A program made the position numbers and the translations under genes. A DNA stretch of 64,000 nt from IMG/VR virus record IMGVR_UViG_3300044712_000123. The stretch is one strand, 5' to 3'. Below, piece by piece: positions 1 to 64,000 of the stretch. The notes below the pieces were generated by a model. It made no database searches. It saw only the letters and a list, made by a program, of their open reading frames with translations, and had not been told where the DNA came from. Numbering within the stretch: the first letter of the stretch is position 1; every line of letters starts with the position of its first letter. The DNA comes from a virus. Lineage: Duplodnaviria; Heunggongvirae; Uroviricota; Caudoviricetes.

Positions 1-1731
1 TTTGGACAAGATTTGATTGCATTAGGTAAAGTAATTGATTTAGGTAACCTAGAATCATTTGGATTGCCGTCAGTGTTGCTGCGAACTATTAAAAAATATA
101 ACGCTATAACTCAATCATTGAGTTTGGCATTATTGGCTAGTGAACTACAAGTAAGTGAGATCGAAAAGATCATAGCAGGTTCAGTTCCTTCTAAGTTACA
201 AGAGCAAAAAATCTACAGCGCATTCTTGTTAATAGTGGGTGTTGATTTGGTTGATGTGCTTATTCCTTTGAATTGTAAAACTGAGGGTTTGAATAGTCTT
301 GCTGACTTATTAAACCCAATGAAACTGTTCCCTAGTAGTTATATGTCATTGACTGTACCAGTATACAATCTATCACCCGGTCCGACTAATAGCAAAACTT
401 ACTATCCAATATACAACGGTAGTGGTGTTAATACTACTCTTAACTCTGATGCTATCGGACAATACTTTGGATTGTATCTTGAAGGTATTCTTCCTACTGA
501 TGTTGCGATTGCGTGTGGTGCATTTGGCGTTGCAATGCGTCAGATTAAAAAGATTAAAGGCGCCCCGATCGAAAAGTTTGCACAAGTTGTTGCTAATTTA
601 GAAACTACTAAAAACTTGAATCTAGTGGGTGGTACAGATATCCCAGTTGATGCTACAGCCGCATCGGCAGCCGCAGCCTCTCTTGGCCAAGGTAGTGGAC
701 CTAACGGCACATATACAATGAGTGATTTCTTTGGATGCATGTCTGGTCTTCCGTATGCTTGGAAAGATATCCAAAATTTGATATTACAATTACAAACATC
801 AGGGTTAGTAACAACATACACTAACTTGTATAATACTATTGCTGCAGGCCCCGCATCATCTGATCCGGGTGATATCACTGCGTACAATAGCGCAATTCAA
901 ACATTAATCAATACAGCTAACTCGCAAATAACTGCGATCAATAATGCTAATCCGATTGCAGCCAATGCATTGAATACTTTGTACAATAATATTGGTACTC
1001 AGTTGACGATTGAGCAGACTGCACGAAACAATGCATTAACTCCTGTTCCCTATCCAGGAAGAGATCCTAATCTAAGTCAATACCCAGGTACAATTTATAG
1101 CTTTATTGATACTGTGCCCATCTACGCAGAAGATACCTTACCGCATATGACGGCTCAAACTATTGAGGCAATCGCAGATTGGAGTACCCTTGGTGGTCAG
1201 AGTCTTGTGGGCATGATGAGAGAATCACGAAACAAAACAAGACTTGCTTCTATTGGCATTCCGTTAGACGACACTGTATCAGAAGAACCTTCAGAAGCAA
1301 CTACCAATGCATTGATTGCAAATGGTACCGCACCTACTAATAGAAGCGGTATTACTACTAGTGCAGGAATAACATATACTATTCCTAGCATACCAAATAT
1401 TGATTCACCACCTGAACCTTCTGGCTTCTATGATGGTGTATACAAAGTTAGCTCAGTACGAGCTAACACAACTAGCTTAGGTCAATTGTTAGATAACGTT
1501 GTCCCAGCTATTCCGCAAGTCGGTCCCGTCGTAGTTTTGGGTTCCGGCACTACTTTAGACACAGGACAAGCCGTAGAGCCTGGCAGTTTTGCTGGGTCAC
1601 CTTATCGCGACCTAGTACCGCCTAATTTAGATACAGTGTATACGTCTAAAGTATTATCCCCCGCAGTGTTATCTGTTCCGGAAGCAATTGACCAAGTGAT
1701 TACTTGCAATTGTGACTGCTGGGTGAACTGA
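1..1731 (+). CDS. Large hypothetical protein, probably virion-associated; 5'-truncated by window edge
   Basis: Frame open from position 1; 572+ aa rich in A/N/T/P/G; no recognisable motif. Confidence 0.6.
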   Translation, partial: FGQDLIALGKVIDLGNLESFGLPSVLLRTIKKYNAITQSLSLALLASELQVSEIEKIIAGSVPSKLQEQKIYSAFLLIVGVDLVDVLIPLNCKTEGLNSLADLLNPMKLFPSSYMSLTVPVYNLSPGPTNSKTYYPIYNGSGVNTTLNSDAIGQYFGLYLEGILPTDVAIACGAFGVAMRQIKKIKGAPIEKFAQVVANLETTKNLNLVGGTDIPVDATAASAAAASLGQGSGPNGTYTMSDFFGCMSGLPYAWKDIQNLILQLQTSGLVTTYTNLYNTIAAGPASSDPGDITAYNSAIQTLINTANSQITAINNANPIAANALNTLYNNIGTQLTIEQTARNNALTPVPYPGRDPNLSQYPGTIYSFIDTVPIYAEDTLPHMTAQTIEAIADWSTLGGQSLVGMMRESRNKTRLASIGIPLDDTVSEEPSEATTNALIANGTAPTNRSGITTSAGITYTIPSIPNIDSPPEPSGFYDGVYKVSSVRANTTSLGQLLDNVVPAIPQVGPVVVLGSGTTLDTGQAVEPGSFAGSPYRDLVPPNLDTVYTSKVLSPAVLSVPEAIDQVITCNCDCWVN

Positions 1732-1790
1732 TACCAAAACATTTGGTATTAAAACCATTCTGTGATACACTCACAGTGAAAGGAAAACTT

Positions 1791-2318
1791 ATGAGTTTAG
1801 TTAACCTACCTAAGATATTCTTAGGCATGTTGATTCTAATGTTTGGGCTTACTATCGCCCCGTCATCTAACATGGAATCTATTAATTTTATCAAGCCAGT
1901 GCAAGTCAACGTTGACATGAAGCAACTAAAATGCATGGCAAACAATATTTACTTTGAGGCAGGCCACGAAGGTTTGCTTGGTATGGCTGCGGTTGCACGA
2001 GTGGTCATGAATCGAGTATCACATGGCTTTAGTAGCACGCCATGCGGAGTAATCAACCAATCAACGATATCTAACGACAAGAAGATGTGTCAATTTAGTT
2101 GGGTATGTGAGGGTAAGTCAACTCCTACGGTACGAAACCACAGATATCGTCAAGCTGAACAAGTTGCATATGACGTTTTGGTCAACAACAGATACACTGA
2201 TGTTTTACCCAAGACTGCATTGTTCTTCCACAATACGACTATAGATCCACTATGGCCATATAAGAAAGTTGCACAGATTGGCAATCATATCTTCTACTCT
2301 AAATCTAAGCGGATTTAA
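1791..2318 (+). CDS. Cell wall hydrolase, SleB/Hydrolase_2 family
   Basis: CMANNIYFEAGHEG..AVARVVMNRV..CQFSW..ALFFH..IGNHIFY motifs; N-terminal hydrophobic segment. Confidence 0.9.
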   Translation: MSLVNLPKIFLGMLILMFGLTIAPSSNMESINFIKPVQVNVDMKQLKCMANNIYFEAGHEGLLGMAAVARVVMNRVSHGFSSTPCGVINQSTISNDKKMCQFSWVCEGKSTPTVRNHRYRQAEQVAYDVLVNNRYTDVLPKTALFFHNTTIDPLWPYKKVAQIGNHIFYSKSKRI

Positions 2319-2364
2319 TTCTCTTAGTGTTAGTGACGTTAAATATCAGTCATAGAGGAAAACA

Positions 2365-3465
2365 ATGAGTTATTTATTTACAAGTGAGTCAGTGTCCGAA
2401 GGACATCCAGACAAAGTAGCTGATGCAATCAGTGACGCCATTCTCGATTTAGTAATGGCAAAAGAAGACAAGTCACTACGCTGTGCATGTGAAACGTTGG
2501 TAACAACTAATATGGTAACAGTTGCAGGAGAATACAAAGGTATCTTGCACAAAGAGGAAGTAGAATCTACTATCCGTAAGACTATTAAAAATATAGGTTA
2601 CGAGCAACAAGGGTTCGACTGGCGCACAGTAAAGATTTACAATGAGTTACATGGTCAGAGTGCAGACATTGCATTAGGTACCGACGACTTTGGTGCAGGA
2701 GATCAGGGCTTGATGTTTGGTTACGCATGTAATGAAACTCAAAACTATATGCCATCAGCGATCTATTGGTCACATCGTATCGTTGAAGAACTAACACGCC
2801 TACGTAAGAATGGTACAATGACTTGCTTGGGCCCTGATGCTAAGAGCCAAGTAACATTTGAATATAATGACGATGGTACACCTAAGCGTATTGCTAAAGT
2901 TGTTTGTTCGACTCAGCACACTGATGACATTGATATCAACTCATTGCGTTTGGCAGTCAAAGAAGTGATTCGTGCTATCTTACCCAGAGAGTACTTAGAT
3001 CATGACACTGAATATTTTATTAACCCTACTGGACGGTTTGTTATTGGTGGTCCTGATGGTGATACTGGTCTTACTGGTCGTAAAATCATCGTTGATACTT
3101 ATGGTGGCTATAGTCCTCACGGCGGGGGAGCCTTCAGTGGCAAAGACCCTACTAAGGTTGATAGAAGTGCTGCCTATATGATGCGCTACATTGCTAAGAA
3201 CATCGTAGCAAGTGGTAAGGCAGATTGGGCAACATGTCAAGTTAGCTATGCAATTGGATTGAAAGACCCTATGAGTTTCTACATTGAAACTGCTGATGCC
3301 AAACAAGGTCGTGATTTGACTAAGTGGGTACAAGACAATGTTGACTTGACACCTAAAGGAATCATCGAGCGTTTTGACTTGTTCAGACCAATCTATAGTA
3401 AAACAACCAACTATGGACACTTCGGCAAAGCTGGTTTGCCCTGGGAAAAAATTGACTTGTTCTAA
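2365..3465 (+). CDS. metK: S-adenosylmethionine synthetase
   Basis: FTSESVSEGHPDK, GAGDQG, GGPDGDTGLTGRKIIVDTYGG, GGGAFSGKDPTKVDRS signatures. Confidence 0.98.
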   Translation: MSYLFTSESVSEGHPDKVADAISDAILDLVMAKEDKSLRCACETLVTTNMVTVAGEYKGILHKEEVESTIRKTIKNIGYEQQGFDWRTVKIYNELHGQSADIALGTDDFGAGDQGLMFGYACNETQNYMPSAIYWSHRIVEELTRLRKNGTMTCLGPDAKSQVTFEYNDDGTPKRIAKVVCSTQHTDDIDINSLRLAVKEVIRAILPREYLDHDTEYFINPTGRFVIGGPDGDTGLTGRKIIVDTYGGYSPHGGGAFSGKDPTKVDRSAAYMMRYIAKNIVASGKADWATCQVSYAIGLKDPMSFYIETADAKQGRDLTKWVQDNVDLTPKGIIERFDLFRPIYSKTTNYGHFGKAGLPWEKIDLF

Positions 3466-3944
3466 TGTCTGACGACAAACTAAATTCAGCGAACGGTAGA
3501 AGTAGCTACGACTCAACTTCTAGTGGTTCGCTGATCCACTTCTTCAATCGCAATGTAACACCATATGCGACCGAAAGTTCTGGGCCCAAGTTTGACCTAG
3601 TGCCCGTTGAAAAGCATAAGGATATTATGCTTAACGTTGCGAGGTTGCACGCCAAGCAAGAGTATGATAGAATCATGGAACTAGTTAACGTTTTGCAGAA
3701 GCAAGCTGAACAGATTAAGCACAGACTCGATTTGACTGATATGGTTCATGCTGCCAAGTACGACTTTCAGTTATCAAACGGTAACATATACTGGTTATTG
3801 TATGACCATAGAAAACAGTTTACTAGACTCAGTATCAGTGGCCCCAATGATTGGTCGAGCAGTGCGCCCGAAGAATACGAATATCTAGCAAGAGTTAAAT
3901 GGTTAGGCGATCACACTTGGATAGAGGTAGAAGATGATAAGTAA
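3465..3944 (+). CDS. DUF2452-like protein
   Basis: Coupled ORF; coiled region then YWLLY..LSISGPNDW pattern resembling DUF2452. Confidence 0.55.
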   Translation: MSDDKLNSANGRSSYDSTSSGSLIHFFNRNVTPYATESSGPKFDLVPVEKHKDIMLNVARLHAKQEYDRIMELVNVLQKQAEQIKHRLDLTDMVHAAKYDFQLSNGNIYWLLYDHRKQFTRLSISGPNDWSSSAPEEYEYLARVKWLGDHTWIEVEDDK

Positions 3945-4494
3945 AAGTCCAGATAGAGGAATGTTTCAAATACAAGGACAATTGAAACAGGTCGAAGAAG
4001 GTAACAAGACACCTGAGCAAGCTCAAGAAATGATTGACTTTTACCGCACTTGGCAACAGACCCGAGAAGAACTGGAAGCAACTGTTGAATGGCAAACAGA
4101 TAACATGGAGTACGATTTGCGAAGTACTCAATGGATCATCGACAAAGTAAAAAGTGACGATGTGTATGCCCAGCACCTATATGCTGCCATGTGTAATAAT
4201 GAATTTACTAAGAATGATGTTATGCCCATCCTTACTGAAAAACGTTGGAGTTGTAGTTGGCGCAGTGCAGGCGGCATCATCGCTAACATGCAAGAGAAAG
4301 GTGACTACATTGATTGGTATTGCAGTGGCATCAGATACGTTGAAGATGAGGTAGAAGAATTTGACCTTACCGTCGAGCAGAAAGAACATCGATTAAAGGT
4401 AAACTCCTACGTCAGTGAAAGCGTAGTTACTGACGAGATTCGTAGTGATTTATTAAAATTAGGCTGGTTAGTAGCCCACGAAATAAATAGCTAA
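3934..4494 (+). CDS. Hypothetical protein (WSCSWRSAGGIIA..YIDWYCSG)
   Basis: 186 aa ORF overlapping previous stop. Confidence 0.8.
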   Translation: MISKSPDRGMFQIQGQLKQVEEGNKTPEQAQEMIDFYRTWQQTREELEATVEWQTDNMEYDLRSTQWIIDKVKSDDVYAQHLYAAMCNNEFTKNDVMPILTEKRWSCSWRSAGGIIANMQEKGDYIDWYCSGIRYVEDEVEEFDLTVEQKEHRLKVNSYVSESVVTDEIRSDLLKLGWLVAHEINS

Positions 4495-4508
4495 AGGAGA
4501 TACTGTCA

Positions 4509-4673
4509 ATGGCAAATTTAAGAAATATAGGTACAGGACGCAAAATGATTGAAAAAGTGATGGCACAGCAAAAATCAGGACCTGTCAAGTCTACAAAGCA
4601 ACCAGACTTAAAACCCACACCTGCACACACTGGATCAAAAACACCCCGTTCAAAATTTACTGCTAGAACCTAA
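4509..4673 (+). CDS. Small basic hypothetical protein (54 aa)
   Basis: AAGGAGA RBS, ATG 4509, MANLRNIGTGRK... Confidence 0.6.
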   Translation: MANLRNIGTGRKMIEKVMAQQKSGPVKSTKQPDLKPTPAHTGSKTPRSKFTART

Positions 4674-4683
4674 AGGAAATAAA

Positions 4684-4992
4684 ATGGCAAATGAACTCGC
4701 AAAGTATATCAATTCTCGCCGTCGATTCAAAGATGAGACTGCAATTGCAAAACAAATTAAGATTGCAAAAGCACATGGTCTAGGATTTCATGATAAAGCG
4801 ATTAAAGAACCACATCGTATGGCTAAACATCATGCTATGGATTGTGGTCAACCCGGTTGTATGATGTGCGGTAATCCTCGCAAAACTCACAAAGACAAAT
4901 TGACAGCGCAAGAGAAACGCCTGTTTCAAGAGGTAGAGAAATCTACAGACAAACACAGTAATGGATTGCTGCCTAATTCAACTGACGAGTAA
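4684..4992 (+). CDS. Hypothetical protein with H/C cluster (HHAMDCGQPGCMMCGNPR)
   Basis: AAGGA RBS; possible Zn-binding motif. Confidence 0.8.
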   Translation: MANELAKYINSRRRFKDETAIAKQIKIAKAHGLGFHDKAIKEPHRMAKHHAMDCGQPGCMMCGNPRKTHKDKLTAQEKRLFQEVEKSTDKHSNGLLPNSTDE

Positions 4993-5010
4993 TCAAGTTA
5001 AGATTTTTAA

Positions 5011-5952
5011 TTAAACGAGCCTGGACCAAGTTCCAGGTTCACCGCCGATAACGTCGGCTGTTTTTTGTCCCCATGATATACTAAGTCTGTTATCTCCAAA
5101 CAGTTTCAATAGGTATTCTCTATAATAAAGTCTATCAAATATTTTAGGATTGATAGTCTCCCAACCAAAACTTTTATTTCTTGGTTCTAGGATGTGTGAA
5201 CCTAAGTTTTCGTACAAGTGCTTCTTTAAGTATATTATTCTATGATCGCTACCATACTGCTGATTAACATCGTTTGATATCATTTTAACATGCTGTCTCA
5301 TGCACATTAGATTAGTTTCAAGGCTAGAATTCGTAAAACTTCCTAATCCATCTATGTTATTATCATCCATGAATCTCTTGTAACAACTGTATGCGTGACG
5401 AGCCGGACTTACTGCAATGTGTCCGGTACCATGCCATGGCCAATTATAGTCGCCTCCCATAACGGGATACCCACTGCATTGTTCAATCAACCATAAATGA
5501 GTTGACGCATGTGGGATAATAAGTCGATACGGTTCTAAGTATTTTAGAAAATCTCCGTTTTCAAAGAAATCTTTAATGTTCAAATCAACTATTTTTTGAA
5601 CTACTCCGCGTTCTCTGCAAAATTTATCACTGTAGTACAAATCTTGTACATTCATTATAATACCATCAACATGTATTTTCATTGTGATTGCTTGAACTGG
5701 AATTTTATTTCGCAAACACACATCTACTGCAACCTCACTGTCTAAACCACCGCTATACAACACCTCAACTGTTTTTGTTTTTTTCATGCGAATAGCATCA
5801 GCGAGTGCGTCATAGAAAGGTCTAGGAGGAGGTATCTCAACGTCACGAATCTCTGTGTGGAAGTGATTCATCTTTTTTTCGGGGTCTGGGGTATAGGTAT
5901 ACTTGTAATAATCATTAACTCCCTCATACCAAACTTGAGTGCCGTCTGTCAT
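5011..5952 (-). CDS. PP-loop (adenine nucleotide alpha hydrolase) fold protein
   Basis: VLYSGGLDSE motif near N-terminus. Confidence 0.6.
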   Translation of the reverse strand: MTDGTQVWYEGVNDYYKYTYTPDPEKKMNHFHTEIRDVEIPPPRPFYDALADAIRMKKTKTVEVLYSGGLDSEVAVDVCLRNKIPVQAITMKIHVDGIIMNVQDLYYSDKFCRERGVVQKIVDLNIKDFFENGDFLKYLEPYRLIIPHASTHLWLIEQCSGYPVMGGDYNWPWHGTGHIAVSPARHAYSCYKRFMDDNNIDGLGSFTNSSLETNLMCMRQHVKMISNDVNQQYGSDHRIIYLKKHLYENLGSHILEPRNKSFGWETINPKIFDRLYYREYLLKLFGDNRLSISWGQKTADVIGGEPGTWSRLV

Positions 5953-6506
5953 GTCAATCCTATAATCATGTATCTGTCGTAACCCCAGTCACCGTACTGT
6001 ATTCGCTTAGTTCCACTGAATAATGTATGCGTTACTGGATATAGTTTCACGAAGCTATCAAAGTCAGGTGTGGGTTGAGTTATGAACCATGGACTATCAG
6101 GATCAGTTACATTAGTAGATTGAATACAAACTAGTGTATTTTTTGGTAGTTTAGTGAGCCAATCATTGGAGGTAAAGTGTTCTGAGCTACAATTGACGAT
6201 CACGGTGTGCTCATTAGTGTCACATTTGTATGTGTTTGCGTCCTCACAAAGGTTCTTAATTCCTCGCTCACTCCATAACCAACTGTTGGTAAACTTATCT
6301 GCTATCTGTATTGCATCATTGTCTAAGTCTACCCCGGTGATAGAATTGATAGATGAACGATCCCTGACCATCAGCATAAAACCCAACACATTGTACCAGC
6401 ATCCTAGGATGTGTATATCAGCATTCGGTGGCAAGTGCTTTTCAAGCTCCTCGCACAGCCAAATCTTACTGTGTATCTGTCCATGGCTCAGGCTGTCATA
6501 GTTCAT
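5949..6506 (-). CDS. Class I SAM-dependent methyltransferase-like protein
   Basis: IHILGCWYNVLG..ITGVDLD..CEDAN..IVNCSSEH Rossmann pattern. Confidence 0.7.
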   Translation of the reverse strand: MNYDSLSHGQIHSKIWLCEELEKHLPPNADIHILGCWYNVLGFMLMVRDRSSINSITGVDLDNDAIQIADKFTNSWLWSERGIKNLCEDANTYKCDTNEHTVIVNCSSEHFTSNDWLTKLPKNTLVCIQSTNVTDPDSPWFITQPTPDFDSFVKLYPVTHTLFSGTKRIQYGDWGYDRYMIIGLT

Positions 6507-6571
6507 ATCAACGATATTTATCAAATATTTTTTTACAAAAGATAAATAAAGTATCAATTGGAGAATTTTAA

Positions 6572-6928
6572 ATGGCATATCATATCAAAGCTGTAGTACG
6601 TAACGGACCAAAATGGGATCCGGCAGTGCATCCAACAATTTTTGAGTTTCTTACTACCTTCCCCGAACATGATGTAGCTCGCCTTAACGAAATTAACGAT
6701 TTCTTAACTACTCTAGTGGGAATTTTTGCAGTCAACAGACCAGCTGATCCTGCGTTAGGAGATGACGATACGGTATCTTGGGTCCATGAATTTGAGGTGC
6801 AAGAGCATTATTCAGTGCCCATAGAAGAAACGGTCGCATTGTTGCTAGCTCACTTAGAGTCAAGAAAAGATGGTCCGATCGTCAAGGCTCACGGATACAC
6901 TATAGACATAACTTCGACTCAAATTTAA
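6572..6928 (+). CDS. Hypothetical protein
   Basis: GGAG RBS; TAAATA late-type motif upstream. Confidence 0.7.
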   Translation: MAYHIKAVVRNGPKWDPAVHPTIFEFLTTFPEHDVARLNEINDFLTTLVGIFAVNRPADPALGDDDTVSWVHEFEVQEHYSVPIEETVALLLAHLESRKDGPIVKAHGYTIDITSTQI

Positions 6929-7047
6929 CTTTTGGGCAACTACGAGGTTGACGATAAAAGCATAACTTGCTATACTACACACATGTTCTGAAAAATTCAG
7001 GACGAAAAACAAGTTGTGAAGTTTGGGCAAGTTAGTGAAAAAAGTTG

Positions 7048-7076
7048 TTGACAACAAATCACTAAGGTGCTACAAT
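7048..7076 (+). promoter_or_regulatory. sigma70-type promoter
   Basis: TTGACA-17-TACAAT. Confidence 0.7.
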
Positions 7077-7153
7077 TCATACATGAATTAACAAAAGGCA
7101 TGAAAAACAGCCTTAAAAAGACGAAATTTTTAACCAGGACTAAATATCTTACT

Positions 7154-7321
7154 ATGAAAAACATTGCATGTCAAACTGCTAAACATTCCGGACTATGGTC
7201 AATTGCACCGCAGCAACCAGTGTTGGCTACGTTTGAGGGAACAATGTTACCTAGTATTCGCGGCTCATATAATGATGCGAGAATGCCAGGGAGTTTCATA
7301 GAAGGAGCAGGTTACGCTTAA
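7154..7321 (+). CDS. Putative 55-aa leader peptide of an attenuator
   Basis: Contains all 20 amino acids and 40 different codons; its 3' part is complementary to the downstream terminator arm. Confidence 0.65.
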   Translation: MKNIACQTAKHSGLWSIAPQQPVLATFEGTMLPSIRGSYNDARMPGSFIEGAGYA

Positions 7322-7386
7322 AGTAACTACTCTAACAAGATTATGAAACCCCTGGGAAACTAAAAAGTCTCAGGGGTTTTTCTTTG
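7286..7386 (+). terminator. Intrinsic terminator with overlapping antiterminator
   Basis: AAACCCCTGGGA (7346-57) / TCTCAGGGGTTT (7368-79) + T tract; CCAGGGAGTTTCATA (7286-7300) can pair with TATGAAACCCCTGG (7342-55). Confidence 0.85.
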
Positions 7387-7423
7387 TGTCGTAATAAAAC
7401 AACAGAAAGAAAATTGACAGTAA

Positions 7424-7588
7424 ATGGAAGATGTGATAGAATACAAAACTTCTTCTGATGACAAGAGTGATTGGTTAGCTAATCACACATTGTCAAAAGA
7501 ACAAGTTGCACAATTGATCCGTAACAAGATTGAACGTGCAAGACTCTATCAGCGCAAGGAGGACGAAAAATTCTTCTTTGATGACTGA
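7424..7588 (+). CDS. Small hypothetical protein (54 aa)
   Basis: Open frame MEDVIEYK...FFFDD. Confidence 0.5.
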   Translation: MEDVIEYKTSSDDKSDWLANHTLSKEQVAQLIRNKIERARLYQRKEDEKFFFDD

Positions 7589-7754
7589 TAGAAAAGTGTT
7601 GAATAAGTGCGTAAAGCCCAGGGAACGAGGCCCTGAAAGAACACTATAATAATCTTTAAACGGGCGGACAGTAGGATGAAGTCTGTGGCGTTAACGCAGA
7701 TTGTAAAATCACTGGGTAGGGTATTGACCCTATCATGTCGTGTAGAAATACACG

Positions 7755-7837
7755 GCATTCTAAAACATACTAAACTCATATGCAGCCTAGTGCATTGTGT
7801 CCGTGGCGTAGCAGGTTATAAGTGTGTTTTAGAATGC
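7755..7837 (+). repeat. Stem-bounded element, copy 1 of CATTCTAAAACA..AGTGTGTTTYAGAAT family
   Basis: Terminal inverted repeat similar to those at 20963 and 21269. Confidence 0.6.
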
Positions 7838-7898
7838 TTACTACAGGTGAACATTACATAAGCACTGTGAATGCTTATGCTGTAGTGACAGTTTTTAT

Positions 7899-7976
7899 TC
7901 CGTGAGAGCAAGCAAGGTGTGGGCGTCTGACTGTTAATCAGAAATGAGCCTGGTTCGATCCCAGGTCACGGAGCCA
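7899..7976 (+). tRNA. tRNA-Asn(GTT)
   Basis: Cloverleaf, TCTGA ctGTTaa TCAGA, CCA. Confidence 0.9.
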
Positions 7977-7984
7977 AGTTAAAT

Positions 7985-8059
7985 GGTCTTGTCATATAGT
8001 GGTTATTATACCGGCCTGTCTAGTCGGATATCGGGGTTCGATTCCCCGCAGGATCGCCA
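7985..8059 (+). tRNA. tRNA-Asp(GTC)
   Basis: CCGGC ctGTCta GTCGG, CCA. Confidence 0.9.
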
Positions 8060-8069
8060 AGTATTTTGT

Positions 8070-8147
8070 TGGGGTATAGCTTAGTCTGGCCTAAAGCACT
8101 GGTCTTTGAAATCAGTATCATTGGTTCGAATCCAATTACCTCTGCCA
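8070..8147 (+). tRNA. tRNA-Gln(TTG)
   Basis: CTGGT ctTTGaa ATCAG, CCA. Confidence 0.9.
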
Positions 8148-8154
8148 ATTTTAT

Positions 8155-8228
8155 CTCCGAGAGATGTTACGGTAGCATCCCTGGCCTGGAACCAGGAAGC
8201 GGCAGTTCGACTCTGCCCTCGGTGACCA
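8155..8228 (+). tRNA. tRNA-Pro(TGG)
   Basis: CCTGG ccTGGaa CCAGG, CCA. Confidence 0.85.
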
Positions 8229-8233
8229 ATTAT

Positions 8234-8308
8234 ACTCAGTTCGTCTATCGGTAAGGACGACAGCCTTTCAAGTTGTAAAGACGGGTTCGATTCCCGTACT
8301 GAGTACCA
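8234..8308 (+). tRNA. tRNA-Glu(TTC)
   Basis: ACAGC ctTTCaa GTTGT, CCA. Confidence 0.9.
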
Positions 8309-8311
8309 AGT

Positions 8312-8397
8312 TTTGTAGTGACGCCACAGTCGTAAGAGCCAGCTGGAACGAGAAGACAAAAAGCCTAAGTGTGCAGATGGGCTCGCACAGCTACAAA
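8312..8397 (+). ncRNA. Stem-closed small RNA of unknown type
   Basis: TTTGTAG/CTACAAA closing stem, internal TGTGC..GCACA hairpin. Confidence 0.4.
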
Positions 8398-8406
8398 TTA
8401 ATTAAT

Positions 8407-8493
8407 GCGTTGTGTTCCCTGTCGCCGGCTGTAACCCGGTGGTCATATTAAGCAGGGTGGCGGCAAGAGGTTCGATTCCTTCACAACGCACCA
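8407..8493 (+). tRNA. Atypical tRNA-Tyr(GTA)-like RNA lacking a canonical D-arm
   Basis: GCGTTGT/ACAACGC-A-CCA, GCCGG ctGTAac CCGGT, GGTTCGATTCC; only about 10 nt between acceptor and anticodon stems. Confidence 0.6.
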
Positions 8494-8498
8494 ATCAT

Positions 8499-8573
8499 GG
8501 GGGCAGCAGAGGGCTGCGGAGATGCCTTGCAAGTATCTTGTCTAGAGGGGTTCGATACCCCCGGCCTCCACCA
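8499..8573 (+). tRNA. tRNA-Ala(TGC), reduced D-arm
   Basis: G3.U70, GATGC ctTGCaa GTATC, CCA. Confidence 0.75.
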
Positions 8574-8579
8574 AACAAT

Positions 8580-8654
8580 GGGCTGTTAGTGATAATGGGA
8601 GCACGGGGGCTTTGCACGTCCTAGGTAAGAGTTCGATTCTCTTACGGTCCACCA
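8580..8654 (+). tRNA. tRNA-Ala(TGC)
   Basis: G3.U70, GGGGC ttTGCac GTCCT, CCA. Confidence 0.88.
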
Positions 8655-8659
8655 GTTTT

Positions 8660-8724
8660 AGGATAGTAACAGCAACATTTATACTCTGAACTTTTAATTC
8701 AACCAGTAAAAATTCTATCCTGTT
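8660..8724 (+). ncRNA. CAGCAA-module RNA carrying a Lys(TTT) anticodon stem-loop
   Basis: AGGATAG-TAACAGCAA ... TGAA ctTTTaa TTCA ... CTATCCT-GTT. Confidence 0.7.
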
Positions 8725-8730
8725 TTATAT

Positions 8731-8805
8731 ACCCTCTTCGCCAAGTGGTAAGGCCCCGGATTTTGATTCCGGTATTCGGTGGTTCGAATCCATCAGGGGG
8801 TGCCA
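8731..8805 (+). tRNA. tRNA-Gln(TTG)
   Basis: CCGGA ttTTGat TCCGG, CCA. Confidence 0.9.
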
Positions 8806-8944
8806 AGTTGTGTTGCAACTGATTTGAGGAACTTGCGTTTAAACCTCAACGAGAATAACAAAAACACGCAGCCAAATTTATGCCGCCGTAACTCAGTAAA
8901 TTATAGTCCCAGAGCTAAATATATTATGCTAAGAGGTCTATGAC

Positions 8945-9376
8945 ATGAAAAAACTAACATACAACTGTGTTAACTGCGGTAAAGAAAATAAATGGGGTGA
9001 CAGTAAAGTAAACAAGTATTGTGATAATGCTTGTCATGCCCAACATCGTAGAAAGATAATCCTTGAAGATTGGTTATCAGGAACTTACTTCAATAAAAAA
9101 GGTGTTCCACCTGAGGTAGCTAAAGAGTGGATTAGTGAACAACAGAATCACTCTTGTCTATTGTGCGGTATTACTGAATGGAATGGAAGTTCTATTGTCT
9201 TTCAGTTTGACCATATTGACGGTGATCCTGACCACAACACTAAAGAAAACATTAGAATGTTGTGTCCAAACTGTCATTCTCAAACAGAGACATACGGTGT
9301 AAAGAATAAAAAAGCGTCAGAAAGTAGACGGAATGTTTACAGACGAGAAAATTATAAAGATAAAAAGTCTCCGTAA
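8945..9376 (+). CDS. Freestanding HNH homing endonuclease
   Basis: CxxC, CLLCG..FQFDHIDGDPDHNTKENIRMLCPNCHSQT; stop codon lies inside tRNA-Arg. Confidence 0.9.
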   Translation: MKKLTYNCVNCGKENKWGDSKVNKYCDNACHAQHRRKIILEDWLSGTYFNKKGVPPEVAKEWISEQQNHSCLLCGITEWNGSSIVFQFDHIDGDPDHNTKENIRMLCPNCHSQTETYGVKNKKASESRRNVYRRENYKDKKSP

Positions 9377-9443
9377 CTCAGTGGATTAGAGTACTTGCCT
9401 ACGAAGTAAGGAGTCGGGAGTTCGAATCTCTCCGGAGACGCCA
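9367..9443 (+). tRNA. tRNA-Arg(ACG)
   Basis: CTTGC ctACGaa GTAAG, GTCTCCG/CGGAGAC, CCA. Confidence 0.92.
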
Positions 9444-9450
9444 AGATTAT

Positions 9451-9527
9451 CCTTGAGTTAAGCGGGGCCGCGTTACGGCCTTGCAAATAGTTAGTAATGT
9501 GTACTGCAACTTACACCTCAAGGTCCA
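9451..9527 (+). ncRNA. CCA-terminated non-cloverleaf RNA
   Basis: CCTTGAG/CTCAAGG-T-CCA; GGCCG/CGGCC and TTGCA/TGCAA hairpins; no TTCG loop. Confidence 0.55.
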
Positions 9528-9535
9528 GTTTTAAT

Positions 9536-9612
9536 GCGTGGTTAGCTCAGTTTGGTAGAGCAGTAGGTTGCCAACTTACAGGTCGCAGGTTCGAACCCTG
9601 TACCCCGCACCA
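9536..9612 (+). tRNA. tRNA-Gly(GCC)
   Basis: GTAGG ttGCCaa CTTAC, CCA. Confidence 0.92.
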
Positions 9613-9617
9613 GTTTT

Positions 9618-9678
9618 AGGATCGGTTCAGCAACTCAAAAGCTAACTTTGGATGTCTAGCGACAAAAACGATCCTGTT
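9618..9678 (+). ncRNA. CAGCAA-module RNA (short; possible Gln TTG loop)
   Basis: AGGATCG-GTTCAGCAA ... AAAAA-CGATCCT-GTT. Confidence 0.7.
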
Positions 9679-9703
9679 TTATTTTCTCTAAGTTTACTTA
9701 GGT

Positions 9704-9774
9704 GTGGCCATGTTGTAATGGTAGCAACCTAGACTGTGACTCTGGTAGTTCGGGTTCGAGCCCCGATGGTCACC
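9704..9774 (+). tRNA. tRNA-His(GTG), no encoded CCA, acceptor extended by a 10-bp flanking stem
   Basis: CTAGA ctGTGac TCTGG; TTTACTTAGG (9693-9702) / CCTAAGTAAA (9775-84). Confidence 0.8.
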
Positions 9775-9787
9775 CCTAAGTAAATTT

Positions 9788-9861
9788 GCTCTTATAGTTC
9801 AATGGTAGAACACATTCTTGGTACGAATGAAATCTAAGTTCGATTCTTAGTTTGAGCACCA
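9788..9861 (+). tRNA. tRNA-Thr(GGT)
   Basis: CATTC ttGGTac GAATG, CCA. Confidence 0.9.
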
Positions 9862-9869
9862 AATTTTAT

Positions 9870-9946
9870 GCATGGATGACAGAGTGGCCTAATGTGACTG
9901 ATTGCAAACCAGTTTTTCGTGAGTTCGAATCTCACTCCATGTTCCA
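9870..9946 (+). tRNA. tRNA-Cys(GCA)
   Basis: ACTGA ttGCAaa CCAGT, U73, CCA. Confidence 0.88.
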
Positions 9947-9954
9947 ATTTTAAT

Positions 9955-10028
9955 GCGTGGTTAGTTTAATGGTAAAATAGGACGTTGCCAACGTCTTGTC
10001 AAGAGTTCGATTCTCTTACCCCGCACCA
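9955..10028 (+). tRNA. tRNA-Gly(GCC)
   Basis: GGACG ttGCCaa CGTCT, CCA. Confidence 0.9.
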
Positions 10029-10034
10029 ATCAAT

Positions 10035-10154
10035 GCCGCTGTCGTCTAATTGGCTAGGACGCTTAAAAAGGTGACTCTGACAAGAGTACATACAGCAACA
10101 TAAAAATTCCATTCTAAGGAAGTTATGGAGGTTCGAATCCTTCCGGCGGCACCA
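10035..10154 (+). tRNA. tRNA-Arg(TCT) interrupted by a 44-nt CAGCAA-module insertion
   Basis: Removing 10063-10106 gives a 76-nt cloverleaf (CTTCC atTCTaa GGAAG, GCCGCTG/CGGCGGC-A-CCA). Confidence 0.75.
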
Positions 10155-10159
10155 GTTTT

Positions 10160-10282
10160 AGGATACATTCAGCAACTAATACTTACGTCAACTAGCGTGT
10201 TGAGAGTTCGAACCTCTCCTTCGTTCTTATGGACGATGTAGCTCAATTGGTAGAGCAGCCAGCAAGTAAAAAGTATCCTGTC
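10160..10282 (+). ncRNA. CAGCAA-module RNA carrying a circularly permuted tRNA (T-arm, looped acceptor, D-arm)
   Basis: AGGATAC..GAGAG ttcgaac CTCTC-CTTCGTT/GACGATG-TAGCTC aattggta GAGC..GTATCCT. Confidence 0.75.
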
Positions 10283-10289
10283 TTATTAT

Positions 10290-10364
10290 GCTCCATTAGT
10301 TCACGTGGTAGAATAACGGTTTTGTAGTCCGTAGAAGGCAGTTCAAGTCTGTCATGGAGCACCA
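10290..10364 (+). tRNA. tRNA-Thr(TGT)
   Basis: ACGG-t ttTGTag t-CCGT, CCA. Confidence 0.85.
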
Positions 10365-11047
10365 ATTATGTTCAGTAAGTTGTCGGCAAATTGTTTATTG
10401 TTGCCCACACCAGAATGCATTAAATCTCTTGCCGCATCCTTTATTGGATCGTTGTCAACTTCCTTTGCAATAATAAATTTTGATTTTATCTTATTGCACA
10501 ATAATTCTATAGCACCGAGATTTTTCTCCTCATTGAGAATATGATTATATTCACATGAGAACCATTCTTTGTAGTTTGCAACTGACATAGATGAATGAGG
10601 ATTATGTGCTATAGGTCTAGTACTATAGTTAAACATTTCAAATCTAGCCGGATCAGGTGGCCGTATGACTACGATCTTTGGTTTTAGCCGATCGATGTAG
10701 TAGCTAGCTAAACGATACGCAGTATCACTAGAGCAGCCTCCCTGACCTAAGTTAACGCACTTCAGTTTTAATGCTTTTGCTGTTTGGTATGCCCAAGTAG
10801 CTTCAAGCGGCAGACCCACACCTAATGTATGACTACAACCTAAAAACATAATAGAGTCATCATCGGTAAATTCGTCACATCTAAACCCGTGACTATTAAA
10901 TTTATATGTGAAGGATGCATCTATCCAACCGTTAGATTGTAATCCTTCATAGTTGTTTTTTAGATTATCTAAGTATTGTGTTTTACTGTCAGTGCCCAGC
11001 CATTGGGACTCTTTAAAACTGTAAAACGAAAATGATCTGAAATTCAT
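10352..11047 (-). CDS. Hypothetical protein, SGNH/GDSL-hydrolase-like
   Basis: FNSHGFRCDEF..FLGCSHTLGVGL..NLGQGGCS..DLMHSG; stop overlaps tRNA-Thr antisense. Confidence 0.65.
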   Translation of the reverse strand: MNFRSFSFYSFKESQWLGTDSKTQYLDNLKNNYEGLQSNGWIDASFTYKFNSHGFRCDEFTDDDSIMFLGCSHTLGVGLPLEATWAYQTAKALKLKCVNLGQGGCSSDTAYRLASYYIDRLKPKIVVIRPPDPARFEMFNYSTRPIAHNPHSSMSVANYKEWFSCEYNHILNEEKNLGAIELLCNKIKSKFIIAKEVDNDPIKDAARDLMHSGVGNNKQFADNLLNIIGAP

Positions 11048-11061
11048 TGTGTATTTATTAT

Positions 11062-11136
11062 GGAAGTATAGCACAGCGGTAGTGCATCTCCTTCATACGG
11101 AGCAGGTCAGTAGTTCGAATCTACTTACTTCCACCA
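11062..11136 (+). tRNA. tRNA(CAT): elongator Met or Ile2
   Basis: CTCC ttCATac GGAG, G1-C72, CCA. Confidence 0.85.
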
Positions 11137-11305
11137 ATCAGTTGAGACAACGTATCAGGCACAAATGGTGTCTTTTGTTTGTTATCAAACAATGGAACAA
11201 AAGTTTTTACAGTAGTGTAACTCTTTGAGTTTACATACTTGTATTGGCGGGCAACTTCGAATAGTTCGTTTATGCCATGATTAACTTTTTCCATACAATA
11301 TTTAT

Positions 11306-11379
11306 GCCCGGGTAGTTAAATGGAATAACACACCCCTGATAAGGGTGAGTAGCAAGTTCAATTCTTGCTCTGGGTACCA
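11306..11379 (+). tRNA. tRNA-Ile(GAT)
   Basis: CACCC ctGATaa GGGTG, CCA. Confidence 0.9.
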
Positions 11380-11386
11380 AGATTTC

Positions 11387-11463
11387 GCCTCAATAGCTCA
11401 GTTGGTTAGAGCAATGTGTTGATAACGCATAGGTCCCTGGTTCGAGTCCAGGTTGCGGCACCA
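11387..11463 (+). tRNA. tRNA-Ile(GAT)
   Basis: ATGTG ttGATaa CGCAT, CCA. Confidence 0.9.
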
Positions 11464-11467
11464 AGTT

Positions 11468-11569
11468 TTGTCATAGTGTAATGAGAATGCACGGGATCGC
11501 CACATAAATCTTTTTAAGTAAAGCGGTGGAACAAGGTTCAGGTACGGTAAAAACCCGTAGCGACAATCA
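11468..11569 (+). ncRNA. Degenerate tRNA-like RNA with enlarged central arm
   Basis: TTGTC/GACAA stem, D-like TAGTGTAATG..GCAC, TACGG taaaaac CCGTA in T position. Confidence 0.35.
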
Positions 11570-11572
11570 AAT

Positions 11573-11693
11573 TTCGTGATAGACGGTGGGCTTGAGTCCC
11601 AAGTAGCAGGCGTTTAAGTACGCATTGGTTTGACTGTGAAGTATGGTTTGTTAAAACTCGCTCATTCGAGACAACACCGAAAGGTGTCACGAA
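11573..11693 (+). ncRNA. Stem-closed structured RNA of unknown type
   Basis: TTCGTGA/TCACGAA closure; ACACC gaaa GGTGT and TGGG..CCCA hairpins. Confidence 0.4.
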
Positions 11694-11703
11694 AATCTAT
11701 AAT

Positions 11704-11779
11704 GCACCTTTAGCTGATATGGTTATAGCGGCGGTCTGAAAAATCGTAGAAGTTGGTTCGATTCCAACAGGGTGCACCA
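11704..11779 (+). tRNA. tRNA-Phe(GAA)
   Basis: GCGGT ctGAAaa ATCGT, CCA. Confidence 0.88.
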
Positions 11780-11786
11780 AACAAAT

Positions 11787-11878
11787 GGAAAGTAATGCAG
11801 CGGGGATGGTCCTGCGACTGGCCTTGAAAACCAGGTTCTCTTAACGGGGATGGGGTTCGACTCCTCTGCTTTCCGCCA
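11787..11878 (+). tRNA. tRNA-Ser(TGA)
   Basis: CTGG ctTGAaa CCAG, long variable arm, G73, CCA. Confidence 0.85.
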
Positions 11879-11884
11879 AACAAT

Positions 11885-11977
11885 GGGGTGTCTGGAGACG
11901 ATCAGGTTCGATTCCTGTTTAAGGTGGTCCAAGTCAGCGCGCGGCACGTTAGGGTTCGATTCCCTCTCACTCCACCA
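11885..11977 (+). ncRNA. Anticodon-less Ala-identity tRNA-like RNA with two T-loops
   Basis: GGGGTG/CACTCC-A-CCA with G3.U70; CAGG ttcgatt CCTG and AGGG ttcgatt CCCT. Confidence 0.6.
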
Positions 11978-11983
11978 AGTTAC

Positions 11984-12040
11984 GGGACAAAAAAATAGAT
12001 GCTGACAAGTATCTTAACTGCAATCAAAACTGTCCCGCCA
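11984..12040 (+). ncRNA. CCA minihelix carrying a permuted CAGCAA-like module
   Basis: GGGACA..AAAAAAT-AGATGCT gaca AGTATCT-TAACTGCAA-TCAAAAC..TGTCCC-G-CCA. Confidence 0.65.
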
Positions 12041-12048
12041 AACAATAT

Positions 12049-12125
12049 CTCTGTGTAGCTCAGATTGGTAGAGCGCAAGTTCGGGGAACTTGAGGCCGCA
12101 GGTTCAAGCCCTGTCACGGAGACCA
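12049..12125 (+). tRNA. tRNA-Pro(GGG)
   Basis: CAAGT tcGGGga ACTTG, C1-G72 A73, CCA. Confidence 0.85.
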
Positions 12126-12131
12126 AATTAT

Positions 12132-12206
12132 GGATGATTATTTCAGCGGTAGAATACTTCGTTGACATCGAAGAGGTCAGTGGTTCGATCCCACTATCAT
12201 CCACCA
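12132..12206 (+). tRNA. tRNA-Val(GAC)
   Basis: CTTCG ttGACat CGAAG, CCA. Confidence 0.9.
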
Positions 12207-12213
12207 AGCATAT

Positions 12214-12290
12214 GCCCCTGTGATGGAATTGGTATACATACTAGTTTGAGAGACTAGGTTCTGCAGGTTCAAGTCCTGTCTCGGGCACCA
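12214..12290 (+). tRNA. tRNA-Leu(GAG), short variable loop
   Basis: CTAGT ttGAGag ACTAG, Leu-type D-loop, CCA. Confidence 0.85.
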
Positions 12291-12304
12291 ATAAGGAGAA
12301 GAAG

Positions 12305-12478
12305 ATGAAAACAATTTACTTTGAAAACGTAAGAAACAAAGAAAAGTTCTTCTGCAAAAATCTGAAGGACATTCAAAAGATTGACGGCGTAGATTATCTA
12401 CGTGTGTTCAAGATGGGAACTCAGCGTGATTGTCTAGTTAAATTAGATAGTCTCAGAAAGATTCCAGAAACAAAATAA
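12305..12478 (+). CDS. Small hypothetical protein (57 aa)
   Basis: AGGAG RBS; MKTIYFENVRNKEKFFC...; stop abuts tRNA-Phe. Confidence 0.7.
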   Translation: MKTIYFENVRNKEKFFCKNLKDIQKIDGVDYLRVFKMGTQRDCLVKLDSLRKIPETK

Positions 12479-12554
12479 GCCGATGTAGCTCAGTTGGTAG
12501 AGCAGCGGATTGAAAATCCGTGTCTCACTGGTTCAAACCCGGTCTTCGGCACCA
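12479..12554 (+). tRNA. tRNA-Phe(GAA)
   Basis: GCGGA ttGAAaa TCCGT, CCA. Confidence 0.92.
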
Positions 12555-12562
12555 AATCAAAT

Positions 12563-12640
12563 GCCCACGTGGACAAATTGGAAAAGTCACTTCTCTCAAA
12601 AGGAAGAGTTCTCTCGGTTCGACTCCGAGCGTGGGTACCA
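12563..12640 (+). tRNA. tRNA-Leu(CAA), short variable loop
   Basis: CTTCT ctCAAaa GGAAG, CCA. Confidence 0.85.
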
Positions 12641-12678
12641 ATATTCGATGTATTGTAGATTGGTTGATAAATAATTGT

Positions 12679-13224
12679 ATGTTGAATTACAAGATTTTAC
12701 CAGACTTTGTTTATAACTTTGCGGTAATGCCGCAAAGTACATACGATGCATTATCACGCCTTACGTTTCACTCGTGGGTAATTTTGCCTACTGTAGATCA
12801 CATGACTCCAGAAGGTATCGAGTACTTTAAAAGCAAAGATGTAATTTTTACAAACAATGTCACTTGCTGGAAATGTAGTTCAAACACCATTGGCCCTACT
12901 CATATAGATGCGATAGCACAGATGGGTTTTAATTTTGTGGTAAAGGGCAGTGGAAGAATGGAATGGATGCACTCGTCTGTTCCTCCGATCATGGGTGAAA
13001 ACAAGTTAACAACTGGTCAAACTGTCTACGCACCTACATTCCCAAATCAAGATGCACTAACTGTATTGGATACGTGGAATAGCACTGCAGGTGAATGTGC
13101 AGTAGTCAGGACACACACCCCACATAGGGTAGTTGCGACAGATGAACCTAGATACTGCTTGAGTTTCAGATTACATGCGGATCATAGTTCTGAAACATTT
13201 GACCAAATAGTTGAACGTTTCTGA
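12679..13224 (+). CDS. Hypothetical protein, cupin/2OG-oxygenase-like
   Basis: PTHID..VVRTHTPHRV..RYCLSFR; TAAATA upstream. Confidence 0.6.
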   Translation: MLNYKILPDFVYNFAVMPQSTYDALSRLTFHSWVILPTVDHMTPEGIEYFKSKDVIFTNNVTCWKCSSNTIGPTHIDAIAQMGFNFVVKGSGRMEWMHSSVPPIMGENKLTTGQTVYAPTFPNQDALTVLDTWNSTAGECAVVRTHTPHRVVATDEPRYCLSFRLHADHSSETFDQIVERF

Positions 13225-13302
13225 TTCAACACAATCGGTGAGAATCGCAAGATTCCTCAATAAATTTGACAAATAATGGTATTTGTCTTATAATCATAAC
13301 AT

Positions 13303-13377
13303 GGGTCGTTAACTCAGTGGAAGAGTTCTGGTCTTCGAAACCAGCAGTCACAAGTTCGAATCTTGTACGACCCTCCA
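13303..13377 (+). tRNA. tRNA-Arg(TCG)
   Basis: CTGGT ctTCGaa ACCAG, CCA; own TTGACA-17-TATAAT promoter at 13266. Confidence 0.9.
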
Positions 13378-13422
13378 AAGGAACATTAAATAAATGTAGA
13401 CAGTAACACAAGGAGTAATAGC

Positions 13423-13983
13423 ATGGCTGTTCTAGCACTAGATATTTCGGGAACTCCCCGGCAATGGATCTCATACGATGACGCAATCGCCTACCACGCA
13501 ACTGATTCAGTAGCATGGTCAATGGGCGAAATTGTTGCTAAGTATCATGGTGGCGTCCAAAAGGACGGATCACTGAGTTACCTAGAAACACCTAGCATCA
13601 TCGCTATTAAGGGACACGGGTACAACCCACATCGACACGCAAATGTAGCATTGACTAACCGAACCTTGTTCGGTCGAGACAGAAACGTTTGTGCATACTG
13701 TGGTGAACACTTCGCTAACTACAATCATCTAAGCCGCGACCATATCGTTCCACGATTCCATGGTGGCGAAAACACTTGGATGAACTGTGTTACTGCTTGC
13801 AAAGAATGTAACTCTAAAAAGGGTCACAAGACTTTGAAGGAAGCACGTATGGAACTGTTGTACGCTCCTTATGCGCCTAATCACTATGAAAACATGATTC
13901 TACAACATCGCACGATCCTCGCAGATCAGATGGAATACTTGATGGCAGGTGTGCCCAAGCATTCAAGAATCTTGCTTTCTTAG
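13423..13983 (+). CDS. HNH endonuclease
   Basis: RDRNVCAYCG..SRDHIVPRFHGGENTWMNCVTACKECNSKKG. Confidence 0.92.
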   Translation: MAVLALDISGTPRQWISYDDAIAYHATDSVAWSMGEIVAKYHGGVQKDGSLSYLETPSIIAIKGHGYNPHRHANVALTNRTLFGRDRNVCAYCGEHFANYNHLSRDHIVPRFHGGENTWMNCVTACKECNSKKGHKTLKEARMELLYAPYAPNHYENMILQHRTILADQMEYLMAGVPKHSRILLS

Positions 13984-14087
13984 GAAGAAATTATCACTGC
14001 GAGGCTTGACAAAAAAATCTCGCAGTGATATACTACATATAAATAAAAACGTGCAGTGAGTAACGACACTGCATTTCATCAACAAAT

Positions 14088-14164
14088 GCCGTTTTAGCTC
14101 AGTTGGCCAGAGCACTCGCCTTGTAAGCGATAGGTCCCCAGTTCGAATCCGGGAAGCGGCACCA
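14088..14164 (+). tRNA. tRNA-Thr(TGT)
   Basis: TCGC ctTGTaa GCGA, CCA. Confidence 0.92.
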
Positions 14165-14170
14165 ATTTAT

Positions 14171-14246
14171 TCTCCTATAGCTCAGTCGGTAGAGCGTTTG
14201 ACTGTTAATCAAAATGTCCGTGGTTCGAGCCCACGTAGGGGAGCCA
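14171..14246 (+). tRNA. tRNA-Asn(GTT)
   Basis: TTTGA ctGTTaa TCAAA, CCA. Confidence 0.92.
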
Positions 14247-14261
14247 AACAAAAATCAATCT

Positions 14262-14336
14262 CTGGCGTTCGTTCAACGGATAGGACATCATTCTTCTAAA
14301 GTGATTATAGGGGTTCGATTCCCTTACGCCGGACCA
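14262..14336 (+). tRNA. tRNA-Arg(TCT)
   Basis: TCATT ctTCTaa AGTGA, CCA. Confidence 0.9.
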
Positions 14337-14342
14337 AACAAC

Positions 14343-15419
14343 ATGTTCTTTTATGCAGGCACACACTGTGAGTTGTTAAACAAAGCCGACGAAGGCTTGT
14401 TTCTTGACAATGGCTGGATAAGACAAGATAACGTCTGGTTCAAAGGCTACAGCACAGAATGCGACATAAGTAAGAACGTTCAAGATATCATTGAAGGCTA
14501 TCAGCCACGAGGTATCTGGGCACTCATTCACAAGTCTGAAAATAGTTATACTGTACATCACAGTGAACTAAGAGGCTTTCCTCTTTTCAGAAACAAAGAC
14601 AACGAAACAACTAACATACCTAACTTGAATGGCTTTGAGTTAGAATATTGCCAAATAGACTGGTCAACCGACTTCACCGAACTTTCACTTGAGGAAGTTG
14701 TTGATAGAGTTAGATCAATACTAGTGGAAAACGTTGAAGGTGTTATCAAGTATAACACCATAGATAGAATGACTGTATTAGTCACGGGTGGATTAGATTC
14801 TACCTTAGCATGGGCAACGATTGATTCAATTAGTGATTATGATTTGGTAAAGTCTCCTACACAAAATCGTAGAGACTATACCTCACCACTGACTCAGTAC
14901 ATGAACACTAATCATTGGGCACATGCTATTGTGAACCTTTCAAACAAGGTCACATGGAATTTAACTGGGTTCAGTGCAGAAGCAATGACGGTCAGAAGAC
15001 CAGACATGTTTAACACGATTTGTAGATTCAATAACACTACGGTGTATGATTCTATATCGAGTAAAGATTACATGTATTATTTTTTGCATCGACCTAGTTG
15101 GAAGAAAATCTTTGAGGAACAAGATCACGTGGTCACAAACCTACGTGAAACATTACTCAAGCAAATTGATGTGGACTACTACATGTGGCACATTGATAAC
15201 AATTTTCACGTGAGTCCTTTCTATGACAAGCGCATCGCCGAAACGTGTGTACGATTGAAGATGGAAGACTTGATTGAAAATTGCAAGAACGGTACAGTCG
15301 AGCGATTGGTTTTGCAAAAGATCAAACCCCAGTACCTAGCTCTTGTAAGCGATTACAAGAATTACGGTAACGTGATGAAGAACTTTAGTACTCATTTTGA
15401 AATGGCTACTAAAGGTTGA
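14343..15419 (+). CDS. Asparagine-synthetase-like / PP-loop protein
   Basis: N-terminal WFKGY..RGFPL amidotransferase-like region; VLVTGGLDST; SPFYD. Confidence 0.6.
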   Translation: MFFYAGTHCELLNKADEGLFLDNGWIRQDNVWFKGYSTECDISKNVQDIIEGYQPRGIWALIHKSENSYTVHHSELRGFPLFRNKDNETTNIPNLNGFELEYCQIDWSTDFTELSLEEVVDRVRSILVENVEGVIKYNTIDRMTVLVTGGLDSTLAWATIDSISDYDLVKSPTQNRRDYTSPLTQYMNTNHWAHAIVNLSNKVTWNLTGFSAEAMTVRRPDMFNTICRFNNTTVYDSISSKDYMYYFLHRPSWKKIFEEQDHVVTNLRETLLKQIDVDYYMWHIDNNFHVSPFYDKRIAETCVRLKMEDLIENCKNGTVERLVLQKIKPQYLALVSDYKNYGNVMKNFSTHFEMATKG

Positions 15420-15486
15420 CAGTAAATATGATCGGTGATACAATCATAGCATGAGTTGAGAAATCAACAACGTTCTTTAAAAATTT
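15416..15486 (+). promoter_or_regulatory. sigma70 promoter followed by boxB-like hairpin and boxA-like sequence
   Basis: TTGACA-17-TACAAT; GTTGA gaaa TCAAC; CGTTCTTTAAAAATTT. Confidence 0.65.
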
Positions 15487-15692
15487 GTAGTGTAGTTTAG
15501 GCTGATGGACGGCAATCTGTTCGCAGTCTGATACTTGACTTCCTGAGACAGTAGCTTTGCCGAGCGAATCACAGGGAAGTTCGATATGGTGGAATTGGCA
15601 AACACAGGTGCTTTTGAAGGCGTCTGAGGTTAAACTCTTGTAGGTTCGAATCCTACTATCGATTTATCAAGCGTCAGCCTAAACTACATTAC
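15487..15692 (+). ncRNA. Long stem-bounded RNA containing a Leu-type tRNA body (15581-15662) with aberrant anticodon loop and no CCA
   Basis: GTAGTGTAGTTTAGGCTGATG / CGTCAGCCTAAACTACATTAC; GGTGGAATTGGCAAACAC; GTAGG ttcgaat CCTAC. Confidence 0.6.
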
Positions 15693-15700
15693 AAAGTACT

Positions 15701-15837
15701 CAAACTATTTCTAAGTGTCTTATCGTCTAGAGGCTTAGGACGCAAGGGCCCACACAGTGAAGTCATAGTAACTGTATGGTGGGAATCGCCAGTGAAACGA
15801 TGGTTCGAATCCATCTAAAATACTTAAAAATAGTTTG
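15701..15837 (+). ncRNA. Stem-bounded tRNA-like RNA with anticodon arm replaced by a long hairpin
   Basis: CAAACTATTT/AAATAGTTTG; D-arm CGTCT..AGGACG; GATGG ttcgaat CCATC. Confidence 0.55.
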
Positions 15838-15882
15838 ACAATAAATCGGTGCTATGATACAATCATAGCATGAGTTGAGAAA
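15835..15882 (+). promoter_or_regulatory. sigma70 promoter, repeat copy 2
   Basis: TTGACAATAAAT..TGATACAATCATAGCATGAGTTGAGAAA; last 28 nt identical to copies at 15436 and 16003. Confidence 0.65.
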
Positions 15883-15982
15883 TCTGTTTAAAAACAGTGT
15901 GACGTAGGTTGATGCTACTCTAGGGTAGACTGATACAGAGTAACAAGCTAGTGGAAATCACACATTAAACTAGCTAAACAGG

Positions 15983-16066
15983 TTGACAATAAATACATGG
16001 TGTGATACAATCATAGCATGAGTTGAGAAAGTCATCGAACTTCTTGACAACGATCTTTAAAAATTT
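15983..16066 (+). promoter_or_regulatory. sigma70 promoter, repeat copy 3, with hairpin and boxA-like sequence
   Basis: TTGACA-17-TACAAT; GTCA..TGAC; CGATCTTTAAAAATTT. Confidence 0.65.
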
Positions 16067-16388
16067 ATAGAATATGATGTCCTCGCAAGACAACACAACG
16101 CACGATAACGCTGCCGAGTGATAACAGTCCGTAATCTTGTGAAAGAACACGTAGCGAGGAATCATATAAAAACGCATATTAGTTTGAACGTCCAGCTAAG
16201 TTACGCAATCGGCAGTTTTTAACAAGTCCGAGAGAGGCGGTGAATTGCAGGTTAGTATTGCTTTTATGTGTTTCTATATGATAGAGAGTCAATGTTAAAA
16301 GTGGGTACTAAGAATATTCGCCAGTCAGTTGCAAATGCTGTTCAGCCTAGATGGACTGTAATAAAAACATAGACTCGTCATTATTTTT

Positions 16389-16470
16389 GATACACTAGTT
16401 GACCGAGCGTAAAACTCGTGCAAAACTAATATGAATTCTGGGTTCAAATCCCGGGGTCGGCTAGGGTGTC
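16389..16470 (+). ncRNA. Stem-bounded RNA with an isolated T-arm
   Basis: GATACACTAGTTGACC / GGTCGGCTAGGGTGTC; CTGGG ttcaaat CCCGG. Confidence 0.45.
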
Positions 16471-16499
16471 GTTTTGAATAAAAACAAAAACAAATTCAT

Positions 16500-16575
16500 G
16501 CTCCGTTCGTCTATCGGTTTAGGACACCAGCCTTTCACGTTGGTAAGATGGGTTCGATTCCCATACGGAGTACCA
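16500..16575 (+). tRNA. tRNA-Glu(TTC)
   Basis: CCAGC ctTTCac GTTGG, CCA. Confidence 0.92.
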
Positions 16576-16582
16576 AGTTTAT

Positions 16583-16719
16583 GCGGTTAGTCTAGGGACA
16601 ACTCTGTGCCCGTATGTGAGTAGGAAGTAATTATCCGAGGGGCATACGGCGGTGGGAAGTGATATCACCCATTGTAAAATGACAAGACTAGTTGAGTTCG
16701 AATCTCAATGGCTGCACCA
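16583..16719 (+). ncRNA. 137-nt tRNA-like RNA: acceptor + T-arm + CCA around a non-tRNA core
   Basis: GCGGTTA/TGGCTGC-A-CCA; TTGAG ttcgaat CTCAA; CCGTATG/CATACGG hairpin. Confidence 0.6.
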
Positions 16720-16726
16720 AGATATT

Positions 16727-16803
16727 GCCCTTGTGATGGAATTGGTATACGTGCTTGACTCAAAATCAAGATTTTGCGGGTTCGAGTCCCGCTGGGGGCA
16801 CCA
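16727..16803 (+). tRNA. tRNA-Leu(CAA), short variable loop
   Basis: CTTGA ctCAAaa TCAAG, CCA. Confidence 0.88.
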
Positions 16804-16880
16804 AGTTTTGAAAGTTCGAAGAAACGCTATAAGGAAGTTACAGGTAGAACCTATCCTTGGTAAGTAACGAATTTTCTAAT

Positions 16881-16965
16881 GGAGATGAAGCATCAATGGT
16901 GATGCAGTGGACTGTAAATCCGCCGCTTTATAGCACGACTGGTTCGATCCCAGTAATCTCCACCA
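16881..16965 (+). tRNA. tRNA-Tyr(GTA)
   Basis: GTGGA ctGTAaa TCCGC, variable arm, CCA. Confidence 0.9.
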
Positions 16966-17079
16966 AGATCAACAATGAAGGATGTTTAAGACGGCTTGTA
17001 AACTTCATTGGATTCAGGAACAGATTGCCGTTAATTACTGAATCAAATTTATACTAAGACATTGTTTAGTAGTATGAGT

Positions 17080-17275
17080 AGATGGAAACCGACCCGGGAG
17101 AGACTTCCCGGGCTTCAATCAAGTGTGCATTGGTAGTTCAAGCAGATGCGATTGACGAACGATAAGCAAAGTCGGTCCAGTAGGGGTATGAAAAACATTG
17201 TCAGCGGGGACGCTGTTACCAGTCAGAAGTTAAAACTAGCGTAGGCTAGGGATAACGCCGTGTAATCTGGATCAA
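17080..17275 (+). ncRNA. Structured non-coding segment of unknown type
   Basis: ACCGAC/GTCGGT, CCCGGGA/TCCCGGG, CAGC gggga CGCTG hairpins; no credible ORF. Confidence 0.35.
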
Positions 17276-17280
17276 ATTTC

Positions 17281-17357
17281 GCTTCGTTAGCTCAGTTGGT
17301 TAGATCGCCACACTGTCACTGTGGAGGCCAGGGGTTCGAGTCCCCTACGAGGCGCCA
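17281..17357 (+). tRNA. tRNA-Asp(GTC)
   Basis: CCACA ctGTCac TGTGG, CCA. Confidence 0.9.
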
Positions 17358-17408
17358 AACACGCATTATCATGTGAGTGTCACATGATATGTAAGTCTAA
17401 TCTAATAT

Positions 17409-17483
17409 GGTCGGGTGGCAGAGCGATTATGCGGCGGATTGCAAATCCGTCTTAGGTAGGTTTGACTCCTATCTCGACCTCCA
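17409..17483 (+). tRNA. tRNA-Cys(GCA)
   Basis: GCGGA ttGCAaa TCCGT, U73, CCA. Confidence 0.88.
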
Positions 17484-17567
17484 AGGCAAATAGATATCTT
17501 GTTTTGATGCATGGTATCTCAACGGTTGTAAGTGACGATGGGTGCTATCGGAACTTACGCAAATTTT

Positions 17568-17639
17568 GAAGTGAGTAGATGCTAGTTCGATTCTAGCCCT
17601 GCGTAAGAGTAGCATAATTTGGCAATGCAACTTACTTCA
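17568..17639 (+). ncRNA. YrlA-like permuted tRNA mimic (stem, T-arm, short capped acceptor, D-arm, stem)
   Basis: GAAGTGAGT/ACTTACTTC; GCTAG ttcgatt CTAGC; GCAT aatttggca ATGC. Confidence 0.55.
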
Positions 17640-17649
17640 TCACGATTAT

Positions 17650-17737
17650 GGAGCATTGGCCGACCGGTTAAGGCAACAGATTGCTAATCTGTCATTCAGC
17701 AATGGGTGAGTAGGTTCGATTCCTACATGCTCCGCCA
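17650..17737 (+). tRNA. tRNA-Ser(GCT)
   Basis: ACAGA ttGCTaa TCTGT, long arm, CCA. Confidence 0.92.
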
Positions 17738-17886
17738 AAAACAGTCAAACATTCACTCTGACTTTAAACGTGTGATAATTTAAAAAGGAAAAATTGACAT
17801 GAAACGTTCAGGTAAACGATAGTGTCAACTACTGACCCCCATGTATGGTCGTAGTTGGCACGTAAAAGACAATCTAATACGTACAA

Positions 17887-17961
17887 CCCAGGGAAACTTT
17901 GATGGTGAAGTCCGGCCTCTTAAGCCGAGAGAACTGAGTTCGAATCTCAGCACTGGGACCA
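17887..17961 (+). tRNA. tRNA-Lys(CTT)
   Basis: CGGC ctCTTaa GCCG, CCA; atypical D-arm. Confidence 0.8.
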
Positions 17962-17966
17962 TATAT

Positions 17967-18041
17967 GGGGGTATAATTCAACGGCTAGAATATCCGGCTT
18001 TTAACCGGTCTATCAGAGTTCGATTCTCTGTGCCCCTACCA
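17967..18041 (+). tRNA. tRNA-Lys(TTT)
   Basis: CCGG ctTTTaa CCGG, CCA. Confidence 0.9.
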
Positions 18042-18167
18042 TATATATAAACATTTTTGACGGCCAGACCTCGCAATTGAAGCGAGTAATCTCGTCGGTG
18101 ACCTGGCAGTTGCGAAAGGTTCTTTGTGCCAGCATTGAACTGAAATCGAAAATGTTTTTATATATGG
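18039..18167 (+). ncRNA. Stem-bounded cassette
   Basis: CCATATATATAAACATTTTTGA / TCGAAAATGTTTTTATATATGG near-perfect inverted repeat. Confidence 0.45.
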
Positions 18168-18182
18168 TATAAATAATTTTAT

Positions 18183-18272
18183 GGAAACGTGGTCGAGTGG
18201 TCTATGGCTCCGGTCTTGAAAACCGGCGGACGTGAAAGCGTCCCGTGAGTTCGAATCTCACCGTTTCCGCCA
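18183..18272 (+). tRNA. tRNA-Ser(TGA)
   Basis: CCGGT ctTGAaa ACCGG, long arm, CCA. Confidence 0.93.
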
Positions 18273-18279
18273 ACAACAT

Positions 18280-18353
18280 ATCTCTTTGGTGTAATGGCAG
18301 CACTGCGGTCTCCAAAACCGTAAGTGGGGGTTCGAGTCCCTCAGGGGATGCCA
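18280..18353 (+). tRNA. tRNA-Trp(CCA)
   Basis: GCGGT ctCCAaa ACCGT, CCA end. Confidence 0.9.
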
Positions 18354-18360
18354 ATTTTTA

Positions 18361-18452
18361 GCCTCTATAGTTTAACGGTAAAACGGCGGATTTATATCCC
18401 GTAAGCAACAGATAATTGGTTCATCTGGGTTCGATTCCCGGTGGAGGCACCA
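18361..18452 (+). tRNA. tRNA-Ile(TAT) with long extra region
   Basis: GCGG-a ttTATat c-CCGT; about 22-nt variable region; CCA. Confidence 0.7.
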
Positions 18453-18459
18453 GAACGTT

Positions 18460-18537
18460 GCGCCCTTAGCTCATGCTGGTTAGAGCAGTGGACTCATAAT
18501 CCATTGGTGCTGTGTTCGACTCACAGAGGGCGCACCA
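18460..18537 (+). tRNA. tRNA(CAT): Ile2 or elongator Met
   Basis: GTGGA ctCATaa TCCAT, G1-C72, CCA. Confidence 0.88.
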
Positions 18538-18540
18538 TAA

Positions 18541-18683
18541 ATTAGTGTACTCAAAATTAATTTAGAGTATAATTTGCCAGACTCCGGTCTATCTATTGGT
18601 GCACACATTAGATGGGCTATGATACTATTTTAATTATAGAATCAATAGTATCTCTTTACAGTCTGCCAGCCGAGTACACTAAT
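18541..18683 (+). ncRNA. Stem-bounded cassette
   Basis: ATTAGTGTACTC/GAGTACACTAAT perfect 12-bp inverted repeat; inner CAGACT/AGTCTG and GATACTATT/AATAGTATC. Confidence 0.45.
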
Positions 18684-18692
18684 TTATGGTAG

Positions 18693-18806
18693 TTACAATG
18701 AATGTATGAAAGACAACGCAGATTCCATGTCAGTGAAAAATTTCAAGACTGTGGACACTGTGTACATATCATGCACGAGGATGTAACATGTATTGTCGTT
18801 AGACAT
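18693..18806 (-). CDS. Possible small hypothetical protein (37 aa)
   Basis: MSNDNTCYILVHDMY.. open frame. Confidence 0.3.
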   Translation of the reverse strand: MSNDNTCYILVHDMYTVSTVLKFFTDMESALSFIHSL

Positions 18807-18878
18807 TGACAGATGGATGTGTAATCCACTTTTAGTGATTGCGTCATATGTGTGCATCAAGTATTTATAAATATTCAC

Positions 18879-19673
18879 ATGAGTAAAATTCTGATTACAA
18901 GTGGATGTAGTTTTAGCGTTAATAACCTTAGAATTCCGGCAACATGGTCTACACACCTCGGTAATACGTTGTATCAATTAGATTATCATGCACACCGTAA
19001 CTCTGCTAGATCAAGTCAGGGTAATGGCTTGATAAGCAGAAGTACGATGTATAATGTTATTAGCGCATTGGAAACATACAAGCCCGAAGATATCTTAGTG
19101 GGTGTCATGTGGTCAGGAGCAAGTCGCCATGATTATAGATGCACTGATAGTAAAGACCTGCAGTTTGTTCAAGCTAATATAAACAACGGTTGGATTAAGA
19201 ATCCAAATCAGTTTGTTAAAAATGCTCCTGACAATTGGGTCATGCTTACGGCAGCTTGGGCTGATGGTAGCTACGGTTCCGTAGTCAAAGAAGCTGAACT
19301 GTACTACAGACATTTTTACGATGAGATTGGTAGCTCAATTCAATCAATTGAGCATATACTGCGTTTGCAACTGTTTTTAGAATCAAAGAAAATTCCATAC
19401 TTCTTTACTAACTACAGCGATCAAAACATAGTAAGAGACTATCTAAAGGAAAATATCGAGATAAAATATTTGTACGATCAAATAGATTTTTCAAAGTATC
19501 TTCCAGTTAGTAGTGAATTTAGATGGTGTTACGATAACTCTAAGTTCACACATTTGTGGCCAGAGAATTGGAGAGATCAGATATCTCTTCATCCAAAACC
19601 AGAAATGCACAAAGAATTTGTTGACCAAGTTATAATGCCTTGGTTACAAGAAAAATACGCGGGGTTGGTATAG
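18879..19673 (+). CDS. Hypothetical protein, SGNH-like
   Basis: LITSGCSFS..SQGNGLI..GVMWSG..SLHP; TATAAATA at 18866; stop inside tRNA-Gly. Confidence 0.7.
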   Translation: MSKILITSGCSFSVNNLRIPATWSTHLGNTLYQLDYHAHRNSARSSQGNGLISRSTMYNVISALETYKPEDILVGVMWSGASRHDYRCTDSKDLQFVQANINNGWIKNPNQFVKNAPDNWVMLTAAWADGSYGSVVKEAELYYRHFYDEIGSSIQSIEHILRLQLFLESKKIPYFFTNYSDQNIVRDYLKENIEIKYLYDQIDFSKYLPVSSEFRWCYDNSKFTHLWPENWRDQISLHPKPEMHKEFVDQVIMPWLQEKYAGLV

Positions 19674-19732
19674 TGGCTGTGCTCTAGCCTTCCAAGCTAG
19701 TAAGACGAGTTCGATCCTCGTACCCCGCTCCA
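19659..19732 (+). tRNA. tRNA-Gly(TCC)
   Basis: CTAGC ctTCCaa GCTAG, CCA. Confidence 0.9.
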
Positions 19733-19737
19733 CTTTT

Positions 19738-19847
19738 AGGATGTTTACAGCAAACAATCGTTTAAGGTTCAACTCCTTATTTTGCCACCAAACGCTCGAA
19801 AGGGCATCGGCAGAGTCGCGCAATGGGCGCAATCTACACATCCTGTT
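19738..19847 (+). ncRNA. CAGCAA-module RNA carrying a permuted tRNA with internal ACCA
   Basis: AGGATGT-TTACAGCAA..TAAGG ttcaact CCTTA-TTTTGCC-ACCA..GGCAGAG-TC-GCGC aatgg GCGC..ACATCCT-GTT. Confidence 0.7.
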
Positions 19848-19880
19848 ATATTTTGGTCAACGACTTGAAAATAGTTGTTG

Positions 19881-19950
19881 ACAATAAATCAAAGAACTGA
19901 TACAATACATGTATTGACACTGAGAAATCGGTGATGTTCTTTAAAAATTT
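19881..19950 (+). promoter_or_regulatory. sigma70 promoter + boxB-like hairpin + boxA-like sequence
   Basis: TTGACA-17-TACAAT; CACTGA gaaa TCGGTG; TGTTCTTTAAAAATTT. Confidence 0.65.
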
Positions 19951-19963
19951 AAGCTAAGAATTT

Positions 19964-20085
19964 TCTTAGCATTGTTGAGTATACTAACTTACAGCACAGC
20001 CGAATCTGTGTGTAACTCCTAGTCGTAACTTATTGTGAGAAATAAGGGAGTGTATGTCTCACTAGTGTATTCAACAATGTTAAGA
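19964..20085 (+). ncRNA. Stem-bounded cassette
   Basis: TCTTAGCATTGTTGAGTATACT / AGTGTATTCAACAATGTTAAGA. Confidence 0.5.
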
Positions 20086-20098
20086 TTTTAAAAGATAT

Positions 20099-20963
20099 GG
20101 GGGCTTAGCCTCATTAGAATAAGCATAGTGATATGCCCAAAGCGGTCGTCTCCTACAGACCCGCGCTAGAAATAGTTCATCTAAGCAAGCCTGCTTACAC
20201 CCGTGAGGGTGCGATCACTGATAAGACCGGTGGTTGTAACTGTAAAGCAAGTGTGTTGGAAAGAATGTCTGTTTATGTTCCCGTGAGGGTAAGACAGGCG
20301 GACAGAGAGTAACAGGTGGTGCTGACCTCAACACAAAACCAACTTGTCAACAGGTATAAGAAAAGGTAGTGTATTGATTCGAGGGGTTGCACCCAAGAGT
20401 TCGTATGCAGTTTGAGTGGTTAGTGGATATGTATGGTAACAGGCATATACACCGATCGTGAAAGACGACTGAGTAGTTCGCAAGACAAAAGGTACGTGGC
20501 GTGTTGTATTTTGTAGTCCAAAAGATTATGAAGCAACTGAGACAGCACATCACAGTAGGTTGTTATAGATCATTGGTAGATCAATTCTCTGTTAAAGAAT
20601 AGGCAGCAGGTTCAATTCCCGCTAACAAATAAAAAAGCAAAGTCTGTCTCGGTTGTATGTGAAAAGCATCTAATACTGGAGCCGCAAGGTAATTCAGTCA
20701 GACGTAACTCGCAAGGTGAAATCTGTTTATGCAGGAAGTTTCGTAAGTTGTTAGCGCAACTGAATGGCTCGCAAGGTCAGCGGAGTAGAAAGCGTAGAAT
20801 AGCATACAATGTCAAGTCTAATGCCTGACTTAAAACGGCGATGTTGGTAACAGACTAGGATACTCAGCAATGAGGCTTAGTGGAAATCAGAAGAAAGCAG
20901 TCTCGCAAGGATTGTAATAATGTCTGAGGTGTTACTCGGTAAGGATGTATTCTCAGTCCTCCA
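20099..20963 (+). ncRNA. GOLLD-like giant structured RNA (about 865 nt)
   Basis: ORF-free; many GNRA hairpins; GGGGGCT/AGTCCTCC end pairing; ACTGAGACAG/CTGTCTCGGT long-range pairing; located in a tRNA cluster and carrying an internal tRNA. Confidence 0.65.
20559..20629 (+). tRNA. tRNA-Asn(GTT)-like domain embedded in the giant RNA; no CCA
   Basis: GATC attggta GATC; ATTCT ctGTTaa AGAAT; GCAGG ttcaatt CCCGC; TTGTTA/TAACAA. Confidence 0.7.
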
Positions 20964-21036
20964 CTATTCTAAAGCACATTAAAGTAGCGACTATTGCTGG
21001 AGGCGGTAGCACGTAATTAGTGTGTTTCAGAATAGT
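20963..21036 (+). repeat. Stem-bounded element, copy 2 of the ATTCTAAA..TGTGTTTCAGAAT family
   Basis: ACTATTCTAAAGCACATT / AGTGTGTTTCAGAATAGT. Confidence 0.6.
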
Positions 21037-21268
21037 AAATTACTGGCTCCAAAGGCAAAGTGATACTATACGGTGTGTTCAGCATCGTGAGAGCAAAAGT
21101 TAGATACAAGATTGCAAAGCGAAGTTAATTAACGCAGTTCGGTCGCTACAGAATATCGGGTTACTCCCGACGGTGGGACTGTATTATTAACCAGCAAAGA
21201 ACGATTGGATAGGATTTGATCACCTTGAATGTCGTAAGCATCAAGTTGAAACGCTAACAACTGGACAC

Positions 21269-21335
21269 CATTCTAAAACACATTTCGAGTCCATGTCTCT
21301 TCCGTAATTAAGGAAGGATAGTGTGTTTCAGTATG
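21269..21335 (+). repeat. Stem-bounded element, copy 3 of the same family
   Basis: CATTCTAAAACACATT / AGTGTGTTTCAGTATG. Confidence 0.6.
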
Positions 21336-21418
21336 AGTAATTACATGAACAACTCAGATCACTCGCTTATCCCATAGATAAGAAAGAGGGTCGTAGTTAC
21401 TCGTATAAATAGTTTTAT

Positions 21419-21495
21419 GCACCGGTGATGGAATTGGTATACGTGTTGGTCTTAGAAGCCAAATTTTGTGGGTTCGAGTCCCACCCGGTGCACCA
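21419..21495 (+). tRNA. tRNA-Leu(TAG), short variable loop
   Basis: TTGGT ctTAGaa GCCAA, CCA. Confidence 0.9.
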
Positions 21496-21660
21496 TACTA
21501 TAGTATACTCTTGTCATATTGGGGGACATAGCTTGCCCGTATAGTTAGGGGAATCCGTTCGCTCTAACGAGTGCTATATCTCAGATGTTCGAAAGTCTGG
21601 TTTAAGGTATACTACGAAGTTACAGTGCTTGACACGCATTGGGAGTGTATTATAGTATGG
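21493..21660 (+). ncRNA. Stem-bounded cassette
   Basis: CCATACTATAGTATACTCT / GGAGTGTATTATAGTATGG. Confidence 0.45.
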
Positions 21661-21667
21661 TAAATTT

Positions 21668-21751
21668 GCGACTGTGGTGTAATTGGTAGCCACAGCAGAC
21701 TTAAAATCTGCCGCCTAGTGCGTACCGGTTCGAGTCCGGTCAGTCGCACCA
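21668..21751 (+). tRNA. tRNA-Leu(TAA)
   Basis: GCAGA ctTAAaa TCTGC, variable arm, CCA. Confidence 0.93.
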
Positions 21752-21808
21752 AAGAACTCTCCCTTACATACGGAGTACAATGAGACAAGTAGTATGTAAC
21801 GAATAATT

Positions 21809-21884
21809 GGGGGTGTAGCTCAACTGGGAGAGCGTCTGATTTGCATTCAGAAGGTCGCGGGTTCGATCCCTGTCACCTCCACCA
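21809..21884 (+). tRNA. tRNA-Ala(TGC)
   Basis: TCTGA ttTGCat TCAGA, G3.U70, CCA. Confidence 0.93.
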
Positions 21885-21894
21885 AGTATCATGT

Positions 21895-21968
21895 TGCGGG
21901 CGAGTGTGATGGTAGCACGTTGGGCTCATAACCCAGAGGGCCGGTTCGATTCCGAGGCTACGCAACCA
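21895..21968 (+). tRNA. tRNA-fMet(CAT)-like, irregular acceptor
   Basis: TTGGG ctCATaa CCCAG (3 G-C pairs), CCA. Confidence 0.7.
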
Positions 21969-21975
21969 AATTTAT

Positions 21976-22049
21976 AGCGGGTAGGGCGGTCACCACTTCA
22001 GTCTCATAAGCTCGGAGCATCGGCAGTTCGAATCTGTCACCCGCATCCA
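21976..22049 (+). tRNA. Degenerate tRNA-Met(CAT)-like
   Basis: ctCATaa loop, A1:A72 mismatch, weak D and anticodon stems, T-arm and CCA intact. Confidence 0.5.
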
Positions 22050-22060
22050 AATTGACCTTT

Positions 22061-22179
22061 AGGTTCATTTCAGCAATCAAAATAATCTTTCTGTAAAAAA
22101 GAGGGACTGGGTTCGAATCCCAGCAGTGAGTTGGTCTTCACTGTGGTGTAATGGTAGCACGAAAAAAGTTGAACCTGTT
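22061..22179 (+). ncRNA. CAGCAA-module RNA carrying a complete circularly permuted tRNA-Tyr(GTA)
   Basis: AGGTTCA-TTTCAGCAA..TCTTT ctGTAaa AAAGA..CTGGG ttcgaat CCCAG-CAGTGAG/TTCACTG-TG-GTGT aatggt AGCAC..TGAACCT-GTT. Confidence 0.8.
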
Positions 22180-22197
22180 AACGCAAATAAATACAGC

Positions 22198-22839
22198 ATG
22201 AAGAAATCGGCTGATGATATTTTATTTGCAAGTGTAAATCTTCCAATCTTAGACAAAAAACTAGCCGCTAAAGAAATTTTAGCACTAGGTGATGAAGTGT
22301 CTTATTGGAATGATTATCGATACACAAAGATGATTCCATTAATGACAAAAGGTGGCGCCGGTCAACGAATTGGCGCTGACAATAGTAGACCTGGAGATTT
22401 TGATTGGACATCTTATGCTCCTAATGTCATTGTCGATTGGTTCGAAGAACATGTTTTTCCCTGGCTAGGTGGACGTTATCGTGTTATGGCATTGATAACA
22501 CAGCCCGGAGTAGCAAATCATGAACACATCGATTGTAACCCTGACGAACTAAATACACTTCAACATAAGTTTAGAATTGTATTACAGGGTAAGACAAGTA
22601 CATTGTATTGGTTAACGGACAACGGCAACGTTTATGTACCTGATACAGAGAAAGCATTTATCATGGATGGCGGTTGGCCTCATGGTATGACAAATACAAC
22701 TGACGAGATTAAAGTAACATTGGCATTGGGTGCCCCCTGGGTAGGCAATGAAAGTTACGGTGATGATATCACTATCTTGCAGAGAAGACAAGATTATAGA
22801 ATGCCAGAGAAGATAGATCATCTTTGGCAAAAGAGTTAA
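22198..22839 (+). CDS. Aspartyl/asparaginyl beta-hydroxylase-like 2OG-Fe(II) oxygenase
   Basis: NHEHID..HKFRIVL..MDGGWPHGMTN. Confidence 0.75.
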   Translation: MKKSADDILFASVNLPILDKKLAAKEILALGDEVSYWNDYRYTKMIPLMTKGGAGQRIGADNSRPGDFDWTSYAPNVIVDWFEEHVFPWLGGRYRVMALITQPGVANHEHIDCNPDELNTLQHKFRIVLQGKTSTLYWLTDNGNVYVPDTEKAFIMDGGWPHGMTNTTDEIKVTLALGAPWVGNESYGDDITILQRRQDYRMPEKIDHLWQKS

Positions 22840-22843
22840 TATT

Positions 22844-22921
22844 CGGAGTGTAGCGCAGTCTGGTTAGCGCACCTGCTTTGGGAGCAGGGGGTCCAAGGTT
22901 CGAATCCTTGTACTCCGACCA
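22844..22921 (+). tRNA. tRNA-Pro(TGG)
   Basis: CCTGC ttTGGga GCAGG, CCA. Confidence 0.95.
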
Positions 22922-22926
22922 ATCAT

Positions 22927-23001
22927 GCATCGTTAGTTCAGCGGTAGAACTCCATCCTTACACGGTGGCTGTCGGCGGTTCGATCCCGTCACGATGTACC
23001 A
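22927..23001 (+). tRNA. tRNA-Val(TAC)
   Basis: CCATC ctTACac GGTGG, CCA. Confidence 0.92.
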
Positions 23002-23010
23002 AATAAGACT

Positions 23011-23038
23011 AATAGGTTGTTGTAAGAAACAACCTATT
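23011..23038. terminator. Hairpin closing the main tRNA array
   Basis: AATAGGTTGTT/AACAACCTATT. Confidence 0.5.
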
Positions 23039-23091
23039 GCCACATCCGTCCTGGAAATTTGTTATGATGTTATTTCTAAATAAATATCTAG

Positions 23092-23679
23092 ATGAAATCT
23101 CTTAATATAGAACTACCAGACTTTCACTGTGACCTAACTGAGCAAGACTTATTAGATATGCATGACATTATTCAAGTAGGGAAACTTGCTTGGAGTCCTT
23201 CGGAGAAAAAAGTAGTAGATTACTCCGATGTTCCGGTATTTAGATTATACACGACTTATGATCCAAACGTAACTAGTAATGTAAATCCTGCATTAAATCA
23301 TGCTAGATGGTTCCCCTTACAACCTGCGTTTTATCGAGTTTGTGCAGGAACCGGAAATACAAAACTCATTGATTTATTTGGACAACTAGTGAATGAAGCT
23401 ATCCGACTTTATGATAAGCCGTTTTCGACAGTAAGTTGTATACTATGTGATGAAACCATCAGTAAGCACATTCACTCAGTAGACCCTAGTAAGAATGTAG
23501 TTACTACTACTTTTTATTGGTGTTTGACTGAGAATACACTTGACGCAGATTTTTTTATCGAAGATGAAGTTTATCCTGTGTTTCGTCAGGGAATGTGGGA
23601 ATTCGACCCAGCAACACCACACGGCTTAATCAGTAAAGATAAAAATATGAGATTTTATGTGTTGATTGATAATCTATGA
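23092..23679 (+). CDS. Cupin/2OG-oxygenase-like protein
   Basis: SKHIHS..FDPATPHGL. Confidence 0.55.
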   Translation: MKSLNIELPDFHCDLTEQDLLDMHDIIQVGKLAWSPSEKKVVDYSDVPVFRLYTTYDPNVTSNVNPALNHARWFPLQPAFYRVCAGTGNTKLIDLFGQLVNEAIRLYDKPFSTVSCILCDETISKHIHSVDPSKNVVTTTFYWCLTENTLDADFFIEDEVYPVFRQGMWEFDPATPHGLISKDKNMRFYVLIDNL

Positions 23680-24362
23680 ACATTAATAAAGATAGGGATA
23701 TGATAATCATAGGCCATCCAAGAAGCGGTAGCTTTTGGTTGCAAAGTTGTATGCCTCACTTTAATTGTCGGGAACTTTTCAATACAGTTAACTTCGACAT
23801 TGTTGGTAAAAATGAAAAACAATTACTAATCAGTTCATATAAAAGTGTGCTACTTGATGAACAGCATGAAGATGAAGAAATTAGAAAACGCATTGAATTA
23901 TTGAGTACCATCAACGTTCCTAAGGTTACAAAAATACTTACATTTCAATTTCAGTACGCACATAGAACAAAATGGAATAGTACTATTTTTGATTGGGTCA
24001 ATTCACAAGATGCGGATGTAGTATGGATAAAAAGAAAAGATAAGTTAGCAAGTTTCAAGTCTTTACTAGTAGCTGACTCTTTGGGAAAATATATAGGTCC
24101 CATAGGTGCATCGGAATGCACAGTTGATATACAACGATTACCTTGGTTGATAGATAGTTTAAGTTACGATAAGGATACTTATATCAGAGAACAACTGAAC
24201 AAGGATATACATGATGTATGGTATGAAGAATTGCTAGACGATTCTTCCTTTAAAAACACATCATCAATGGTAGTTCAAAAATCAAGCGAAGTAACTATTA
24301 CTAACTGGCAAGAAGTAGTTAATAGTTTACCTTCAGAGGTAAAGCATGATATCGGACTTTGA
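23676..24362 (+). CDS. Sulfotransferase-like P-loop protein
   Basis: IIIGHPRSGSFWL; IKRKD..S; WYEEL. Confidence 0.6.
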   Translation: MNINKDRDMIIIGHPRSGSFWLQSCMPHFNCRELFNTVNFDIVGKNEKQLLISSYKSVLLDEQHEDEEIRKRIELLSTINVPKVTKILTFQFQYAHRTKWNSTIFDWVNSQDADVVWIKRKDKLASFKSLLVADSLGKYIGPIGASECTVDIQRLPWLIDSLSYDKDTYIREQLNKDIHDVWYEELLDDSSFKNTSSMVVQKSSEVTITNWQEVVNSLPSEVKHDIGL

Positions 24363-24948
24363 GATTCTGCATCAACCTGTTCCTGATTTTACTAGTCATA
24401 TCGCCTGTTTGGATCGACTAATCAGTGTAGGTAGCACAGCATATAATCCCGAGACTAACACGATTAATGGTAGTTTTATTAATGATGGTGTTGGATTATT
24501 CATCATACATTCTAGTGTGTTTTGTCAATACTTTACTATCACTAAATCACCCTACCCTATGTTCCCTACATTGAATAGGGGTATTGCAAATAATGTAAGC
24601 AGATATGTGTATGACGGGATAAAAGAGTTGTATCTGATGTGTAAGTCGATGGTAAAGATTGATTACAACACTGTTAACTTCAACTTAGCACGAACATCGG
24701 TATACAAACACACTCATAAGTTTGCATCACCAAACGATACTTCGATTGATACTCAAGTATTTCAGTTTAAGTTAACCAACTTAGGACCAAGAAACAGTAC
24801 GTTTAAACTTTATAGTTCTGAATATGTTGAATTACCGATGACTGATAATTGCACCTTTAGATTTAACGGTATGTTAGAACATGAAGTAGCTAGTGCAGAA
24901 GATCCTAATTACTATGGATACTTCGTATTTGAAAAGTGGCCAGAATGA
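24346..24948 (+). CDS. Cupin/2OG-oxygenase-like protein
   Basis: YKHTH..FNGMLEHEV. Confidence 0.5.
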   Translation: MISDFEILHQPVPDFTSHIACLDRLISVGSTAYNPETNTINGSFINDGVGLFIIHSSVFCQYFTITKSPYPMFPTLNRGIANNVSRYVYDGIKELYLMCKSMVKIDYNTVNFNLARTSVYKHTHKFASPNDTSIDTQVFQFKLTNLGPRNSTFKLYSSEYVELPMTDNCTFRFNGMLEHEVASAEDPNYYGYFVFEKWPE

Positions 24949-25508
24949 TTTGCTTTAGAGAAATTGAAATAGAAAACTACGAACAATGCAATACTGAACT
25001 AACGGAAATGTTTAATAGGCAATATGTGAATCCTACTGCCATCGAACGCTTTTGGAACTTTCCGAACGAAACAGATTTCTTTGCGATGTGTCCCGCGGTA
25101 ATCAATAGTCTCGGTAAGTTAGGGTTGACTGTTAATCACGTGTATATGATATCAATATCAAATAATCATCCCGAATCGATTCACATTGACTATAAAGCTA
25201 ATCCAGTTAGGCTACATTGGCCAATCTACAATGTAGGTTCTGCGTTGACTAAATGGTACGAGTATGACGGATCGTATGATGAAGCGGATCTAAAAAACAT
25301 TGATGGTAATGGACCTCTGTACGCAGAGTTTGATAAAAATAAATGTTCAGTAATCAGCGAACTTATTATGGTTAAACCTACAATGTTTAGAGTTGATATA
25401 CCACACAGTGCAGGTATAATATCTTCTATGCCTCAACCTAGAGTAGCTTTCAGCTTTAGTTTTAAAGAGCAAGATAGAACAGAGGTAATTTTAAATGAAG
25501 GCTTATAA
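24945..25508 (+). CDS. Cupin/2OG-oxygenase-like protein
   Basis: IHIDY..FRVDIPHSA..RVAFSF. Confidence 0.6.
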   Translation: MICFREIEIENYEQCNTELTEMFNRQYVNPTAIERFWNFPNETDFFAMCPAVINSLGKLGLTVNHVYMISISNNHPESIHIDYKANPVRLHWPIYNVGSALTKWYEYDGSYDEADLKNIDGNGPLYAEFDKNKCSVISELIMVKPTMFRVDIPHSAGIISSMPQPRVAFSFSFKEQDRTEVILNEGL

Positions 25509-26043
25509 AGTAGAACAGTTTACTAAAATGACCCCTGAGTTAGAGGAGTTCATGAAAATAACCAAAGATAGAGGTCTAGTCAATAACTCAAGTCTTGATA
25601 TGCTATATAGTTATCGCAACGAGAAGGACCATGCACTATTCACCTTGTGGTACAATGATATAATCGTAGGAACGTTCGGGGCGCATTCAATGGATTTTCT
25701 ACCCAACTCATATAGAATATGTGCAAGAATGTGCATATTAACAGACTTGACAGATTACCCCTCAGTGAGAACGTTAAATCAGATAAAGACAAACAAGCAT
25801 TTGACTGCATTATATGCTATTCCCAAATGCATTGAGTGGGTACGTAGTGTAAATGAATCAGGGGATATGTTCATCACTAGTCACCCTTCGGACGTTGGTA
25901 CTCAAAGACTGGTTCATAATATATATTGTCCAGCTATGGAGAAACTTTCAGTATTGAAAAATGAAGGGGAGTACTTTTACCGAGGTGCCGTCCAGACATT
26001 TTGGAAATTAAACCCTGAAAAATTTTATGAAACAATTCAGTGA
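25495..26043 (+). CDS. Hypothetical protein, possibly GNAT-like
   Basis: IIVGTFGAHS..YRICARMC; coupled ORF. Confidence 0.55.
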   Translation: MKAYKVEQFTKMTPELEEFMKITKDRGLVNNSSLDMLYSYRNEKDHALFTLWYNDIIVGTFGAHSMDFLPNSYRICARMCILTDLTDYPSVRTLNQIKTNKHLTALYAIPKCIEWVRSVNESGDMFITSHPSDVGTQRLVHNIYCPAMEKLSVLKNEGEYFYRGAVQTFWKLNPEKFYETIQ

Positions 26044-26608
26044 CACATTTTTCTTTCGCTTAGGCGCGATGAAGTTTTCAGAATCATTTGACGGGTTAAC
26101 TAAGCTAACTGACGTTTGCACATACGATGCAACAATGTATGCAACAAACGAACCCAAGTACTGCATGATTCGTAAACAAGAAACCACATTCAGACCTCAT
26201 TTAGTGAGGCACTTGAACCTATTAGATGATGAAATGCGAAACTATATTCAACGGATGTGGGATGCATCAAATACATTTGTGCAATCTATTGGAATCGAAC
26301 CGTATCAATGCTTCTTGGTAATTTCTAGTAATCGTTATAGTGTTCCGGATCACACGCACGGCGACCACATGGGAGATACTATTACAGTAGTGTCATCATT
26401 AGGTAACAGTGTTTCAGATACATATCTTTGCTTAGGTGACAATACTAGATTGAAATACCCTGAACCGAATGAAGGCAACTATGCAGTTTGCTTTGATGGC
26501 AACATTGTCCATAGTATGGATGCACACGATGACAATTACTATTTTCATTTTGTGTATGATTTAACTACTAGTGTAGATTTTCCAAAGAACATCTGGATTA
26601 AGTTATGA
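26027..26608 (+). CDS. Cupin/2OG-oxygenase-like protein
   Basis: PDHTHGD..FDGNIVHSM. Confidence 0.6.
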   Translation: MKQFSDTFFFRLGAMKFSESFDGLTKLTDVCTYDATMYATNEPKYCMIRKQETTFRPHLVRHLNLLDDEMRNYIQRMWDASNTFVQSIGIEPYQCFLVISSNRYSVPDHTHGDHMGDTITVVSSLGNSVSDTYLCLGDNTRLKYPEPNEGNYAVCFDGNIVHSMDAHDDNYYFHFVYDLTTSVDFPKNIWIKL

Positions 26609-27219
26609 ACAAAGTAGAAGAGGCAGTACTTGAGTGGATAGAACGTAACAATCTTTCATATGAAAAGACTGATTGGGGTTTTATTACATCTGCCTTCAAT
26701 ATCAAATGCATACCGAACAATCAATCGTTTCCTATATACAAAGAAAAGAATGATAGAATAGTTGCAGAGTGGGCACTAGCGCAACATATCGTTCGCCTTG
26801 ATGATTGGATCAACAAGAGACCAACTCTACGTATTGAGAAATTATCCATCAATGTCGAAACAACAGAAGATAAGATTCTAGTAACCGCTAAACGTGACGA
26901 TACATTGATTGCCGAGTCAGAATTATGGATTGAGGACACTTGCATATATTGGCACGACACACGTTATCATGGTTACCATGTTCCCGGTTGGCTATCTAAA
27001 ACACTACGAACTGTGTTAAGATTGAATTTAAATTTGCCTATTGAGACTATTACCAATTCAATCGATAGTTCGTATCATCGTATTGGATTTAGAACAGTAG
27101 AAAAATTTGATGTACGTGATTATGTGAGACGGTCTAAACTCCCTAGTAAGATTCCATTCACAAATCCAGAAAACATCATAATGTGGAGATTAGTTTATGA
27201 TAGTATCAGCACCGTATAG
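26605..27219 (+). CDS. Hypothetical protein
   Basis: 204 aa coupled ORF. Confidence 0.7.
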   Translation: MNKVEEAVLEWIERNNLSYEKTDWGFITSAFNIKCIPNNQSFPIYKEKNDRIVAEWALAQHIVRLDDWINKRPTLRIEKLSINVETTEDKILVTAKRDDTLIAESELWIEDTCIYWHDTRYHGYHVPGWLSKTLRTVLRLNLNLPIETITNSIDSSYHRIGFRTVEKFDVRDYVRRSKLPSKIPFTNPENIIMWRLVYDSISTV

Positions 27220-27730
27220 ATCAGGTGGCACCTCATTATGCACAATATTAGCATCTGAACATAACCTAAGGTTTGCCGGACAGATTGATAACAATGCAGT
27301 ACCCTTCACACGAATGGAAGACAAGAACTTCATTCACGAACATCAGAATCAACCAGATCATACTATCAACTCAATCACTAAGTTGTTGATTGACGATAGT
27401 AATGATATTATTCTAAACAACTCAAACCCTGCTCTATTCTCTAGAAGTGATTATTTCATCATGCGTAGTGATATGAGTCAGGTATATTCATCTATGTATT
27501 GGATGATGACTAAGTTGTATCCTAATATGGGTAAGCATCCAATTGAAATGATGTTCAAACGCATTACATTCTACAACGCATTGTTCCTGGATTACTTGAA
27601 AGAAACTAATACAGAGCCATTGATTCTGGAAGAACAACCATGGTATGTTCCTAAAGATAATCATATAGTACCTAAGGAGATACAGGACATGATTCCAACA
27701 TACACAGTATATTTGGAGGCATTTAAATGA
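27197..27730 (+). CDS. Sulfotransferase-like P-loop protein
   Basis: IVSAPYRSGGTSL. Confidence 0.5.
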   Translation: MIVSAPYRSGGTSLCTILASEHNLRFAGQIDNNAVPFTRMEDKNFIHEHQNQPDHTINSITKLLIDDSNDIILNNSNPALFSRSDYFIMRSDMSQVYSSMYWMMTKLYPNMGKHPIEMMFKRITFYNALFLDYLKETNTEPLILEEQPWYVPKDNHIVPKEIQDMIPTYTVYLEAFK

Positions 27731-28335
27731 AAAGAGTTTTGATAGTAGGAGCTGATAGTGGTATCGGTGAAGCATTGTTCAACAGAATCGAAGGAAGTAT
27801 AGGCACCTCACGCCGCTCAGATAGTAAACACATTCTATTGGATGTATTATCCCCTGAGACTTATCCAACTTTTGAAGAAAAGTTTGATGAGATATACTTC
27901 TGTACTGGGTTAGGTGGCAAGATGGGAACAACTGAGCAAGTTATTGAAGTCAATGCTACAAAAGCAATTGAATGCCTACATCATTTAGCATCCTACGTTG
28001 TCGAAGGTGGTTCTATAAGAGTTATGTCTAGTATCACTGCATCATTATCATTTGCGGTGAATACCCCAATGTCATCGATACCTACATCTTACCGAATGAG
28101 TAAAGTCGCATTGAATATGGGGGTAATTAAATTACACCACGCTTTTCCAGAGATTAATTGGCAGTTAGTTCATCCTGGATTAGTGAGAACAAAGATGACA
28201 GAAGATATATTAATAACTGACAGTAAGTACAAAATGATTTCTCCGGAGGAATCAGCACAAAGGATCCTTGCTACATCAGTAGACAAGCGATTAAGTTTTG
28301 TTAACGTAATCTCGGGACATGACATTCCTTGGTAA
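27727..28335 (+). CDS. Short-chain dehydrogenase/reductase
   Basis: VGADSGIG, YRMSK (YxxxK), HPGLVRTKM. Confidence 0.88.
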   Translation: MKRVLIVGADSGIGEALFNRIEGSIGTSRRSDSKHILLDVLSPETYPTFEEKFDEIYFCTGLGGKMGTTEQVIEVNATKAIECLHHLASYVVEGGSIRVMSSITASLSFAVNTPMSSIPTSYRMSKVALNMGVIKLHHAFPEINWQLVHPGLVRTKMTEDILITDSKYKMISPEESAQRILATSVDKRLSFVNVISGHDIPW

Positions 28336-28406
28336 TACTATGAACATTATATTGTGCACCACTCTGGGTAGATAAATATTGTCACTGTTTATATCTAGGA
28401 GAATAT

Positions 28407-29138
28407 ATGGATGATACGAAAATTTTCTGGCGCAGACATGAGCTACCTGTTGCAGAGTACTTAATGTCACATCAAGCTGGGTTGCGTGATGATTTCATGA
28501 GAGGTTTTGCAACCTTAGAGGAAGCAGCAAAAGCCCAAACTGAGGGTATTATGGCTAAAGAATGGCGCTTAAAGGATCGTATTAGACGCGGATTCTCAAA
28601 GGAAGATACAGAAAATTGTGTCACCACCGGTGATTCTGCAAATCTTGAGGGATGGAGAGCTATGCCCCTTCGTTACGAAAGACATGACGACATTAATATT
28701 AGTTATACAGCACCTGAGTCCTTTAAGGAAAGGTATCCAACTGCATATAAACTAATAACAGAATACGGGGATGACTGCCCAATCTCAAATTATACAGTTC
28801 TCGCTCCCAACACTGTATTGCATAGACATACTGGTGTTGAAAATCGCACAGGTGAATACATCCGTATCCACATCCCATTGATAATCCCTGAGGGTGATGT
28901 ATTCTTTGAAGCGAACAACGAAGAAATAGATTGGTCTGACATTTGGGGATTTCATAATCAGTTTGCACACTCTGCACACAACTATACAAACGAATGGCGT
29001 TTAGTATACCTAATAGACCTTCGCAGAACTTCTATCGGTCTGCCACCAGGAATGCCATATGATCCAAAATATGAATCAACAAACATGGCTCCGTTCGTAA
29101 GAAAAAATAAACCAAATCAGTTACCCAAAACTGTTTGA
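28407..29138 (+). CDS. Aspartyl/asparaginyl beta-hydroxylase-like oxygenase
   Basis: LHRHTG..RIHIPLIIP..FHNQFAHSAHN..RLVYLID. Confidence 0.85.
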   Translation: MDDTKIFWRRHELPVAEYLMSHQAGLRDDFMRGFATLEEAAKAQTEGIMAKEWRLKDRIRRGFSKEDTENCVTTGDSANLEGWRAMPLRYERHDDINISYTAPESFKERYPTAYKLITEYGDDCPISNYTVLAPNTVLHRHTGVENRTGEYIRIHIPLIIPEGDVFFEANNEEIDWSDIWGFHNQFAHSAHNYTNEWRLVYLIDLRRTSIGLPPGMPYDPKYESTNMAPFVRKNKPNQLPKTV

Positions 29139-29163
29139 CAACAACACTAAATTGTTATACAAT
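29135..29163 (+). promoter_or_regulatory. sigma70 promoter of ncRNA cluster
   Basis: TTGACA-17-TACAAT. Confidence 0.7.
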
Positions 29164-29184
29164 ACTTGTATTGAATGATTCAAA

Positions 29185-29440
29185 GGGATGATTTCAGAAT
29201 TTAAAAACATACTTAACTAATTACCATAGAAGGTGGTCGTAGGACACAGTAGCAATACTGTTCTAGGAAACTAGACTCGAAGGAATGGATGACAGAATGG
29301 AAAGACATTCTATGATGTTTGTACAGACACAATACAAACTAGTCAACATGAATTGTTGATATGGTTGAGGAACGTAAGTCCTTTATAGGTGAGTTAGACT
29401 CAACCAGACAATAAAATAAACTACGTTCAGACATCCCGTT
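29185..29440 (+). ncRNA. Long variant CAGCAA-module RNA with multi-hairpin cargo
   Basis: GGGATG-ATTTCAGAA..CATCCC-GTT; hairpins ACAGTA gcaa TACTGT, CTAG gaaa CTAG, GTTTGTA/TACAAAC, TCAACA/TGTTGA, TGGTTGAG/CTCAACCA. Confidence 0.6.
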
Positions 29441-29449
29441 TAATTTTTT

Positions 29450-29600
29450 AGGATCGGTACAGCAATAATTTACTTTATTGGAACTGATGGATCGCATGGT
29501 AGCTATTGGAGTCTACGGACGTTGAAGGTAGTTATTGAAATGCATCTATCGCAATAGGAGTGATGGCCCTATTCAAAAAGCAGTCAACAACGATCCTGTT
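29450..29600 (+). ncRNA. CAGCAA-module RNA with about 115-nt cargo
   Basis: AGGATCG-GTACAGCAA ... CGATCCT-GTT; inner ACTG/CAGT, GATGGAT/ATCTATC, AATAGG/CCTATT. Confidence 0.7.
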
Positions 29601-29626
29601 ATTTTTCGTATCATTGCAAAAAAGTG

Positions 29627-29655
29627 TTGACAAATAACACAAACAATGATACAAT
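29627..29655 (+). promoter_or_regulatory. sigma70 promoter; predicted start at the module RNA 29663
   Basis: TTGACA-17-TACAAT. Confidence 0.7.
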
Positions 29656-29662
29656 ACATTTT

Positions 29663-29719
29663 AGGATGCATTCAGCAACTTTAATCTTTTTCATAATAAG
29701 AGCAAAAGCGCATCCTGTT
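29663..29719 (+). ncRNA. CAGCAA-module RNA carrying a Met(CAT) anticodon stem-loop
   Basis: AGGATGC-ATTCAGCAA..TCTT-t ttCATaa t-AAGA..GCATCCT-GTT. Confidence 0.72.
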
Positions 29720-29744
29720 GCAAAATTCATAGAAAGGAACTATA

Positions 29745-31169
29745 ATGCAATTCGCAGAAGCAATCAAAAACCAAGAAGTTCGTACTACTAATGGTATGAA
29801 GGCACGTAAGTCAAGCGCAAACGCTTGTGTAGACTTGTTCTACAACCTAGGTGCAAGCCGAGGTAAAAACGTTATCCCAGCATTCACTGCGGCTTATGTC
29901 GAGAACAGTGATCTGGCACTGCGTATTGCACAGTGGGCACGTGATGCCCGCGGTGGTTCCGGTGAACGCCAAGTGTTCCGAGATATTCTTGTTCACTTGG
30001 AAAAGACTAACCCAGAAGACGCTATGCGTTTGATGGCGAAGATCCCAGAAATCGGTCGTTATGACGACTTGCTAGTGTTTAAGACTCAGCCTGTGAAGGC
30101 TAAGGCATACACTATGCTTGGCGATGCACTTCGTGCCCGTAACGGTCTCGCGGCTAAGTGGACTCCTCGTAAGGGTGAAGTCGCACGTGAAATCCGCGAA
30201 TTCTTCGGAATGACTCCTAAGCAATACCGTAAGAGCCTTGTTGCACTTACTAACGTTGTGGAAACACAAATGTGTGCTAAGGATTGGGATAACATCAACT
30301 TCTCGCATGTTCCTTCAGTGGCACATGCACGTTACAAGAAGGCGTTTGGCCGTAATGGCACAACTTACGCTGAATACGTAACTAAGTTGGTTAAGGGCGA
30401 AGCAGGTGTCAAAATCAACGCTGGTGCAGTTTTCCCTTACGATGTGTTGAAGGGTGCTATCAACCGATACAGCCGTTCAGCTATGTCTAAGACTGAGTTG
30501 GATGCATTGCAAGCCCAATGGGACGCATTGCCTAACTACGTCGGTGACGCTAACGTGTTGCCTATGGTTGACTCGTCAGGTTCGATGACTTGCGCGGCAG
30601 GTGGTTACAACTCTAAGTCAGGCTTGTCTTGCTTGGATGTTGCACTGTCTTTGGGCTTGTACTTCGCTGACAAGAACAAGGGTAAGTTCAAGGATACGTT
30701 CTTGACTTTCTCTAACACACCAAAGTTGGTTAACTTGAAGGGTAACATCAATCAAAAGATTGACCAAATGAACACAGGCGAAGTTGCTAACACCAACTTG
30801 AATGCGGCGTTCAACTTGATCCTCAAGACAGCGTTGGACAACAATGTTCCTCAAGCAGAAATGCCAGAAACATTGGTGATCTTCTCTGACATGCAGTTCG
30901 ACCAAGGCGTTAAGCACGATGACAGCGCAATCGAAATGATTGCACGTAAGTATGAAGCCGCAGGCTACGCGATCCCTAAGGTCGTGTTCTGGAACTTGAA
31001 TGCCGCTTATGGCAACACCCCTGTCAAGTTCGATAAGAGTGGTACCGCTCTTGTCTCTGGTTTCAGCCCAGCTGTTGCAACTTCTGTATTGTCAGGAGAC
31101 TTGGAAGACTTCACACCAGAAGCTATCATGTTGAAGACAGTTATGAAGGATCGTTACGACTTGTCGTAA
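29745..31169 (+). CDS. DUF2828-family TROVE-like/vWA protein (Ro60-like architecture)
   Basis: N-terminal TTNG..VDLF..RDARGGSGERQVF..GRYDDL..AKWTPR helical region; vWA MIDAS VDSSGSM..T..SDMQFD..VFWNL..VSGFS. Confidence 0.8.
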   Translation: MQFAEAIKNQEVRTTNGMKARKSSANACVDLFYNLGASRGKNVIPAFTAAYVENSDLALRIAQWARDARGGSGERQVFRDILVHLEKTNPEDAMRLMAKIPEIGRYDDLLVFKTQPVKAKAYTMLGDALRARNGLAAKWTPRKGEVAREIREFFGMTPKQYRKSLVALTNVVETQMCAKDWDNINFSHVPSVAHARYKKAFGRNGTTYAEYVTKLVKGEAGVKINAGAVFPYDVLKGAINRYSRSAMSKTELDALQAQWDALPNYVGDANVLPMVDSSGSMTCAAGGYNSKSGLSCLDVALSLGLYFADKNKGKFKDTFLTFSNTPKLVNLKGNINQKIDQMNTGEVANTNLNAAFNLILKTALDNNVPQAEMPETLVIFSDMQFDQGVKHDDSAIEMIARKYEAAGYAIPKVVFWNLNAAYGNTPVKFDKSGTALVSGFSPAVATSVLSGDLEDFTPEAIMLKTVMKDRYDLS

Positions 31170-31372
31170 TTGAAACACCCGGCTACACTTCTCCGTTAAA
31201 GAAGTGCGTTATTGTCTGACGATACATGACGATGTGCATAAGGTCTACAGCAAGGCTCCTTTAGAGCGACTTGGCAAATCCTTAGGTGGACGACAGCCTA
31301 ACCAGAAGAGGCAACGTGAGACAGTGTAAACAACTAAGACCGGGGCTCTTGTGGTGAGAGTATCCGGTCAAC

Positions 31373-31942
31373 CTATTTGAAGCGAGGGCCCCAAGCGTGT
31401 CCAACAAGACTAAAGCGTGTGCCCCTTGTAATCTCGGTTACTGAATGAATGTAATGACTAGGAAAGAATATTCCTGTTCCTTGTTTTCTATTGCAGTTAT
31501 AAGAACCGATCATCAAGTCGCCGCCTTCATATTCTTGTTCATCTGACAGTTGTACAATCAGGTTCATTTTTCTTTCAATTCCCCGTTCAGTGTTGATTAG
31601 GATGTCACTGTGAGGTCCGAACACATCACCTTCGATATATGATTTGATTTCATATGGTTCAAGGAAATCTATCGATGGATTTTCAATATCACAAAACTGT
31701 TCCCATGCTGAATCTAAAATGTCGTATATACGATGATTGTGTTGAAACACCAAGCAGGTGTAAAAAGAGGCAAAACAATCTTCTGACTTGCTACCTCGAC
31801 GGTGCAATCCTGATAGGTCCTTGTCTAACGCAAACTCACGTAATTCTTCTGCTACTTCTTTGGTTACTAAATTGGGTATCTCGGTTACCAAACTTTTGAA
31901 GCTCGCAATTGCTAGTGGTTTGTTTTGAACGGGTAAGAACAT
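31373..31942 (-). CDS. 2OG-Fe(II) oxygenase, PKHD/P4Hc type
   Basis: FGPHSD..RKMNLIVQLSD..YEGGDL..FFPSHYIHSVT..RFSLVG. Confidence 0.92.
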   Translation of the reverse strand: MFLPVQNKPLAIASFKSLVTEIPNLVTKEVAEELREFALDKDLSGLHRRGSKSEDCFASFYTCLVFQHNHRIYDILDSAWEQFCDIENPSIDFLEPYEIKSYIEGDVFGPHSDILINTERGIERKMNLIVQLSDEQEYEGGDLMIGSYNCNRKQGTGIFFPSHYIHSVTEITRGTRFSLVGHAWGPRFK

Positions 31943-32027
31943 GAAAGTATTTATTGCAAATAATAGTGAAGTGTGATAAAATAGAGTCTTCTCAGCACTA
32001 GAGTAAATAATTAACTAAGAGGATATT

Positions 32028-32195
32028 ATGAGTTGTAGAGGTTATTCCCCAAAAGCAGTTAGTCTGCCAAAATCAGTTAAACGTGCCGCGGCACGTATTC
32101 AAGATGCACATACACGTGGAGCATTCATCAAGAGTTATGTAACGATTCTTGAAAGTGAATCACGCTCATTTGGAGGCAAAGGAGATAAGAAATGA
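32028..32195 (+). CDS. Small hypothetical protein (55 aa)
   Basis: GAGGA RBS; MSCRGYSPKAVSLPKSVKR.. Confidence 0.6.
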   Translation: MSCRGYSPKAVSLPKSVKRAAARIQDAHTRGAFIKSYVTILESESRSFGGKGDKK

Positions 32196-32380
32196 GTAAG
32201 GGTTCTCGACCTCGCCCATTCAGTGTAAGTCCAAGTGAGTTCAACGAAAACATGGACAGAATCTTTGGTGCTAAGCCAAAGCGTGAACAATATGTTCCAC
32301 CTCCCCTTCCTGATATGAGCGAAGAAAAGAAAACAATTGACTGGGGTACAGAAAATAAAACCCCCGATCAAGGAAGCTAA
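32192..32380 (+). CDS. Small conserved phage protein (MSKGSRPRPFSV)
   Basis: GGAGA RBS; motif I recall from large myophages. Confidence 0.7.
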   Translation: MSKGSRPRPFSVSPSEFNENMDRIFGAKPKREQYVPPPLPDMSEEKKTIDWGTENKTPDQGS

Positions 32381-32393
32381 ATAAAATATCAAC

Positions 32394-32468
32394 GCCTCGT
32401 TAACTCAGTGGTAGAGTGTCTCCTTTACACGGAGAAGGTCGGCAGTTCGAAACTGTCACGAGGTACCA
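32394..32468 (+). tRNA. tRNA-Val(TAC)
   Basis: TCTCC ttTACac GGAGA, CCA. Confidence 0.93.
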
Positions 32469-32475
32469 ATCAAAT

Positions 32476-32551
32476 GCGGGTATAGCTCAGTTGGTAGAGC
32501 ACTTCCTTGCCAAGGAAGATGTCGAGAGTTCGAGTCTCTTTGCCCGCTCCA
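32476..32551 (+). tRNA. tRNA-Gly(GCC)
   Basis: CTTCC ttGCCaa GGAAG, CCA. Confidence 0.95.
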
Positions 32552-32578
32552 AGTTTATTAACTAAACGAAAGCAAAAA

Positions 32579-32794
32579 ATGACAACAGAAAGCAGAGCAC
32601 GGTATACTAGTGAAGAAGCCGCAATCGCAGTGGGTAATCGATATGATTTGGTTCTAATTGCATCTGCAAGAGTTCGTGAATTGAAACGAGGTCACATGCC
32701 CAAGGTTACTACTACCGCAGGAACAACAGTAACTGCCCTTCAAGAAATCGAAAAGGGCCTAGTAGGTCGCGAATACTTGAAACGTGTCAAGTGA
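32579..32794 (+). CDS. rpoZ: RNA polymerase omega subunit homolog
   Basis: AR.T.E.A...VGNRYDLVLIASARVREL..G..P....TVTALQEIEKG. Confidence 0.88.
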   Translation: MTTESRARYTSEEAAIAVGNRYDLVLIASARVRELKRGHMPKVTTTAGTTVTALQEIEKGLVGREYLKRVK

Positions 32795-33455
32795 TATTGT
32801 AGGTATCATCGGTCCCGGTGGAGAAGGTGGGACGTTCTTAGATTGGACGTTACACTATCTCGCCGGTCAGACCTATATGAGATATATTATTGTAGACAGA
32901 ATCTCAAATAAAATAATAAACTCAGCGGCGCAGTTAATCTCAACTAATCCAATAACTAGTTCTGGCAACGCACATAAACATAAGAAAACACATCCCACTG
33001 AGGCATTAGTTAAACCATGCATAGACTTGTACCGAAAAGTTACTGATTCTAAAATCAAGCTATTGACGATGTACATTGTAGCATCAAGTGAATCATATGC
33101 TAATGGTGAGTCTTATTCAGAATTAGCAAGGCGAATCTGTAGGCAGAATGCCGAAATGCCTATCATTCATTTTTATCATCCTGATAACATGAGTGATAAA
33201 CTTGCACATAGAATTCATCTACATATCCCTGAATTGTCTCAAACTATTACTGAGATTAAAAATAGTGTTCTGGCTTCATGCAATGAACCAGATAAAATAA
33301 TCATTGATCCTAACGTTTATCCTCTAAACATAGAGACAATGTTTTCAGACCTCGATACTGAAATACATAAAATATTTGCTTGGTTAAATTTACCAATAGA
33401 CGAAGCAAGATACACTGCTTGGTTACCTGTCTACCGAGCATGGCAACAAGCCTAA
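32784..33455 (+). CDS. Hypothetical protein, possibly P-loop/sulfotransferase-like
   Basis: GIIGPGGEGGTFLDW. Confidence 0.6.
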   Translation: MSSDIVGIIGPGGEGGTFLDWTLHYLAGQTYMRYIIVDRISNKIINSAAQLISTNPITSSGNAHKHKKTHPTEALVKPCIDLYRKVTDSKIKLLTMYIVASSESYANGESYSELARRICRQNAEMPIIHFYHPDNMSDKLAHRIHLHIPELSQTITEIKNSVLASCNEPDKIIIDPNVYPLNIETMFSDLDTEIHKIFAWLNLPIDEARYTAWLPVYRAWQQA

Positions 33456-33534
33456 ACTTACTACTTTTGTAGTACTTGACTTTAATACCCAAACACTGTA
33501 TAATGTAGAAATACAAAAGAAAGAGTGTATCCAA

Positions 33535-33708
33535 ATGAAACAAGTCGTTTACAAAGGTTCAGTGTTAGCTAAAGGTAGTACTGCACTTGAACTGTGGGAA
33601 AACTGGCAAAAAGAAAAGAAAGATCGGAACGCCGCTCAAAAGAAGCTGGACGTCCATATGAAAGAAGTCGAACAGCGTCACCGAGACTTGCTGGATCGAT
33701 ACAAATAA
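33535..33708 (+). CDS. Small hypothetical protein (57 aa)
   Basis: Downstream of TTGACT-17-TATAAT at 33476. Confidence 0.6.
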   Translation: MKQVVYKGSVLAKGSTALELWENWQKEKKDRNAAQKKLDVHMKEVEQRHRDLLDRYK

Positions 33709-33722
33709 GAAAAGAGAATAAT

Positions 33723-34190
33723 ATGCCTTGGATTGAAAATTGTGCGGCTGATGATATCCCAAAGAGATTTCACCACGAAGCCGGTGAGAATAGTATGCTG
33801 ATTAGCATTACAGACCCAGCAAGTTGGAGACCAACTCCTGCTCACAAGTTCAAAGAGATTCACAATTTTGAATTCTTGGATATTGAAAAAGACGATTTTG
33901 CATTGGACGAGGCAATGCGTTGTAGTCAAGAGCAAGCAAACGAATTAGTCCGATTGTTGCAACATGCAAAGGAAAATCGAATGAACGTTGTGGTTCATTG
34001 CTTTGCAGGTATCTGTCGCAGTGGTGCAGTGTGTGAGGTTGGTGTCATGATGGGTTTTGAAGACACTGGCAGATTTCGCAGTCCTAACTTGCTTGTCAAG
34101 CATCGCATGATGCGCGCCCTCGGCTGGACCTACGATGAGGATGAGAAACCGAATGTCGATGACTGGAGAACTTTTAGGAACGACAATTAA
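33723..34190 (+). CDS. Protein-tyrosine/dual-specificity phosphatase-like protein
   Basis: VVVHCFAGICRSG (CX5R). Confidence 0.85.
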   Translation: MPWIENCAADDIPKRFHHEAGENSMLISITDPASWRPTPAHKFKEIHNFEFLDIEKDDFALDEAMRCSQEQANELVRLLQHAKENRMNVVVHCFAGICRSGAVCEVGVMMGFEDTGRFRSPNLLVKHRMMRALGWTYDEDEKPNVDDWRTFRNDN

Positions 34191-34235
34191 TGATAAAAGT
34201 GCTTGGTTGGGATAAATAAGTATATAGGAGAAATC

Positions 34236-34886
34236 ATGAATACTTATCCAACTAAAGCAAAACCGTATGTTTATCGCTGTACTAACAAAATCACTGGTCA
34301 TTTTTATATAGGATATCGTGAGGCGAATGTTAAACTGAATAGGATACCAGAAATTGATTTTCCGTTATATAAGAGTTCTTCAAAAGCAGTTAAGGACAAC
34401 TTTGACAATTTTGAATGGACTATCGTAGCAGAATTTGAGACTGGTAAAGATGCGTATTCATTTGAGCAAAAATTGATTCATGAGCACTGGAATGAACCAT
34501 TACTCTTGAACGAACATTGCTGTCACAATGAACAACAATTCAGAAGATCGGCACCACCGTGGAATAAAGGAAGAACAGGGTTATATAGCAGAACTGATGA
34601 TACCAGGCAGAAAATAAAACAAAAACGAGCACTTCAAGTTATGGGAGAATCTCCTTTAAAGGGAAAGTCATATAATGATATTCACGGGGAAGATGCAGTA
34701 TCTTTGAAGAAGAAAATTTCTGAAAAAATGTTAAGCGCAGGTATAAAAAGAACCGAAGAGTTTAAAGAAAATTTGAGAAAACCAAAAGAGAAAATCACTT
34801 GCCCACATTGCGGTAAAACAGGGGGTGGTGGTTCAATGATTCAATGGCACTTTGATAAATGTAAAAATAGGAATTTAGATGTTTAA
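34236..34886 (+). CDS. GIY-YIG homing endonuclease with NUMOD3-like repeats
   Basis: YVYRCTNKITGHFYIGYR; PWNKG; TRQKIK; C-terminal CPHCGK..WHFDKC. Confidence 0.8.
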   Translation: MNTYPTKAKPYVYRCTNKITGHFYIGYREANVKLNRIPEIDFPLYKSSSKAVKDNFDNFEWTIVAEFETGKDAYSFEQKLIHEHWNEPLLLNEHCCHNEQQFRRSAPPWNKGRTGLYSRTDDTRQKIKQKRALQVMGESPLKGKSYNDIHGEDAVSLKKKISEKMLSAGIKRTEEFKENLRKPKEKITCPHCGKTGGGGSMIQWHFDKCKNRNLDV

Positions 34887-35109
34887 AGTAATAGGCAAAG
34901 ATGTAGAATATGAAGTTCATTCACTGGATGACGCCATGTTCTTGGCAAAAAAGATGAACGAATTCGTGACCATACGTGGTCAAGATGGAATGGAATTTGT
35001 AGGCAAGTTTGGTGTTGATTCAGTGAAAGATGGTAAGTGCCCTGACGGTGTCGCTTACGACTGGAACAAGGCATCACGCATCGGTGCTCCAAAACGAGTC
35101 AGAGTTTAA
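34879..35109 (+). CDS. Hypothetical protein
   Basis: 76 aa coupled ORF. Confidence 0.7.
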   Translation: MFKVIGKDVEYEVHSLDDAMFLAKKMNEFVTIRGQDGMEFVGKFGVDSVKDGKCPDGVAYDWNKASRIGAPKRVRV

Positions 35110-35112
35110 TAC

Positions 35113-35141
35113 TTGACAATAAATCGGTTTGGGCATATAAT
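35113..35141 (+). promoter_or_regulatory. Early sigma70 promoter; family copies at 36389, 40561, 41022, 42356, 42783, 43067, 49888, 50304, 63873
   Basis: TTGACAATAAAT or TTGACTTTAAT, 17-bp spacer, TATAAT/TACAAT/TATACT. Confidence 0.85.
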
Positions 35142-35168
35142 CAATCTATTGAATGAAAGGAGCATAGT

Positions 35169-35360
35169 ATGGGTTACAATACAAAACACTTTGACCATGA
35201 AGCACACTATGCTTCCAAGTCAACAAAAGAACTTGAGGCACTGTTAAAACAGGCTGAAAAGTTTGTACAGGATCATCCTAAGTTTGAATTCAGTTGGCAC
35301 AATGAGTATCGCCATAAATTGAAACTGTTGATTGCAGAAAGAATTGGAAAAAGAAAATGA
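35169..35360 (+). CDS. Hypothetical protein
   Basis: AGGAG RBS, 63 aa. Confidence 0.7.
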   Translation: MGYNTKHFDHEAHYASKSTKELEALLKQAEKFVQDHPKFEFSWHNEYRHKLKLLIAERIGKRK

Positions 35361-35899
35361 CAAAATGGATTACAAGTGACCTGCATTTCGGTCACGCAAA
35401 TATTATGAAGTTCTGCCCAGTAACACGGGCAGGCTTCACTGACACCGATCACATGCGTGAGCAAATGATCTCCGAGTGGAACCGTGACGTTAAGCCAGAA
35501 GATGAAACATTCATTCTGGGTGACTTTGCATTCTTGCCGGCTAAGGATGCAGTCGCAATCTTGCGCCGATTGAACGGTACAAAGATTTTGATTGAAGGTA
35601 ATCACGACCGCAAACTGTTGAACGACCCTAGTTTCCGTAATGAGTTCAAAGAAGTTCACCAGTACTTGCGTTATGTGCATGAAGGCACTACTGTGATTAT
35701 GTTGCACTATCCTATCTTGGAATGGGACCAGATGCATCGTGGAGCAGTTCATTTCTATGGACACGTTCATGGTGCAAAGACTGGTATGGAAAAGTATCGT
35801 TGTCGTGACGTAGCGTTTGACGCTACTGGTCGAGTTGTTAGCAACTTGGACATGATGATTAAAGACGCATTGAAAGGTGAGATTAAGTCTCACCACTAA
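35357..35899 (+). CDS. Calcineurin-like metallophosphoesterase
   Basis: SDLHFGH, LGDF, GNHD, HY, GHVH. Confidence 0.92.
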   Translation: MTKWITSDLHFGHANIMKFCPVTRAGFTDTDHMREQMISEWNRDVKPEDETFILGDFAFLPAKDAVAILRRLNGTKILIEGNHDRKLLNDPSFRNEFKEVHQYLRYVHEGTTVIMLHYPILEWDQMHRGAVHFYGHVHGAKTGMEKYRCRDVAFDATGRVVSNLDMMIKDALKGEIKSHH

Positions 35900-35908
35900 G
35901 GAGAAAGT

Positions 35909-36370
35909 ATGCCAAAGTGTTATCAACTGATTGGAGTGCCTGGCGCAGGCAAGAGTACTTGGATTAAGAACCAAGAGTGGGCTAACGATTGTGTGGTTGT
36001 TTCTACTGACGAGTTCGTAGAAGATTACGCAAAAGAAGTAGGCTCAACATACAGTGATGTATTTGACGACTACATGCCTACTGCTGTCAAGTTGATGGCT
36101 GATAAGGTTGTTCGTGCCCGTAATGCAGGTAAAGATATTATCTGGGACCAAACATCTACTAGCGAAGGCTCACGTAGAAAGAAGTTCAATATGTTACCTG
36201 ACTATGAACACATTGCGGTGGTGTTTAAGACTCCTGAAATGGATGAATTGAAGCGCCGTCTTGCATCGCGCCCAGGCAAGAATATCCCATCGCACGTGAT
36301 GGTTCAAATGATTCGCAGTTTTGTAATGCCCACACTAGATGAAGGCTTCACTGAAATTCGAGTAGTATAA
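35909..36370 (+). CDS. AAA_33 polynucleotide-kinase-like protein
   Basis: GVPGAGKST, STD, WDQT..R, RR..R. Confidence 0.88.
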   Translation: MPKCYQLIGVPGAGKSTWIKNQEWANDCVVVSTDEFVEDYAKEVGSTYSDVFDDYMPTAVKLMADKVVRARNAGKDIIWDQTSTSEGSRRKKFNMLPDYEHIAVVFKTPEMDELKRRLASRPGKNIPSHVMVQMIRSFVMPTLDEGFTEIRVV

Positions 36371-36447
36371 AGTATTACTTTTCAGTGGTTGACTTTAATT
36401 CAGTTTGGGCATATAATAGATACTTAGATTGATTAAAGGAGTGAGCA

Positions 36448-36984
36448 ATGGAAGGTTTTACATTTGAATTGTCGGGTATGGACATTGTCCAAAAGGCCCA
36501 GGTCTACGCCATTGCTGCTCACTCGGCTGTTCAGCAAAAGCGTAAGTACACTGGCGAACCCTACTTTGTTCACCCTGCAGAGGTTGCACAAATCGTAGCC
36601 AGTGTTCCAGGTTCTACTCCTGACATGGTTGCGGCAGCTTGGTTGCATGATGTTGTAGAAGACACTGGCTGCACATTCACTGACATTCACATGGCTTTCG
36701 GTATCGATATCGCTGTGTTGGTTCAGTGGTTGACTGACGTTTCTAAGCCCGAAGATGGCAATCGTGCTACTCGCAAGGCAATGGATCGTGAGCATACTGC
36801 ACAAGCACCTGCTGAGGCACAGACCATCAAGTTGGCAGATTTGATCTCCAACAGCAAGAGTATCATGGCACACGACCCTGACTTTGCCAAGACTTACTTG
36901 GAAGAAAAAAGATTGTTGTTGGCTGTGATGACTAAGGGTGATCGCGGCTTGCACGCCGAAGCTAGTAAGTACGTTGGAGTTTAA
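36448..36984 (+). CDS. RelA/SpoT-type HD hydrolase (Mesh1-like)
   Basis: AH..Q.RKYTGEPYFVHP.EVA..LHDVVEDT..KLADLISN. Confidence 0.88.
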   Translation: MEGFTFELSGMDIVQKAQVYAIAAHSAVQQKRKYTGEPYFVHPAEVAQIVASVPGSTPDMVAAAWLHDVVEDTGCTFTDIHMAFGIDIAVLVQWLTDVSKPEDGNRATRKAMDREHTAQAPAEAQTIKLADLISNSKSIMAHDPDFAKTYLEEKRLLLAVMTKGDRGLHAEASKYVGV

Positions 36985-36986
36985 GA

Positions 36987-37175
36987 ATGACTAATCCTGT
37001 AACCAAAGACAATTTAGTTCGAGGTGGTAAGTATAACTGGAAGTGGCAACCTGAACGACTAGTATACTTGCGTCAGGTTGGTGCATGGTATCAGTTTGCA
37101 TTGACTTCCAACCCTGAGAAGATTTGGTGCGAAGTTCTTGCAGAAGACTTGGAAATGTTTGAGGAAACAAAATGA
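36987..37175 (+). CDS. Hypothetical protein
   Basis: 62 aa ORF. Confidence 0.7.
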   Translation: MTNPVTKDNLVRGGKYNWKWQPERLVYLRQVGAWYQFALTSNPEKIWCEVLAEDLEMFEETK

Positions 37176-37438
37176 ACAAACAAATCAAAGAACTTGCTGA
37201 ACAGGCTGGACTCAGAATTGAGTATCAGATGATTAACCCGCCCAAGCCTTTTCAGATTCTTGGTAGTACTGAACAGTTTGAAAAGTTCGCCGAGTTGATT
37301 ATCAATGACTGTGCTAGTCTATGTGAGATTGAAAGCCGATCATACACTTATTCTTTCACACCAGCAAAGGCACGATTAGCAGAATCTACTGCAAAGAATT
37401 GCGGTACAATAATCAAACGACATTTTGGAGTCGAATAA
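37172..37438 (+). CDS. Small paralogous protein (IKELA.QA..EKFAELI..HFGVE family)
   Basis: Similar to 38963 and 51334. Confidence 0.75.
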   Translation: MNKQIKELAEQAGLRIEYQMINPPKPFQILGSTEQFEKFAELIINDCASLCEIESRSYTYSFTPAKARLAESTAKNCGTIIKRHFGVE

Positions 37439-38340
37439 TGTTTAAAGAAGAATTGAAAAAGTACGTAGAGACTTCGGGCCTAGTGAACATGAAAGAGGCT
37501 GGCGCCGGCATCTTCATCTTGAAGTATAAGAAGAAGGTGTTCTACGATAACCTGTGGAACGAGTACATCGCTGAATGCCGTGGATCAGTGATTGATAAGG
37601 ATTTCAACCTAGTTGCTTATCCCTTCACAAAAATCTACAACTATGGCATTGAGAAAGAAGCACCCGTGCTTTCTGACGACACTCAAGTAACTGCTTTCCG
37701 TAAGGTTAATGGTTTCATGGTTGCAGTTTCGTATCACAACGGTGACGTTTTTGTATCTACTACAGGTTCTACTTTGGGTGACTATGTTGGCTATGCTAAG
37801 GATATGATGCTAAAGCACATGCCCTGGAGTGACTGGCAAATGGCACTAGCAGCCGATGACTGCCGAGACATGACCTTCATGTTTGAGTGCGTACATCCCA
37901 ACGATCCTCATATCGTGGTTGAAAAGCCAGGTATGTACATCTTGGGTTATCGTGAAAAGACTTGGGGGTCTAAGGTAGGTCATGATGTTTTCATGCTACA
38001 AGAACTTGGTCATGTGTTCAACTGTTTTGTACCAGAAAGCGTAACAACTAACCTGGCACAACTAAAGATCATGGTCAAGGAATGTAAGCACGAAGGCTTT
38101 GTGTTCTATACACAGGACGGAGTTAGCTCTAAGATCAAGAGTCCATACTACTTGACTTCAAAGTGGGTAGCACGTAACCCTCGTACAGACAAGCTAGTTG
38201 ACCTGAACAAGGACATCAAGCAAAATCTGGACGAAGAATACTACCCACTAGTGGATGCAATTCGTGCTAACATCGTTGAATACACTAGTATGGACGAGCA
38301 AGCTCGCCTAGCATGGGTTCGTAATTTTGTGAGTGCGTGA
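37438..38340 (+). CDS. T4 Rnl1-like RNA ligase
   Basis: ECRG....PFTKIYN; motif I KVNG; TFMFE; EGFV; KIKS..Y. Confidence 0.85.
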   Translation: MFKEELKKYVETSGLVNMKEAGAGIFILKYKKKVFYDNLWNEYIAECRGSVIDKDFNLVAYPFTKIYNYGIEKEAPVLSDDTQVTAFRKVNGFMVAVSYHNGDVFVSTTGSTLGDYVGYAKDMMLKHMPWSDWQMALAADDCRDMTFMFECVHPNDPHIVVEKPGMYILGYREKTWGSKVGHDVFMLQELGHVFNCFVPESVTTNLAQLKIMVKECKHEGFVFYTQDGVSSKIKSPYYLTSKWVARNPRTDKLVDLNKDIKQNLDEEYYPLVDAIRANIVEYTSMDEQARLAWVRNFVSA

Positions 38341-38551
38341 TATGGAAGAGTTTGAATATACTCACGGTGCGTTGAGCCCCAATGATCCTAGTCAGGTTCC
38401 CATGAAGTATTATACCAAAGAGGAAGCAGAGGCACATGCTAATAACATGAATCGTCTGATTGACTCTTGGGAAGAAAATAAAGATGGGTTCTGGAACAAA
38501 GATCATTGGAAAGTTAAACCCGAGCCGTGGATTGTTAAGGAACTAAAGTGA
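38333..38551 (+). CDS. Hypothetical protein
   Basis: ORF in early-gene run. Confidence 0.65.
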   Translation: MRDMEEFEYTHGALSPNDPSQVPMKYYTKEEAEAHANNMNRLIDSWEENKDGFWNKDHWKVKPEPWIVKELK

Positions 38552-38859
38552 TGGCTATCAAACCCAACGATTGTGTAATCAAAATCGAGGACCTGGTCGT
38601 TGGGTCTGATACTGTCAGAGACTGGGATGGTCGCCCAAAAACAGTTCCAGTGTATGAATCATACTGGACAAACTTTTTACAACACGTAAAGGACTCTACT
38701 GATTGGAAGGCGGGTGGCTGGAATGCATACGATAAAAACTTTGAACAACAACTAGCAAAGTTCAATGCAATCTACAAACAAACCAAGAAGTATGACGAAC
38801 GTTATGTCAAATTCAAGTCACACCAAGACTTAACATTTTTTGTATTGAGGTGGGCATAA
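38548..38859 (+). CDS. Hypothetical protein, C-terminal F..xxD..F.LRW family
   Basis: Ends KFKSHQDLTFFVLRWA. Confidence 0.7.
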   Translation: MMAIKPNDCVIKIEDLVVGSDTVRDWDGRPKTVPVYESYWTNFLQHVKDSTDWKAGGWNAYDKNFEQQLAKFNAIYKQTKKYDERYVKFKSHQDLTFFVLRWA

Positions 38860-38962
38860 TGTACATTACAAACAAATACGATTCAATTAGACTGCCCTAT
38901 AGTGAAGAACTATTAGAGTGGCTGATTGAAACATATCCTTTCTCAAAATATGTGGTGATAGA

Positions 38963-39178
38963 ATGAACGAACGAATTAAAGAACTTAGTAAGCAGGCTGA
39001 AATCTATGCTCTTACTTTAGTGGGTCGTGAGGACGATTATGTTGACGTATTTGAACAAAAGTTCGCCGAGTTGATTGTGAAGGAATGTGCCAAAGAAGCA
39101 GCATACTGGTGGCCAGCGGACTATTACGGAGCGAAAACCGTTGAAGATCGAATACTGCAACATTTCGGAGTCGAATAA
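38963..39178 (+). CDS. Small paralogous protein (KFAELI..HFGVE family)
   Basis: Paralog of 37172. Confidence 0.7.
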   Translation: MNERIKELSKQAEIYALTLVGREDDYVDVFEQKFAELIVKECAKEAAYWWPADYYGAKTVEDRILQHFGVE

Positions 39179-39465
39179 TGGCATTACGTAGTGCATGGGC
39201 TGTAGTTGAAACCGACTACACAAATAAGATATTTGTAATCGAAGACATTGCCAACAAGACTGGCGGCACAACTATTACTAACGATGCTGAAAATGTGCTA
39301 AGATATGTTTTTGACCATTTTGACAGGAGTTGGAGAACAGTCTACAAAGACACCGATAACGAATGGTGGGAAATATATATGCAAGCAGACGGCTTATGGC
39401 AGAGTGATTTTAAAGTAGGGTTCAAACCTTGGAATGGCCTTGCTTGGGATATTTTACAGAGGTAA
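39178..39465 (+). CDS. Hypothetical protein
   Basis: TITNDAENV..YKDTDNEW. Confidence 0.7.
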   Translation: MALRSAWAVVETDYTNKIFVIEDIANKTGGTTITNDAENVLRYVFDHFDRSWRTVYKDTDNEWWEIYMQADGLWQSDFKVGFKPWNGLAWDILQR

Positions 39466-39467
39466 AT

Positions 39468-39815
39468 ATGAGATTAATGTTAGGTACAAAAGACAATCCA
39501 AGTCTATTGGTCGATGTTCGACAAGAGTTTTCACCAACTCATTTTGACTTTTGGGTAGTCAACGGTTGCTGGGAAGGTACGTACACAAACGGACATGTCA
39601 CTGTATGGGACTGCCCTTCGGGTGACTTTTCTAGTCTTGACCAAGTTGAAATTCTAACAGACAATCAGGATCGGTTGCGGACTACTGGCTGGTATAGTGA
39701 TGTAGATAGAGGGTACCAAGCGGTGTTTGATAACTTCCACAACCCCAACTATATTGCACCTAAGCCTGAGAAGGTTGATCTACCCGCAGACTGGGATGAT
39801 GACATTGCGTTTTAA
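39468..39815 (+). CDS. Hypothetical protein
   Basis: GAGG RBS. Confidence 0.7.
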   Translation: MRLMLGTKDNPSLLVDVRQEFSPTHFDFWVVNGCWEGTYTNGHVTVWDCPSGDFSSLDQVEILTDNQDRLRTTGWYSDVDRGYQAVFDNFHNPNYIAPKPEKVDLPADWDDDIAF

Positions 39816-39823
39816 GGATTAAT

Positions 39824-40030
39824 ATGAAAGATGAATCACACTTGCCAGTGAGTGAACAAAGCCTAGTCTTCCGTCTCAGGAAGCGAGCCGAAATTCGCAG
39901 ACAAATTCCAGGCCGATTGGCAGTAACAGAAGGTAAGCCAGACAAGATAGCAAACTTGTTAGACGAAGCTGCTAGCGAGATTGAACGACTACGACATGTA
40001 CTATCCCATCTAGAAGACGATGGGAAATAA
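39824..40030 (+). CDS. Hypothetical protein
   Basis: LVFRLRKRAEIRRQI. Confidence 0.7.
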   Translation: MKDESHLPVSEQSLVFRLRKRAEIRRQIPGRLAVTEGKPDKIANLLDEAASEIERLRHVLSHLEDDGK

Positions 40031-40055
40031 TAGGGACTCACGTCCCTATTTTTTT
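40029..40055 (+). terminator. Intrinsic terminator
   Basis: AATAGGGAC tcac GTCCCTATT + T run. Confidence 0.85.
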
Positions 40056-40099
40056 GGCTAAAAGTTAGAAATTATTATATACGTATAAATAGCAGTATC

Positions 40100-40564
40100 A
40101 TGTTACACTTCATCAGAGACCTCACAGACAAACTTTTAGACTTCATCAAGGACGATCCTGTACGTCCTGAAATACCTACAGACTTCCGCGTAAGCGATGG
40201 TCGAATGGTCGCCGCACTTGTTAGTGAGGATAAACCTGATGCAATGGTATGTGTAAGTTTTCACGACTTTGTTCCTGCTGATACGAATGACTTGAAGACA
40301 ACAGCACAAGTGCCAACAACGGCAGTGTTCTATACAATCTGGAGTTATAAAGCTGGCAAAGGACAAGAGTTGTTATTTCAAGCTGTGAAGGGCATCCAAG
40401 AACAGTACCCAAGCGTGACTCGATTTGTGACACTCAGTCCAAAGACAAACATGGCAAGACGTTTTCACTTGAAGAATGGAGCTATCATTTTCAGAGAAAA
40501 CGGAGAGACTGTGAATTACGAATACCCATCAAAACTCGAAACAGTAGAAGAATCCCAATCTTGA
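40100..40564 (+). CDS. GNAT-like conserved phage protein
   Basis: KDDPVRP..AVFYTIWSY..GKGQELL..TLSPKT..FHLKNGA; TATAAATA at 40084. Confidence 0.65.
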   Translation: MLHFIRDLTDKLLDFIKDDPVRPEIPTDFRVSDGRMVAALVSEDKPDAMVCVSFHDFVPADTNDLKTTAQVPTTAVFYTIWSYKAGKGQELLFQAVKGIQEQYPSVTRFVTLSPKTNMARRFHLKNGAIIFRENGETVNYEYPSKLETVEESQS

Positions 40565-40695
40565 CAATAAATCAATTTCGTGCTATACTGACAGCATGAA
40601 ATTCATTAAAGAACTACTCCAAGCGACCGTCATAGCATTGCTATTTGGCGGTCCCGTTTTTTACTACTTACTGTTTCAAATGAAGGCTTGAGAAA

Positions 40696-40902
40696 ATGTA
40701 TACTTTAATCTTCGTTTCTAACTTTCTGTTTCTTGGTACCTATGCTGACTTATATTCTTGTCAGAATGCTATCAGTGAAATCTACACTCAAAAAGCAAAC
40801 CCTCCCGGTATGCGCTTGCCTGAACTGGAAGAAGGCATTAACATCACGATCAAAACGCAAAAGCAATTGCTTTGCATCCCTGTGAAAAAGAGCAAAGACT
40901 GA
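40696..40902 (+). CDS. Hypothetical protein
   Basis: 68 aa ORF. Confidence 0.55.
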   Translation: MYTLIFVSNFLFLGTYADLYSCQNAISEIYTQKANPPGMRLPELEEGINITIKTQKQLLCIPVKKSKD

Positions 40903-41056
40903 GTACTTTAGTACTACAGTTTTTTGAAACAAAAGTATTCATTTTTGTTGTTCAGGGACGCTAGGACCGATTCTTTGTTCAGGACTAGCTACTGACTCAC
41001 AAGAAAAGAATTGCCCAAAATTTGACAATAAATGGGTTTGGTTGTATAATTCATGT

Positions 41057-41386
41057 ATGAACTCAAGAAAACGCCGCTCAGATCGTAACCAAGTGATTTA
41101 CTTCATCCAAGATGTTGTAACACTTGAGTACTACATTGGTCTGACTGCTATGGAATTCAATGGCAACGTTTTCAAGACTCTTCGCCGTCGTATGCAAAAG
41201 CACATGCAACGAGCCCTCACTGAAAACAAAGACTGGGGTCTGAGTGTTGCATTGCGTACACGTGGTGCCGAGCGTTTCGTTTTCGGTAAGTTGGAAGTTG
41301 TGCGTGGCAAGAAAGAAGCTCACGCACGTGAGACACAATTGATTAACACATTGCAACCAGCATTGAACACATTTGGAGTCAAATAA
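41057..41386 (+). CDS. GIY-YIG-like nuclease
   Basis: VIYFI....YYIGLT..R..H..E..LI. Confidence 0.65.
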   Translation: MNSRKRRSDRNQVIYFIQDVVTLEYYIGLTAMEFNGNVFKTLRRRMQKHMQRALTENKDWGLSVALRTRGAERFVFGKLEVVRGKKEAHARETQLINTLQPALNTFGVK

Positions 41387-41528
41387 TGACAACTTACCTA
41401 GTGGTCTACAAGTCTTATCAAAAGCCCGGATTAGAACATTTTGAGGTTCTTGCTGAAAACAAATATGATGCAAGAATGAAATTTCTAAAATCAAATATCA
41501 AATACGATTACATCATCAAGGTGATTCT

Positions 41529-41726
41529 ATGACCAAATTCGTACACATCGTCCAAGTCCACCCCGTATACAACGGTATTCTACAAACTCACAAGATCAAG
41601 CACGAAGTAGAATACGATACAAAAAAAGATGCTGATGCGTATATTGAAACATTTAATGCTCAGTATACTGACCTGAGAGCAGTCTACTACGGCTGTGTCA
41701 ACGATGAAACCGGAGAACTGGTATGA
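41529..41726 (+). CDS. Hypothetical protein
   Basis: 65 aa ORF. Confidence 0.6.
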   Translation: MTKFVHIVQVHPVYNGILQTHKIKHEVEYDTKKDADAYIETFNAQYTDLRAVYYGCVNDETGELV

Positions 41727-41874
41727 TGAAACAACTATTAGACCTGCTGTACAAAAAGCAGAGTGAGATTTATGCTGACCCTGATGGCCGAGACGAGTTT
41801 GATTGCCTAGTGGGTTTAATTGAAGACGGCACAATCGACTCCTTTGAAGAACTTGCCAAATACGGAGTTGAAGA

Positions 41875-42114
41875 ATGAAAGATTTTCTAGGGCGTGAACT
41901 TGAACTCGGGGACAGTGTGATTGTTGTCGCTCCTGGTTATCGTCATTTTGTTCTTGCTAGAGTAATTCACTTTACTCCTAAACAAGTTCGTGTGTCGTTT
42001 ATGAACACTTGGAACCACAGTGGTGACGGTTACTACACTGAACTATTGCAAGGTCCCTCGCAACTTACAAAAGTTGACGGCCCTGATCTAACTATGTACC
42101 TTTTGAAAAAATGA
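41875..42114 (+). CDS. Small SH3/KOW-like protein, paralog of 49631
   Basis: D.LGRE...D.V...FTPKQVRV..GPDLTMYLLK. Confidence 0.65.
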   Translation: MKDFLGRELELGDSVIVVAPGYRHFVLARVIHFTPKQVRVSFMNTWNHSGDGYYTELLQGPSQLTKVDGPDLTMYLLKK

Positions 42115-42359
42115 AAATCAATCCCAAACTACAACTGAATATCGCCTTTTGGGCAGTCACTCTTCCGGTAGTTCCATTTGTGGTAATTATATTACTACTG
42201 TCAGTCGTCATCGGCACTATACCAGGCATCGGAAACAAAGTCTTGGACAAAGTAGAGCGACTAATAACAAAGTTCGCAGTTTGGCGTAACAACATTCCCT
42301 TCATCAAAAACGCCTACGATAAGGTACATTTGTTCGATTACATCAAAAATTCCAATTGA
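42111..42359 (+). CDS. Small membrane protein
   Basis: One hydrophobic helix. Confidence 0.65.
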   Translation: MKINPKLQLNIAFWAVTLPVVPFVVIILLLSVVIGTIPGIGNKVLDKVERLITKFAVWRNNIPFIKNAYDKVHLFDYIKNSN

Positions 42360-42414
42360 CAATAAATCGTTTTGGGCATATAATACATGTATAGATTGAT
42401 TAAAGGACAAGTAC

Positions 42415-42786
42415 ATGGCAAGTCTATTCGTTATCCGTGAAAAGAACACTGGCACATTCTGTACCAGTAGCAAGTTCAAACACTTCGAAGCAGACCTGCA
42501 GAAGGCTGCTATGTTCAATCAGCGTAAGAACGCAGAGACTGCCGCCCGTAAGATGTTTGCAGGTGCTGACAAAGGTCAAGTCAATCCCTACGGTGGCTGG
42601 TGCTGGAGAGTCTATAATGAAGATGAAAGTATTCAAGATTTTCACCATGCACTACTGAATGAGTACATCGAGTTCCTCAAAGCCCACAGCGGCAACCATG
42701 CTGACTCGATACAGTATCTGCAAACAAAAGTACGCGAACAACGATGCGAAATGGAAGTTGTTGAGGTAAAGTTGACTTTGGCTTGA
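42415..42786 (+). CDS. Hypothetical protein
   Basis: After promoter 42356, AAGGA RBS. Confidence 0.75.
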   Translation: MASLFVIREKNTGTFCTSSKFKHFEADLQKAAMFNQRKNAETAARKMFAGADKGQVNPYGGWCWRVYNEDESIQDFHHALLNEYIEFLKAHSGNHADSIQYLQTKVREQRCEMEVVEVKLTLA

Positions 42787-42842
42787 CAATAAATCACTTT
42801 GGGCATATAATACATGTATAGATTGAAACAAAGGTCAATGAC

Positions 42843-43070
42843 ATGGAATATCAGTGCTTTTATTTGAACCCAGACTTCAAACTGGCTCATGATGATGACG
42901 CGGAAGTCTTGTTTGAAACTGACAACCTGGCCGAGGCGTGTACTTTCGTTTACAATCTGTTCAAACAAGAAAAGCGTGATATCGCAGTCTATCAGCCACG
43001 TAGTCAGGGCTATCGTGAAATCTATCAAAACAAACTCCGTGACAGTAAGGGTCGATTCGTTAAAGGTTGA
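42843..43070 (+). CDS. Hypothetical protein
   Basis: After promoter 42783. Confidence 0.7.
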   Translation: MEYQCFYLNPDFKLAHDDDAEVLFETDNLAEACTFVYNLFKQEKRDIAVYQPRSQGYREIYQNKLRDSKGRFVKG

Positions 43071-43127
43071 CTTTAATTCAGTTTGGGCATATAATAGATT
43101 CATAGACAGTAAAGAACAGGACTTGAA

Positions 43128-43331
43128 ATGAAACCCGAAACAATGTATTACATCGCATTTGGTACAGTCGTTGATTGGTTTGCCATCAGTGATTCCTACA
43201 AAGTGTATGCTGATACAGCGGATGGCGAGGCAGAACGATGCCGTGCTAACCGTAAGTCGCTCAAGTACAAGGCAAAGGCTATTGTTGGGCTTGATCGTGA
43301 AATGGATCGCTTGGTAAAGGAATACAAATGA
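43128..43331 (+). CDS. Hypothetical protein
   Basis: After promoter 43067. Confidence 0.65.
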   Translation: MKPETMYYIAFGTVVDWFAISDSYKVYADTADGEAERCRANRKSLKYKAKAIVGLDREMDRLVKEYK

Positions 43332-43627
43332 ACATCCAAACCGTAGCAGAAAATCTGCGTAACACAATCGCCGGCAAGGAAGCATTGCTGGAAGAATACA
43401 AGAAGGCAAGTTTGATTGCCGTTCGCAACGATACTCCTGACCGAGTAACTATCGGAGCAATGGCAGGATTCTTGTCTACCAACATTGACGAACTCAAGCG
43501 TATTCTCAAGGATGTGGAACAGTGTGCCAAGCAAGCATCCGATGACAGCTGGATCACTAACCCAGATCGCATGGGCGGTGGCGGTTGGACACAAGATGAA
43601 CTTGATCCTAACAGAGGTTGGAAATAA
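43328..43627 (+). CDS. Hypothetical protein
   Basis: SWITNPDRMGG. Confidence 0.7.
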   Translation: MNIQTVAENLRNTIAGKEALLEEYKKASLIAVRNDTPDRVTIGAMAGFLSTNIDELKRILKDVEQCAKQASDDSWITNPDRMGGGGWTQDELDPNRGWK

Positions 43628-43638
43628 GGAGAAACAAA

Positions 43639-43935
43639 ATGCCCTGCATGAGTTATGATGATCGTCCCGACTACAGTGACCGGGAGTGGAAAAACAAAAC
43701 TGACAAACTGGCTCGCATCGCCTGCAAGGCTATGACTGAGTTGGTTGAGCAAGGTAAAGCAGACTTTTTGATTCTCCGTGATGATGAAGTCCGTGACTGG
43801 TGGGAGGCTCACCAAGAAGCTGATCGCAAAGCACGTGAGGCACGTGAACGTAAAGCACATGATGCACAAGTTCGCAAAGAAGCACTGGCTAAACTGACAC
43901 CAGAAGAAAAGAAAATTCTTGGGATTAAAAAATGA
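43639..43935 (+). CDS. Hypothetical protein
   Basis: AGGAG RBS; MPCMSY..ALAKLTPEEKKILG. Confidence 0.75.
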   Translation: MPCMSYDDRPDYSDREWKNKTDKLARIACKAMTELVEQGKADFLILRDDEVRDWWEAHQEADRKAREARERKAHDAQVRKEALAKLTPEEKKILGIKK

Positions 43936-44276
43936 TTAACGCAAAAGAAGCCCGTGAGTTAGTTGAGCAAAGTGATACTGTCCTGAAAAACCGATTGGAC
44001 TCCATCGAAGTATTGATTCAATCAGCAGCCTCTTTGGGCAAGCGTGAGGTATTACTGAAGGAATATCTCTATCATGCAGACTGGATGAAGGTTGAAAAGC
44101 AACCATTCTACGAACCTGAGTTTACGCCTACACAGCGACTTGTCAAGGTTGAACTTGAGAAGTTGGGATTCACTGTAGATATTCACGGATACCCGATCAC
44201 TATCGGTGGCGGGCTTGGTAGCATGGACGAAGAGCCTCGTGAAGGAACTAGCTATGCTATCAGGGTGAGGTGGTAA
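43932..44276 (+). CDS. Hypothetical protein
   Basis: Coupled ORF. Confidence 0.7.
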   Translation: MINAKEARELVEQSDTVLKNRLDSIEVLIQSAASLGKREVLLKEYLYHADWMKVEKQPFYEPEFTPTQRLVKVELEKLGFTVDIHGYPITIGGGLGSMDEEPREGTSYAIRVRW

Positions 44277-44277
44277 T

Positions 44278-44601
44278 ATGGAATATAAACACATTGGTTG
44301 GTGTAAAGACGAAAAGACAAACAGCGATAAAGTCTGGGGTGTTATTCTACTAGCAGAAGATGTCGCCATCAGCGATGCTTGGCATTTTAAATCAAATAAG
44401 TATGTAACATTCTGGGGCCGTCGCGGTGCCAAACTACAGACAAAACTGTGGAATGGTACTGACTGGGATGCTCGGGAAATGTTTATGAAAAAACAAAACA
44501 AAGGCTACAATTCAGTTGAGAAAAATGAATTGGATGAAGTCTATCCTGAGTTTCAACAAGACTTAGAGAAGACTGCATTCTGGGCTACATTTAAGATTTA
44601 A
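44278..44601 (+). CDS. WGR-domain protein
   Basis: NSDKVW..VTFWGRRG..K.NKGY. Confidence 0.7.
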   Translation: MEYKHIGWCKDEKTNSDKVWGVILLAEDVAISDAWHFKSNKYVTFWGRRGAKLQTKLWNGTDWDAREMFMKKQNKGYNSVEKNELDEVYPEFQQDLEKTAFWATFKI

Positions 44602-44602
44602 T

Positions 44603-44809
44603 ATGCCTAGAGTTTTGAACAAAAGTATTTGGCCCTATCAGGTCTTCATTGAGAGGGGCGATATAAAAGAATTTGGCAAAAGGGTCCAGTGGTTGAAAGA
44701 TAACTTGTATCACGGCGGCTACTATGAACCAAAGTGGTATGTCAACGGAGACACTTATTGTTTTCAAGACGAAAAAGAATACCTACATTTTTTATTGGTG
44801 TGGCAGTGA
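44603..44809 (+). CDS. F..EKD..F.L.W family protein
   Basis: Ends YCFQDEKEYLHFLLVWQ. Confidence 0.7.
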   Translation: MPRVLNKSIWPYQVFIERGDIKEFGKRVQWLKDNLYHGGYYEPKWYVNGDTYCFQDEKEYLHFLLVWQ

Positions 44810-44815
44810 TAGACA

Positions 44816-45013
44816 ATGAACGAAAAAATTAATACATGGAGAGCACTACAAGACTTGCCACCAGCAGTGTCAAGTTTTTGGTGCCGCTTTAACTGGCACA
44901 CTTGGACTAAGTGGAGTGATCCTGTATCTAGTAGTTATTCATCATTCACCCGGCAAGATCGTTACTGCATCCATTGCAATAGCGTAGAAACAAAAAAGTG
45001 GCGATCATCATGA
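44816..45013 (+). CDS. Small Cys/His protein
   Basis: CRFNWHTW..CIHC. Confidence 0.65.
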   Translation: MNEKINTWRALQDLPPAVSSFWCRFNWHTWTKWSDPVSSSYSSFTRQDRYCIHCNSVETKKWRSS

Positions 45014-45240
45014 ATAGTTCACAAAGACGCAAAAGCAAAAGAGAATTCCCTCATGTGATTAAATTGTTACCAGACGCAGGAATGCGTTACTTTGAGCATG
45101 ATGACAAGGTGATGACTGCACGTAATTGGTGCAGTCGTAATTGCCGCAGTGGCTTTAGAGTTGACAGTAGCTGGGACCATGCTGAATTCAAATTCGCAAC
45201 AGAAAAGGATGCGGTAATTTTCGCATTGAAGTGGCTATGA
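45010..45240 (+). CDS. F..EKD..F.L.W family protein
   Basis: Ends FKFATEKDAVIFALKWL. Confidence 0.7.
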   Translation: MNSSQRRKSKREFPHVIKLLPDAGMRYFEHDDKVMTARNWCSRNCRSGFRVDSSWDHAEFKFATEKDAVIFALKWL

Positions 45241-45515
45241 GTCTATTAAGTTTAGATGTAAATTCGATGTACCCACATCAAGTCAATGTCAATTTAACAG
45301 TGAAACCCTACACGTTATTGTGTTCTAGTTCAGACAGTTTTGGTACAATGTGGTATGAAATTGAAGTCTGTGTAAATAGCTTACGGCGTTGGATTGAAGA
45401 TCAACCAGAAGACTTGTGGTGTGATGGTACATATACATGGGGTCGTAAAACATCGGGTATACCTTACTTGGTACACGAATCACTATACACGTTCATAACA
45501 TTGAGGTGGGAATAA
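45237..45515 (+). CDS. Hypothetical protein, related C-terminus
   Basis: Ends YTFITLRWE. Confidence 0.65.
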   Translation: MSLLSLDVNSMYPHQVNVNLTVKPYTLLCSSSDSFGTMWYEIEVCVNSLRRWIEDQPEDLWCDGTYTWGRKTSGIPYLVHESLYTFITLRWE

Positions 45516-45988
45516 TGGGTATTATTAGAAACACAACAGATGGTATCTACCCTTACCAACAAGCTATGTATAATAAAATATCACAGGGTGGATTTAAAAC
45601 GGGCGCAATGCAGATTATATCTTCTGGTCGACAGTCTGGCAAGAGTATGCTGAATGCTATTTACAATAATAACCTTTGCAAGGAGATTACATTGTCAGGT
45701 CAAGAGTATCTCCATTTAGTAGAACTGAAAATGGGTTTTGCTAATCTAGCCACAGACAGAATCAAACAGAGAAAAAAAGTGAAGCAATATAAATTTAGTC
45801 GTGCCAAATGGTATGAGGGCAAATTTAACTGGCGCAAGTATGAAGAGGTACATAACTGGTGTGAGCAACACTTTGGCAAGCATCCCAAGAGACCTGATGC
45901 TTGGTCGCGCTGGAACCATATGTATGAAGATATGATTCTTTTCCGTGACGAAAAAGATTACATGTTGTTCGTGCTGAGGTGGTCATGA
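45515..45988 (+). CDS. P-loop-like fragment fused to F..EKD..F.LRW domain
   Basis: SGRQSGKS; ends FRDEKDYMLFVLRWS. Confidence 0.65.
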   Translation: MGIIRNTTDGIYPYQQAMYNKISQGGFKTGAMQIISSGRQSGKSMLNAIYNNNLCKEITLSGQEYLHLVELKMGFANLATDRIKQRKKVKQYKFSRAKWYEGKFNWRKYEEVHNWCEQHFGKHPKRPDAWSRWNHMYEDMILFRDEKDYMLFVLRWS

Positions 45989-46233
45989 AGTATTGGAACA
46001 AACAACACAAACTACGAGAAAGGTGGTACAAGGTTGAATTACCCAAGACACTTCTTATAAATAGTGTGTTTCCATCCATCGATGGATGGTGGACCTGGTC
46101 CAAGTTCGACTCTCTTAAAAGAGAGTTGCAAATGATTGATAGTCCTGGAAAGTTTTATATGAGTGTCATGCACCGAGATGTTTATTTTGAGCGTCAACAA
46201 GACGCAGTTTATTTTAGTTTGAGGTATCTATGA
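45985..46233 (+). CDS. F..EKD family protein
   Basis: Ends YFERQQDAVYFSLRYL. Confidence 0.65.
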   Translation: MKYWNKQHKLRERWYKVELPKTLLINSVFPSIDGWWTWSKFDSLKRELQMIDSPGKFYMSVMHRDVYFERQQDAVYFSLRYL

Positions 46234-46508
46234 CAGTTTATTACAAAATCAGATATAAAGACGATCCTGAAAAGTACATTAAAGGTACGCCCTACTACCA
46301 GAGTTATGACAAGACTGGTAGAATCTTTCAGACTCTTGGTCAACTACGTACCTTCTTGACTGGTGTGATGAATGCTGATGGGCGCAGTGATGGTAGAAAT
46401 CGAGTCAGTGAATGGGAAATCGTTGAACTTGAAATGGTAGTGAAGGAAGTCAAAGGTGTTCATGAAGTCATCACTGCCAAGAAACTTAAAGAAATGATAA
46501 TGAAATGA
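46230..46508 (+). CDS. Hypothetical protein
   Basis: 92 aa coupled ORF. Confidence 0.7.
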   Translation: MTVYYKIRYKDDPEKYIKGTPYYQSYDKTGRIFQTLGQLRTFLTGVMNADGRSDGRNRVSEWEIVELEMVVKEVKGVHEVITAKKLKEMIMK

Positions 46509-46750
46509 GTTACTTTGAACAAGTATACGGAAAGTCTGGAGTAAGACTTGAATATAAACCTATGTACTTACCTTGCGGTGGAGTAGCATATTTTGATGAT
46601 GGTTCAGGATATGGTTATCGATGTGAATGTGGTTCTGTCGTGGGCTCGATCGGGCAACCACAACAGTGTAAAGATGAAGCACAAAAGTATGATAACTGGC
46701 AAACACTTGGTGGCAAGGGTTGGGATTATGATAAAGGATGTCCAAAATGA
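46505..46750 (+). CDS. Small Cys-containing protein
   Basis: LPCGG..YRCECGSVVGS. Confidence 0.7.
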   Translation: MSYFEQVYGKSGVRLEYKPMYLPCGGVAYFDDGSGYGYRCECGSVVGSIGQPQQCKDEAQKYDNWQTLGGKGWDYDKGCPK

Positions 46751-47028
46751 ATAAAGAAGAAATAATCTATAACATGTGCATGACGTACAGACACGATTAT
46801 GGATTGCGCAAAGAACAAAGTGATCCAAGTTGGACAGCAGGCATGACTGAGCAGGATGCCATAATGCTGTACAAAACAATGGAACAGATATATAATAACA
46901 ACATCGAACCGTTACTCAAAGAGTTTAACGACTTACGAGAAGGTAAGAGTGTTCAAGTTCCACAGAGCAAAGAACATGCGGCACTCATGTTAAAATTGGC
47001 ACAAATGTATTTAGGAATAGACAAATGA
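46747..47028 (+). CDS. Hypothetical protein
   Basis: MCMTYRHDYGL. Confidence 0.7.
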   Translation: MNKEEIIYNMCMTYRHDYGLRKEQSDPSWTAGMTEQDAIMLYKTMEQIYNNNIEPLLKEFNDLREGKSVQVPQSKEHAALMLKLAQMYLGIDK

Positions 47029-47543
47029 AACTAGCACAAGTAAACGAAGCACTCGACCACAAGATCACTAGTGGCTCAGAATATCAATGGAATTGTTATG
47101 GTCCCGATGCACGTTACTTGGACTATGAAAGTGATTATGCAAGTGTAAGCGTAATCTACGATACGACCAATCAAGTGGTTTATCAAGCTGAGGTATCTGT
47201 CAAAGGTGATGCGTGGTCAGAAGATTCACGACCATATCGTTGGTTGTATCCCTACACCAAAGATGCATTCATCAATGAATCTAAGGATCGAAAGGTTGAT
47301 CCTGATCAGGCATGGGATGATGTCAAGTGGATTGACTTGGAAACAGAAGAAGACTTCCTAGAAAAAGCAGTCGCTATGTTCAACGGTGATGAATGGGATA
47401 CTCGTGTTCAGGTTCCATTAGATTTAGACGATAATCTTTTGATGCATCTTGCAATGGAAGCACACAAGCGAGATATCACACTAAATAAGATGGTTGAGAT
47501 TGTTTTGCAAGAAGCAATCGACCGTCATAAGGAAACAGTTTGA
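47025..47543 (+). CDS. Hypothetical protein, possible C-terminal ribbon-helix-helix/HicB-like segment
   Basis: VPLDL....LAMEAHKRDITLNKMV. Confidence 0.65.
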   Translation: MKLAQVNEALDHKITSGSEYQWNCYGPDARYLDYESDYASVSVIYDTTNQVVYQAEVSVKGDAWSEDSRPYRWLYPYTKDAFINESKDRKVDPDQAWDDVKWIDLETEEDFLEKAVAMFNGDEWDTRVQVPLDLDDNLLMHLAMEAHKRDITLNKMVEIVLQEAIDRHKETV

Positions 47544-47830
47544 CTGACTTACTTTTTAACATCATAGTCTGGATCAGAGAGGATTGGCGAAGTAATCCTC
47601 TCCGCTGTTTCTTAGAAATCTTAGCATGGTTCATGAGTATCGGTTGCTCGGTCACTATGATGTTGACTGTGCCCACTCCCCCTTTCTTAATTCTTTATCC
47701 ACTGTTTATTGCCCAATGTGCAATCTTTGCATGGGCAGCATGGACACGTAAGAGTTTAGGTATGTTAGCAAACTATATGCTGTTGGTAAGTATTGACAGC
47801 GTAGCACTTTTTAGAATGGCAGTATTATGA
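47540..47830 (+). CDS. Membrane protein
   Basis: Three hydrophobic helices. Confidence 0.7.
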   Translation: MTDLLFNIIVWIREDWRSNPLRCFLEILAWFMSIGCSVTMMLTVPTPPFLILYPLFIAQCAIFAWAAWTRKSLGMLANYMLLVSIDSVALFRMAVL

Positions 47831-48141
47831 TTAATTGGACAGACCCCAACAACCTAGTAGTTATTGATGACAACATTGAGCCAGCACTTCACAAGTGGCT
47901 TAAAGATATCATGTCAGTTACAGAAGTAACAGTCACCTTTACAAAGGTAGATGGTACTGAACGTGTAATGAAATGCACATTACAAGCCGACAAGTTGCCT
48001 CCTGTAGTAATCAAAGAAGACGCAAAGCCTCGTAAAGAAACTACAAGCACAAAGGCATTGCGTGTGTTTGACATTGAAAAACAAGAATGGCGTAGCTTCA
48101 CCATTAAAAATATCAAGCGAATCGATCTATCACTGGTATGA
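47827..48141 (+). CDS. WYL-like/SH3-fold phage protein
   Basis: VTFTKVDGTERVMKCTL..VFDIEKQEWRSF. Confidence 0.7.
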   Translation: MINWTDPNNLVVIDDNIEPALHKWLKDIMSVTEVTVTFTKVDGTERVMKCTLQADKLPPVVIKEDAKPRKETTSTKALRVFDIEKQEWRSFTIKNIKRIDLSLV

Positions 48142-49460
48142 CAGATATTGAGTTAAACGAACTATTCAATAAAGGCAATCAGCATTACTTCAACAAAGAG
48201 TTTGTGGAAGCATCACTGTGTTACATGGAACTGTTGAAGTACGTGCCGGATAACCATGTGATTCATCACAATTTGGGATTGGCGTATATTGGGCTAGAGC
48301 AATACGAAAAATCGTTGAATTGTTTTGAATTACCGTTATCAAAAGGATATACTGATAGCTATCTTAGCAGAGGTAGTGCATTGCGTAGTCTAGGTAAGTA
48401 CGAAGGGGCACTTGCTGATTTTTGTAAGTTAGTGACTTTGGATCCTACGTCGGCTGATGCATACTCTAATATCGGTAATACGTTGCGTGAGTTTGGTATG
48501 CCTGTTGCTGCCCTTCCTTTCTTAGAGAAAGCACTTGAGTCTCAACCCGATAATCCTACATTTAAATTGAATGAGAGTGTAGCTCATTTATTGAATGGTG
48601 ACTTGGAAAACGGTTGGAAAAACTATGATGCACGTTGGTACTATCAAAGTGATGTTTCCTTCAAGCCAAATTTGCCAGGAGTTGAGTATGACGGAACTCA
48701 AGACGTTGCTGGTAAGATTGTTCTAGTATATGGTGAACAGGGTTTTGGTGATAACATACAGTTTGTAAGATTCATCAAGATACTTCAAGAACGTGGCGCG
48801 ACAATCACTATGGTTGTAAGACCTCAACTTGTAGGTTTATTTGAATGTAACTTTCCTAACGTGAAGATAAAAACAGATTTTAGTAGTTTGGAATATCACT
48901 ATCATTGTCCAATGATGGAGCTACCTAAATGTTTGGGTATTACTATCAAATCTATTCCATACAACAACCGATACCTTACGGCCCCGTTAACCCCTGATGT
49001 TAAGTTACCTACTACTAAAAAGAAACGTGTTGGTATTCAATGGGGGAGCAACGGTGTTGCATTCATCACCCGCTTTAGAAAGATGGAGCTTGCTACATTG
49101 TTGGGAATAGCACGTGATGATATCGAAATATATTGCTTGGGGTTTGAGCCCAATGAAGAAGAAGTCGAGCTATTAAAAAATTATAAAGTCAAGACACCTG
49201 ACTTGGGAGATTTCTGTAAGACTGCAAGCATAATTTCACAGCTTGATTTGGTCATCACTGTTGACACTGTGACTGCACACTTGGCCGGTGCACTTGGAGT
49301 CGAAACATGGGTCATGCTCAGTCAGTATGGTTGTGATTGGCGATGGTTCTTGAATAGAACTGATAGCCCATTCTATGAAAACATGAGGTTGTTTCGTCAA
49401 ACAGACAACACATGGGATAGTGTCATTGACCAGATAAAATTGGCTCTTGACACTAAATAA
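48138..49460 (+). CDS. TPR-repeat protein with glycosyltransferase family 9-like domain
   Basis: N-terminal TPRs; EQGFGDNIQFVRF; DLVITVDTVTAHLAGALG..W.W. Confidence 0.88.
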   Translation: MTDIELNELFNKGNQHYFNKEFVEASLCYMELLKYVPDNHVIHHNLGLAYIGLEQYEKSLNCFELPLSKGYTDSYLSRGSALRSLGKYEGALADFCKLVTLDPTSADAYSNIGNTLREFGMPVAALPFLEKALESQPDNPTFKLNESVAHLLNGDLENGWKNYDARWYYQSDVSFKPNLPGVEYDGTQDVAGKIVLVYGEQGFGDNIQFVRFIKILQERGATITMVVRPQLVGLFECNFPNVKIKTDFSSLEYHYHCPMMELPKCLGITIKSIPYNNRYLTAPLTPDVKLPTTKKKRVGIQWGSNGVAFITRFRKMELATLLGIARDDIEIYCLGFEPNEEEVELLKNYKVKTPDLGDFCKTASIISQLDLVITVDTVTAHLAGALGVETWVMLSQYGCDWRWFLNRTDSPFYENMRLFRQTDNTWDSVIDQIKLALDTK

Positions 49461-49482
49461 GACTCATGTTATAATATGGGTT

Positions 49483-49641
49483 ATGAAACGAGAAATACTA
49501 TCCTTCAAAATTGAGCCGATGAAACATCGTGCTCACCGAGTGTTGTTTGATGAAAACACACCGTTCAAACCTAAGGTTGTAAAATCTAAAAAAGGTGAGT
49601 ACAACCGTCGACCAAAGCACAGGAACAAAGATGAGTACTAA
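49483..49641 (+). CDS. ArfA-like alternative ribosome-rescue factor
   Basis: LF...PFKPKVVKSKKG.YNRRPKH resembles the ArfA core L..PLFR.RV...KKG..SY.RK.KH. Confidence 0.5.
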   Translation: MKREILSFKIEPMKHRAHRVLFDENTPFKPKVVKSKKGEYNRRPKHRNKDEY

Positions 49642-49882
49642 AGTAGTACACGAAGACCACCGTGATCTACTTGGTCGCGAAGTCAAAGAGGATGATGCTG
49701 TAGCATTCACGCATCACAATACCCTTTATGTGGGTAAGGTTATCAAAATCACGCCCAAGCAGGTCCGTGTGGTACCCATGTTGTCAACTTATCGGAATGA
49801 TACGGGTTATCTAAAGTATACAAATCAATGTGTACTGATAGGTGGCCCTGAACTGACGATGCACCTCTTAAAAAATCTCTAA
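49631..49882 (+). CDS. Paralog of 41875
   Basis: DLLGREV..ITPKQVRV..GPELTMHLLK. Confidence 0.65.
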   Translation: MSTKVVHEDHRDLLGREVKEDDAVAFTHHNTLYVGKVIKITPKQVRVVPMLSTYRNDTGYLKYTNQCVLIGGPELTMHLLKNL

Positions 49883-50080
49883 AAAATTTGACAATAAATC
49901 CATTTCCTGATACAATACATGTATTGAAACGATAAGGAATTGGAAGTATGAAATTCACTCTCATTACAACTAACGGTAAAGTTCTCACTTTCTTCGTCAA
50001 GGCTGTCGCAGAAACGTTTCAACAAGCATACGGTGGCAATCTGTTCACCAATGAAATTCTCAACACAAAGGAAACTCAAA

Positions 50081-50308
50081 ATGTCGCTTAAACAAAAAGC
50101 ATTACTTATTACCCTCAGCGTGATCCTATCTGCTGTAGTCGGAGCAATGGTCGCCGCATTTCTCGTTGCAAACGTAAGTATTCTAACACTGGCTAATATT
50201 GCTATCGTCTTGGTGCTAGGTTGGGCAGTCTATCTGTTGTACGGCGCCACGCTCAACCGACTTGAGTATGAGGAAACACTCAAGAAAATGACCGAAAAAA
50301 AGGATTGA
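50081..50308 (+). CDS. Small membrane protein
   Basis: Two hydrophobic helices. Confidence 0.65.
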   Translation: MSLKQKALLITLSVILSAVVGAMVAAFLVANVSILTLANIAIVLVLGWAVYLLYGATLNRLEYEETLKKMTEKKD

Positions 50309-50365
50309 CAATAAATCATTTCGGGTATATAATAGAATCTTAAACAGTCGAAACAAGGAATCAAA

Positions 50366-50791
50366 ATGTCTACTCGTTCAGCAATCGGTATCATGCATGG
50401 TGACAACTGCAAAGCTATCTACTGTCACAGCGACGGCTACCTTTCTTACGTGGGTAAGGTTCTGTTGAATCACTATGACAGCACCAAAGCTAACTTCTTG
50501 GTTGCTCAGGGTGACTGCTCTATGCTCGGTAAAGAGATTGGTGAGAAGATTGATTTCAACGACCGCATGGTCTATGACACTGACAACATTGCAAAGCAAT
50601 GCCGTTTCTACAAGCGTGACCGTGACGAGACCGGTGTTGATTTCAAAACATTCTTCAATGAACAAGAGTTGTTCGAGGGTATCGATGCCGAATATTTCTA
50701 CGTGATGAAAGACAATGTGTGGTATGTGTCTGAAGGCAGTGAGTGGAAAGTCTTGTCAGAAGCTATTGCAGAAGAAATGGTTGGTGCTTAA
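50366..50791 (+). CDS. Conserved phage hypothetical protein
   Basis: MSTRSAIG..IYCHSDGY..VG..L..HY. Confidence 0.8.
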   Translation: MSTRSAIGIMHGDNCKAIYCHSDGYLSYVGKVLLNHYDSTKANFLVAQGDCSMLGKEIGEKIDFNDRMVYDTDNIAKQCRFYKRDRDETGVDFKTFFNEQELFEGIDAEYFYVMKDNVWYVSEGSEWKVLSEAIAEEMVGA

Positions 50792-51159
50792 TGAAATACT
50801 TTGAAGAGGTCACTGATTGGGGTTCTGCCACAGCACAGAACCATATTTATTACTTGAAAGATGACAAGACTACTATGGTAGGTTACATCAAGCAAGGTAC
50901 TAAAGACCTCTTCAAATTCAAGCAACCCATTACGTTTTACCCTAAGGGTCGCAAGTTCGTAGAGTTGAAACGAAAGGGCGAACCTGATTCAGTATACTTC
51001 ACTAAGTCAGAGGTATTTGCACCCAAGCAAGCTATCGAAGTCGAAGGGTCGAACGGTAAAAAGTATTATCTCACTAAGATCGGTGCTAAGTACTCATGCA
51101 CATGTCCTGGATTTGCATTCAGGCATACATGTAAGCACGTTCAGGAGATGAACAAATGA
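50791..51159 (+). CDS. SWIM zinc-finger protein
   Basis: YSCTCPGFAFRHTCKH. Confidence 0.75.
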   Translation: MKYFEEVTDWGSATAQNHIYYLKDDKTTMVGYIKQGTKDLFKFKQPITFYPKGRKFVELKRKGEPDSVYFTKSEVFAPKQAIEVEGSNGKKYYLTKIGAKYSCTCPGFAFRHTCKHVQEMNK

Positions 51160-51380
51160 AATATATTCCACTGATTATTGTGGTTGGTTTTTTCTGTGTT
51201 GTGGGTTATATCGGCTCAAGTATTGTAGGGTCCTTCACTAGGATTCAAGCTCGATATGATTGTCAGTTAGCAGAAATTTCACCTGACATTCCTGTTAAAG
51301 TAAAACAGGAATGCAGAGAATTAAGGATTAAAAATGAACAAAGAAATATTCAAGGAGATAGCACTACAAGCGGGCGGTAG
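51156..51380 (+). CDS. Small membrane-anchored protein
   Basis: N-terminal TM helix; CQLAEISPD..C. Confidence 0.65.
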   Translation: MKYIPLIIVVGFFCVVGYIGSSIVGSFTRIQARYDCQLAEISPDIPVKVKQECRELRIKNEQRNIQGDSTTSGR

Positions 51381-51630
51381 TCATTACCCGGACGTGGGTG
51401 GAGCAACACTCGAAAAGTTTGCAGAATTGCTACTAGAAAAGGTAATCGAAGTAGTACAGCAAACACCAATTCATTGCGCAAGCACTACCTTTCAGCTAGG
51501 TATTGTTGAATGCACGATTGATAAAAGCGTGGAAGCAATCGAACAAACGTTCGGTATCCCACATAAACACAGGGACACAAATGAAAATCGCACTCGCATC
51601 GGACTTGCATCTAGAGTTTCAGGACATTGA
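51334..51630 (+). CDS. KFAELL family paralog
   Basis: EIALQAGG..EKFAELL. Confidence 0.6.
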   Translation: MNKEIFKEIALQAGGSHYPDVGGATLEKFAELLLEKVIEVVQQTPIHCASTTFQLGIVECTIDKSVEAIEQTFGIPHKHRDTNENRTRIGLASRVSGH

Positions 51631-52429
51631 ACTGAAAAACACTGAGGGTGCAGAAGTCCTCATTCTGTCAGGTGACATTATGATTGCAGATTACTTGCAC
51701 GATCATCCTAGCCCTGACCCATACACCCCAGGTGGTATGAAAGAGTACGGGCACAAATTGCTTATGAGCATTCGCTTCCGTGACTTCCTCAAACGGGTGA
51801 GTTTTGAGTTCCCTCACGTTATTTACGTTGCAGGTAACCACGAGTTCTATCACGGCAAGTGGAAAGGTAGTTTGGATGACTTGCGCTTTCAGTGTGCTCA
51901 GTTGCCTAACGTTTACTTTTTAGAAAACGATATCAAGACAATCGGTGAGCATACGTTCATTGGTTGTACCTTGTGGACTGACTGCAACAACGGTGATCCA
52001 TTGACACTTCACTGTCTCACTGACATGATGAACGACTTTAGGATCATTCGTAACGACACCCTTGGGTACACTAAGTTGCGTCCTGCGCACACACTAAGCC
52101 GTCACGTTCAAAGCAAACAGTACATCAAGAATATCGTTCAAGGTATGCATGATGAAAAGTTTGTGGTAGTAGGACACCATGCACCTAGCAAGTTGAGTAC
52201 GCACGAACGCTATCAACATGCTGTCCATTCTACAATGAACGGTGGCTATAGTAGTGACTTGAGCGAATTCATTATGGATCATCCTCAGATCAAATTGTGG
52301 ACGCATGGACACATGCACGACCCATTTGATTACGTGATTGGTGAGACTAGAATCGTTTGTAACCCTCGTGGTTACGGTGGTCATGATCCTCAGGCTGATG
52401 TGTTTGAGTTGAAGTTTTTGGAGATTTAA
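51581..52429 (+). CDS. Calcineurin-like metallophosphoesterase
   Basis: SDLHLE, SGDI, AGNHE, GHHAP, HGHMH, NPRGY. Confidence 0.93.
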   Translation: MKIALASDLHLEFQDIELKNTEGAEVLILSGDIMIADYLHDHPSPDPYTPGGMKEYGHKLLMSIRFRDFLKRVSFEFPHVIYVAGNHEFYHGKWKGSLDDLRFQCAQLPNVYFLENDIKTIGEHTFIGCTLWTDCNNGDPLTLHCLTDMMNDFRIIRNDTLGYTKLRPAHTLSRHVQSKQYIKNIVQGMHDEKFVVVGHHAPSKLSTHERYQHAVHSTMNGGYSSDLSEFIMDHPQIKLWTHGHMHDPFDYVIGETRIVCNPRGYGGHDPQADVFELKFLEI

Positions 52430-52430
52430 T

Positions 52431-52622
52431 ATGGGACATTGGCAAGAAAAATACGAGTCTATTGAAGTGGGCACTACAGAAGTTGATGGTGAAGTCATTA
52501 AGGTATACGGAATGATTGCAAAGAAGGACCGCTGGATTCCTAACATGATCCGTGATCCTTTGACCAACAGCATGGTCTACGACCTTACTGACAAAGAGCC
52601 ATCGACTGTTCTGGACACATGA
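52431..52622 (+). CDS. Hypothetical protein
   Basis: GGAG RBS, 63 aa. Confidence 0.55.
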   Translation: MGHWQEKYESIEVGTTEVDGEVIKVYGMIAKKDRWIPNMIRDPLTNSMVYDLTDKEPSTVLDT

Positions 52623-52714
52623 GTGATTTTGTTTCACCATATGTCTTGAGAATCTCCTCTGGTTCTGTCATAATACATGTACGTTCTAAGAACGAAACAC
52701 TTAAGGAAAATAAA

Positions 52715-52972
52715 ATGACAGCAACTAAACAGACCCGTGTCCTAGAGGCACTACAAGCCGGTGAACAACTTACAGCAAAACAAATTGGCGCACGTTTCGG
52801 CGTAGCTAATCCAACTGCAACTATCAGCGATATTCGTTTCGCAGGTTATGCAGTTTATGCTAACAAGCACACCGACACTAAAGGTCGTGTCACTACCAAG
52901 TACCGTTTGGGTCGCCCAAGCCGCGAATTGATCGCCGCAGGTTACAAGGCTATGGCACAAGGTCTAGTCTAA
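52715..52972 (+). CDS. Winged-helix DNA-binding protein
   Basis: KQTRVLEAL..LTAKQI..F.V..PTATISDIR..GY..KYRLG. Confidence 0.7.
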   Translation: MTATKQTRVLEALQAGEQLTAKQIGARFGVANPTATISDIRFAGYAVYANKHTDTKGRVTTKYRLGRPSRELIAAGYKAMAQGLV

Positions 52973-52990
52973 TCTCGTGAGAGACTGACA

Positions 52991-53016
52991 AAAAAGGCTC
53001 TTCGGAGCCTTTTTTC
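52991..53016. terminator. Intrinsic terminator, UUCG loop, possibly bidirectional
   Basis: AAAAAGGCTC ttcg GAGCCTTTTTT. Confidence 0.9.
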
Positions 53017-53076
53017 ATTTGCATTTAATTCAAAACTGTGTTACAATAGTACATCGCAAATTATCAGGAGTGTAGT

Positions 53077-53595
53077 ATGAGTTTCTTTCACAAGATTATG
53101 AATAAGCTAGGTCGCTATCGATTGATTCCCGATCGTCAAACTGGTGAAGACTATTTGCATCGGTACTACCTCTTTCTCAAAGATCGCAAATGGTTCCCCT
53201 TCAATGTCACACTGCACAAAATTGTTCGCAGTGATGACCCAATCATGCACGATCACCCCTGGTCATATACCACTATTGTCTTGAAAGGTGGTTACTGGGA
53301 ACACACTCCGGTCTTCACGAAGGATGGTACGAAGTTTGCAGAGTTTCAAACATGGCGTGGTCCCGGCTCTATCATTCATCGTAAAGCAAACGAATATCAC
53401 TGGCTTGAACTTGACGAAAGTGTAGGCCCTGCTACGACACTATTCTTTATGGGTCGTCAACAACGTGACTGGGGCTTTCTCGTACAGACCAAGAAAGGTC
53501 TGCATCGTTGGATCAAGTGGACAGACTACTTGACCGACTGGAAGAACTATCACGCAAAGTATGTGGCAAAGGCTGCAAGCAAAAAGAAAGACTAA
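53077..53595 (+). CDS. Cupin-fold protein
   Basis: LHKI..SD...MHDHPW..LKGGYWE..H.LEL. Confidence 0.75.
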   Translation: MSFFHKIMNKLGRYRLIPDRQTGEDYLHRYYLFLKDRKWFPFNVTLHKIVRSDDPIMHDHPWSYTTIVLKGGYWEHTPVFTKDGTKFAEFQTWRGPGSIIHRKANEYHWLELDESVGPATTLFFMGRQQRDWGFLVQTKKGLHRWIKWTDYLTDWKNYHAKYVAKAASKKKD

Positions 53596-53596
53596 C

Positions 53597-53902
53597 ATGG
53601 ATTACGAACAATTCTCATATTCCCCACAAGACTATGGAACTGAATTGACCGCAAATGCACATCAGGTATTGTATTGGTTAAATCGCAATGGGTATCTTGA
53701 CAGTGATGATACTATAGAACTTGCAAGTCGAATGATCGTGGTGCCAGTGAAAAACAACAAACGGTTTGGTCAGCGTTTGTTGGAACGCTTTTTTAATAAG
53801 AAATCAACTGATACCACTTACGTGTTCCCAATCACATTGCTTGAGGATCATAGTAATAATAGAGTGACAGATGACAAACCAACACTGAAGGTAGTGAAAT
53901 GA
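53597..53902 (+). CDS. Hypothetical protein
   Basis: 101 aa ORF. Confidence 0.65.
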   Translation: MDYEQFSYSPQDYGTELTANAHQVLYWLNRNGYLDSDDTIELASRMIVVPVKNNKRFGQRLLERFFNKKSTDTTYVFPITLLEDHSNNRVTDDKPTLKVVK

Positions 53903-54180
53903 ACGAAGAAACAAGAGAGATTTTAGTTATTCTAGGTGAGGAGGCAAGTGAAGTCTCTAAAGAGATTTTCAAGATCATGCGTTTTGGTCCAGATCAATGC
54001 AAGCCAGACAGTGATGAAACAAACATTCAAGCACTAGAAAAAGAACTCGGTGACTTGATGGCTATGATTGAACTAATCATGGAACAGAATGTGGGAATAA
54101 CGAACAAAGGCTTGAAAGAGGCTAAAAAGGCTAAGTTCGAGAAGCTAAAACAGTGGTCTAACATTACTATCAATAAATAA
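53899..54180 (+). CDS. MazG-like nucleotide pyrophosphohydrolase
   Basis: EEASEV..EI.K..LEKELGDL. Confidence 0.75.
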   Translation: MNEETREILVILGEEASEVSKEIFKIMRFGPDQCKPDSDETNIQALEKELGDLMAMIELIMEQNVGITNKGLKEAKKAKFEKLKQWSNITINK

Positions 54181-54183
54181 CTT

Positions 54184-54543
54184 ATGCTTGAAATTATCAT
54201 TATCGGATTCATTTTTTGGTTGGGGTACCAAGTAGGATGTCATCTTACAGCCTGGCACTTGCGTGAGTTTATCATAGAAGCTGCCAAAAAAGAAGGTATA
54301 GTCATCAAGGATAATAAAGTTGTTGACATGAACGAGACACCAACCGTATACAAACTTGCTATAGAAAAGGTTAAAGATACATTGTATCTGTACGACCATA
54401 AAGATGATTTTGTGTGTCAGGCACTAACAATAGAGGAACTAGCTACATTGGCAAAACAATATAAGAACATCAAATACGCCGCGGTGTTGTATGGAGATGA
54501 AACATATATGTTTGTTGATGGCGAAGTGAAAACAAAACTATGA
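54184..54543 (+). CDS. Membrane-anchored hypothetical protein
   Basis: N-terminal TM helix. Confidence 0.7.
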   Translation: MLEIIIIGFIFWLGYQVGCHLTAWHLREFIIEAAKKEGIVIKDNKVVDMNETPTVYKLAIEKVKDTLYLYDHKDDFVCQALTIEELATLAKQYKNIKYAAVLYGDETYMFVDGEVKTKL

Positions 54544-55079
54544 AAGTAAAACTAGGTAATTACCCTAAAAAGGGTGACCGAAGAAAAGTCAGTGTTGAGA
54601 TCGAAGGCTTTGACACATGGAGCTTTGACCACACACTTGCACATATTATCTATCCGGCACTACTTCAACTCAAAGCTGAGAAGCACGGAGTACCAAGTAA
54701 TATTGTTGATGATGTAGGCGGCGAAGATTGGGCTGCCCAAGAAAGTTTTGACTTCTACAAAGAGACTCATGATGAATCTTGGACTATTGCTAGTAAACGT
54801 TGGGATGAAATACTTGATAAAATGATTTGGTCATTTGAACAATTAATCACAGATGACTATAGTAGCAAATACTTTCACGGTAAAGCAGAATATGATTGGG
54901 TGAAGTCAGACCATACATTCCCTAACCCAATAACAGGTAAAGTAGAAGAAACTTATCAAATGGTTGACAAGAATCCAAACGACCACTGGTACGATAGTGT
55001 AGGACATCAACTACACGAGGAACGAATCCAAGAAGGACTCGATTTGTTTGGTAAATACTATCGGAGCCTCTGGGACTAA
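54540..55079 (+). CDS. Conserved myophage hypothetical protein
   Basis: DTWSFDHTLA.II.P.L..EGL.LFGKYYRSLWD. Confidence 0.8.
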   Translation: MKVKLGNYPKKGDRRKVSVEIEGFDTWSFDHTLAHIIYPALLQLKAEKHGVPSNIVDDVGGEDWAAQESFDFYKETHDESWTIASKRWDEILDKMIWSFEQLITDDYSSKYFHGKAEYDWVKSDHTFPNPITGKVEETYQMVDKNPNDHWYDSVGHQLHEERIQEGLDLFGKYYRSLWD

Positions 55080-55306
55080 TGAACGCATTCAATCACATGG
55101 TGTCGTTTTTAGATACGATGCCTAAAGTAGAGATAAGTAAACAAGATTATGAAGTCTTTTGCAAAGAGTATATCTTTGACCAACTACAAGGTAAAAGGTT
55201 TGGAAGAGCCTTTTGCGAAAGATTCGACATTGAAGACACCGTAGTTAAATGCTTATTTGACGAAGATATCGCCCGAGAAATGATTGAAGAAAATTATATC
55301 CAATGA
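55079..55306 (+). CDS. Hypothetical protein
   Basis: 75 aa ORF. Confidence 0.65.
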
Positions 55307-55632
55307 CACACTTAGTAACAGAAAATTGTATCCAATGTAAGTACACAGATTGCGTACAAGTTTGCCCTGTAGATTGCTTCTACGAAGGCCCCAACTTCCT
55401 AGTAATCAATCCAGATGAATGCATTGACTGTGCAGTTTGTATCCCAGAATGCCCTGCAGGTGCAATCGTATCAGAAGATGATCTACCAGAAGATGAACGC
55501 AAGAAATGGTATGATATCAATGCACGATTGGCAGCAAGTTGGCCAACGATCACAAAACGCAAAGATCCACTACCTGATGCAGATCAGTGGAAAGACGTAC
55601 CTAACAAACTTAGCAGCCTCAAAGAAGAATGA
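55303..55632 (+). CDS. fdxA: 7Fe ferredoxin (FdxA type)
   Basis: [47 protein letters not shown]. Confidence 0.95.
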
Positions 55633-56168
55633 AACAAAAATATATTGACTACTACATGGATGTAGCACAGCGTACTGGTAAACTCAGTCACGCTATTCGT
55701 AGACAAGTTGGAGCAGTCATTGTTAAAGACAATAGAATTCTCAGTTATGGCTATAATGGTATGCCTACTGGCTGGCCCAACGATTGTGAATACAAAGAAT
55801 ACATGAGTCCGGATGCAGGCGGCTGGCTTAATCCCGACGAGATCGAAGAACGCTGGCCGTTTCAAGAGTGGGTGGATAAAGTCTCAGAAACAGGTGAGAC
55901 CTGGGGCTATAATGCTCGTTATCGCTTAGTCACTAAAGACGAAGTACTCCATGCTGAAAGTAACGCAATCGCTAAAGTGTCCGGCTCAACAGAATCTAGC
56001 GAAGATGCTACCATGTTCTGTACGACTGCACCATGCATTCACTGTGCCAAGATGATTTTTCAGTCTGGCATTAAAAACGTTTTCTATCGAGATACCTACC
56101 GCGATAGTAACGGAGTAGACTTCTTGGAAAAGAGTGGGGTTAATGTTACCAAATACGAACAAAGTTGA
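55629..56168 (+). CDS. dCMP deaminase
   Basis: VGAVIV..GYNG, HAESNAI, PCIHC. Confidence 0.93.
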
Positions 56169-56340
56169 AATCAGTTTAGGATACGGTGAGCTTACACCAT
56201 TGATTCGATGGTGTGAGTCAAACTGTTCTAATGAATGGGCTTATGAACAACTGTTCCCTGCAGGCAGGGATGCAGGGTTGTATGAGTTCTATTTTCAAAG
56301 TGAGAAAGACTTGGTAGCTTTTACTATATGGAAAACATAA
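56146..56340 (+). CDS. F..EKD family protein
   Basis: Ends FYFQSEKDLVAFTIWKT. Confidence 0.65.
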   Translation, partial: LPNTNKVEISLGYGELTPLIRWCESNCSNEWAYEQLFPAGRDAGLYEFYFQSEKDLVAFTIWKT

Positions 56341-56343
56341 CAT

Positions 56344-56589
56344 ATGAAATACTTTACATTTAGCCGAGAAGATAACAATTTTGACGATATCCTAAAGGAT
56401 GTCAACTTAAAGAAACGCATCGACTTTAAACTACGCTGGTACCAACATTTGATGATCGGTATGGTTGAAGATGATCGGACTAGCAGCTACATCACATTGA
56501 AGTATGGTGATGAGATGGTTAATGAGATGGTAAAGGACTTTAGTCCTATACCCGGAGTAGACTACACTCCTAAACGAAAGATTGTTTAA
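56344..56589 (+). CDS. Hypothetical protein
   Basis: 81 aa ORF. Confidence 0.65.
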   Translation: MKYFTFSREDNNFDDILKDVNLKKRIDFKLRWYQHLMIGMVEDDRTSSYITLKYGDEMVNEMVKDFSPIPGVDYTPKRKIV

Positions 56590-57323
56590 ATCTTAGCTAA
56601 CAGAATAGCTTCGGGAATACGTGTCTTAGTATTCTTGCTTCCCAACAGGACTACGGTCCTGATTCCATTGATAGTGTTCAGCATCATAACGATGCAACCA
56701 CCACTGCGATTGATAAACCCTGTCTTACTTACTAAAAATGAACGCAAACCTACTGCGGGATTTGTGTTGTGAAAGACTAGATTGTTTTTCTTGACTGGAA
56801 CTTGAACTGATGGTTTATTGCTAGCTTCTACAATTTTAGGATACGTGCTTGCAGACATTACTAATTTGATTAAGTCTTCTGCGGTACTGACGTTCATTAC
56901 GGTCAACCCTGTAGGATCGGCGAATCTTGTATTCATCATATCCAATTCGACTGCCTTACGATTCATTGCTGATATACATGCACTAAACCCACCGGGGTAG
57001 TATTCGCATATCAATCTAGCCGCTTGATTGTCTGACTTGACTATTGCTAGGTCAATCAATGTCTGTCGGTCATGTTCTTTGCCGTACATCTTAACTGGAA
57101 TGACTTCTGTTAATGACTGACCTGCGTCTAGTACGACCATGACTGTCATTAACTTTGAGATACTAGCGATAGAACGGACATCAGTAGTATGAACACCTTC
57201 TAATATATTGCCCTTCTCATCGGCTACTAACCATGCTTTAGCAGTAACCGCAGGAGTAGCACCGCATCCTATTGCAGTGCATAGCACGGATGCTAATAGT
57301 GTTTTACGTAGATACTTAACCAT
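56586..57323 (-). CDS. D-alanyl-D-alanine endo/carboxypeptidase (peptidase S11, PbpG-like)
   Basis: Signal peptide; ASISKLMT (SxxK), SDN, KTG. Confidence 0.9.
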   Translation of the reverse strand: MVKYLRKTLLASVLCTAIGCGATPAVTAKAWLVADEKGNILEGVHTTDVRSIASISKLMTVMVVLDAGQSLTEVIPVKMYGKEHDRQTLIDLAIVKSDNQAARLICEYYPGGFSACISAMNRKAVELDMMNTRFADPTGLTVMNVSTAEDLIKLVMSASTYPKIVEASNKPSVQVPVKKNNLVFHNTNPAVGLRSFLVSKTGFINRSGGCIVMMLNTINGIRTVVLLGSKNTKTRIPEAILLAKI

Positions 57324-57371
57324 AAGTTTAATATAACAGATTAACTGATTTTTAGTCAACTGTTACGGTAC

Positions 57372-57395
57372 AAAAGCCCCTTTCGGGGCTGTTTG
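57372..57395. terminator. Hairpin terminator
   Basis: AGCCCC tttc GGGGCT with AAAA on 5' side. Confidence 0.7.
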
Positions 57396-57396
57396 T

Positions 57397-57933
57397 TTAG
57401 AACCAAAGCCAGAGTGCTTGACTCATCAGTATCATCGCTAACCCACCTACGTATAAACTTGCAGTGTACAATTTGTTGTTTACGGCTAAAATAGATGCTG
57501 ATAATAGAACGATTGCGATTTGGAACAATGATCCAGCAAATGTATACCAAGGACTACGAGTCTTTGCTACGGCACGTTCATCTTCTAGTTTACGTGCTTT
57601 AGCCATCAACTCTTTCTTGCCTTCACCTGTCGCAGGATCACTTTCGTAACGTGCGATTTTCTTCTCTAGTATCTCAGCTTTCTTGGTATCCTTGCGAGAA
57701 ACAGCATCGTCTAATGCCATTTCTGCTAGCGTACCTTTGATGCTCTTAGCTTGATAGAATGCCCATGTGTTGTTAGCTTCAATCGTGTTGTTCAGCACTT
57801 TTGAGCTATTGCCACCGGCCATGTATGTATTGATTGCAAGCAACGCTGCGAAAACGACAATAACCCAGCCGGCTTTGTCTTTGATTAATGCCTCACGTTC
57901 CGAGCGTGATAGAGGTTTCTTTTCTTCTGCCAT
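57397..57933 (-). CDS. DUF4337-like membrane protein
   Basis: TM helix, WAFYQAKSIK, coiled coil, two C-terminal TM helices. Confidence 0.75.
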   Translation of the reverse strand: MAEEKKPLSRSEREALIKDKAGWVIVVFAALLAINTYMAGGNSSKVLNNTIEANNTWAFYQAKSIKGTLAEMALDDAVSRKDTKKAEILEKKIARYESDPATGEGKKELMAKARKLEDERAVAKTRSPWYTFAGSLFQIAIVLLSASILAVNNKLYTASLYVGGLAMILMSQALWLWF

Positions 57934-58054
57934 GTTAACTCCTTTGTTATTATTGTTGGTTTTAATAGCTATAGTATATTTAGCAGTTTATTGATAAATA
58001 TCAATGAGATATCAATCTCCTCTTCCAAATAAAAACAATAACAAAGGAAAGAAG

Positions 58055-59233
58055 ATGAAAAAGACCTTTTTAGCACTGGCTATAGCTGCCAGCTTTGGTG
58101 CGACCGCCCAAACCCTAATCAATCAGGGAACGTATGATAGTACATCTTTGGTTGACACGAACAGTACCAGCAACAGCACCAGTTCGGTTACTACCAATAA
58201 TACTAGCGCAAGTACTAGCACAAATACTAGTACAAGTACGGTAAATTCTAATAGTACTAACACCAACAATAATATTAACAGCGGGACTATCACGTATAAC
58301 AACAATAATAATAACGTGCAAAGTGGTACCGTGACTAATATTAATCAGAATACCAATAGTGGTACGATGACTTATAACAATAACAATGCTATGAGTGGAA
58401 GTGTTACCTACAACAACAATAACGTTCAAAGCGGTATGTTGACTAACAATAACAATAACGTCAACACTTCTACTAGCGTTAACACAAACAACAACGTGAA
58501 TTCAGGTACACAGACGTTTAACAACAATAATGCTAGTACCAGTACTAACACGAATAACAACATCAACAGTGGAACAATGACCTACAACAATAACAATGCC
58601 AGTACGTCAAATAACACTAATACCAACATCAATAGTGGTACAATGACGAATAATAATAACAACGTCAACAATAGCACAAGTGCAAGTACAAACGTGAATA
58701 CCAACAATAACGTCAACACAGGTACCATGACGTATAACAATAACAACGTTAACCAGTCTGCAAGTACTGCTACTAATAATAACAATAACGTTAACCAAAA
58801 CACTAGTACAGCGACAAACGTTAACCAAAACATTCAGTCAGGTTCATTAACTAACAACAATAACAACGTTAGTAGGATTGACCAGACGATCCATCAACCG
58901 CCACCAACAGCTATTGCTCCTGCGATGATGAGCATGGGAACTGACTTGTGCGTTACTGGTGTTAGTGCAGCAACACAGACACAAATTTTCGGTCTAAGTT
59001 TTGGATCTACTATGCGTGATGCAAACTGTGAAAGACTAAAGTTATCTAAGACTTTGTTTGACATGGGCATGAAAGTTGCAGCAGTTGCTACTATGTGTCA
59101 AGACCGTCGTATTTGGGACGCTATGATGCAAGCTGGTACACCGTGCCCATATGAAGGCAAGATCGGTGAAGCTGCCAGAGCAGAATGGGAAGCAAATCCT
59201 AAGAAGATTCCTACAGTTGGTCTAAAGGACTAA
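58055..59233 (+). CDS. Secreted Asn/Thr-repeat protein with conserved Cys-rich C-terminal domain
   Basis: Signal peptide; (N)SGTMTYNNNN repeats; C-terminal C..G.S..CERLKLSKTL..MC..TPCP. Confidence 0.8.
   Translation: MKKTFLALAIAASFGATAQTLINQGTYDSTSLVDTNSTSNSTSSVTTNNTSASTSTNTSTSTVNSNSTNTNNNINSGTITYNNNNNNVQSGTVTNINQNTNSGTMTYNNNNAMSGSVTYNNNNVQSGMLTNNNNNVNTSTSVNTNNNVNSGTQTFNNNNASTSTNTNNNINSGTMTYNNNNASTSNNTNTNINSGTMTNNNNNVNNSTSASTNVNTNNNVNTGTMTYNNNNVNQSASTATNNNNNVNQNTSTATNVNQNIQSGSLTNNNNNVSRIDQTIHQPPPTAIAPAMMSMGTDLCVTGVSAATQTQIFGLSFGSTMRDANCERLKLSKTLFDMGMKVAAVATMCQDRRIWDAMMQAGTPCPYEGKIGEAARAEWEANPKKIPTVGLKD
58200..58870 (+). repeat. Imperfect intragenic repeats (AAC/AAT runs; AGTGGTACAATGAC-like units)
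   Basis: Seen in DNA and protein. Confidence 0.8.
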
Positions 59234-59234
59234 G

Positions 59235-61262
59235 ATGAAGAAGTTTGTATTTCTTGTATTGTCGCTATTGACCACGGTTGTCTTTGCTCAATACATACAA
59301 AACGTGGGTATGATTGATGGTGCTACTGGTAACTTAGTATACACCTCGGTCAATCCACCGCCACCAGGCGCCGATCTAATAACTTGGTCTGGGTTTACAG
59401 GTACAAATTCTAATGGTGGAGGATACAGCGGCGGTTATATACCGGGATATAATTCAAACACAGGTACATTCATGTTTGGTTATACTCAAGGCACCATCGC
59501 CTATTCAACTCCAGTAAACTATGCATTATCTATGGCCGGAACGAATATTCAAGTGAATGGTTTTAAGTATTCTTGGGAATATTTTAACCAAGACTACTCT
59601 CGAGGAACTCTTAGTGGAAATATTAACTTGACTAATAAGAACGGTCAGATAGTAGAGAACTACAATTACAACATGCCACAAACAACAAGTGGCTGGACAA
59701 CGATGAGTGGTATTGAAAATTTCAACACTCAATATTCAGCCTCTACAATAGATCGCCTGAATGTGAGTTTTACAGGTAAAGATGATCGTTGGTGGGCTGG
59801 TTATTACGGTCCGCAAATTAGAGACATTGATGTGAAGTTATTATACAGCGTTGCACCTCCGCCAGTACCGACGGATTTTTCAAAGTGGGTTCCATTGACA
59901 AATGAGAATGGTGACTTCACGCTTACTAAATCTGGTGTAGTTCGCTATGGTGCTAATGATACATACGTTTATCACGAGTTCCAAGCTGGTACATATAGCT
60001 GTAGTAATAGTGCTTGGGGCACCGACCCCATAGGTGGAGTGTATAAGTCTTGTTCACTGGGTACCAATACAACGACAACTACTGTACCAAAAACCACAAC
60101 AACTACAGATACATTTACGGTGTTGCTAGATCCGGTAACTACTGTAGCTTCACCTACATCTACTACTGCGACAACACCTACTACGATTGTAACTGAACCA
60201 GTAACTGGAACTACAACAAGTACAGCACCTGCATCACAACCTAGTGTAGTTGCTTCTGTAGTATCTGCACCTGCACCGACAGCTACAACTAGTTCATCTA
60301 CCGCATCATCTAGTTCATCTACCGCATCATCTAGTTCGCAAACAACTAAAGAAACAAGTGGTTCTAGTGGGAATGTAAGTCTAGCATTAAGTATTATCGG
60401 GAAGAATTCAGAACGTGATGCTGCCGGATCAGCAGTAGCGCAAGCTGCGGTAGCACAGGCACAAGCAACCGCTACTCAAGCACAACAAGATGCAGCAACT
60501 GTTGCAGCCAGTGCTGTAGCAAATAGCATGACTGCAAATGCAGCAACTGGTGGTGGGCAACAAGCTAATGGAAGCGGCACGCGAACAAATCAAAGCACTA
60601 ACAGCACAAACTTTAGCCTACAATCAGGTGTTGCGAGTGTTGCCAGTGTAACAATAGGACCTCAGTCGCCTACACAAATGGTTGGTCAGCAACAATCAAC
60701 TGGTACTGGCATCAATATATTGAACAATCAACCTGTTATTACCAGTACTAATACTCAGCAGTCATTCTATGATTCATCCTCTGCGGTAGCATTGTTGCAG
60801 CCACAATCTGTAGCTATGTTTATTCCAACAGTAGTAGCACCGACTGAGCAACAAACACAAACAATGCAATCAACACAGACTAACACTAACACATCAACAC
60901 AATCTACTGAAACATATGCTTTGGTTACACCAAACATGTTGACCGACAAGACTAACCCACTTACTGATATCATTGAGGCGAAACAGACTATTCCTCAAAC
61001 CAGTACGATAGCAATGTCAGGACCAGTAGTCAATAAAAACACACAGGACAATGACGTTGCCGGTGGAGTTTCTATTGCTAAGATGGCTATTGATCCCGCA
61101 GGATATAATAGCTATTTGAATATAGCATTACGTGACGTAGCATTCTATGCACCAAAAGAGGTTTATAAGAATCAGCGTAACGTTGATAACGCTAGAGCAT
61201 TGCGTCTAATGACCAATGATAGCAGGCATAAAGAGATGATGGAGATGCAGTATGCTAAATGA
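59235..61262 (+). CDS. Secreted or virion-associated Ser/Thr-rich protein
   Basis: Signal peptide; beta-rich N domain; VRYGA..C..AW.DP.GGV.K.C module; S/T linker. Confidence 0.75.
   Translation: MKKFVFLVLSLLTTVVFAQYIQNVGMIDGATGNLVYTSVNPPPPGADLITWSGFTGTNSNGGGYSGGYIPGYNSNTGTFMFGYTQGTIAYSTPVNYALSMAGTNIQVNGFKYSWEYFNQDYSRGTLSGNINLTNKNGQIVENYNYNMPQTTSGWTTMSGIENFNTQYSASTIDRLNVSFTGKDDRWWAGYYGPQIRDIDVKLLYSVAPPPVPTDFSKWVPLTNENGDFTLTKSGVVRYGANDTYVYHEFQAGTYSCSNSAWGTDPIGGVYKSCSLGTNTTTTTVPKTTTTTDTFTVLLDPVTTVASPTSTTATTPTTIVTEPVTGTTTSTAPASQPSVVASVVSAPAPTATTSSSTASSSSSTASSSSQTTKETSGSSGNVSLALSIIGKNSERDAAGSAVAQAAVAQAQATATQAQQDAATVAASAVANSMTANAATGGGQQANGSGTRTNQSTNSTNFSLQSGVASVASVTIGPQSPTQMVGQQQSTGTGINILNNQPVITSTNTQQSFYDSSSAVALLQPQSVAMFIPTVVAPTEQQTQTMQSTQTNTNTSTQSTETYALVTPNMLTDKTNPLTDIIEAKQTIPQTSTIAMSGPVVNKNTQDNDVAGGVSIAKMAIDPAGYNSYLNIALRDVAFYAPKEVYKNQRNVDNARALRLMTNDSRHKEMMEMQYAK
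60289..60337 (+). repeat. 21-bp tandem duplication (2.3 copies)
   Basis: CTAGTTCATCTACCGCATCAT x2 + CTAGTTC. Confidence 0.9.
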
Positions 61263-61392
61263 TATAATTAGTTGGAATACTATGGTAATGATAGTTGTGT
61301 CTGTTTTAGCAACACACGCAGGCATCAAAATCATAAACAAGTTGTTTGAAGGAACAACAAAGAAAAAGAATTCATTGTTTTAAGGAGTGAAT

Positions 61393-61980
61393 ATGACAGA
61401 AGAAATTAAAGACGTTAACGCTAAGATTGACGCAGCCGAAGAAGCAGTTAAGAAGTATGCTAGTAAAGACACCGTGATTAGCATTGGTGGGTATGAATTT
61501 ACTCCAGCCAAACTAATGGTTGCATTCACATTAGCAAGTTCGTTGCTTGGTGGATTGTACGGTTGTTTTGAGGTCTACAAGGACTATCAATCGATGAAGA
61601 AAAAGATTGCCGAATACTCAGCACCTGACTTGAGTGAGTTTGATAAGCGTTTGGCCATCATCGAAGAAACTAATCAGAAGACCGGTGATTACACACGTGA
61701 TATCAAGAACGATTTGAAGAACGATATTCGCCGTAATGAGTCAGTCACTGAGCAAGTTGAACGCAGTGTAAAGACTGCCCAACGTGAGACTGAACAAGAA
61801 ATGCGCCAAGCACGTAAAGATGTCCGAGAAGATTTAGACAAAGCGCGTTCCGAAGTCAACGCAATTCGTAAAGAAATGGCAGACGCTCGTAGAGAAATTT
61901 CACGTGAAGTGGAAGTACTAAAGAGAGAAGTTGACCATAAAATTCAGAAAGCTATTGACAATCCACTTGCAAACAAGTAA
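61393..61980 (+). CDS. Membrane-anchored coiled-coil protein
   Basis: AGGAG RBS, TM helix, long heptad region. Confidence 0.8.
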   Translation: MTEEIKDVNAKIDAAEEAVKKYASKDTVISIGGYEFTPAKLMVAFTLASSLLGGLYGCFEVYKDYQSMKKKIAEYSAPDLSEFDKRLAIIEETNQKTGDYTRDIKNDLKNDIRRNESVTEQVERSVKTAQRETEQEMRQARKDVREDLDKARSEVNAIRKEMADARREISREVEVLKREVDHKIQKAIDNPLANK

Positions 61981-61989
61981 AATGATTGA

Positions 61990-62541
61990 ATGAAAACAGA
62001 CGATTTAAAGAAAATGCCCCATCTGTACTTAGATATGGATGGGGTCCAAGCCGATTTCTTCGGTGCTTGGGCAGACAAACATAATGTCTCACATTGGAAA
62101 GCTATCCAAGACAAAGAAGGTGAGATTGAAGAATTAGCAAACAGTACACCAGAACAAGTGTATGGTTTCTTTCGCAACTTGCGATTACTCAATGGTGGTA
62201 AAGAAATCATCGATTGGATTCAAAAACATAATATTCCCTATACAGTACTATCAGCACCCTTACGTGGACCCTATGCTGACGATAGCAAACGAGGCAAGCG
62301 TGATTGGTTAGATGAACATCACCCTGGTTCCAGTGAATCTGCTATCTTTACTAGTCAAAAGCAGAAGTATGCAGTCACTGATGGTGTTGCAAACGTATTA
62401 GTTGACGACTTCGGTCCATACATTCAAAAATGGATTGATGCCGGTGGCATTCCAGTTAAGCATGAAGATGAATCGGAAGTACCAAATGCTGCCCAAGATA
62501 CGATTGACAAACTAGAAAAGATTTATGCACCGTATCTATGA
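61990..62541 (+). CDS. HAD-family 5'-nucleotidase-like protein
   Basis: LYLDMDGVQADF, LS, K..W, LVDD. Confidence 0.85.
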   Translation: MKTDDLKKMPHLYLDMDGVQADFFGAWADKHNVSHWKAIQDKEGEIEELANSTPEQVYGFFRNLRLLNGGKEIIDWIQKHNIPYTVLSAPLRGPYADDSKRGKRDWLDEHHPGSSESAIFTSQKQKYAVTDGVANVLVDDFGPYIQKWIDAGGIPVKHEDESEVPNAAQDTIDKLEKIYAPYL

Positions 62542-63299
62542 AGAATCTGTATCTGATTAACTTCTTAGGTGGAACCGCTGGAAACTTTATTCAGCAGTTG
62601 TTAATTAGATTGATTACTAAAAGTAGTAGTGATATACAAATGAGCATAAACGGTGGGGCACATGTAGACTGTCTTTCGTTTGATATGCCAATGAAACATT
62701 CTTATCAAAACGTAATTAATATAGAACCTGTATACAGGTATTTTGATATTGATTTGTGTTTTCCATTTGATGATTATATTGCAGTAGATCACGTATCTCC
62801 TGATTGGGATGAACTGTTCATGTTGTACCCAACGTGTAAGAACATTGTAATTACTCTACCAGTGTCGATGGCTTTGAGAGTAGTGGGCAATTTATTCTTC
62901 AAATCAACTTGTATACAAGTCCTGGAACCAGAAAGCAATGTTCCTTGGCAACACATGCGTACTAATAATCCAATGTTGGCGCAATATGTGCGACCAGAAG
63001 ATGTACCAATAGAGCTATTAGAGAATGAATTTAGGGACTTTGCTAGTCAATATGATGATGTCATTATTACACCATATGATAATTCCCCTGTGCCAAACCA
63101 GTACAAAGATCAGATATGCTATATTTCTTACCATGATATAATTCACGACATGGATAAGGTACTTGGTCAATTAAAAGACTTTACTGGACTAGAGCTTCCG
63201 GATGGAATTCGAGATTCCTACCAGATGTACTTAGATGCACAGACAGAGCTAGTAAAAACAAAGATGCCGTGGGTTGACGATAAATATCCGTATGAGTAA
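62538..63299 (+). CDS. Hypothetical protein, possibly sulfotransferase-like
   Basis: INFLGGTAGNF..ISYHDI. Confidence 0.6.
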   Translation: MKNLYLINFLGGTAGNFIQQLLIRLITKSSSDIQMSINGGAHVDCLSFDMPMKHSYQNVINIEPVYRYFDIDLCFPFDDYIAVDHVSPDWDELFMLYPTCKNIVITLPVSMALRVVGNLFFKSTCIQVLEPESNVPWQHMRTNNPMLAQYVRPEDVPIELLENEFRDFASQYDDVIITPYDNSPVPNQYKDQICYISYHDIIHDMDKVLGQLKDFTGLELPDGIRDSYQMYLDAQTELVKTKMPWVDDKYPYE

Positions 63300-63474
63300 A
63301 CCAGGACAGAATAACAATCGCTATGAAGTAATCGTACAAGAAGATCCCGAGACAGGGGACTTGTTGATGCCTATTCCACCCGTCCTATTAAAACAAATGG
63401 GCTGGAAAGAAGGTGATGATATCGAGTTCGTTCTTGACGAAACCGGTAACTACATTTTAAAGAGAAAAGAATGA
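63292..63474 (+). CDS. AbrB/MazE-like protein
   Basis: GDLLMPIP..LLKQMGWKEGDDIEF. Confidence 0.7.
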   Translation: MSKPGQNNNRYEVIVQEDPETGDLLMPIPPVLLKQMGWKEGDDIEFVLDETGNYILKRKE

Positions 63475-63857
63475 GCTATACATACATAAATCCATGGGAT
63501 AACATGTCATCAGACCTGTCTACAGTTGGTACTAGTGTTACTGGCGCTGCTGGTCAAGTATATACTGTTTCTGGAACTAATGGAACGAGTGCTAGCTGGG
63601 CTACAATAGCTGACCCAAACTTATCAGGTGCTTCACTTCAAGTTAAAGGTAACGCTAACTTTGACGGTGACGTAACCATTAAGGGCAAGAGCATTAATGA
63701 TTCACTTGAACGAATTGAAGAACGACTAGCTATCCTTCGACCTAATGAAGAACTAGAAGCTAAATGGGAAAACTTGCGTGGTCTGCGCAAGATGTATATG
63801 GAACTCGAAGCTGAGATTATCGAGAAAGAAAAAGTCTGGGGAATCCTAAAGAAGTAA
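63471..63857 (+). CDS. Hypothetical protein
   Basis: IEERLAILRPN.ELE.KW..L. Confidence 0.75.
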   Translation: MSYTYINPWDNMSSDLSTVGTSVTGAAGQVYTVSGTNGTSASWATIADPNLSGASLQVKGNANFDGDVTIKGKSINDSLERIEERLAILRPNEELEAKWENLRGLRKMYMELEAEIIEKEKVWGILKK

Positions 63858-63934
63858 TACTTTAGTGATACTTGACAAAATATACGGATACATGTACAAT
63901 AGAGACTAAATTGACAACTACGGACAATTATCTA

Positions 63935-64000
63935 TGACCATGCATCTTGCACACCCTTCCCTGTCTATGGGCGGTAAGCGTAAAGGTAAAGTAAAGTTTC
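63935..64000 (+). CDS. 5' part of an ORF cut by window edge
   Basis: ATG after promoter 63873; MTMHLAHPSLSMGGKRK.. Confidence 0.5.

What the first reader, a model, noticed from the sequence alone, without database searches (positions are those of the whole stretch)
11984..12040. Minimal form: CCA acceptor minihelix plus permuted module
Seen: GGGACA/TGTCCC-G-CCA closes AAAAAAT-AGATGCT-gaca-AGTATCT-TAACTGCAA-TCAAAAC. It has the same GACA tetraloop, stem length, WC(A/T)GCAA tail and A-linkers as the insert in tRNA-Arg. Two independent permuted copies sharing GACA argue that the module is a real folded unit rather than a chance repeat.
Basis: seen in the sequence. Interest (0 to 1): 0.75.

Follow-up and report, generated by a model that had tools for sequence, protein, structure and literature searches.

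The report
CCA-tailed mini Y-like phage RNA
A 57-base gene inside a giant phage's tRNA cluster encodes a conserved small RNA: the CCA-ended tip of a tRNA joined to the docking hairpin that this phage's Y-RNA-like molecules share, probably for its Ro60-like protein. Its job is untested.

Summary
Window 11984-12040 folds as described: a 6-bp closing helix plus G-CCA, and an inner 7-bp hairpin followed by TAA-CTGCAA (z = -3.7).

It is a gene family, not a chance hairpin or a tRNA relic. I found 13 distinct versions, all in phage tRNA arrays and all 5-8 nt after another CCA-ended unit. Five of the 13 base pairs show compensatory changes, and 97.5% of cells pair.

Some relatives carry the exact consensus handle (AGGAT/ATCCT, TAA-CAGCAA), so the inner hairpin is a loop-capped, circularly permuted copy of the handle.

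The handle sits beside a DUF2828 gene in Felix O1, Faith1 and Listeria LP-124 phages as well as here. The DUF2828 protein model matches Ro60.

- "GACA" is not the conserved feature; a GNNA cap is.
- CUGCAA is typical of the minimal forms (10 of 13), not a sign of decay.

The most likely mechanism is tRNA-type maturation (RNase P at the 5' end, an encoded CCA at the 3' end) giving a one-piece Y-like RNA. That RNA would dock the Ro60-like protein and display an acceptor end. Binding, processing and function are inferred, not shown.

This scan has met the handle family before on other DNA. It had not met this minimal form.

The parts
11978..11983 (+). 5' leader/spacer AGTTAC after the CCA of the preceding unit (A at -2, C at -1)
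   Evidence: Relatives have ..TTAT or ..TTAC at the same place. tRNAs of this array have T at -1 in 39 of 49 and A at -2 in 36 of 49.
11984..11989 (+). closing (acceptor-like) helix, 5' strand GGGACA
   Evidence: Fold. Pairs 4-6 covary in relatives: A-U/G-C, C-G/A-U, A-U/U-A.
11990..11996 (+). A-rich linker AAAAAAT, equivalent to the A-rich strand that precedes the 3' stem strand of canonical handles
   Evidence: The length varies in nature: +A after 11988 in four runs.
11997..12003 (+). inner stem, 5' strand AGATGCT (= the 3' strand of a canonical handle stem)
   Evidence: The natural variant 12001 G>A turns the G.U into A-U.
12004..12007 (+). capping loop GACA, of the GNNA type
   Evidence: GGCA in G006. 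GACAU and GGCA in metagenome contigs. GUAA, GAUA and GUCA in relatives. GNNA in about 35 of 39 tRNA-borne copies.
12008..12014 (+). inner stem, 3' strand AGTATCT (= the 5' strand of a canonical handle stem; canonical AGGATnn)
12015..12023 (+). 3-nt spacer TAA plus hexamer CTGCAA (canonical CAGCAA)
   Evidence: CUGCA(A/U) occurs in 10 of 13 minimal forms. It is invariant in all natural variants laid.
12024..12030 (+). 3' linker TCAAAAC
   Evidence: Variable: C>A in G006; T>C at 12024 and +A after 12025 in one run.
12031..12040 (+). closing helix 3' strand TGTCCC, discriminator G, encoded CCA
10035..10154 (+). tRNA-shaped gene (anticodon-like TCT) carrying the other loop-capped handle (10074-10098) between the D arm and the anticodon arm
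   Evidence: It is the only other R1 match in the window (12.4 bits). Dozens of relatives with the consensus handle exist.
29663..29716 (+). canonical handle RNA directly upstream of the DUF2828 gene, given as the reference form. Others lie at 8660-8721, 9618-9675, 10160-10279, 19738-19844, 22061-22176 and 29450-29597.
29745..31169 (+). DUF2828/DUF7788 protein with a Ro60-like fold, the presumed partner of the handle
   Evidence: Pfam. Model pLDDT 91.5. Top structural matches are Ro60.

Best explanation
The element is a gene for a roughly 57-nt non-coding RNA of the phage's Y-RNA-like 'handle' family, in a circularly permuted, minimal form.

I infer that it is transcribed with the tRNA array and matured like a tRNA. 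RNase P would cut before G11984. 3' trimming would stop at the encoded G-CCA.

The product would have two parts. One is a GNNA-capped 7-bp hairpin followed by UAA-CUGCAA and faced by an A-rich strand. This is the same stem-plus-internal-loop platform that closes the canonical handle RNAs, and it most likely docks the phage's Ro60-like DUF2828 protein. The other is a 6-bp helix with free ends and a 3' G-CCA, which is a mimic of a tRNA acceptor end.

The RNA would thus be a one-piece equivalent of an RNase-P-cut, CCA-tailed Y RNA. The acceptor end gives it tRNA-type maturation and protection from exonucleases. It is also what the particle displays to enzymes or host toxins that recognise tRNA 3' ends.

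Shown here: the structure, its conservation with covariation, its placement as a tRNA-like unit, the identity of the inner module with the handle, the handle's linkage to DUF2828 genes, and the Ro60-like fold.

Inferred: transcription and processing, protein binding, and the partner and purpose of the displayed end.
For: 1. The fold is as described, z = -3.7.

2. The closest relative, G006, keeps 55 of 57 bases, while the surrounding DNA is 66-90% identical or cannot be aligned. At 20% divergence, P(2 or fewer changes) is 3e-4. Its neighbours there are different, so it is a discrete unit.

3. Thirteen distinct family members were found with model R2 and with a pattern that did not require complementarity. 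All lie in tRNA arrays just after a CCA-ended unit. 97.5% of cells pair, 5 of 13 pairs have compensatory changes, 0 of 500 shuffles reach this, and slid controls pair at 37-58%. The 4 chance matches of the pattern are GC-rich coding DNA and do not fold.

4. Natural variants in four runs change only loops and linkers, or turn G.U into A-U.

5. L125 and L265 have the exact consensus handle in this architecture.

6. The canonical handle (165 distinct copies) flanks DUF2828 genes in the relatives. It also does so in Felix O1/FO1a, Mycobacterium phage Faith1 and Listeria phage LP-124, which are 32-39% identical in protein and have different but paired stem sequences.

7. The DUF2828 protein model matches Ro60 over its full length.

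8. Eight of 14 records with a minimal form hold a DUF2828 homolog, and the other six are fragments.

9. The leader context matches that of the array's tRNAs.

10. There is a precedent. M. smegmatis YrlA is cut by RNase P and gains CCA in vivo while bound to Rsr (PMC4201824).
Against: No direct evidence shows a 57-nt RNA, its ends, or protein binding.

The RNA-library contigs that cover the element may derive from DNA or from an unprocessed precursor.

This copy deviates from the co-resident canonical handles at two positions that are invariant there, the G3-C pair and the A of CAGCAA. PWM scores are 4.9 and 6.1 bits, against canonical medians of 26 and 16.

A capped stem lacks the conserved UUU/GUU termini of canonical handles. 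If the protein reads those ends, docking would differ.

The element is missing from three complete or nearly complete relatives (G003, G004, G005), so it is dispensable.

The closing helix is 5-7 bp, shorter than the 12-bp acceptor/T stack of standard RNase P substrates.

Bas63 gp130 counters the Ppl defence from a plasmid without any phage RNA, so the protein can act without such RNAs.

The pair counts were made on an alignment fitted to the model.
Confidence: 0.6

Rival explanations
1. It is a cargo-less handle. The acceptor-like helix and CCA serve only as a maturation and stability cassette, and nothing is 'displayed'. The RNA would act as an empty competitor or regulator that occupies the Ro60-like protein, or buffers it against the cargo-bearing handle RNAs.
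For: The closing helix is short (5-7 bp) and its length varies. Canonical short handles with tiny cargo exist, for example 29663-29716. Everything that supports processing and docking in the best explanation also fits this rival.
Against: Every member keeps exactly one unpaired base plus CCA after the helix, although the search pattern demanded this in part. A plain hairpin with the canonical UUU/GUU ends would do the same job without permutation. The minimal forms have their own hexamer, CUGCA(A/U), in 10 of 13. That suggests a specialised interaction, not a simple competitor.
Confidence: 0.2
2. It is a free tRNA top-half mimic that works without the Ro60-like protein. The two helices would stack into a 12-13-bp minihelix with NCCA, which is charged, CCA-repaired or attacked by enzymes that read the acceptor/T-arm half of tRNA. 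Its likeness to the handle would reflect ancestry only.
For: The two helices sum to 12-13 bp in all lineages: 6+7, 5+7, 7+6, 6+6-7. Deviation from the handle consensus at two invariant positions would be expected if protein docking were lost.
Against: The UAA-C(A/U)GCAA strand and the A-rich strand are conserved across lineages whose stems differ. That is unexpected if only ancestry remained. L125 and L265 keep the full consensus handle. No T-loop-like sequence is present.
Confidence: 0.12
3. It is a decaying remnant of a handle-bearing tRNA gene, or a chance hairpin, with no function of its own.
For: It is absent from most relatives, including complete genomes. It lies next to the handle-bearing tRNA in G006 and L106, as a partial duplicate might. 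It has a non-consensus hexamer and stem.
Against: It is 96.5% conserved against a background of roughly 75-80%. There are thirteen versions with compensatory changes. Natural variants spare all pairs. It is the best permuted-handle match among 16,989 hairpins.
Confidence: 0.05

Closest known systems
[quoted passage not shown] 2014, PMC4201824)
   Same: It is a Ro60-partner RNA whose tRNA-like part is opened at the acceptor stem, giving a free 5' end made by RNase P and a CCA-tailed 3' end, while the Ro-binding stem stays intact.
   Different: YrlA is a two-piece product of a 147-nt RNA with T and D arms, and its CCA is added after transcription. Here the topology is encoded directly in one 57-nt piece, the docking stem is closed by a GNNA loop, there are no T or D arms, the CCA is encoded, and the partner protein is DUF2828-type. 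Processing here is inferred.
YrlA/Y RNA-Ro60 (Rsr) ribonucleoproteins, including phage ones (Rfam RF02553; Thermus phage phiLo Yrl1/2, PMC12135203)
   Same: A small RNA with a protein-docking stem next to a large internal loop and an A-rich 3' strand, plus a tRNA-like module. It is encoded near a Ro60-fold protein.
   Different: There is no GNCGAA/CGAA motif, and no Rfam match for this element even at E<=10. The protein belongs to Pfam DUF2828/DUF7788, not TROVE, and no PDB sequence match was found. The ends lie on the cargo side.
Canonical 'CAGCAA-handle' RNAs of DUF2828-encoding phages
   Same: A 7-bp stem beginning A-G, a 3-nt spacer (UAA), C-N-GCAA, an opposing A-rich strand, and a 16 x 7 internal loop leading to a cargo helix.
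   Different: It is circularly permuted: the stem is capped and the ends lie at the cargo. It has U.G in place of the invariant G3-C, and CUGCAA in place of CAGCAA.
Synthetic tRNA acceptor minihelices/microhelices: model substrates of RNase P, CCA-adding enzyme and several aminoacyl-tRNA synthetases (established knowledge, not tested here)
   Same: A short helix ending in one unpaired base plus CCA.
   Different: This one is natural and gene-encoded, and it carries a conserved internal loop and a second hairpin. No T-loop is present.
Dictyostelium Class I RNAs (Rfam RF01414; Kjellin et al. 2021, PMC7919456)
   Same: The canonical handle has a short terminal stem, then ..UUACAGCAA, a variable middle and a length of about 55 nt. 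Window 29664-29717 aligns end to end with RF01414 at 26.6 bits, E = 0.005.
   Different: The match is below the family's gathering score of 41.5 bits. The 57-nt element itself gives no match. Class I RNAs bind the RRM protein Rnp1A and are reported as unique to Dictyostelia.
Bas63 gp130, a Felixounavirus Ro60-like protein that counters the Ppl defence (bioRxiv 10.1101/2024.10.10.617714)
   Same: The genomic setting is the same: a Ro60-like gene directly upstream of the phage tRNA array, in a virus genus whose members carry DUF2828 homologs. Its authors guessed that some of the 'tRNA' genes are Y RNAs.
   Different: No partner RNA was defined there, and the protein worked from a plasmid without phage RNAs. 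I did not align gp130 itself with the window's protein. No link to this minimal RNA has been tested.

Membership tests
CAGCAA-handle RNA family (as defined here from 165 distinct copies) | 7-bp stem whose handle-5' strand begins A-G-G-N-U and pairs with ..A-N-C-C-U | tested here: inconclusive
   AGUAUCU/AGAUGCU is 7 bp, with positions 1, 2, 4 and 5 kept. Position 3 is U.G instead of the G-C that is invariant in 165 of 165. Other lineages of the family have A-U or G-C at this position.
CAGCAA-handle RNA family (as defined here from 165 distinct copies) | 3-nt spacer, then CAGCAA directly after the stem strand | tested here: inconclusive
   The spacer UAA matches a common form. The hexamer is CUGCAA. 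Rare canonical variants CCGCAA and CGGCAA exist. CUGCA(A/U) occurs in 10 of 13 minimal forms and CAGCAA in 3.
CAGCAA-handle RNA family (as defined here from 165 distinct copies) | A-rich strand directly 5' of the other stem strand, giving an internal loop of about 16 x 7-8 | tested here: met
   ACAAAAAAAU precedes AGAUGCU, and the loop is 16 x 7. Compare 9618-9675, which is 16 x 8.
CAGCAA-handle RNA family (as defined here from 165 distinct copies) | RNA ends at the handle stem, with UUU before it and GUU after it | tested here: not met
   The stem is closed by GACA, and the ends lie at the other helix. This is the permutation. About 35 of 39 tRNA-borne capped copies have GNNA loops.
CAGCAA-handle RNA family (as defined here from 165 distinct copies) | Encoded in a genome that has a DUF2828 (Ro60-like) gene | tested here: met
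   The gene is at 29745-31169. Eight of 14 records with a minimal form have one, and the rest are fragments.
CAGCAA-handle RNA family (as defined here from 165 distinct copies) | Binds the DUF2828 protein | not testable with these tools
   No RNA-protein prediction or assay was available.
tRNA (Rfam RF00005) | Cloverleaf with D, anticodon and T arms | tested here: not met
   It is called neither by ARAGORN nor by Rfam. Only two helices are present, and the loop is 4 nt.
tRNA (Rfam RF00005) | Acceptor helix followed by one unpaired base and CCA; tRNA-like spacing and leader | tested here: met
   6 bp + G + CCA. Spacers are 6 and 8 nt. The leader has A at -2 and C at -1.
YrlA (Rfam RF02553) | Model match, GNCGAA motif, T-arm/acceptor/D-arm module | tested here: not met
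   No match at E<=10 in a 271-nt search. No GNCGAA and no T arm are present.
Dictyostelium Class I RNA (Rfam RF01414) | 5' and 3' ends joined by a short stem, with the 11-nt motif next to the 5' strand | tested here: not met
   No match for this element. The canonical neighbour 29664-29717 reaches 26.6 bits, below the gathering score of 41.5.

The most novel reading that the evidence does not exclude
The minimal RNA is a functional acceptor-end bait held on a Ro60-like ring. Its G73-CCA end would be charged, extended or cut by a host enzyme or an anti-phage toxin that acts on tRNA 3' ends. The particle would then either soak up that activity or sense it and pass the damaged end to repair or decay enzymes. 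This would be a defence/counter-defence device built from the smallest possible tRNA mimic.
Probability: 0.12. Interest if true: 0.85.

Novelty: new variant of a known kind. Interest (0 to 1): 0.62.

Why it matters
Y RNAs and Ro60 are a long-studied but functionally unclear pair. What the tRNA-like part of bacterial Y RNAs is for remains open.

Here phages encode, as separate small genes, handle RNAs that each show one piece of a tRNA. This one is the smallest: the bare CCA-ended acceptor helix on the docking module. That makes it a clean reagent. One 57-nt RNA could test whether the DUF2828 Ro60-like protein reads the stem-plus-C(A/U)GCAA platform, and which enzymes or toxins are drawn to the displayed 3' end.

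It also shows three further things:

- Circular permutation is a normal way in which this RNA family diversifies.
- tRNA-finders miss a class of CCA-ended genes in phage tRNA arrays.
- The family can be searched with a simple model (R2).

A member of the same protein family was reported to counter the Ppl defence. The RNAs may therefore bear on phage counter-defence.

Tried and rejected
- **Exact 20-mer.** A search for the exact 20-mer of the element in IMG/VR gave 0 hits. A 22-mer with one free base found only G006.
- **Model R1.** Built from the two near-identical copies, it found nothing new in 80 related records. A hit at 17.9 bits in G004 is a terminator-like hairpin.
- **Syntenic sites.** In G003 and G004 the Ser-like tRNA is followed directly by other tRNAs, with no element.
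- **First descriptor scan.** A loose descriptor for permuted hairpins was too permissive, giving 598 mostly chance hits. A tighter one found only the element and mis-parsed canonical modules.
- **Rfam.** Rfam gave no family for the element at E<=10. At gathering thresholds it found only tRNAs in giant-virus tandem arrays and in three cultured phages.
- **RNA runs.** No RNA holder was listed for the 81-nt stretch. The first attempt failed because the machine was busy.
- **PDB sequence search.** No match for the protein.
- **AlphaFold DB clusters.** These returned DUF2828/DUF7788 entries with organism names withheld. I could not tell whether Dictyostelium has the protein.
- **GAP32.** My descriptor found no handle within 6 kb of the DUF2828 gene of Cronobacter phage GAP32.
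- **Cultured phages.** blastn of the window and L125 versions against 50,697 cultured-phage records gave only short chance matches in coding genes. No cultured model is in hand.
- **Acceptor-stem comparison.** The acceptor stems of the 49 array tRNAs include no twin of GGGACA/UGUCCC-G.
- **Nearby ORFs.** Pfam scans gave HNH endonucleases, SAM synthetase and a cell-wall hydrolase, but no RNA-repair enzyme.
- **Overlapping ORF.** The ORF 11980-12207 on the minus strand overlaps tRNA genes, and I dismissed it as spurious.
- **Whole genome.** None is held for this window.

Full report
**Setting.** The window is part of an uncultured freshwater jumbo-phage contig.
- ARAGORN tRNA genes between 7.9 and 32.6 kb, all on the + strand.
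- Rfam adds a GOLLD RNA at 20496-20959.
- 46 of the 49 tRNAs encode their CCA, and adjacent genes lie 5-11 nt apart.
- No whole genome is held for the window.

**The observation.** Positions 11984-12040 read GGGACA AAAAAAT AGATGCT GACA AGTATCT TAA CTGCAA TCAAAAC TGTCCC G CCA.
- The unit starts 6 nt after the CCA of the preceding unit and ends 8 nt before tRNA-Pro. It therefore occupies a tRNA-gene slot.
- Neither ARAGORN nor Rfam calls it, even at E<=10 in a 271-nt search.

**The module it is compared with.** The window holds seven 'canonical' copies of a stem-closed module of the form UUU-AGGAUnn-nnn-CAGCAA-[cargo]-A-rich-nnAUCCU-GUU.
- They lie at 8660-8721, 9618-9675, 10160-10279, 19738-19844, 22061-22176, 29450-29597 and 29663-29716. 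Stem positions 6-7 covary.
- I collected 165 distinct copies from about 1.1 Mb around DUF2828 genes of relatives. A-G-G at stem positions 1-3, U5 and CAGCAA never vary (CAGCAA and A-G were selection criteria; G3 was not). Position 4 covaries with its partner.
- In the 57-nt element the same parts occur in circularly permuted order: A-rich strand, 3'-type stem strand, loop, 5'-type stem strand, UAA, C-U-GCAA. The RNA ends lie at what is the cargo helix in canonical copies.
- The internal loop is 16 x 7 nt, against 16 x 8 in 9618-9675.
- The element differs from the consensus at two invariant positions: the third stem pair is U.G, and the hexamer is CUGCAA.
- A PWM built from canonical copies scores it low for that reason: 4.9 and 6.1 bits, against medians of 26 and 16.
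- Even so, among 16,989 distinct 7-bp hairpins in the same DNA, the element and its G006 copy have the best flank similarity apart from one mis-parsed canonical module. They also have by far the best stem score.

**Is it conserved?**
- Among 80 related IMG/VR records found through the DUF2828 protein, model R1 found the element only in the closest large relative, G006 (92% protein identity).
- G006 keeps 55 of 57 bases. The two changes lie in the loop (GACA to GGCA) and a linker.
- The two genomes are otherwise 66-90% identical where they can be aligned, and tRNA genes have a median identity of 83%. At 20% divergence, two or fewer changes in 57 has P = 3e-4.
- In G006 the element lies between the handle-bearing tRNA and a canonical module, so its neighbours differ from those in the window. 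It behaves as a discrete unit.
- It is absent from the syntenic site of G003 and G004, and from G005. Those three records are 97-100% complete, so the element is dispensable.

**Natural variation.** Contigs from four public runs were laid on 11700-12400. Two runs are labelled metatranscriptomic and two are DNA; they come from four studies. All four cover the element.
- The differences are +A in the A-linker, +T in the loop (GACAU), A>G in the loop, T>C and +A in the 3' linker, and 12001 G>A.
- The 12001 change turns the G.U pair into A-U. No variant breaks a pair. UAA-CUGCAA, the closing helix and G-CCA are unchanged.
- One 267-nt contig from an RNA library runs unbroken from 11954 to 12218. 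This fits a precursor, but DNA carry-over cannot be excluded.
- One DNA contig joins 11875 directly to 11975, so the preceding two-T-arm unit is itself an indel.

**A family of minimal forms.**
- A scan of IMG/VR for ATCCT-N3-8-AGGATnnnnnCAGCAA returned three kinds of hit:
  - Dozens of tRNA-shaped genes carry a capped consensus handle between the D arm and the anticodon arm. These are relatives of window 10035-10154. Their loops are almost always GNNA: GUCA, GCCA, GUAA, GACA, GUUA, GCUA, GAAA, GAUA, GGCA.
  - Tight tandem arrays of canonical units occur in giant-virus MAGs.
  - One hit was a second minimal form.
- That second minimal form is L125:6985-7036 (52 nt): GGGGC CAAAAT AAATCCT GTCA AGGATTT TAA CAGCAA TTTAT GCCCC G CCA. 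It lies 8 nt after tRNA-Glu. L265 holds a 55-nt variant. The architecture is the same, and the handle is fully consensus.
- Model R2, built from these four sequences, then found a 64-nt form in L106/L187 and 55-56-nt forms in G107 and G117.
- A pattern derived from the family but blind to complementarity gave 16 matches.
  - Twelve are AT-rich, lie in tRNA arrays directly after a CCA-ended unit (leader ..TTAT or ..TTAC), and fold into the two helices.
  - Four are GC-rich coding sequences that do not fold.
- On the 13 distinct sequences aligned to R2, 97.5% of cells pair and 5 of 13 pairs show changes on both sides (12 cells). No shuffle of 500 reaches the observed values, and sliding the partner by 1-3 columns drops pairing to 37-58%.
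  - The alignment is fitted to the model, which favours the structure.
  - The GGG, CUG..AAG, C.GCA and CCCGCCA positions were required by the pattern. The covarying positions were not.
- Ten of the 13 have CUGCA(A/U), so the 'odd' hexamer of the window copy is the norm for minimal forms.
- The third stem pair is U.G, A-U or G-C in different lineages.
- No relative was found in cultured phages by blastn.

**The presumed partner.**
- ORF 29745-31169 matches Pfam DUF7788 and DUF2828. It has no sequence match in the PDB.
- An AlphaFold model built on 66 diverse homologs (pLDDT 91.5, pTM 0.91) aligns over its full length with Ro60 from frog, human, mouse, worm and Deinococcus, and with the Ro60 of Thermus phage phiLo. 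TM-scores are 0.53-0.65 and E-values 1e-7 to 1e-9.
- The protein family occurs in 702 cultured-phage records.
- In three of the four I opened, handle RNAs lie within about 1.2 kb of the gene:
  - Felix O1/FO1a has four copies, with stems AGACCnn/nnGGUCU.
  - Mycobacterium phage Faith1 has three copies, with UGGACnn stems. One has T-arm/acceptor/D-arm cargo and a weak YrlA match.
  - Listeria phage LP-124 has three copies, with AGGAAnn and AGAGAGC stems.
  - All have nnn-CAGCAA and an A-rich opposite strand.
- Cronobacter phage GAP32 showed none within 6 kb.
- Eight of 14 records with a minimal form hold a DUF2828 homolog. The other six are fragments, 6-36% complete.
- The RNA-protein link therefore rests on repeated gene neighbourhood across very distant phages, not on a binding test.

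**Mechanism.**
- Chen et al. showed that M. smegmatis YrlA, a Ro60-bound Y RNA with a 7-bp acceptor-like stem, is cut by RNase P and receives CCA in vivo, giving an open, CCA-tailed acceptor end on a Ro60 particle (PMC4201824). The 57-nt element encodes that end state directly, in one piece.
- Its leader (A at -2, pyrimidine at -1) matches the array's tRNAs, which have T at -1 in 39 of 49 and A at -2 in 36 of 49. Its 3' end is an encoded G-CCA.
- I therefore take tRNA-type maturation as the most likely route.
- Docking of the Ro60-like protein to the capped stem plus C(A/U)GCAA platform is the most likely interaction.
- The acceptor-like end is most likely both the maturation and stability device and the displayed part.
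- What reads that end is unknown. Candidates are CCA-adding enzyme, a synthetase, an exonuclease, or a host toxin aimed at tRNA 3' ends.
- The only functional datum for the protein family is that Bas63 gp130 counters the Ppl defence, and it does so from a plasmid without phage RNAs (bioRxiv 10.1101/2024.10.10.617714). I did not align gp130 with the window's protein.
- The phiLo Ro60-Yrl complex recruits host PNPase in vitro (PMC12135203).

**What is known and what is new.**
- Ro60/Y RNA particles, tRNA-like Y RNAs and phage Ro60 are known.
- I found no paper for DUF2828 in phages and none describing the CAGCAA handle. This scan has noted the handle family, and its likeness to Dictyostelium Class I RNAs, several times on other genomes.
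- I reached the Class I resemblance independently: window 29664-29717 scores 26.6 bits end to end against RF01414, below the gathering score.
- The points new here are these:
  - the minimal form is a conserved family with covariation;
  - it has its own signature, G-CCA and mostly CUGCA(A/U);
  - a GNNA cap is the rule for permuted handles;
  - its placement is that of a tRNA-equivalent gene.
- A sequence look-up in the scan's notes returned only the neighbouring unit.

**Verdict.** This is a real, conserved small-RNA gene. It is best filed as a permuted, CCA-ended minimal variant of a Y-RNA-like family, with its function open.

Noticed in passing
window 11787-11878: A 92-nt CCA-ended class-II tRNA-like gene with anticodon loop CUUGAAA (UGA, Ser). 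ARAGORN and Rfam tRNA do not call it. It gives a weak tRNA-Sec match (34.9 bits, gathering score 47). It is conserved at 78-91% identity in relatives (G003, G004, G006, G008, G011, G013).
   Followed up: partly
window 11885-11977: A 93-nt CCA-ended unit with two GGTTCGATTCC T-arm-like hairpins and no anticodon arm. It is absent from G006. One natural DNA contig skips it, joining 11875 to 11975.
   Followed up: partly
window 9451-9527: Another CCA-ended non-tRNA unit (77 nt). Its closing helix is CCTTGAG/CTCAAGG plus T-CCA, it has a GC-rich hairpin, and a second hairpin has CTGCAA in its loop.
   Followed up: no
L098, L103, L106, L138-L271 (many); window 10035-10154: A large family of tRNA-shaped phage genes carries a GNNA-capped consensus handle (nnATCCT-GNNA-AGGATnn-nnn-CAGCAA) between the D arm and the anticodon arm. 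In G006 and L106 the minimal form follows such a gene directly, after a 5-6-nt spacer.
   Followed up: partly
L107, L109, L119, L120, L126, L136, L172 (GVMAG contigs): Contigs labelled as giant-virus MAGs hold head-to-tail arrays of 65-76-nt handle units separated only by GTAT (..GTATCCT-GTAT-AGGATAC..). Junctions of this kind are a ready source of capped, permuted handles. No Rfam family reaches its threshold there.
   Followed up: partly
window 29664-29717; L096 5526-5572: Canonical handle RNAs align end to end with Rfam RF01414 (Dictyostelium Class I RNA) at 26.6 and 18.9 bits, below the gathering score of 41.5. Both share a short terminal stem, UUACAGCAA-type motif and length of about 55 nt.
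   Followed up: partly
window 15499-15680: A handle-like closure, AGGCTGA-tgga-CGGCAA ... TCAGCCT, encloses ARAGORN's odd 'tRNA-??? (ttga)' at 15579-15665. The same unit occurs in L067.
   Followed up: no
window 20858-20870 (inside GOLLD 20496-20959): The string AGGATACTCAGCAA, which is handle-like but lacks the 3-nt spacer and has no partner strand within 260 nt, lies inside the GOLLD RNA.
   Followed up: no
window 12122-12202: One natural variant (run X7) lacks 81 nt spanning tRNA-Val(GAC). The array gains and loses whole units between strains.
   Followed up: no
L095 (Cronobacter phage GAP32), L097 (Listeria phage LP-124): In these cultured phages the DUF2828 gene lies beside RNA-repair genes. 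GAP32 has an RNA ligase directly upstream and a CCA-adding enzyme 4 kb downstream. LP-124 has an RtcB-like ligase and a second RNA ligase downstream.
   Followed up: no

Follow-up and report, generated by a model that had tools for sequence, protein, structure and literature searches.

The DNA between positions 19738 and 19847 of the window (the whole stretch of 64,000 nt analysed here, which seems to come from a giant lake phage) constitutes a gene for a small non-coding RNA, presumably transcribed from the plus strand. According to our best explanation, to which we assign a probability of roughly 0.7, this RNA is a YrlA-like tRNA mimic carried on the CAGCAA handle of what would be a phage Ro60-like particle, and it belongs to a family of phage RNAs that resemble Y RNAs. 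The layout of a tRNA mimic is already known from YrlA; what is special here is the presence, on this handle, of a 7-bp acceptor stem, an ACCA and an 18-nt spacer hairpin.

Anatomy and genomic setting of the element

All parts of the element lie on the plus strand, and the span from AGGATGT to ACATCCT measures 107 nt. The handle is closed by a stem whose 5' strand, AGGATGT (AGGAUGU in the RNA; 19738-19744), was read from the sequence and recovered by RNAfold. It is followed by the handle motif TTTACAGCAA (as RNA UUUACAGCAA; 19745-19753), which contains CAGCAA and was located in the sequence and in the family alignments. Inside the handle there is a T arm, TAAGG-TTCAACT-CCTTA (19763-19779; sequence, RNAfold and covariance model R1), with a 5-bp stem and a loop, UUCAACU, that fits the TTCRANY consensus. 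Directly behind it come the 3' strand of an acceptor stem, TTTTGCC (UUUUGCC; 19780-19786; sequence, RNAfold and composite search), and an internal discriminator A plus CCA (ACCA; 19787-19790; sequence). The acceptor arm is closed by an 18-nt spacer (19791-19808; sequence and RNAfold) with a hairpin, GCTC-GAAA-GGGC, of four pairs, one of them G.U, at 19794-19805. The 5' strand of the acceptor stem, GGCAGAG (19809-19815; sequence and RNAfold), forms seven pairs with TTTTGCC, two of them G.U, and the predicted RNase P site lies at its edge, at 19808/19809. Then follow T8 and C9 (U8, C9) and the D arm GCGC-AATGG-GCGC (19816-19830, the D arm proper at 19818-19830; sequence and RNAfold), whose loop of 5 nt is unusually short. 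The last part (19831-19847; sequence and alignments) comprises the junction AATCTAC, the 3' strand of the handle, ACATCCT (19838-19844), and GTT, which gives the family end CUGU. The A-run that usually precedes the 3' strand in the handle family is degenerate in this copy (AAUCUAC). Judging from the sequence, U8, A14, G18-G19, T54-A58 and the A15/U48 pair are all placed as in the elbow of a tRNA.

The minimum-energy structure calculated by RNAfold (-29.9 kcal/mol) reproduced all of these helices. The energy is modestly unusual (z = -2.05), with 9 of 200 shuffled sequences folding as well. A strict composite search required, in this order, a 5-bp T arm with a TTCRA loop, a 7-nt strand and, after an interval of up to 30 nt, a second 7-nt strand that pairs with the first throughout; 2 nt further on, a 4-bp D arm with GG in the loop had to follow. 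In the window this layout occurred only at 19763 and 22107, and it was absent from all of 200 shuffled windows; therefore, it is not a chance product.

The T arm, TTTTGCC, ACCA, GGCAGAG and D arm had been pointed out in the initial annotation, and both the sequence and RNAfold bear them out. Its view of them as permuted tRNA parts within a module stem also stands, with AGGATGT and ACATCCT pairing in RNAfold and the module recurring in the window. The spacer hairpin, given there as CGCTC gaaa GGGC, exists in the shorter form, the additional C being unpaired. The lack of an anticodon arm was likewise confirmed: only a weak 4-bp hairpin occupies the place where sister copies have an anticodon-like hairpin, and neither ARAGORN nor the Rfam tRNA model (RF00005) called the element, which has no complete cloverleaf in the standard order. 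The suggestion that it arose by fusion of two adjacent tRNA genes found no donor, as no tRNA of the window resembles either half; the nearest relatives of the element are other handle RNAs. On the whole, the interpretation given in the initial annotation is supported in part; the YrlA character of the layout and the probable role of the module in docking a Ro60-like protein had escaped it. No match to the element was found in 50,697 phage records.

The window holds 49 tRNA genes, located from 7.9 to 32.5 kb (ARAGORN, Rfam). One of them, tRNA-Gly(UCC) (19659-19732, plus strand; ARAGORN, and 52 bits with Rfam tRNA), ends 5 nt before the element, and the two are probably on the same transcript. 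Another, at 15579-15665, was called by ARAGORN with a four-base anticodon (ttga) and an enlarged loop, and reached only 35.8 bits with Rfam tRNA. Around it, at 15409-16030, a region without long ORFs contains a 55-nt unit in three copies (80-100% alike, spaced 148-419 nt); the unit consists of a consensus-like promoter plus the leader CATAGCATGAGTTGAGAAA, and more distant copies lie at 7041 and 13259.

Just upstream of tRNA-Gly there is an ORF (18852-19673) with weak, sub-threshold Pfam matches to DUF6071 and to the Gabija anti-defence protein Gad1. Many homologues of this ORF occur in lake metagenomes, in varied contexts; those in the protein collection stand mostly in other contexts, and the present one is kept only in L233, the closest relative available. 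A peptide-pattern search of viral contigs yielded no relative of this ORF.

Downstream, the handle is directly followed by the U-rich stretch GUUAUAUUUUGG, and 34 nt beyond the element lies a near-consensus promoter (19878-19906; TTGACA, 17 nt, TACAAT). After this promoter come a GAAA hairpin, a boxA-like run, TGTTCTTTAAAA, and a leader of about 590 nt that extends up to a GOLLD RNA (20496-20959; Rfam match of 215.7 bits), in which tRNA-Asn(GUU) is embedded (20558-20631). Considering that about 50 bases behind the promoter, covering the hairpin and the boxA-like run, are nearly identical in L233 and that the remaining leader is partly alike, the GOLLD transcript probably starts near 19912.

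The handle family and its presumed Ro60-like partner

The handle is defined by a closing stem AGGAUnn/nnAUCCU with covarying variable pairs, followed by CAGCAA, and by a 3' end CUGU. The pattern AGGAT-N4-9-CAGCAA was found six times in the window, against 0.17 matches expected by chance, and in all six cases there is a closing strand that fits the two variable bases of that same copy. Together with a copy whose stem is a variant, the window contains seven handle RNAs, the element included. The sister copies, all on the plus strand, differ in their cargo. The one at 8660-8721 carries a hairpin like an anticodon arm and the one at 9618-9675 a short cargo (both from the motif search and R1). At 10160-10279 (Rfam, R1) there is a T arm with a sealed acceptor and a D arm, and this copy gave a sub-threshold YrlA match. 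The variant-stem copy (AGGUUCA/UGAACCU; 22061-22176; R1 and composite search) has an anticodon-like hairpin, a T arm, a sealed 7-bp acceptor and a D arm. The two remaining copies are near a Ro60-like gene: one with a large cargo lies upstream of it (29450-29597; motif search and R1), and the other, at 29663-29716, is located between a consensus-like promoter and the gene and gave a sub-threshold match to Dicty_Class_I_RNA.

Beside the copy at 10160-10279, at about 10036-10155, we observed a tRNA-shaped gene with acceptor, D arm, T arm and CCA that ARAGORN did not call. At its anticodon region it has an insertion of about 60 nt, in which ACAGCAAC is present together with an A-run, so that it resembles an inside-out handle.

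From IMG/VR phage contigs we collected at least 160 distinct handle modules. Among the modules listed, UUUAGGAU on the 5' side, CAGCAA a few bases past the stem and AUCCUGU on the 3' side are invariant, and an A-run before the 3' strand is usual. The cargos of these listed modules range from about 20 to 230 nt and include anticodon-arm look-alikes, T arms alone, combinations of T arm, acceptor arm and D arm, and whole permuted tRNAs.

The covariance model R1 was built from 17 sister copies, with the element left out. When RNAalifold was applied to the sister copies, the handle, T arm and D arm were recovered, and 9 of 16 pairs showed compensatory changes. R1 detected the element at 49.5 bits (E 7e-8) and aligned its T arm to that of the model. 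The score is no higher than those of handle-only copies and the D arm was misplaced, which is why we regard the element as a divergent member of the family.

The Ro60-like gene (29745-31169, plus strand) lies 10 kb from the element. Its product matches Pfam DUF2828, not TROVE, together with DUF7788/vWA, and PHROG 850, annotated as "RNA-binding protein"; a sequence search of the PDB gave no match. A model of the protein was obtained with AlphaFold2 from 80 diverse homologues (pLDDT 92.6). When it was compared with the PDB by Foldseek, the top 13 matches were all Ro60 structures, aligned over the whole length (TM 0.65/0.60), including the Ro60 of Thermus phage phiLo. The protein is thus predicted, from this model, to fold like Ro60. 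Handle RNAs were present in 69 of 80 phage loci around DUF2828/vWA homologues (177 copies in 1.07 Mb) and in none of 174 unrelated control loci (1.37 Mb). Most likely, the handle would be the docking site for this Ro60-like ring protein of the phage.

The neighbours of the Ro60-like gene are an Asp/Asn beta-hydroxylase-like gene (28407-29138) on one side and, on the other side and the opposite strand, a 2OG-Fe(II) oxygenase gene (31373-31942). Farther upstream, nine consecutive and mostly overlapping ORFs of 177-228 aa occupy the plus strand at 23092-28335. Eight of them have no Pfam match and the last is short-chain-dehydrogenase-like; the one pair that was compared had no sequence similarity or detectable paralogy.

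Likeness to YrlA and to Class I RNAs

YrlA is a tRNA-mimicking Y RNA of bacteria and phages that is handled by tRNA enzymes and has Ro60/Rsr as its partner (Chen et al. 2014, PMC4201824). The element shares with YrlA (RF02553) the paired ends that enclose a variable region, a T arm, a closed acceptor stem-loop and a D arm (PMC4201824). It is also phage-carried, and its paired ends correspond to what in YrlA is the protein-binding stem. YrlA is encoded beside the gene of the Ro60 (TROVE) protein that binds it; the gene of the predicted Ro60-fold protein lies 10 kb from the element. The two differ in the motif, which is GNCGAA/CGAA in YrlA, whereas the element has CAGCAA beside the stem and no CGAA motif. 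They differ as well in the partner, the candidate here being a DUF2828 and not a Pfam TROVE protein, and in that the handle genes are spread through a tRNA array. In the region 19600-20500, RF02553 did not match the element at E <= 10. Against a gathering score of 69, the same model matched the sister copy at 10178-10280 with 34.2 bits (E 4.9e-6) and copies in other phages with 31-34 bits.

A further point of comparison is given by Yrl1, Yrl2 and Ro60 of Thermus phage phiLo, where a Ro60-fold protein is also encoded by a phage and the small RNAs lie just upstream of its gene (PMC12135203). The predicted structure of the 29745-31169 protein matches the phiLo Ro60 structures 9KOP and 9L5Y, with 15-16% identity in the structural alignment. 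In contrast to the handle RNAs, the phiLo RNAs have a CGAA motif, and the part of the published account considered here mentions no tRNA-like domain in them (PMC12135203).

The handle itself resembles the ends of the Class I RNAs of dictyostelid social amoebae, which have a short covarying terminal stem, the motif CCUUACAGCAA after its 5' strand, a CUGU 3' end and a variable interior of about 60 nt (Kjellin et al. 2021, PMC7919456). In those RNAs the motif is 11 nt long, with U3, C6, C9, A10 and A11 invariant, and the terminal stem has 6 bp (PMC7919456). The UUACAGCAA of the element corresponds to the last 9 of these 11 nt, and both motifs end in ACAGCAA. It is possible to read the same features along the element, AGGAUGU and UUUACAGCAA ... 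ACAUCCUGU, with a stem that covaries across copies and with ends taken from the sequence. The sister handle copies share with Class I RNAs the AG on the 5' side, the CUGU on the 3' side, a basic size of 50-62 nt and the variable interior. The Class I model (RF01414) matched the copy at 29664-29717 (26.6 bits, E 0.006) and handle RNAs in five other phage contigs (17-31.4 bits, E down to 7e-6 per contig), all of these matches being below the gathering score of 41.5; it did not match the element at 19738-19847.

The settings of the two groups are different. Class I RNAs have 42-65 nt, belong to Dictyostelia and stand behind the DUSE promoter element, whereas the element has 107 nt and lies in a phage-like contig, in a tRNA operon with a sigma-70-like setting. 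According to the published description, Class I RNAs occur in Dictyostelia alone (PMC7919456). Direct binding to a Dictyostelium Class I RNA has been demonstrated for a single protein, Rnp1A, which is an RRM protein and not Ro60-like (PMC7919456); DDB_G0281243, an uncharacterised protein, was pulled down with Class I RNA. The handle family was not found in Rfam or in the literature searched, and the same is true of its pairing with Class I RNAs or with the protein partner.

The encoded ACCA, alternative readings and proposed role

The ACCA of the element is encoded, is rare in the family and is of unproven use. Among the matches listed there are 22 cargos composed of a T arm, an acceptor arm and a D arm, and in 18 of them an acceptor stem of 3-9 bp is sealed by a loop of 3-6 nt; a free acceptor end is therefore no requirement of the family as a whole. 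The other four listed (the element, L038, L128 and L298) have spacers of 16-22 nt with a small hairpin of their own. An NCCA after a 7-bp stem was seen in only two of the 22 listed, the element and L038, the latter with a 7-bp stem, ACCA and a 16-nt spacer. L128 has C-ACA in that position and L298 has UCAA.

A related RNA was found in a module present in three lake contigs (L260/L465, L487 and L489), which shares with the element the D arm and a block, UUUUGCCACCAAA...AUC(A)GGCAG. The 13-mer UUUUGCCACCAAA is identical in the element, L260, L487 and L489. At roughly 80% overall identity, 13 consecutive identical bases are only weakly significant (we estimate about 5%), and from the sequence it is possible that the acceptor hairpin is under selection. 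Compared with this L260 type, the handle and D stems of the element differ by compensatory changes, the L260 type having U-A for a C-G pair in the D stem; a 13-nt hairpin is inserted in the loop, the T arm is inserted upstream and one stem is deleted. In the L260 type the ACCA is located in a closed 10-nt loop beside a 6-bp stem, and the T arm is elsewhere and not stacked on it. This handle RNA (L260:9600-9704, also in L487 and L489) has an acceptor-like hairpin with the ACCA loop, a D arm and a T hairpin enclosed by a GUAGU/ACUAC stem, and its position is immediately upstream of the promoter belonging to the next handle RNA and the Ro60-like gene. Its rearranged cargo suggests an exchange of tRNA parts among handle RNAs.

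Bacterial RNase P usually recognises its substrates by a stack of 12 bp, 7 from the acceptor and 5 from the T stem, together with RCCA and a T loop that fits the consensus. At the level of sequence, the element has all of these (7 + 5 bp, UUCAACU and ACCA), as well as a single-stranded AUC before G+1. The initial annotation had proposed that RNase P and 3' trimming could excise the spacer. In its strongest form, this proposal holds that the main fate of the RNA is a cut at 19808/19809 followed by exonuclease trimming to the ACCA, leaving a two-piece tRNA-like molecule with a free CCA that is clamped by the handle and possibly CCA-extended or even charged. The site was placed by tRNA rules and by the precedent of Mycobacterium smegmatis YrlA, the one tested YrlA with a 7-bp acceptor, which RNase P cuts in vitro and in vivo and which gains CCA (PMC4201824). 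Both RNAs have the 7-bp acceptor; the CCA is partly added in M. smegmatis and encoded in the element. Nicking of the element is plausible by analogy, because that YrlA is processed in this way. The two products are predicted to stay paired, with a cofold energy of -28.7 kcal/mol against -13.9 kcal/mol for the separate pieces. Taking these points into account, namely the substrate features, the M. smegmatis cut and the predicted pairing, the proposed mechanism is a reasonable one with a precedent. It is also in its favour that L038 has the same design and that the L260 type keeps the ACCA. As the main fate, however, we consider it rather unlikely, the sealed acceptor arms of most listed cargos being at odds with a need for a free end. 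The other two long-spacer copies do not have a CCA, the L260-type hairpin with its short stem and closed loop would be a poor substrate for RNase P, and a trimming exonuclease would need to get past the spacer hairpin. As the element has no anticodon arm, most synthetases are unlikely to charge it.

A second alternative is that this copy is decaying or was recently rearranged and lacks a separate function; it would be a remnant of tRNA parts being exchanged between handle RNAs, and its ACCA a relic. The comparison with L233 is relevant here. This relative, whose upstream ORF is 70% identical, has the tRNA-Gly(UCC) and shares the promoter and leader that follow downstream; no handle module was found between the tRNA-Gly(UCC) and the GOLLD promoter (L233:1300-1770), the site being occupied instead by a plain 11-bp hairpin with a 15-nt loop. 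Searches with DNA patterns of the acceptor hairpin returned only chance matches in viral contigs, and in metagenome contigs they returned the three L260-type copies, none with the inserted hairpin. Since the module is missing from the L233 site and these searches brought up no further copy carrying the inserted hairpin, the element would be young, mobile or dispensable. The degenerate A-run, the short D loop, the missing variable hairpin, an R1 score no better than that of handle-only copies, and the insertions and the deletion relative to the L260 type all point the same way, and the copy looks atypical or possibly decaying. Against a loss of function, however, all helices are intact and free of mismatches (the 7-bp handle, the T arm, the 7-bp acceptor, the spacer hairpin and the D arm), as are CAGCAA and CUGU; the elbow positions U8, A14, G18-G19 and A15/U48 are in place, and the stem changes relative to the L260 type are compensatory. 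We regard this second explanation as improbable.

It could also be thought that the element is chiefly a 3'-end structure or terminator that shields the tRNA operon from the strong promoter 34 nt downstream, its tRNA-like parts being incidental. It is indeed the last unit before that promoter, a U-rich stretch follows its handle, and a plain hairpin takes the same position in L233. We find this quite improbable, given that its closing stem is AU-rich and long-range (the strands being 93 nt apart), unlike an intrinsic terminator, and that other handle copies are found inside runs of tRNAs or between a promoter and the gene that follows. It would also leave unexplained the conserved CAGCAA, the cargo and the link to the Ro60-like gene. 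An intrinsic terminator as such was rejected, as the terminator scan did not call the element.

Circularly permuted tRNA genes, with the 3' half upstream of the 5' half and a short linker between the acceptor ends, reportedly occur in the red alga Cyanidioschyzon merolae, where they are said to encode complete tRNAs with anticodon arms, made through a circular intermediate. The element has in common with them the 3'-half-first order, with an encoded CCA at the junction, but that it is such a gene, giving a working tRNA by the same route, is extremely improbable and was rejected because it has no anticodon stem-loop at all; its ends form the conserved CAGCAA handle and not a bulge-helix-bulge splice motif, non-tRNA cargos also occur on this handle among the modules listed, and ARAGORN and Rfam tRNA are silent.

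Returning to the reading that we prefer, a YrlA-like tRNA mimic on a Ro60-type handle, the following sequence of events can be proposed. An RNA of about 110 nt would be made as the last unit of the tRNA transcript, 5 nt past tRNA-Gly(UCC), and would probably be released by the nucleases that trim tRNAs. Its ends would pair as the handle, with the 7-bp AGGAUGU/ACAUCCU stem, UUUACAGCAA and the CUGU end, and would most likely be docked on the Ro60-like protein. The cargo held out by the handle would copy the top half of a tRNA, with the T arm on the 7-bp acceptor stem and a D arm able to form the elbow, and with the acceptor arm closed by ACCA and the 18-nt hairpin spacer instead of a tetraloop. 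By default the RNA would probably remain sealed and act at the Ro60-like particle as a tRNA mimic, either recruiting factors that bind tRNAs or diverting them. Some of the molecules may be nicked by RNase P at 19808/19809, in the manner of M. smegmatis YrlA, and the handle and the acceptor stem would then keep the two pieces together.

Tentatively, and as a long shot, the Ro60-like particle might display a panel of tRNA parts. An ACCA freed by RNase P on a tRNA top half would serve as decoy or sponge for factors that act on acceptor ends (defence toxins that modify or cut CCA, the CCA-adding enzyme or EF-Tu), and the sister RNAs would do likewise for anticodon-directed nucleases.

Y RNAs that mimic tRNA are known, and the present family offers a natural series on one handle that bears on the purpose of the mimicry. 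The series extends from sealed acceptor arms and acceptor arms with an encoded ACCA to anticodon arms on their own and entire tRNAs in permuted order; every type is linked to a Ro60-fold protein for which sequence methods give no more than the label DUF2828. The likeness of the handle to the Dictyostelium Class I RNAs points, in turn, to a candidate protein partner for an orphan RNA class. Within the series, it is the element and L038 that RNase P is most likely to open, and these two are therefore best suited to show whether the function of Y RNAs depends on a free CCA end.

What the first reader, a model, noticed from the sequence alone, without database searches (positions are those of the whole stretch)
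20099..20963. GOLLD-like giant RNA with an embedded tRNA-Asn domain
Seen: about 865 nt without ORFs, paired ends, many GNRA hairpins, and a CCA-less tRNA-Asn(GUU) cloverleaf at 20559-20629. Established: GOLLD RNAs are roughly 800-nt phage RNAs near tRNA genes, sometimes contain a tRNA, and their function is unknown. The family call is from memory of the layout, not a search.
Basis: partly seen in the sequence, partly recalled or inferred. Interest (0 to 1): 0.7.

Follow-up and report, generated by a model that had tools for sequence, protein, structure and literature searches.

The report
Phage GOLLD RNA with built-in tRNA
This 865-base stretch of an uncultured giant phage is a full-length GOLLD RNA, a known giant non-coding RNA that builds hollow RNA cages, and the "tRNA-Asn" inside it is a conserved tRNA-shaped domain of that RNA, not an ordinary tRNA gene.

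Summary
Rfam's GOLLD model (RF02032) matches window 20496-20959 end to end at 215.7 bits (threshold 150, E 1e-59). Homology with relatives sets the whole RNA at about 20099-20963.

It lies in a 49-tRNA array of an uncultured jumbo phage. In 84 relatives, 126 covarying base pairs span both halves.

The cloverleaf at 20559-20630 sits in the known variable linker. All 112 readable linkers (of 116 pattern-matching stretches) of this GOLLD subfamily carry a homologous copy.

- It keeps the full tRNA fold, including covarying tertiary pairs.
- It lacks CCA, whereas 44 of 47 tRNAs in the window encode it.
- The outer end of its acceptor stem is weak.
- Its anticodon drifts among orthologs (GUU 39, UUU 20, CUU 5 and others), with at least 29 switches on the tree.

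So "Asn" is only nominal.

Contigs from four freshwater metatranscriptomes cover just this RNA at very high depth. One contig bridges both tRNA junctions.

"Paired ends" was not supported.

GOLLD cages and linker tRNAs are already published (PMC12286853, PMC12990946, PMC6582537). This scan has already noted GOLLD RNAs, several with a tRNA in the linker, on other DNA: 15 findings in at least 15 genomes.

Verdict: a new, unannotated member of a known kind. Function remains unknown.

The parts
19878..19906 (+). Near-consensus sigma-70-type promoter (TTGACA, 17 nt, TACAAT with upstream TG). It is the likely start of the transcript that carries GOLLD.
   Evidence: 11 of 12 matches. Conserved in L003 and L009. 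Similar promoters lie within 350 nt upstream in 47 of 79 distinct relatives. Its use is inferred, not shown.
19935..19947 (+). boxA-like element TGTTCTTTAAAAA in the leader. From my own knowledge it resembles the rrn antitermination boxA, TGCTCTTTAACAA.
   Evidence: Read. The same 13-mer or a near copy lies about 50 nt after the promoter in many relatives. Function is inferred.
20099..20963 (+). Full-length GOLLD RNA, about 865 nt.
   Evidence: Homology limits, alignment A1, Rfam hit, covarying pairs from 20117 to 20961, and RNA-library contigs confined to bins 20087-21022.
20099..20493 (+). 5' domain, subfamily-specific. At least 13 helices are supported by covariation, including a long-range helix 20191-20197 / 20357-20365 and the isolated pair 20388-20482.
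   Evidence: A profile of this domain also finds Sinorhizobium phage Phosso (E 8e-17), but not the lake/marine GOLLD group nor L004, L008 and DSS3_MAL1.
20496..20959 (+). Conserved 3' domain, matched by Rfam RF02032 over positions 1-416.
   Evidence: 215.7 bits, gathering score 150, E 1.2e-59.
20537..20543 (+). 5' strand (CUGAGAC) of a helix that closes the linker. It pairs with 20645-20651.
   Evidence: Covariation of 20542 with 20647 (MI 1.47; APC 1.21; 100% paired) and of 20540 with 20649. The pairing is not drawn in the Rfam consensus.
20559..20630 (+). tRNA-shaped domain in the linker (J13/15). Anticodon loop CUGUUAA (GUU), G1.A72 mismatch, U73, no CCA.
   Evidence: Cloverleaf covariation in 83 distinct orthologs. 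Tertiary pairs and tRNA elbow nucleotides are conserved.
20631..20651 (+). Nearly invariant linker motif AAAAAAGCAAAGUCUG, followed by GUCUCGG (20645-20651, overlapping the motif's last two bases), the 3' strand of the linker-closing helix.
20654..20659 (+). 5' strand of the long-range pseudoknot of the 3' domain. It pairs with 20803-20808.
   Evidence: Rfam consensus brackets. Covariation at five of the six pairs.
20803..20808 (+). 3' strand of that pseudoknot.
20747..20760 (+). Hairpin with the conserved loop UUAGCG. It is a candidate equivalent of the self-kissing loop L21a.
   Evidence: Stem covaries. Loops are UUAGCG in 64, CCCGCA in 9 and CUCGCA in 5 sequences, all keeping a self-complementary GC. 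The mapping to env-38 L21a is my inference.
20766..20778 (+). Neighbouring hairpin with loop UCGCAAG, a candidate equivalent of L21b.
   Evidence: The mapping is inferred.
20939..20961 (+). Terminal hairpin of the RNA, with the conserved GUAUUCUCAG.
   Evidence: RNA contigs of three runs end at 20962-20967, which is a weak hint of the 3' end.

Best explanation
Window 20099-20963 (+) encodes a full-length GOLLD RNA of an uncultured jumbo phage.

**How it most likely works**
- It is transcribed with the tRNA and small-RNA array, probably from the strong promoter at 19878-19906.
- It accumulates as an abundant stable RNA.
- It folds into a subfamily-specific 5' domain (20099-20493) and the conserved 3' domain (20496-20961).
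- By homology with the solved GOLLD env-38, copies of it assemble without protein into a closed homo-oligomeric cage. The linker between the first 3'-domain hairpin and the rest of that domain points into the cavity.
- In this subfamily the linker is a complete L-shaped tRNA fold, held at its base by a covarying helix (20537-20543 with 20645-20651).

**My reading of the tRNA-shaped piece.** It is a tethered tRNA mimic. It stays part of the GOLLD RNA and is read by shape, through the tRNA elbow and the anticodon-loop geometry, by a partner still unknown. It is not an ordinary tRNA-Asn that is cut out, given CCA, charged and used in decoding.

**Shown here:** family identity, extent, secondary and tRNA tertiary structure by covariation, lack of CCA, anticodon drift, and presence of RNA-library contigs that span the junctions.

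**Inferred:** cage assembly, inward orientation, non-release, and the mimic role.
For: **Identity.** RF02032 matches over its full length at 215.7 bits against a threshold of 150. The Rfam pseudoknot 20654-59 / 20803-08 covaries.

**Extent.** Homology with L001, L006, L009, L012 and L020 starts at 20092-20098.

**Structure.** 126 mutually best covarying pairs in 84 sequences.

**Context.** 49 tRNAs in the window. Relatives lie on contigs of 300-420 kb.

**tRNA fold is conserved**
- D, anticodon and T stems are 93-99% paired, with changes on both sides at every pair.
- The 15-48 pair covaries (A-U 51, U-A 9, G-C 2). So does 13-46 (C-G 61, U-A 20).
- U8, A14, G18G19, T54-A58 and U33 are kept.

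**Not an ordinary tRNA gene**
- No CCA, whereas 44 of 47 window tRNAs encode it. 82 of 83 orthologs also lack it.
- The outer three acceptor pairs are only 68.7% paired, with essentially no compensatory change: 1 both-side change in 249 cells.
- In the window the domain has G1.A72 and U73.
- At least 29 anticodon changes occur on a tree built without the tRNA columns. About half of the pairs that are 80-90% identical differ in anticodon.
- L002 and L017 differ by one base, UGG against UGA. The UGA copy has no long variable arm.
- The domain is no closer to the phage's own tRNA-Asn genes than to its other tRNAs.

**RNA evidence**
- Contigs of four metatranscriptomes from four studies cover only bins 20087-21022, at summed word depths up to 3e5. 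None covers the ORF at 18852-19673.
- X15 contig 20479-20696 bridges both tRNA junctions with one mismatch.

**Literature**
- Cage structure, with the linker inside: PMC12286853.
- tRNA-Phe in J13/15: PMC12990946.
- A pseudo-tRNA inside a mycobacterial GOLLD gave no separate signal on a Northern blot: PMC6582537.
Against: Cage assembly was not tested for this sequence. Its 5' domain has no detectable sequence similarity to that of the lake/marine GOLLD group, and oligomer number varies among GOLLDs (PMC12990946).

Contigs cannot show RNA ends or the share of molecules that are cut. A fraction could therefore still be processed at the tRNA.

RNA-library runs were picked because they hold this RNA, and their depths sum over related GOLLDs (cautions printed).

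Some features would also suit a real tRNA: the canonical anticodon loop (U33 invariant; A37 and A38 usual) and U35U36 in 65 of 83 copies. Hosts have CCA-adding enzymes (my own knowledge).
Confidence: 0.6

Rival explanations
1. The embedded cloverleaf is a working tRNA gene (Asn here, Lys or others in relatives). RNase P and a 3' endonuclease release it, the host adds CCA, and it decodes. GOLLD merely hosts it, or stores it until the cage opens (the 'inhibited storage' idea of PMC12990946).
For: The cloverleaf is complete, with covarying stems and tertiary pairs, and with U33 and A37. It scores 54.5 bits on RF00005. GUU, UUU and CUU make up 64 of 83 anticodons, so some constraint on U35U36 is possible. 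Storage has been proposed in print.
Against: No CCA, although 44 of 47 tRNAs of this phage encode it. In the window the domain has G1.A72 and U73. The outer acceptor pairs are 68.7% paired, with an invariant 5' strand. Anticodon identity switches at least 29 times without matching changes elsewhere, giving for example 'Ser' UGA without a long arm, A34 anticodons, and loops of 8 and 9 nt. RNA contigs span both junctions. No separate pseudo-tRNA signal was seen in a mycobacterial GOLLD (PMC6582537). The phage already has two standard tRNA-Asn genes.
Confidence: 0.15
2. The cage is a multivalent decoy. It presents ten or more tethered tRNA look-alikes that bind or absorb a host tRNA-targeting factor, such as an anticodon nuclease of an abortive-infection system. 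This would protect the phage's translation alongside its own tRNA array.
For: Fold and anticodon-loop geometry are conserved while decoding identity is not, as expected for a shape-read bait. 63 of 83 copies carry GUU, UUU or UGU, the three anticodons of the E. coli tRNAs cut by PARIS AriB (PMC12409363 abstract). The RNA is very abundant in RNA libraries. Phage tRNAs are known counter-defences (PMC11464382, title and abstract listed).
Against: There is no direct evidence. The anticodon spectrum can be explained by descent from a GUU ancestor through single-base steps. Most copies, the window's included, have A or G at position 39, a change that abolished AriB cleavage of E. coli tRNA-Lys in vitro. 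If the linker faces the closed cavity, access for a protein is unclear.
Confidence: 0.1
3. The region is a decayed tRNA-array spacer with a pseudo-tRNA and no function of its own.
For: The acceptor end is degenerate and CCA is missing.
Against: 126 covarying pairs; a full-length family hit; conservation in 116 pattern-matching stretches, the window included; very high RNA depth.
Confidence: 0.01

Closest known systems
GOLLD RNA (Rfam RF02032). Solved example: env-38, a 14-mer D7 nanocage (Kretsch et al., Nature 2025, PMC12286853).
   Same: Full-length match to the 3'-domain model, including its pseudoknot. Two-domain layout of about 850 nt. Phage origin inside a tRNA cluster. Variable linker after the first 3'-domain hairpin.
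   Different: The 5' domain has no detectable sequence similarity to the lake/marine group. The linker is about 83 nt and folds as a tRNA, whereas env-38 has a disordered 42-nt loop. Oligomer state is untested here.
Mycobacterial / Mycolicibacterium GOLLD in tRNA arrays, with a tRNA-Phe or pseudo-tRNA in J13/15 (PMC6582537, PMC12990946).
   Same: A tRNA-shaped insert in the same linker. Sits in a large tRNA array. In M. aubagnense no separate expression of the insert was detected, which fits my reading.
   Different: Different host range (jumbo phages of freshwater and soil). Different nominal anticodon. Whether the inserts share ancestry was not tested.
GOLLD copies in cultured phages: Sinorhizobium phage Phosso (PV764938.1) and Bacteriophage DSS3_MAL1 (MN602268.1).
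   Same: RF02032 hits at 186.6 and 160.5 bits. Both have a CCA-less tRNA-like domain in the linker, followed by the A-rich GCAAAGACUG motif (GCAAAAGACUG in DSS3_MAL1). Phosso also shares the 5' domain.
   Different: About 68% identical to the window over the matched part of the 3' domain. Anticodon loop UCU. In Phosso the RNA is unannotated. In DSS3_MAL1 only the insert is annotated, as tRNA-Arg.
ROOL RNA, an 8-mer nanocage.
   Same: A large phage RNA near tRNA islands that forms a cage with an internal disordered linker (PMC12286853).
   Different: Unrelated sequence and fold. No ROOL hit in the window at gathering score.
tRNA-like modules of Y RNAs (YrlA).
   Same: tRNA mimicry inside a larger non-coding RNA. 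Earlier notes of this scan report several Y-like RNAs and a Ro60-like gene in this same window.
   Different: From my own knowledge, YrlA modules lack an anticodon arm and dock to Ro60/Rsr. Here the cloverleaf is complete and sits in a GOLLD scaffold.

Membership tests
GOLLD RNA (RF02032) | Covariance-model score at or above the curated gathering score, over the whole model. | tested here: met
   215.7 bits against 150, model positions 1-416 of 416, E 1.2e-59.
GOLLD RNA (RF02032) | Long-range pseudoknot of the 3' domain. | tested here: met
   20654-20659 pairs with 20803-20808. Five of the six pairs are mutually best covarying and 99-100% paired in 84 sequences.
GOLLD RNA (RF02032) | About 800 nt or more, with a less conserved, structured 5' domain ahead of the conserved 3' domain. 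| tested here: met
   865 nt. The 5' domain 20099-20493 has at least 13 covariation-supported helices. It is not alignable by sequence to the other GOLLD group.
GOLLD RNA (RF02032) | Phage or prophage context, often in or next to tRNA clusters. | tested here: met
   49 tRNAs in the window. Relatives lie on IMG/VR contigs up to 424 kb.
GOLLD RNA (RF02032) | Accumulates as a discrete, abundant RNA. | tested here: met
   Contigs of four metatranscriptomes from four studies cover only 20087-21022 at high depth, with none over the upstream ORF. These are contigs, so ends and levels are not measured.
GOLLD RNA (RF02032) | Self-complementary kissing loops (L21a and L21b) that join the two half-shells. 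| tested here: inconclusive
   Two adjacent hairpins, 20747-60 and 20766-78, have conserved loops that keep a GC dinucleotide. The mapping to env-38 residues is my inference, and no GC/CG switch was seen.
GOLLD RNA (RF02032) | Protein-free homo-oligomeric cage. | not testable with these tools
   Needs cryo-EM, mass photometry or light scattering on the transcript.
Ordinary tRNA-Asn gene | Cloverleaf with tRNA tertiary interactions. | tested here: met
Ordinary tRNA-Asn gene | 3' CCA encoded, as in this phage's other tRNAs. | tested here: not met
   Followed by AAAAAA. 44 of 47 other tRNAs encode CCA. 82 of 83 orthologs lack it.
Ordinary tRNA-Asn gene | Intact 7-bp acceptor stem maintained by compensatory change. 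| tested here: not met
   G1.A72 in the window. Pairs 1-3 with 70-72 are 68.7% paired, with 1 both-side change in 249 cells.
Ordinary tRNA-Asn gene | Anticodon identity stable among orthologs. | tested here: not met
   12 different anticodons plus odd loop sizes. At least 29 changes on the tree.
Ordinary tRNA-Asn gene | Released as a separate, chargeable RNA of about 75 nt. | not testable with these tools
   Contigs cannot show ends. One RNA contig bridges both junctions.
ROOL RNA | Rfam covariance-model hit at gathering score. | tested here: not met
   No ROOL match in the window.

The most novel reading that the evidence does not exclude
In this jumbo-phage subfamily the GOLLD cage may be a multivalent display of tethered tRNA decoys. 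On this reading the linker domain has been kept for its tRNA shape and anticodon-loop geometry, mostly GUU, UUU or UGU, the anticodons of the tRNAs cut by PARIS-type nucleases. It has been freed from decoding constraints because its job is to bind or absorb a host tRNA-targeting defence factor, or another tRNA-binding protein. That would give the GOLLD cage its first function.
Probability: 0.1. Interest if true: 0.85.

Novelty: new member of a known kind. Interest (0 to 1): 0.33.

Why it matters
GOLLD is one of the largest bacterial and phage non-coding RNAs. Its cage structure is solved, but its function is not known.

This locus adds an unannotated member. Through its 115 IMG/VR relatives it also defines a large jumbo-phage subfamily in which a tRNA fold is a fixed part of the linker.

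I did not find the following pattern stated in the papers I read, and it narrows what the domain can be doing:
- The tRNA fold and its tertiary pairs are conserved.
- There is no CCA.
- The acceptor end is frayed.
- The anticodon drifts freely.

Two cultured phages, Phosso on Sinorhizobium meliloti and DSS3_MAL1, carry the same arrangement. The question is therefore testable at the bench.

For genome annotation, such inserts should not be counted as tRNA genes. DSS3_MAL1 lists its insert as tRNA-Arg.

Tried and rejected
- **Whole-genome search.** None is held for this window.
- **Close relatives in INPHARED.** Only two distant GOLLD hits and one tRNA hit.
- **Other Rfam families in 18500-23100 at E up to 1.** Only tRNAs and chance-level hits.
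- **'Paired ends'.** Not supported.
- **A covarying partner for the U/A polymorphism at 20643, and for the invariant linker motif.** This would have tested the L20-J13/15 bridge. No partner stood out, and the motif is too conserved to covary.
- **5' domain profile against the lake/marine GOLLD group, L004, L008 and DSS3_MAL1.** No hit. I cannot say whether the 5' architectures are alike.
- **Recent duplication of the phage's own tRNA-Asn.** Rejected. The best matches are other tRNAs at 65-69% identity.
- **AriB target site UAAUCA in the domain.** Absent from the window copy (UAAAGA). By eye it is present in only a few relatives, such as L068 and L087.
- **Joints listed (for example 20510 to 20631).** Their flanks are under 30 nt, in a metagenome. 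I did not use them.
- **Parts of the window without RNA-contig cover.** These are not evidence of silence.
- **Papers not held.** PMC7549688 and PMC4140389.

Full report
**Observation**

Rfam release 15 places GOLLD (RF02032) at window 20496-20959 on the + strand. The score is 215.7 bits against a gathering score of 150, E 1.2e-59, over model positions 1-416 of 416. Inside that hit, RF00005 (54.5 bits) and ARAGORN find a tRNA at 20559-20630 with anticodon GUU. In the alignment to the model it falls in the unpaired variable stretch after the first hairpin.

The window holds 49 tRNA genes, nearly all between 7.9 and 23 kb. No whole genome is held for it, and INPHARED has no close relative. The best DNA holders are rhizosphere and freshwater metagenomes.

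The largest ORFs within 20099-20963 are 59 aa (+) and 68 aa (-). Eight GNRA tetraloops have closing stems of at least 3 bp, against 2.1 +/- 1.5 in shuffles. The MFE z-score is -2.96.

**Extent**

A pattern built from conserved GOLLD motifs found 21 IMG/VR loci, and Rfam calls GOLLD in every one. BLAST of the window against them shows similarity starting at 20092-20098 (L001, L006, L009, L012, L020) and ending at 20955-20983.

The Rfam model covers only the 3' half. The 5' half, 20099-20493, is conserved within this group (alignment A1).

**The subfamily and its structure**

A second pattern, specific to the first 3'-domain hairpin of this group, found 115 IMG/VR stretches. Many lie on contigs of 300-424 kb.

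I aligned 84 distinct full-length copies and computed APC-corrected mutual information. This gave 126 mutually best pairs that are also at least 80% Watson-Crick or G-U, running from 20117 to 20961.
- They define at least 13 helices in the 5' domain.
- They recover the helices of the Rfam 3' domain, including its pseudoknot 20654-59 / 20803-08.
- They add a helix not drawn by Rfam, 20537-43 with 20645-51, which closes the linker. The pair 20542-20647 has MI 1.47.

No covariation links the two termini. "Paired ends" rests only on a single-sequence MFE.

A profile of the 5' domain finds Sinorhizobium phage Phosso (E 8e-17). It does not find the lake/marine GOLLD group. This fits the published statement that GOLLD 5' regions are less conserved than the 3' region (PMC12286853).

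**The tRNA-shaped domain**

Of the 116 pattern-matching stretches, the window included, all 112 with a readable linker carry a homologous tRNA-like element at the same place. There are 83 distinct sequences (alignment A2).

*The fold is kept.* On the cloverleaf that I wrote over A2:
- The D, anticodon and T stems are 98.5, 98.8 and 93.0% paired, and every pair shows changes on both sides.
- The four inner acceptor pairs are 90.9% paired, also with compensatory changes.
- The whole structure beats all 500 shuffles and all slid controls (91.6% paired against 35-48%).
- Tertiary features hold. 15-48 covaries (A-U 51, U-A 9, G-C 2). 13-46 covaries (C-G 61, U-A 20).
- U8 is kept in 80 of 83, A14 in 81, G18G19 in 75, T54-A58 in 79, U55C56 in 82. 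U33 is invariant.

So this is a genuine L-shaped tRNA fold.

*It is not an ordinary tRNA gene.*
- 44 of the 47 tRNAs in the window are followed by CCA. This one is followed by AAAAAA, and 82 of 83 orthologs also lack CCA.
- The outer three acceptor pairs are only 68.7% paired. Their 5' strand (GUU, within the conserved GGUU) is nearly invariant, and compensatory change is essentially absent: 1 both-side change in 249 cells.
- The window copy has G1.A72 and U73.
- The anticodon is GUU in 39, UUU in 20, CUU in 5, UCU in 4 and UGU in 4. There are seven other triplets (UUC and AUG twice each, five others once), and two loops of 8-9 nt.
- On a tree built without the tRNA columns, the anticodon changes at least 29 times.
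- 46-49% of sequence pairs that are 80-90% identical differ in anticodon.
- L002 and L017 differ by one base in the whole linker, UGG against UGA. That gives a nominal tRNA-Ser without a long arm.
- The window copy is no closer to the phage's two standard tRNA-Asn genes than to its other tRNAs.

The same holds in two cultured phages. Phosso has an unannotated GOLLD at about PV764938.1 33185-34001. In DSS3_MAL1 the insert is annotated as tRNA-Arg. In DSS3_MAL1 the free-standing tRNAs have CCA, and in both phages the insert does not.

**Expression**

Six freshwater metatranscriptomic runs from six studies hold at least half of the sampled 31-mers of this RNA. I laid the contigs of four of them on window 18800-22300.
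- Cover is confined to bins 20087-21022, with summed word depths up to 218, 4,080, 309,000 and 39,000.
- The ORF at 18852-19673 has none, and the flanking tRNAs have little.
- X15 contig 20479-20696 (one mismatch) bridges both tRNA junctions.
- Contigs of three runs end at 20962-20967.

Three caveats are printed by the tool. These are contigs. The runs were chosen because they hold this RNA. Depths add up related GOLLDs.

With those limits, the result supports an abundant RNA of the predicted extent in which the tRNA domain is at least partly retained.

A near-consensus promoter lies at 19878-19906, followed by a boxA-like TGTTCTTTAAAAA. Similar promoters precede 47 of 79 distinct relatives.

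**Mechanism**

Kretsch et al. (PMC12286853) showed that GOLLD env-38 forms a protein-free 14-mer cage. Its 5' domains make the caps and its 3' domains the rings. [quoted passage not shown]

A 2026 review (PMC12990946) notes a tRNA-Phe in J13/15 of a Mycolicibacterium GOLLD and suggests inhibited storage.

Behra et al. (PMC6582537) found a pseudo-tRNA inside the M. aubagnense GOLLD and detected no separate expression of it.

Putting these together with the results above, I rank the readings as follows.
- **Best reading, about 0.6.** This RNA assembles into a cage that carries one tethered tRNA-shaped domain per subunit. The domain is read by shape and is not used as a decoder.
- **Working, excised tRNA, about 0.15.**
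- **Decoy for a tRNA-targeting host factor, about 0.1.** It is attractive because 63 of 83 copies carry the three anticodons of the tRNAs cut by PARIS AriB. It is weakened because most copies have A or G at position 39, which abolished AriB cleavage in vitro, and because the spectrum can be plain descent from a GUU ancestor.

**Comparison and novelty**

Every defining GOLLD feature that I could test is met. The cage itself cannot be tested here.

GOLLD, its cage and linker tRNAs are all published. This scan has already noted GOLLD RNAs, several with a tRNA in the linker, on other DNA (15 findings in at least 15 genomes).

The locus is therefore a new, unannotated member of a known kind.

What I did not find in the papers I read is the subfamily-wide picture: a fixed, homologous tRNA fold with covarying tertiary pairs, no CCA, a frayed acceptor end and a freely drifting anticodon. 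That picture is the part worth passing on, together with two cultured phage systems in which it can be tested.

Noticed in passing
window 19964-20090: Between the promoter and GOLLD lies an element of about 125 nt closed by a long inverted repeat (CATTGTTGAGTATAC... / ...GTGTATTCAACAATG). It looks like a separate small RNA cassette on the same transcript.
   Followed up: no
window 20963-21036, with a repeat at 21269-21335: Straight after GOLLD comes a stem-bounded element that starts ATTCTAAAGCACA. Conservation among the 84 GOLLD relatives continues to about 20977, so this element often follows GOLLD. It could be a processing or termination signal.
   Followed up: partly
window 21023-21373: In one metatranscriptome (X18), contigs also cover the non-coding stretch downstream of GOLLD, at depths of 15-510. 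The neighbouring small-RNA cassettes may therefore be expressed too.
   Followed up: no
window 9704-9774 and 15580-15664: Besides the GOLLD insert, only two tRNA-model hits lack an encoded CCA. One is tRNA-His, followed by CCT. The other is an 85-nt element that ARAGORN reads with a four-base anticodon, UUGA.
   Followed up: no
window 37399-38340; 29745-31169; 2365-3465: An Rnl1-type RNA ligase (PF09511), a DUF2828/DUF7788 protein that earlier notes of this scan call Ro60-like, and an S-adenosylmethionine synthetase. Together they suggest a phage heavily invested in RNA repair and RNA-protein particles.
   Followed up: partly
L128 (PV764938.1, about 33185-34001) and L129 (MN602268.1, about 7420-7883): Two deposited phage genomes carry GOLLD that is not annotated as such. 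In DSS3_MAL1 the linker domain is annotated as tRNA-Arg, and a permuted alpha-type tmRNA gene follows about 60 nt after GOLLD.
   Followed up: partly
L012 12292-12769: A relative's tRNA array holds ARAGORN calls with 2- and 4-base anticodons and a CUA ('Pyl', amber suppressor-like) tRNA.
   Followed up: no
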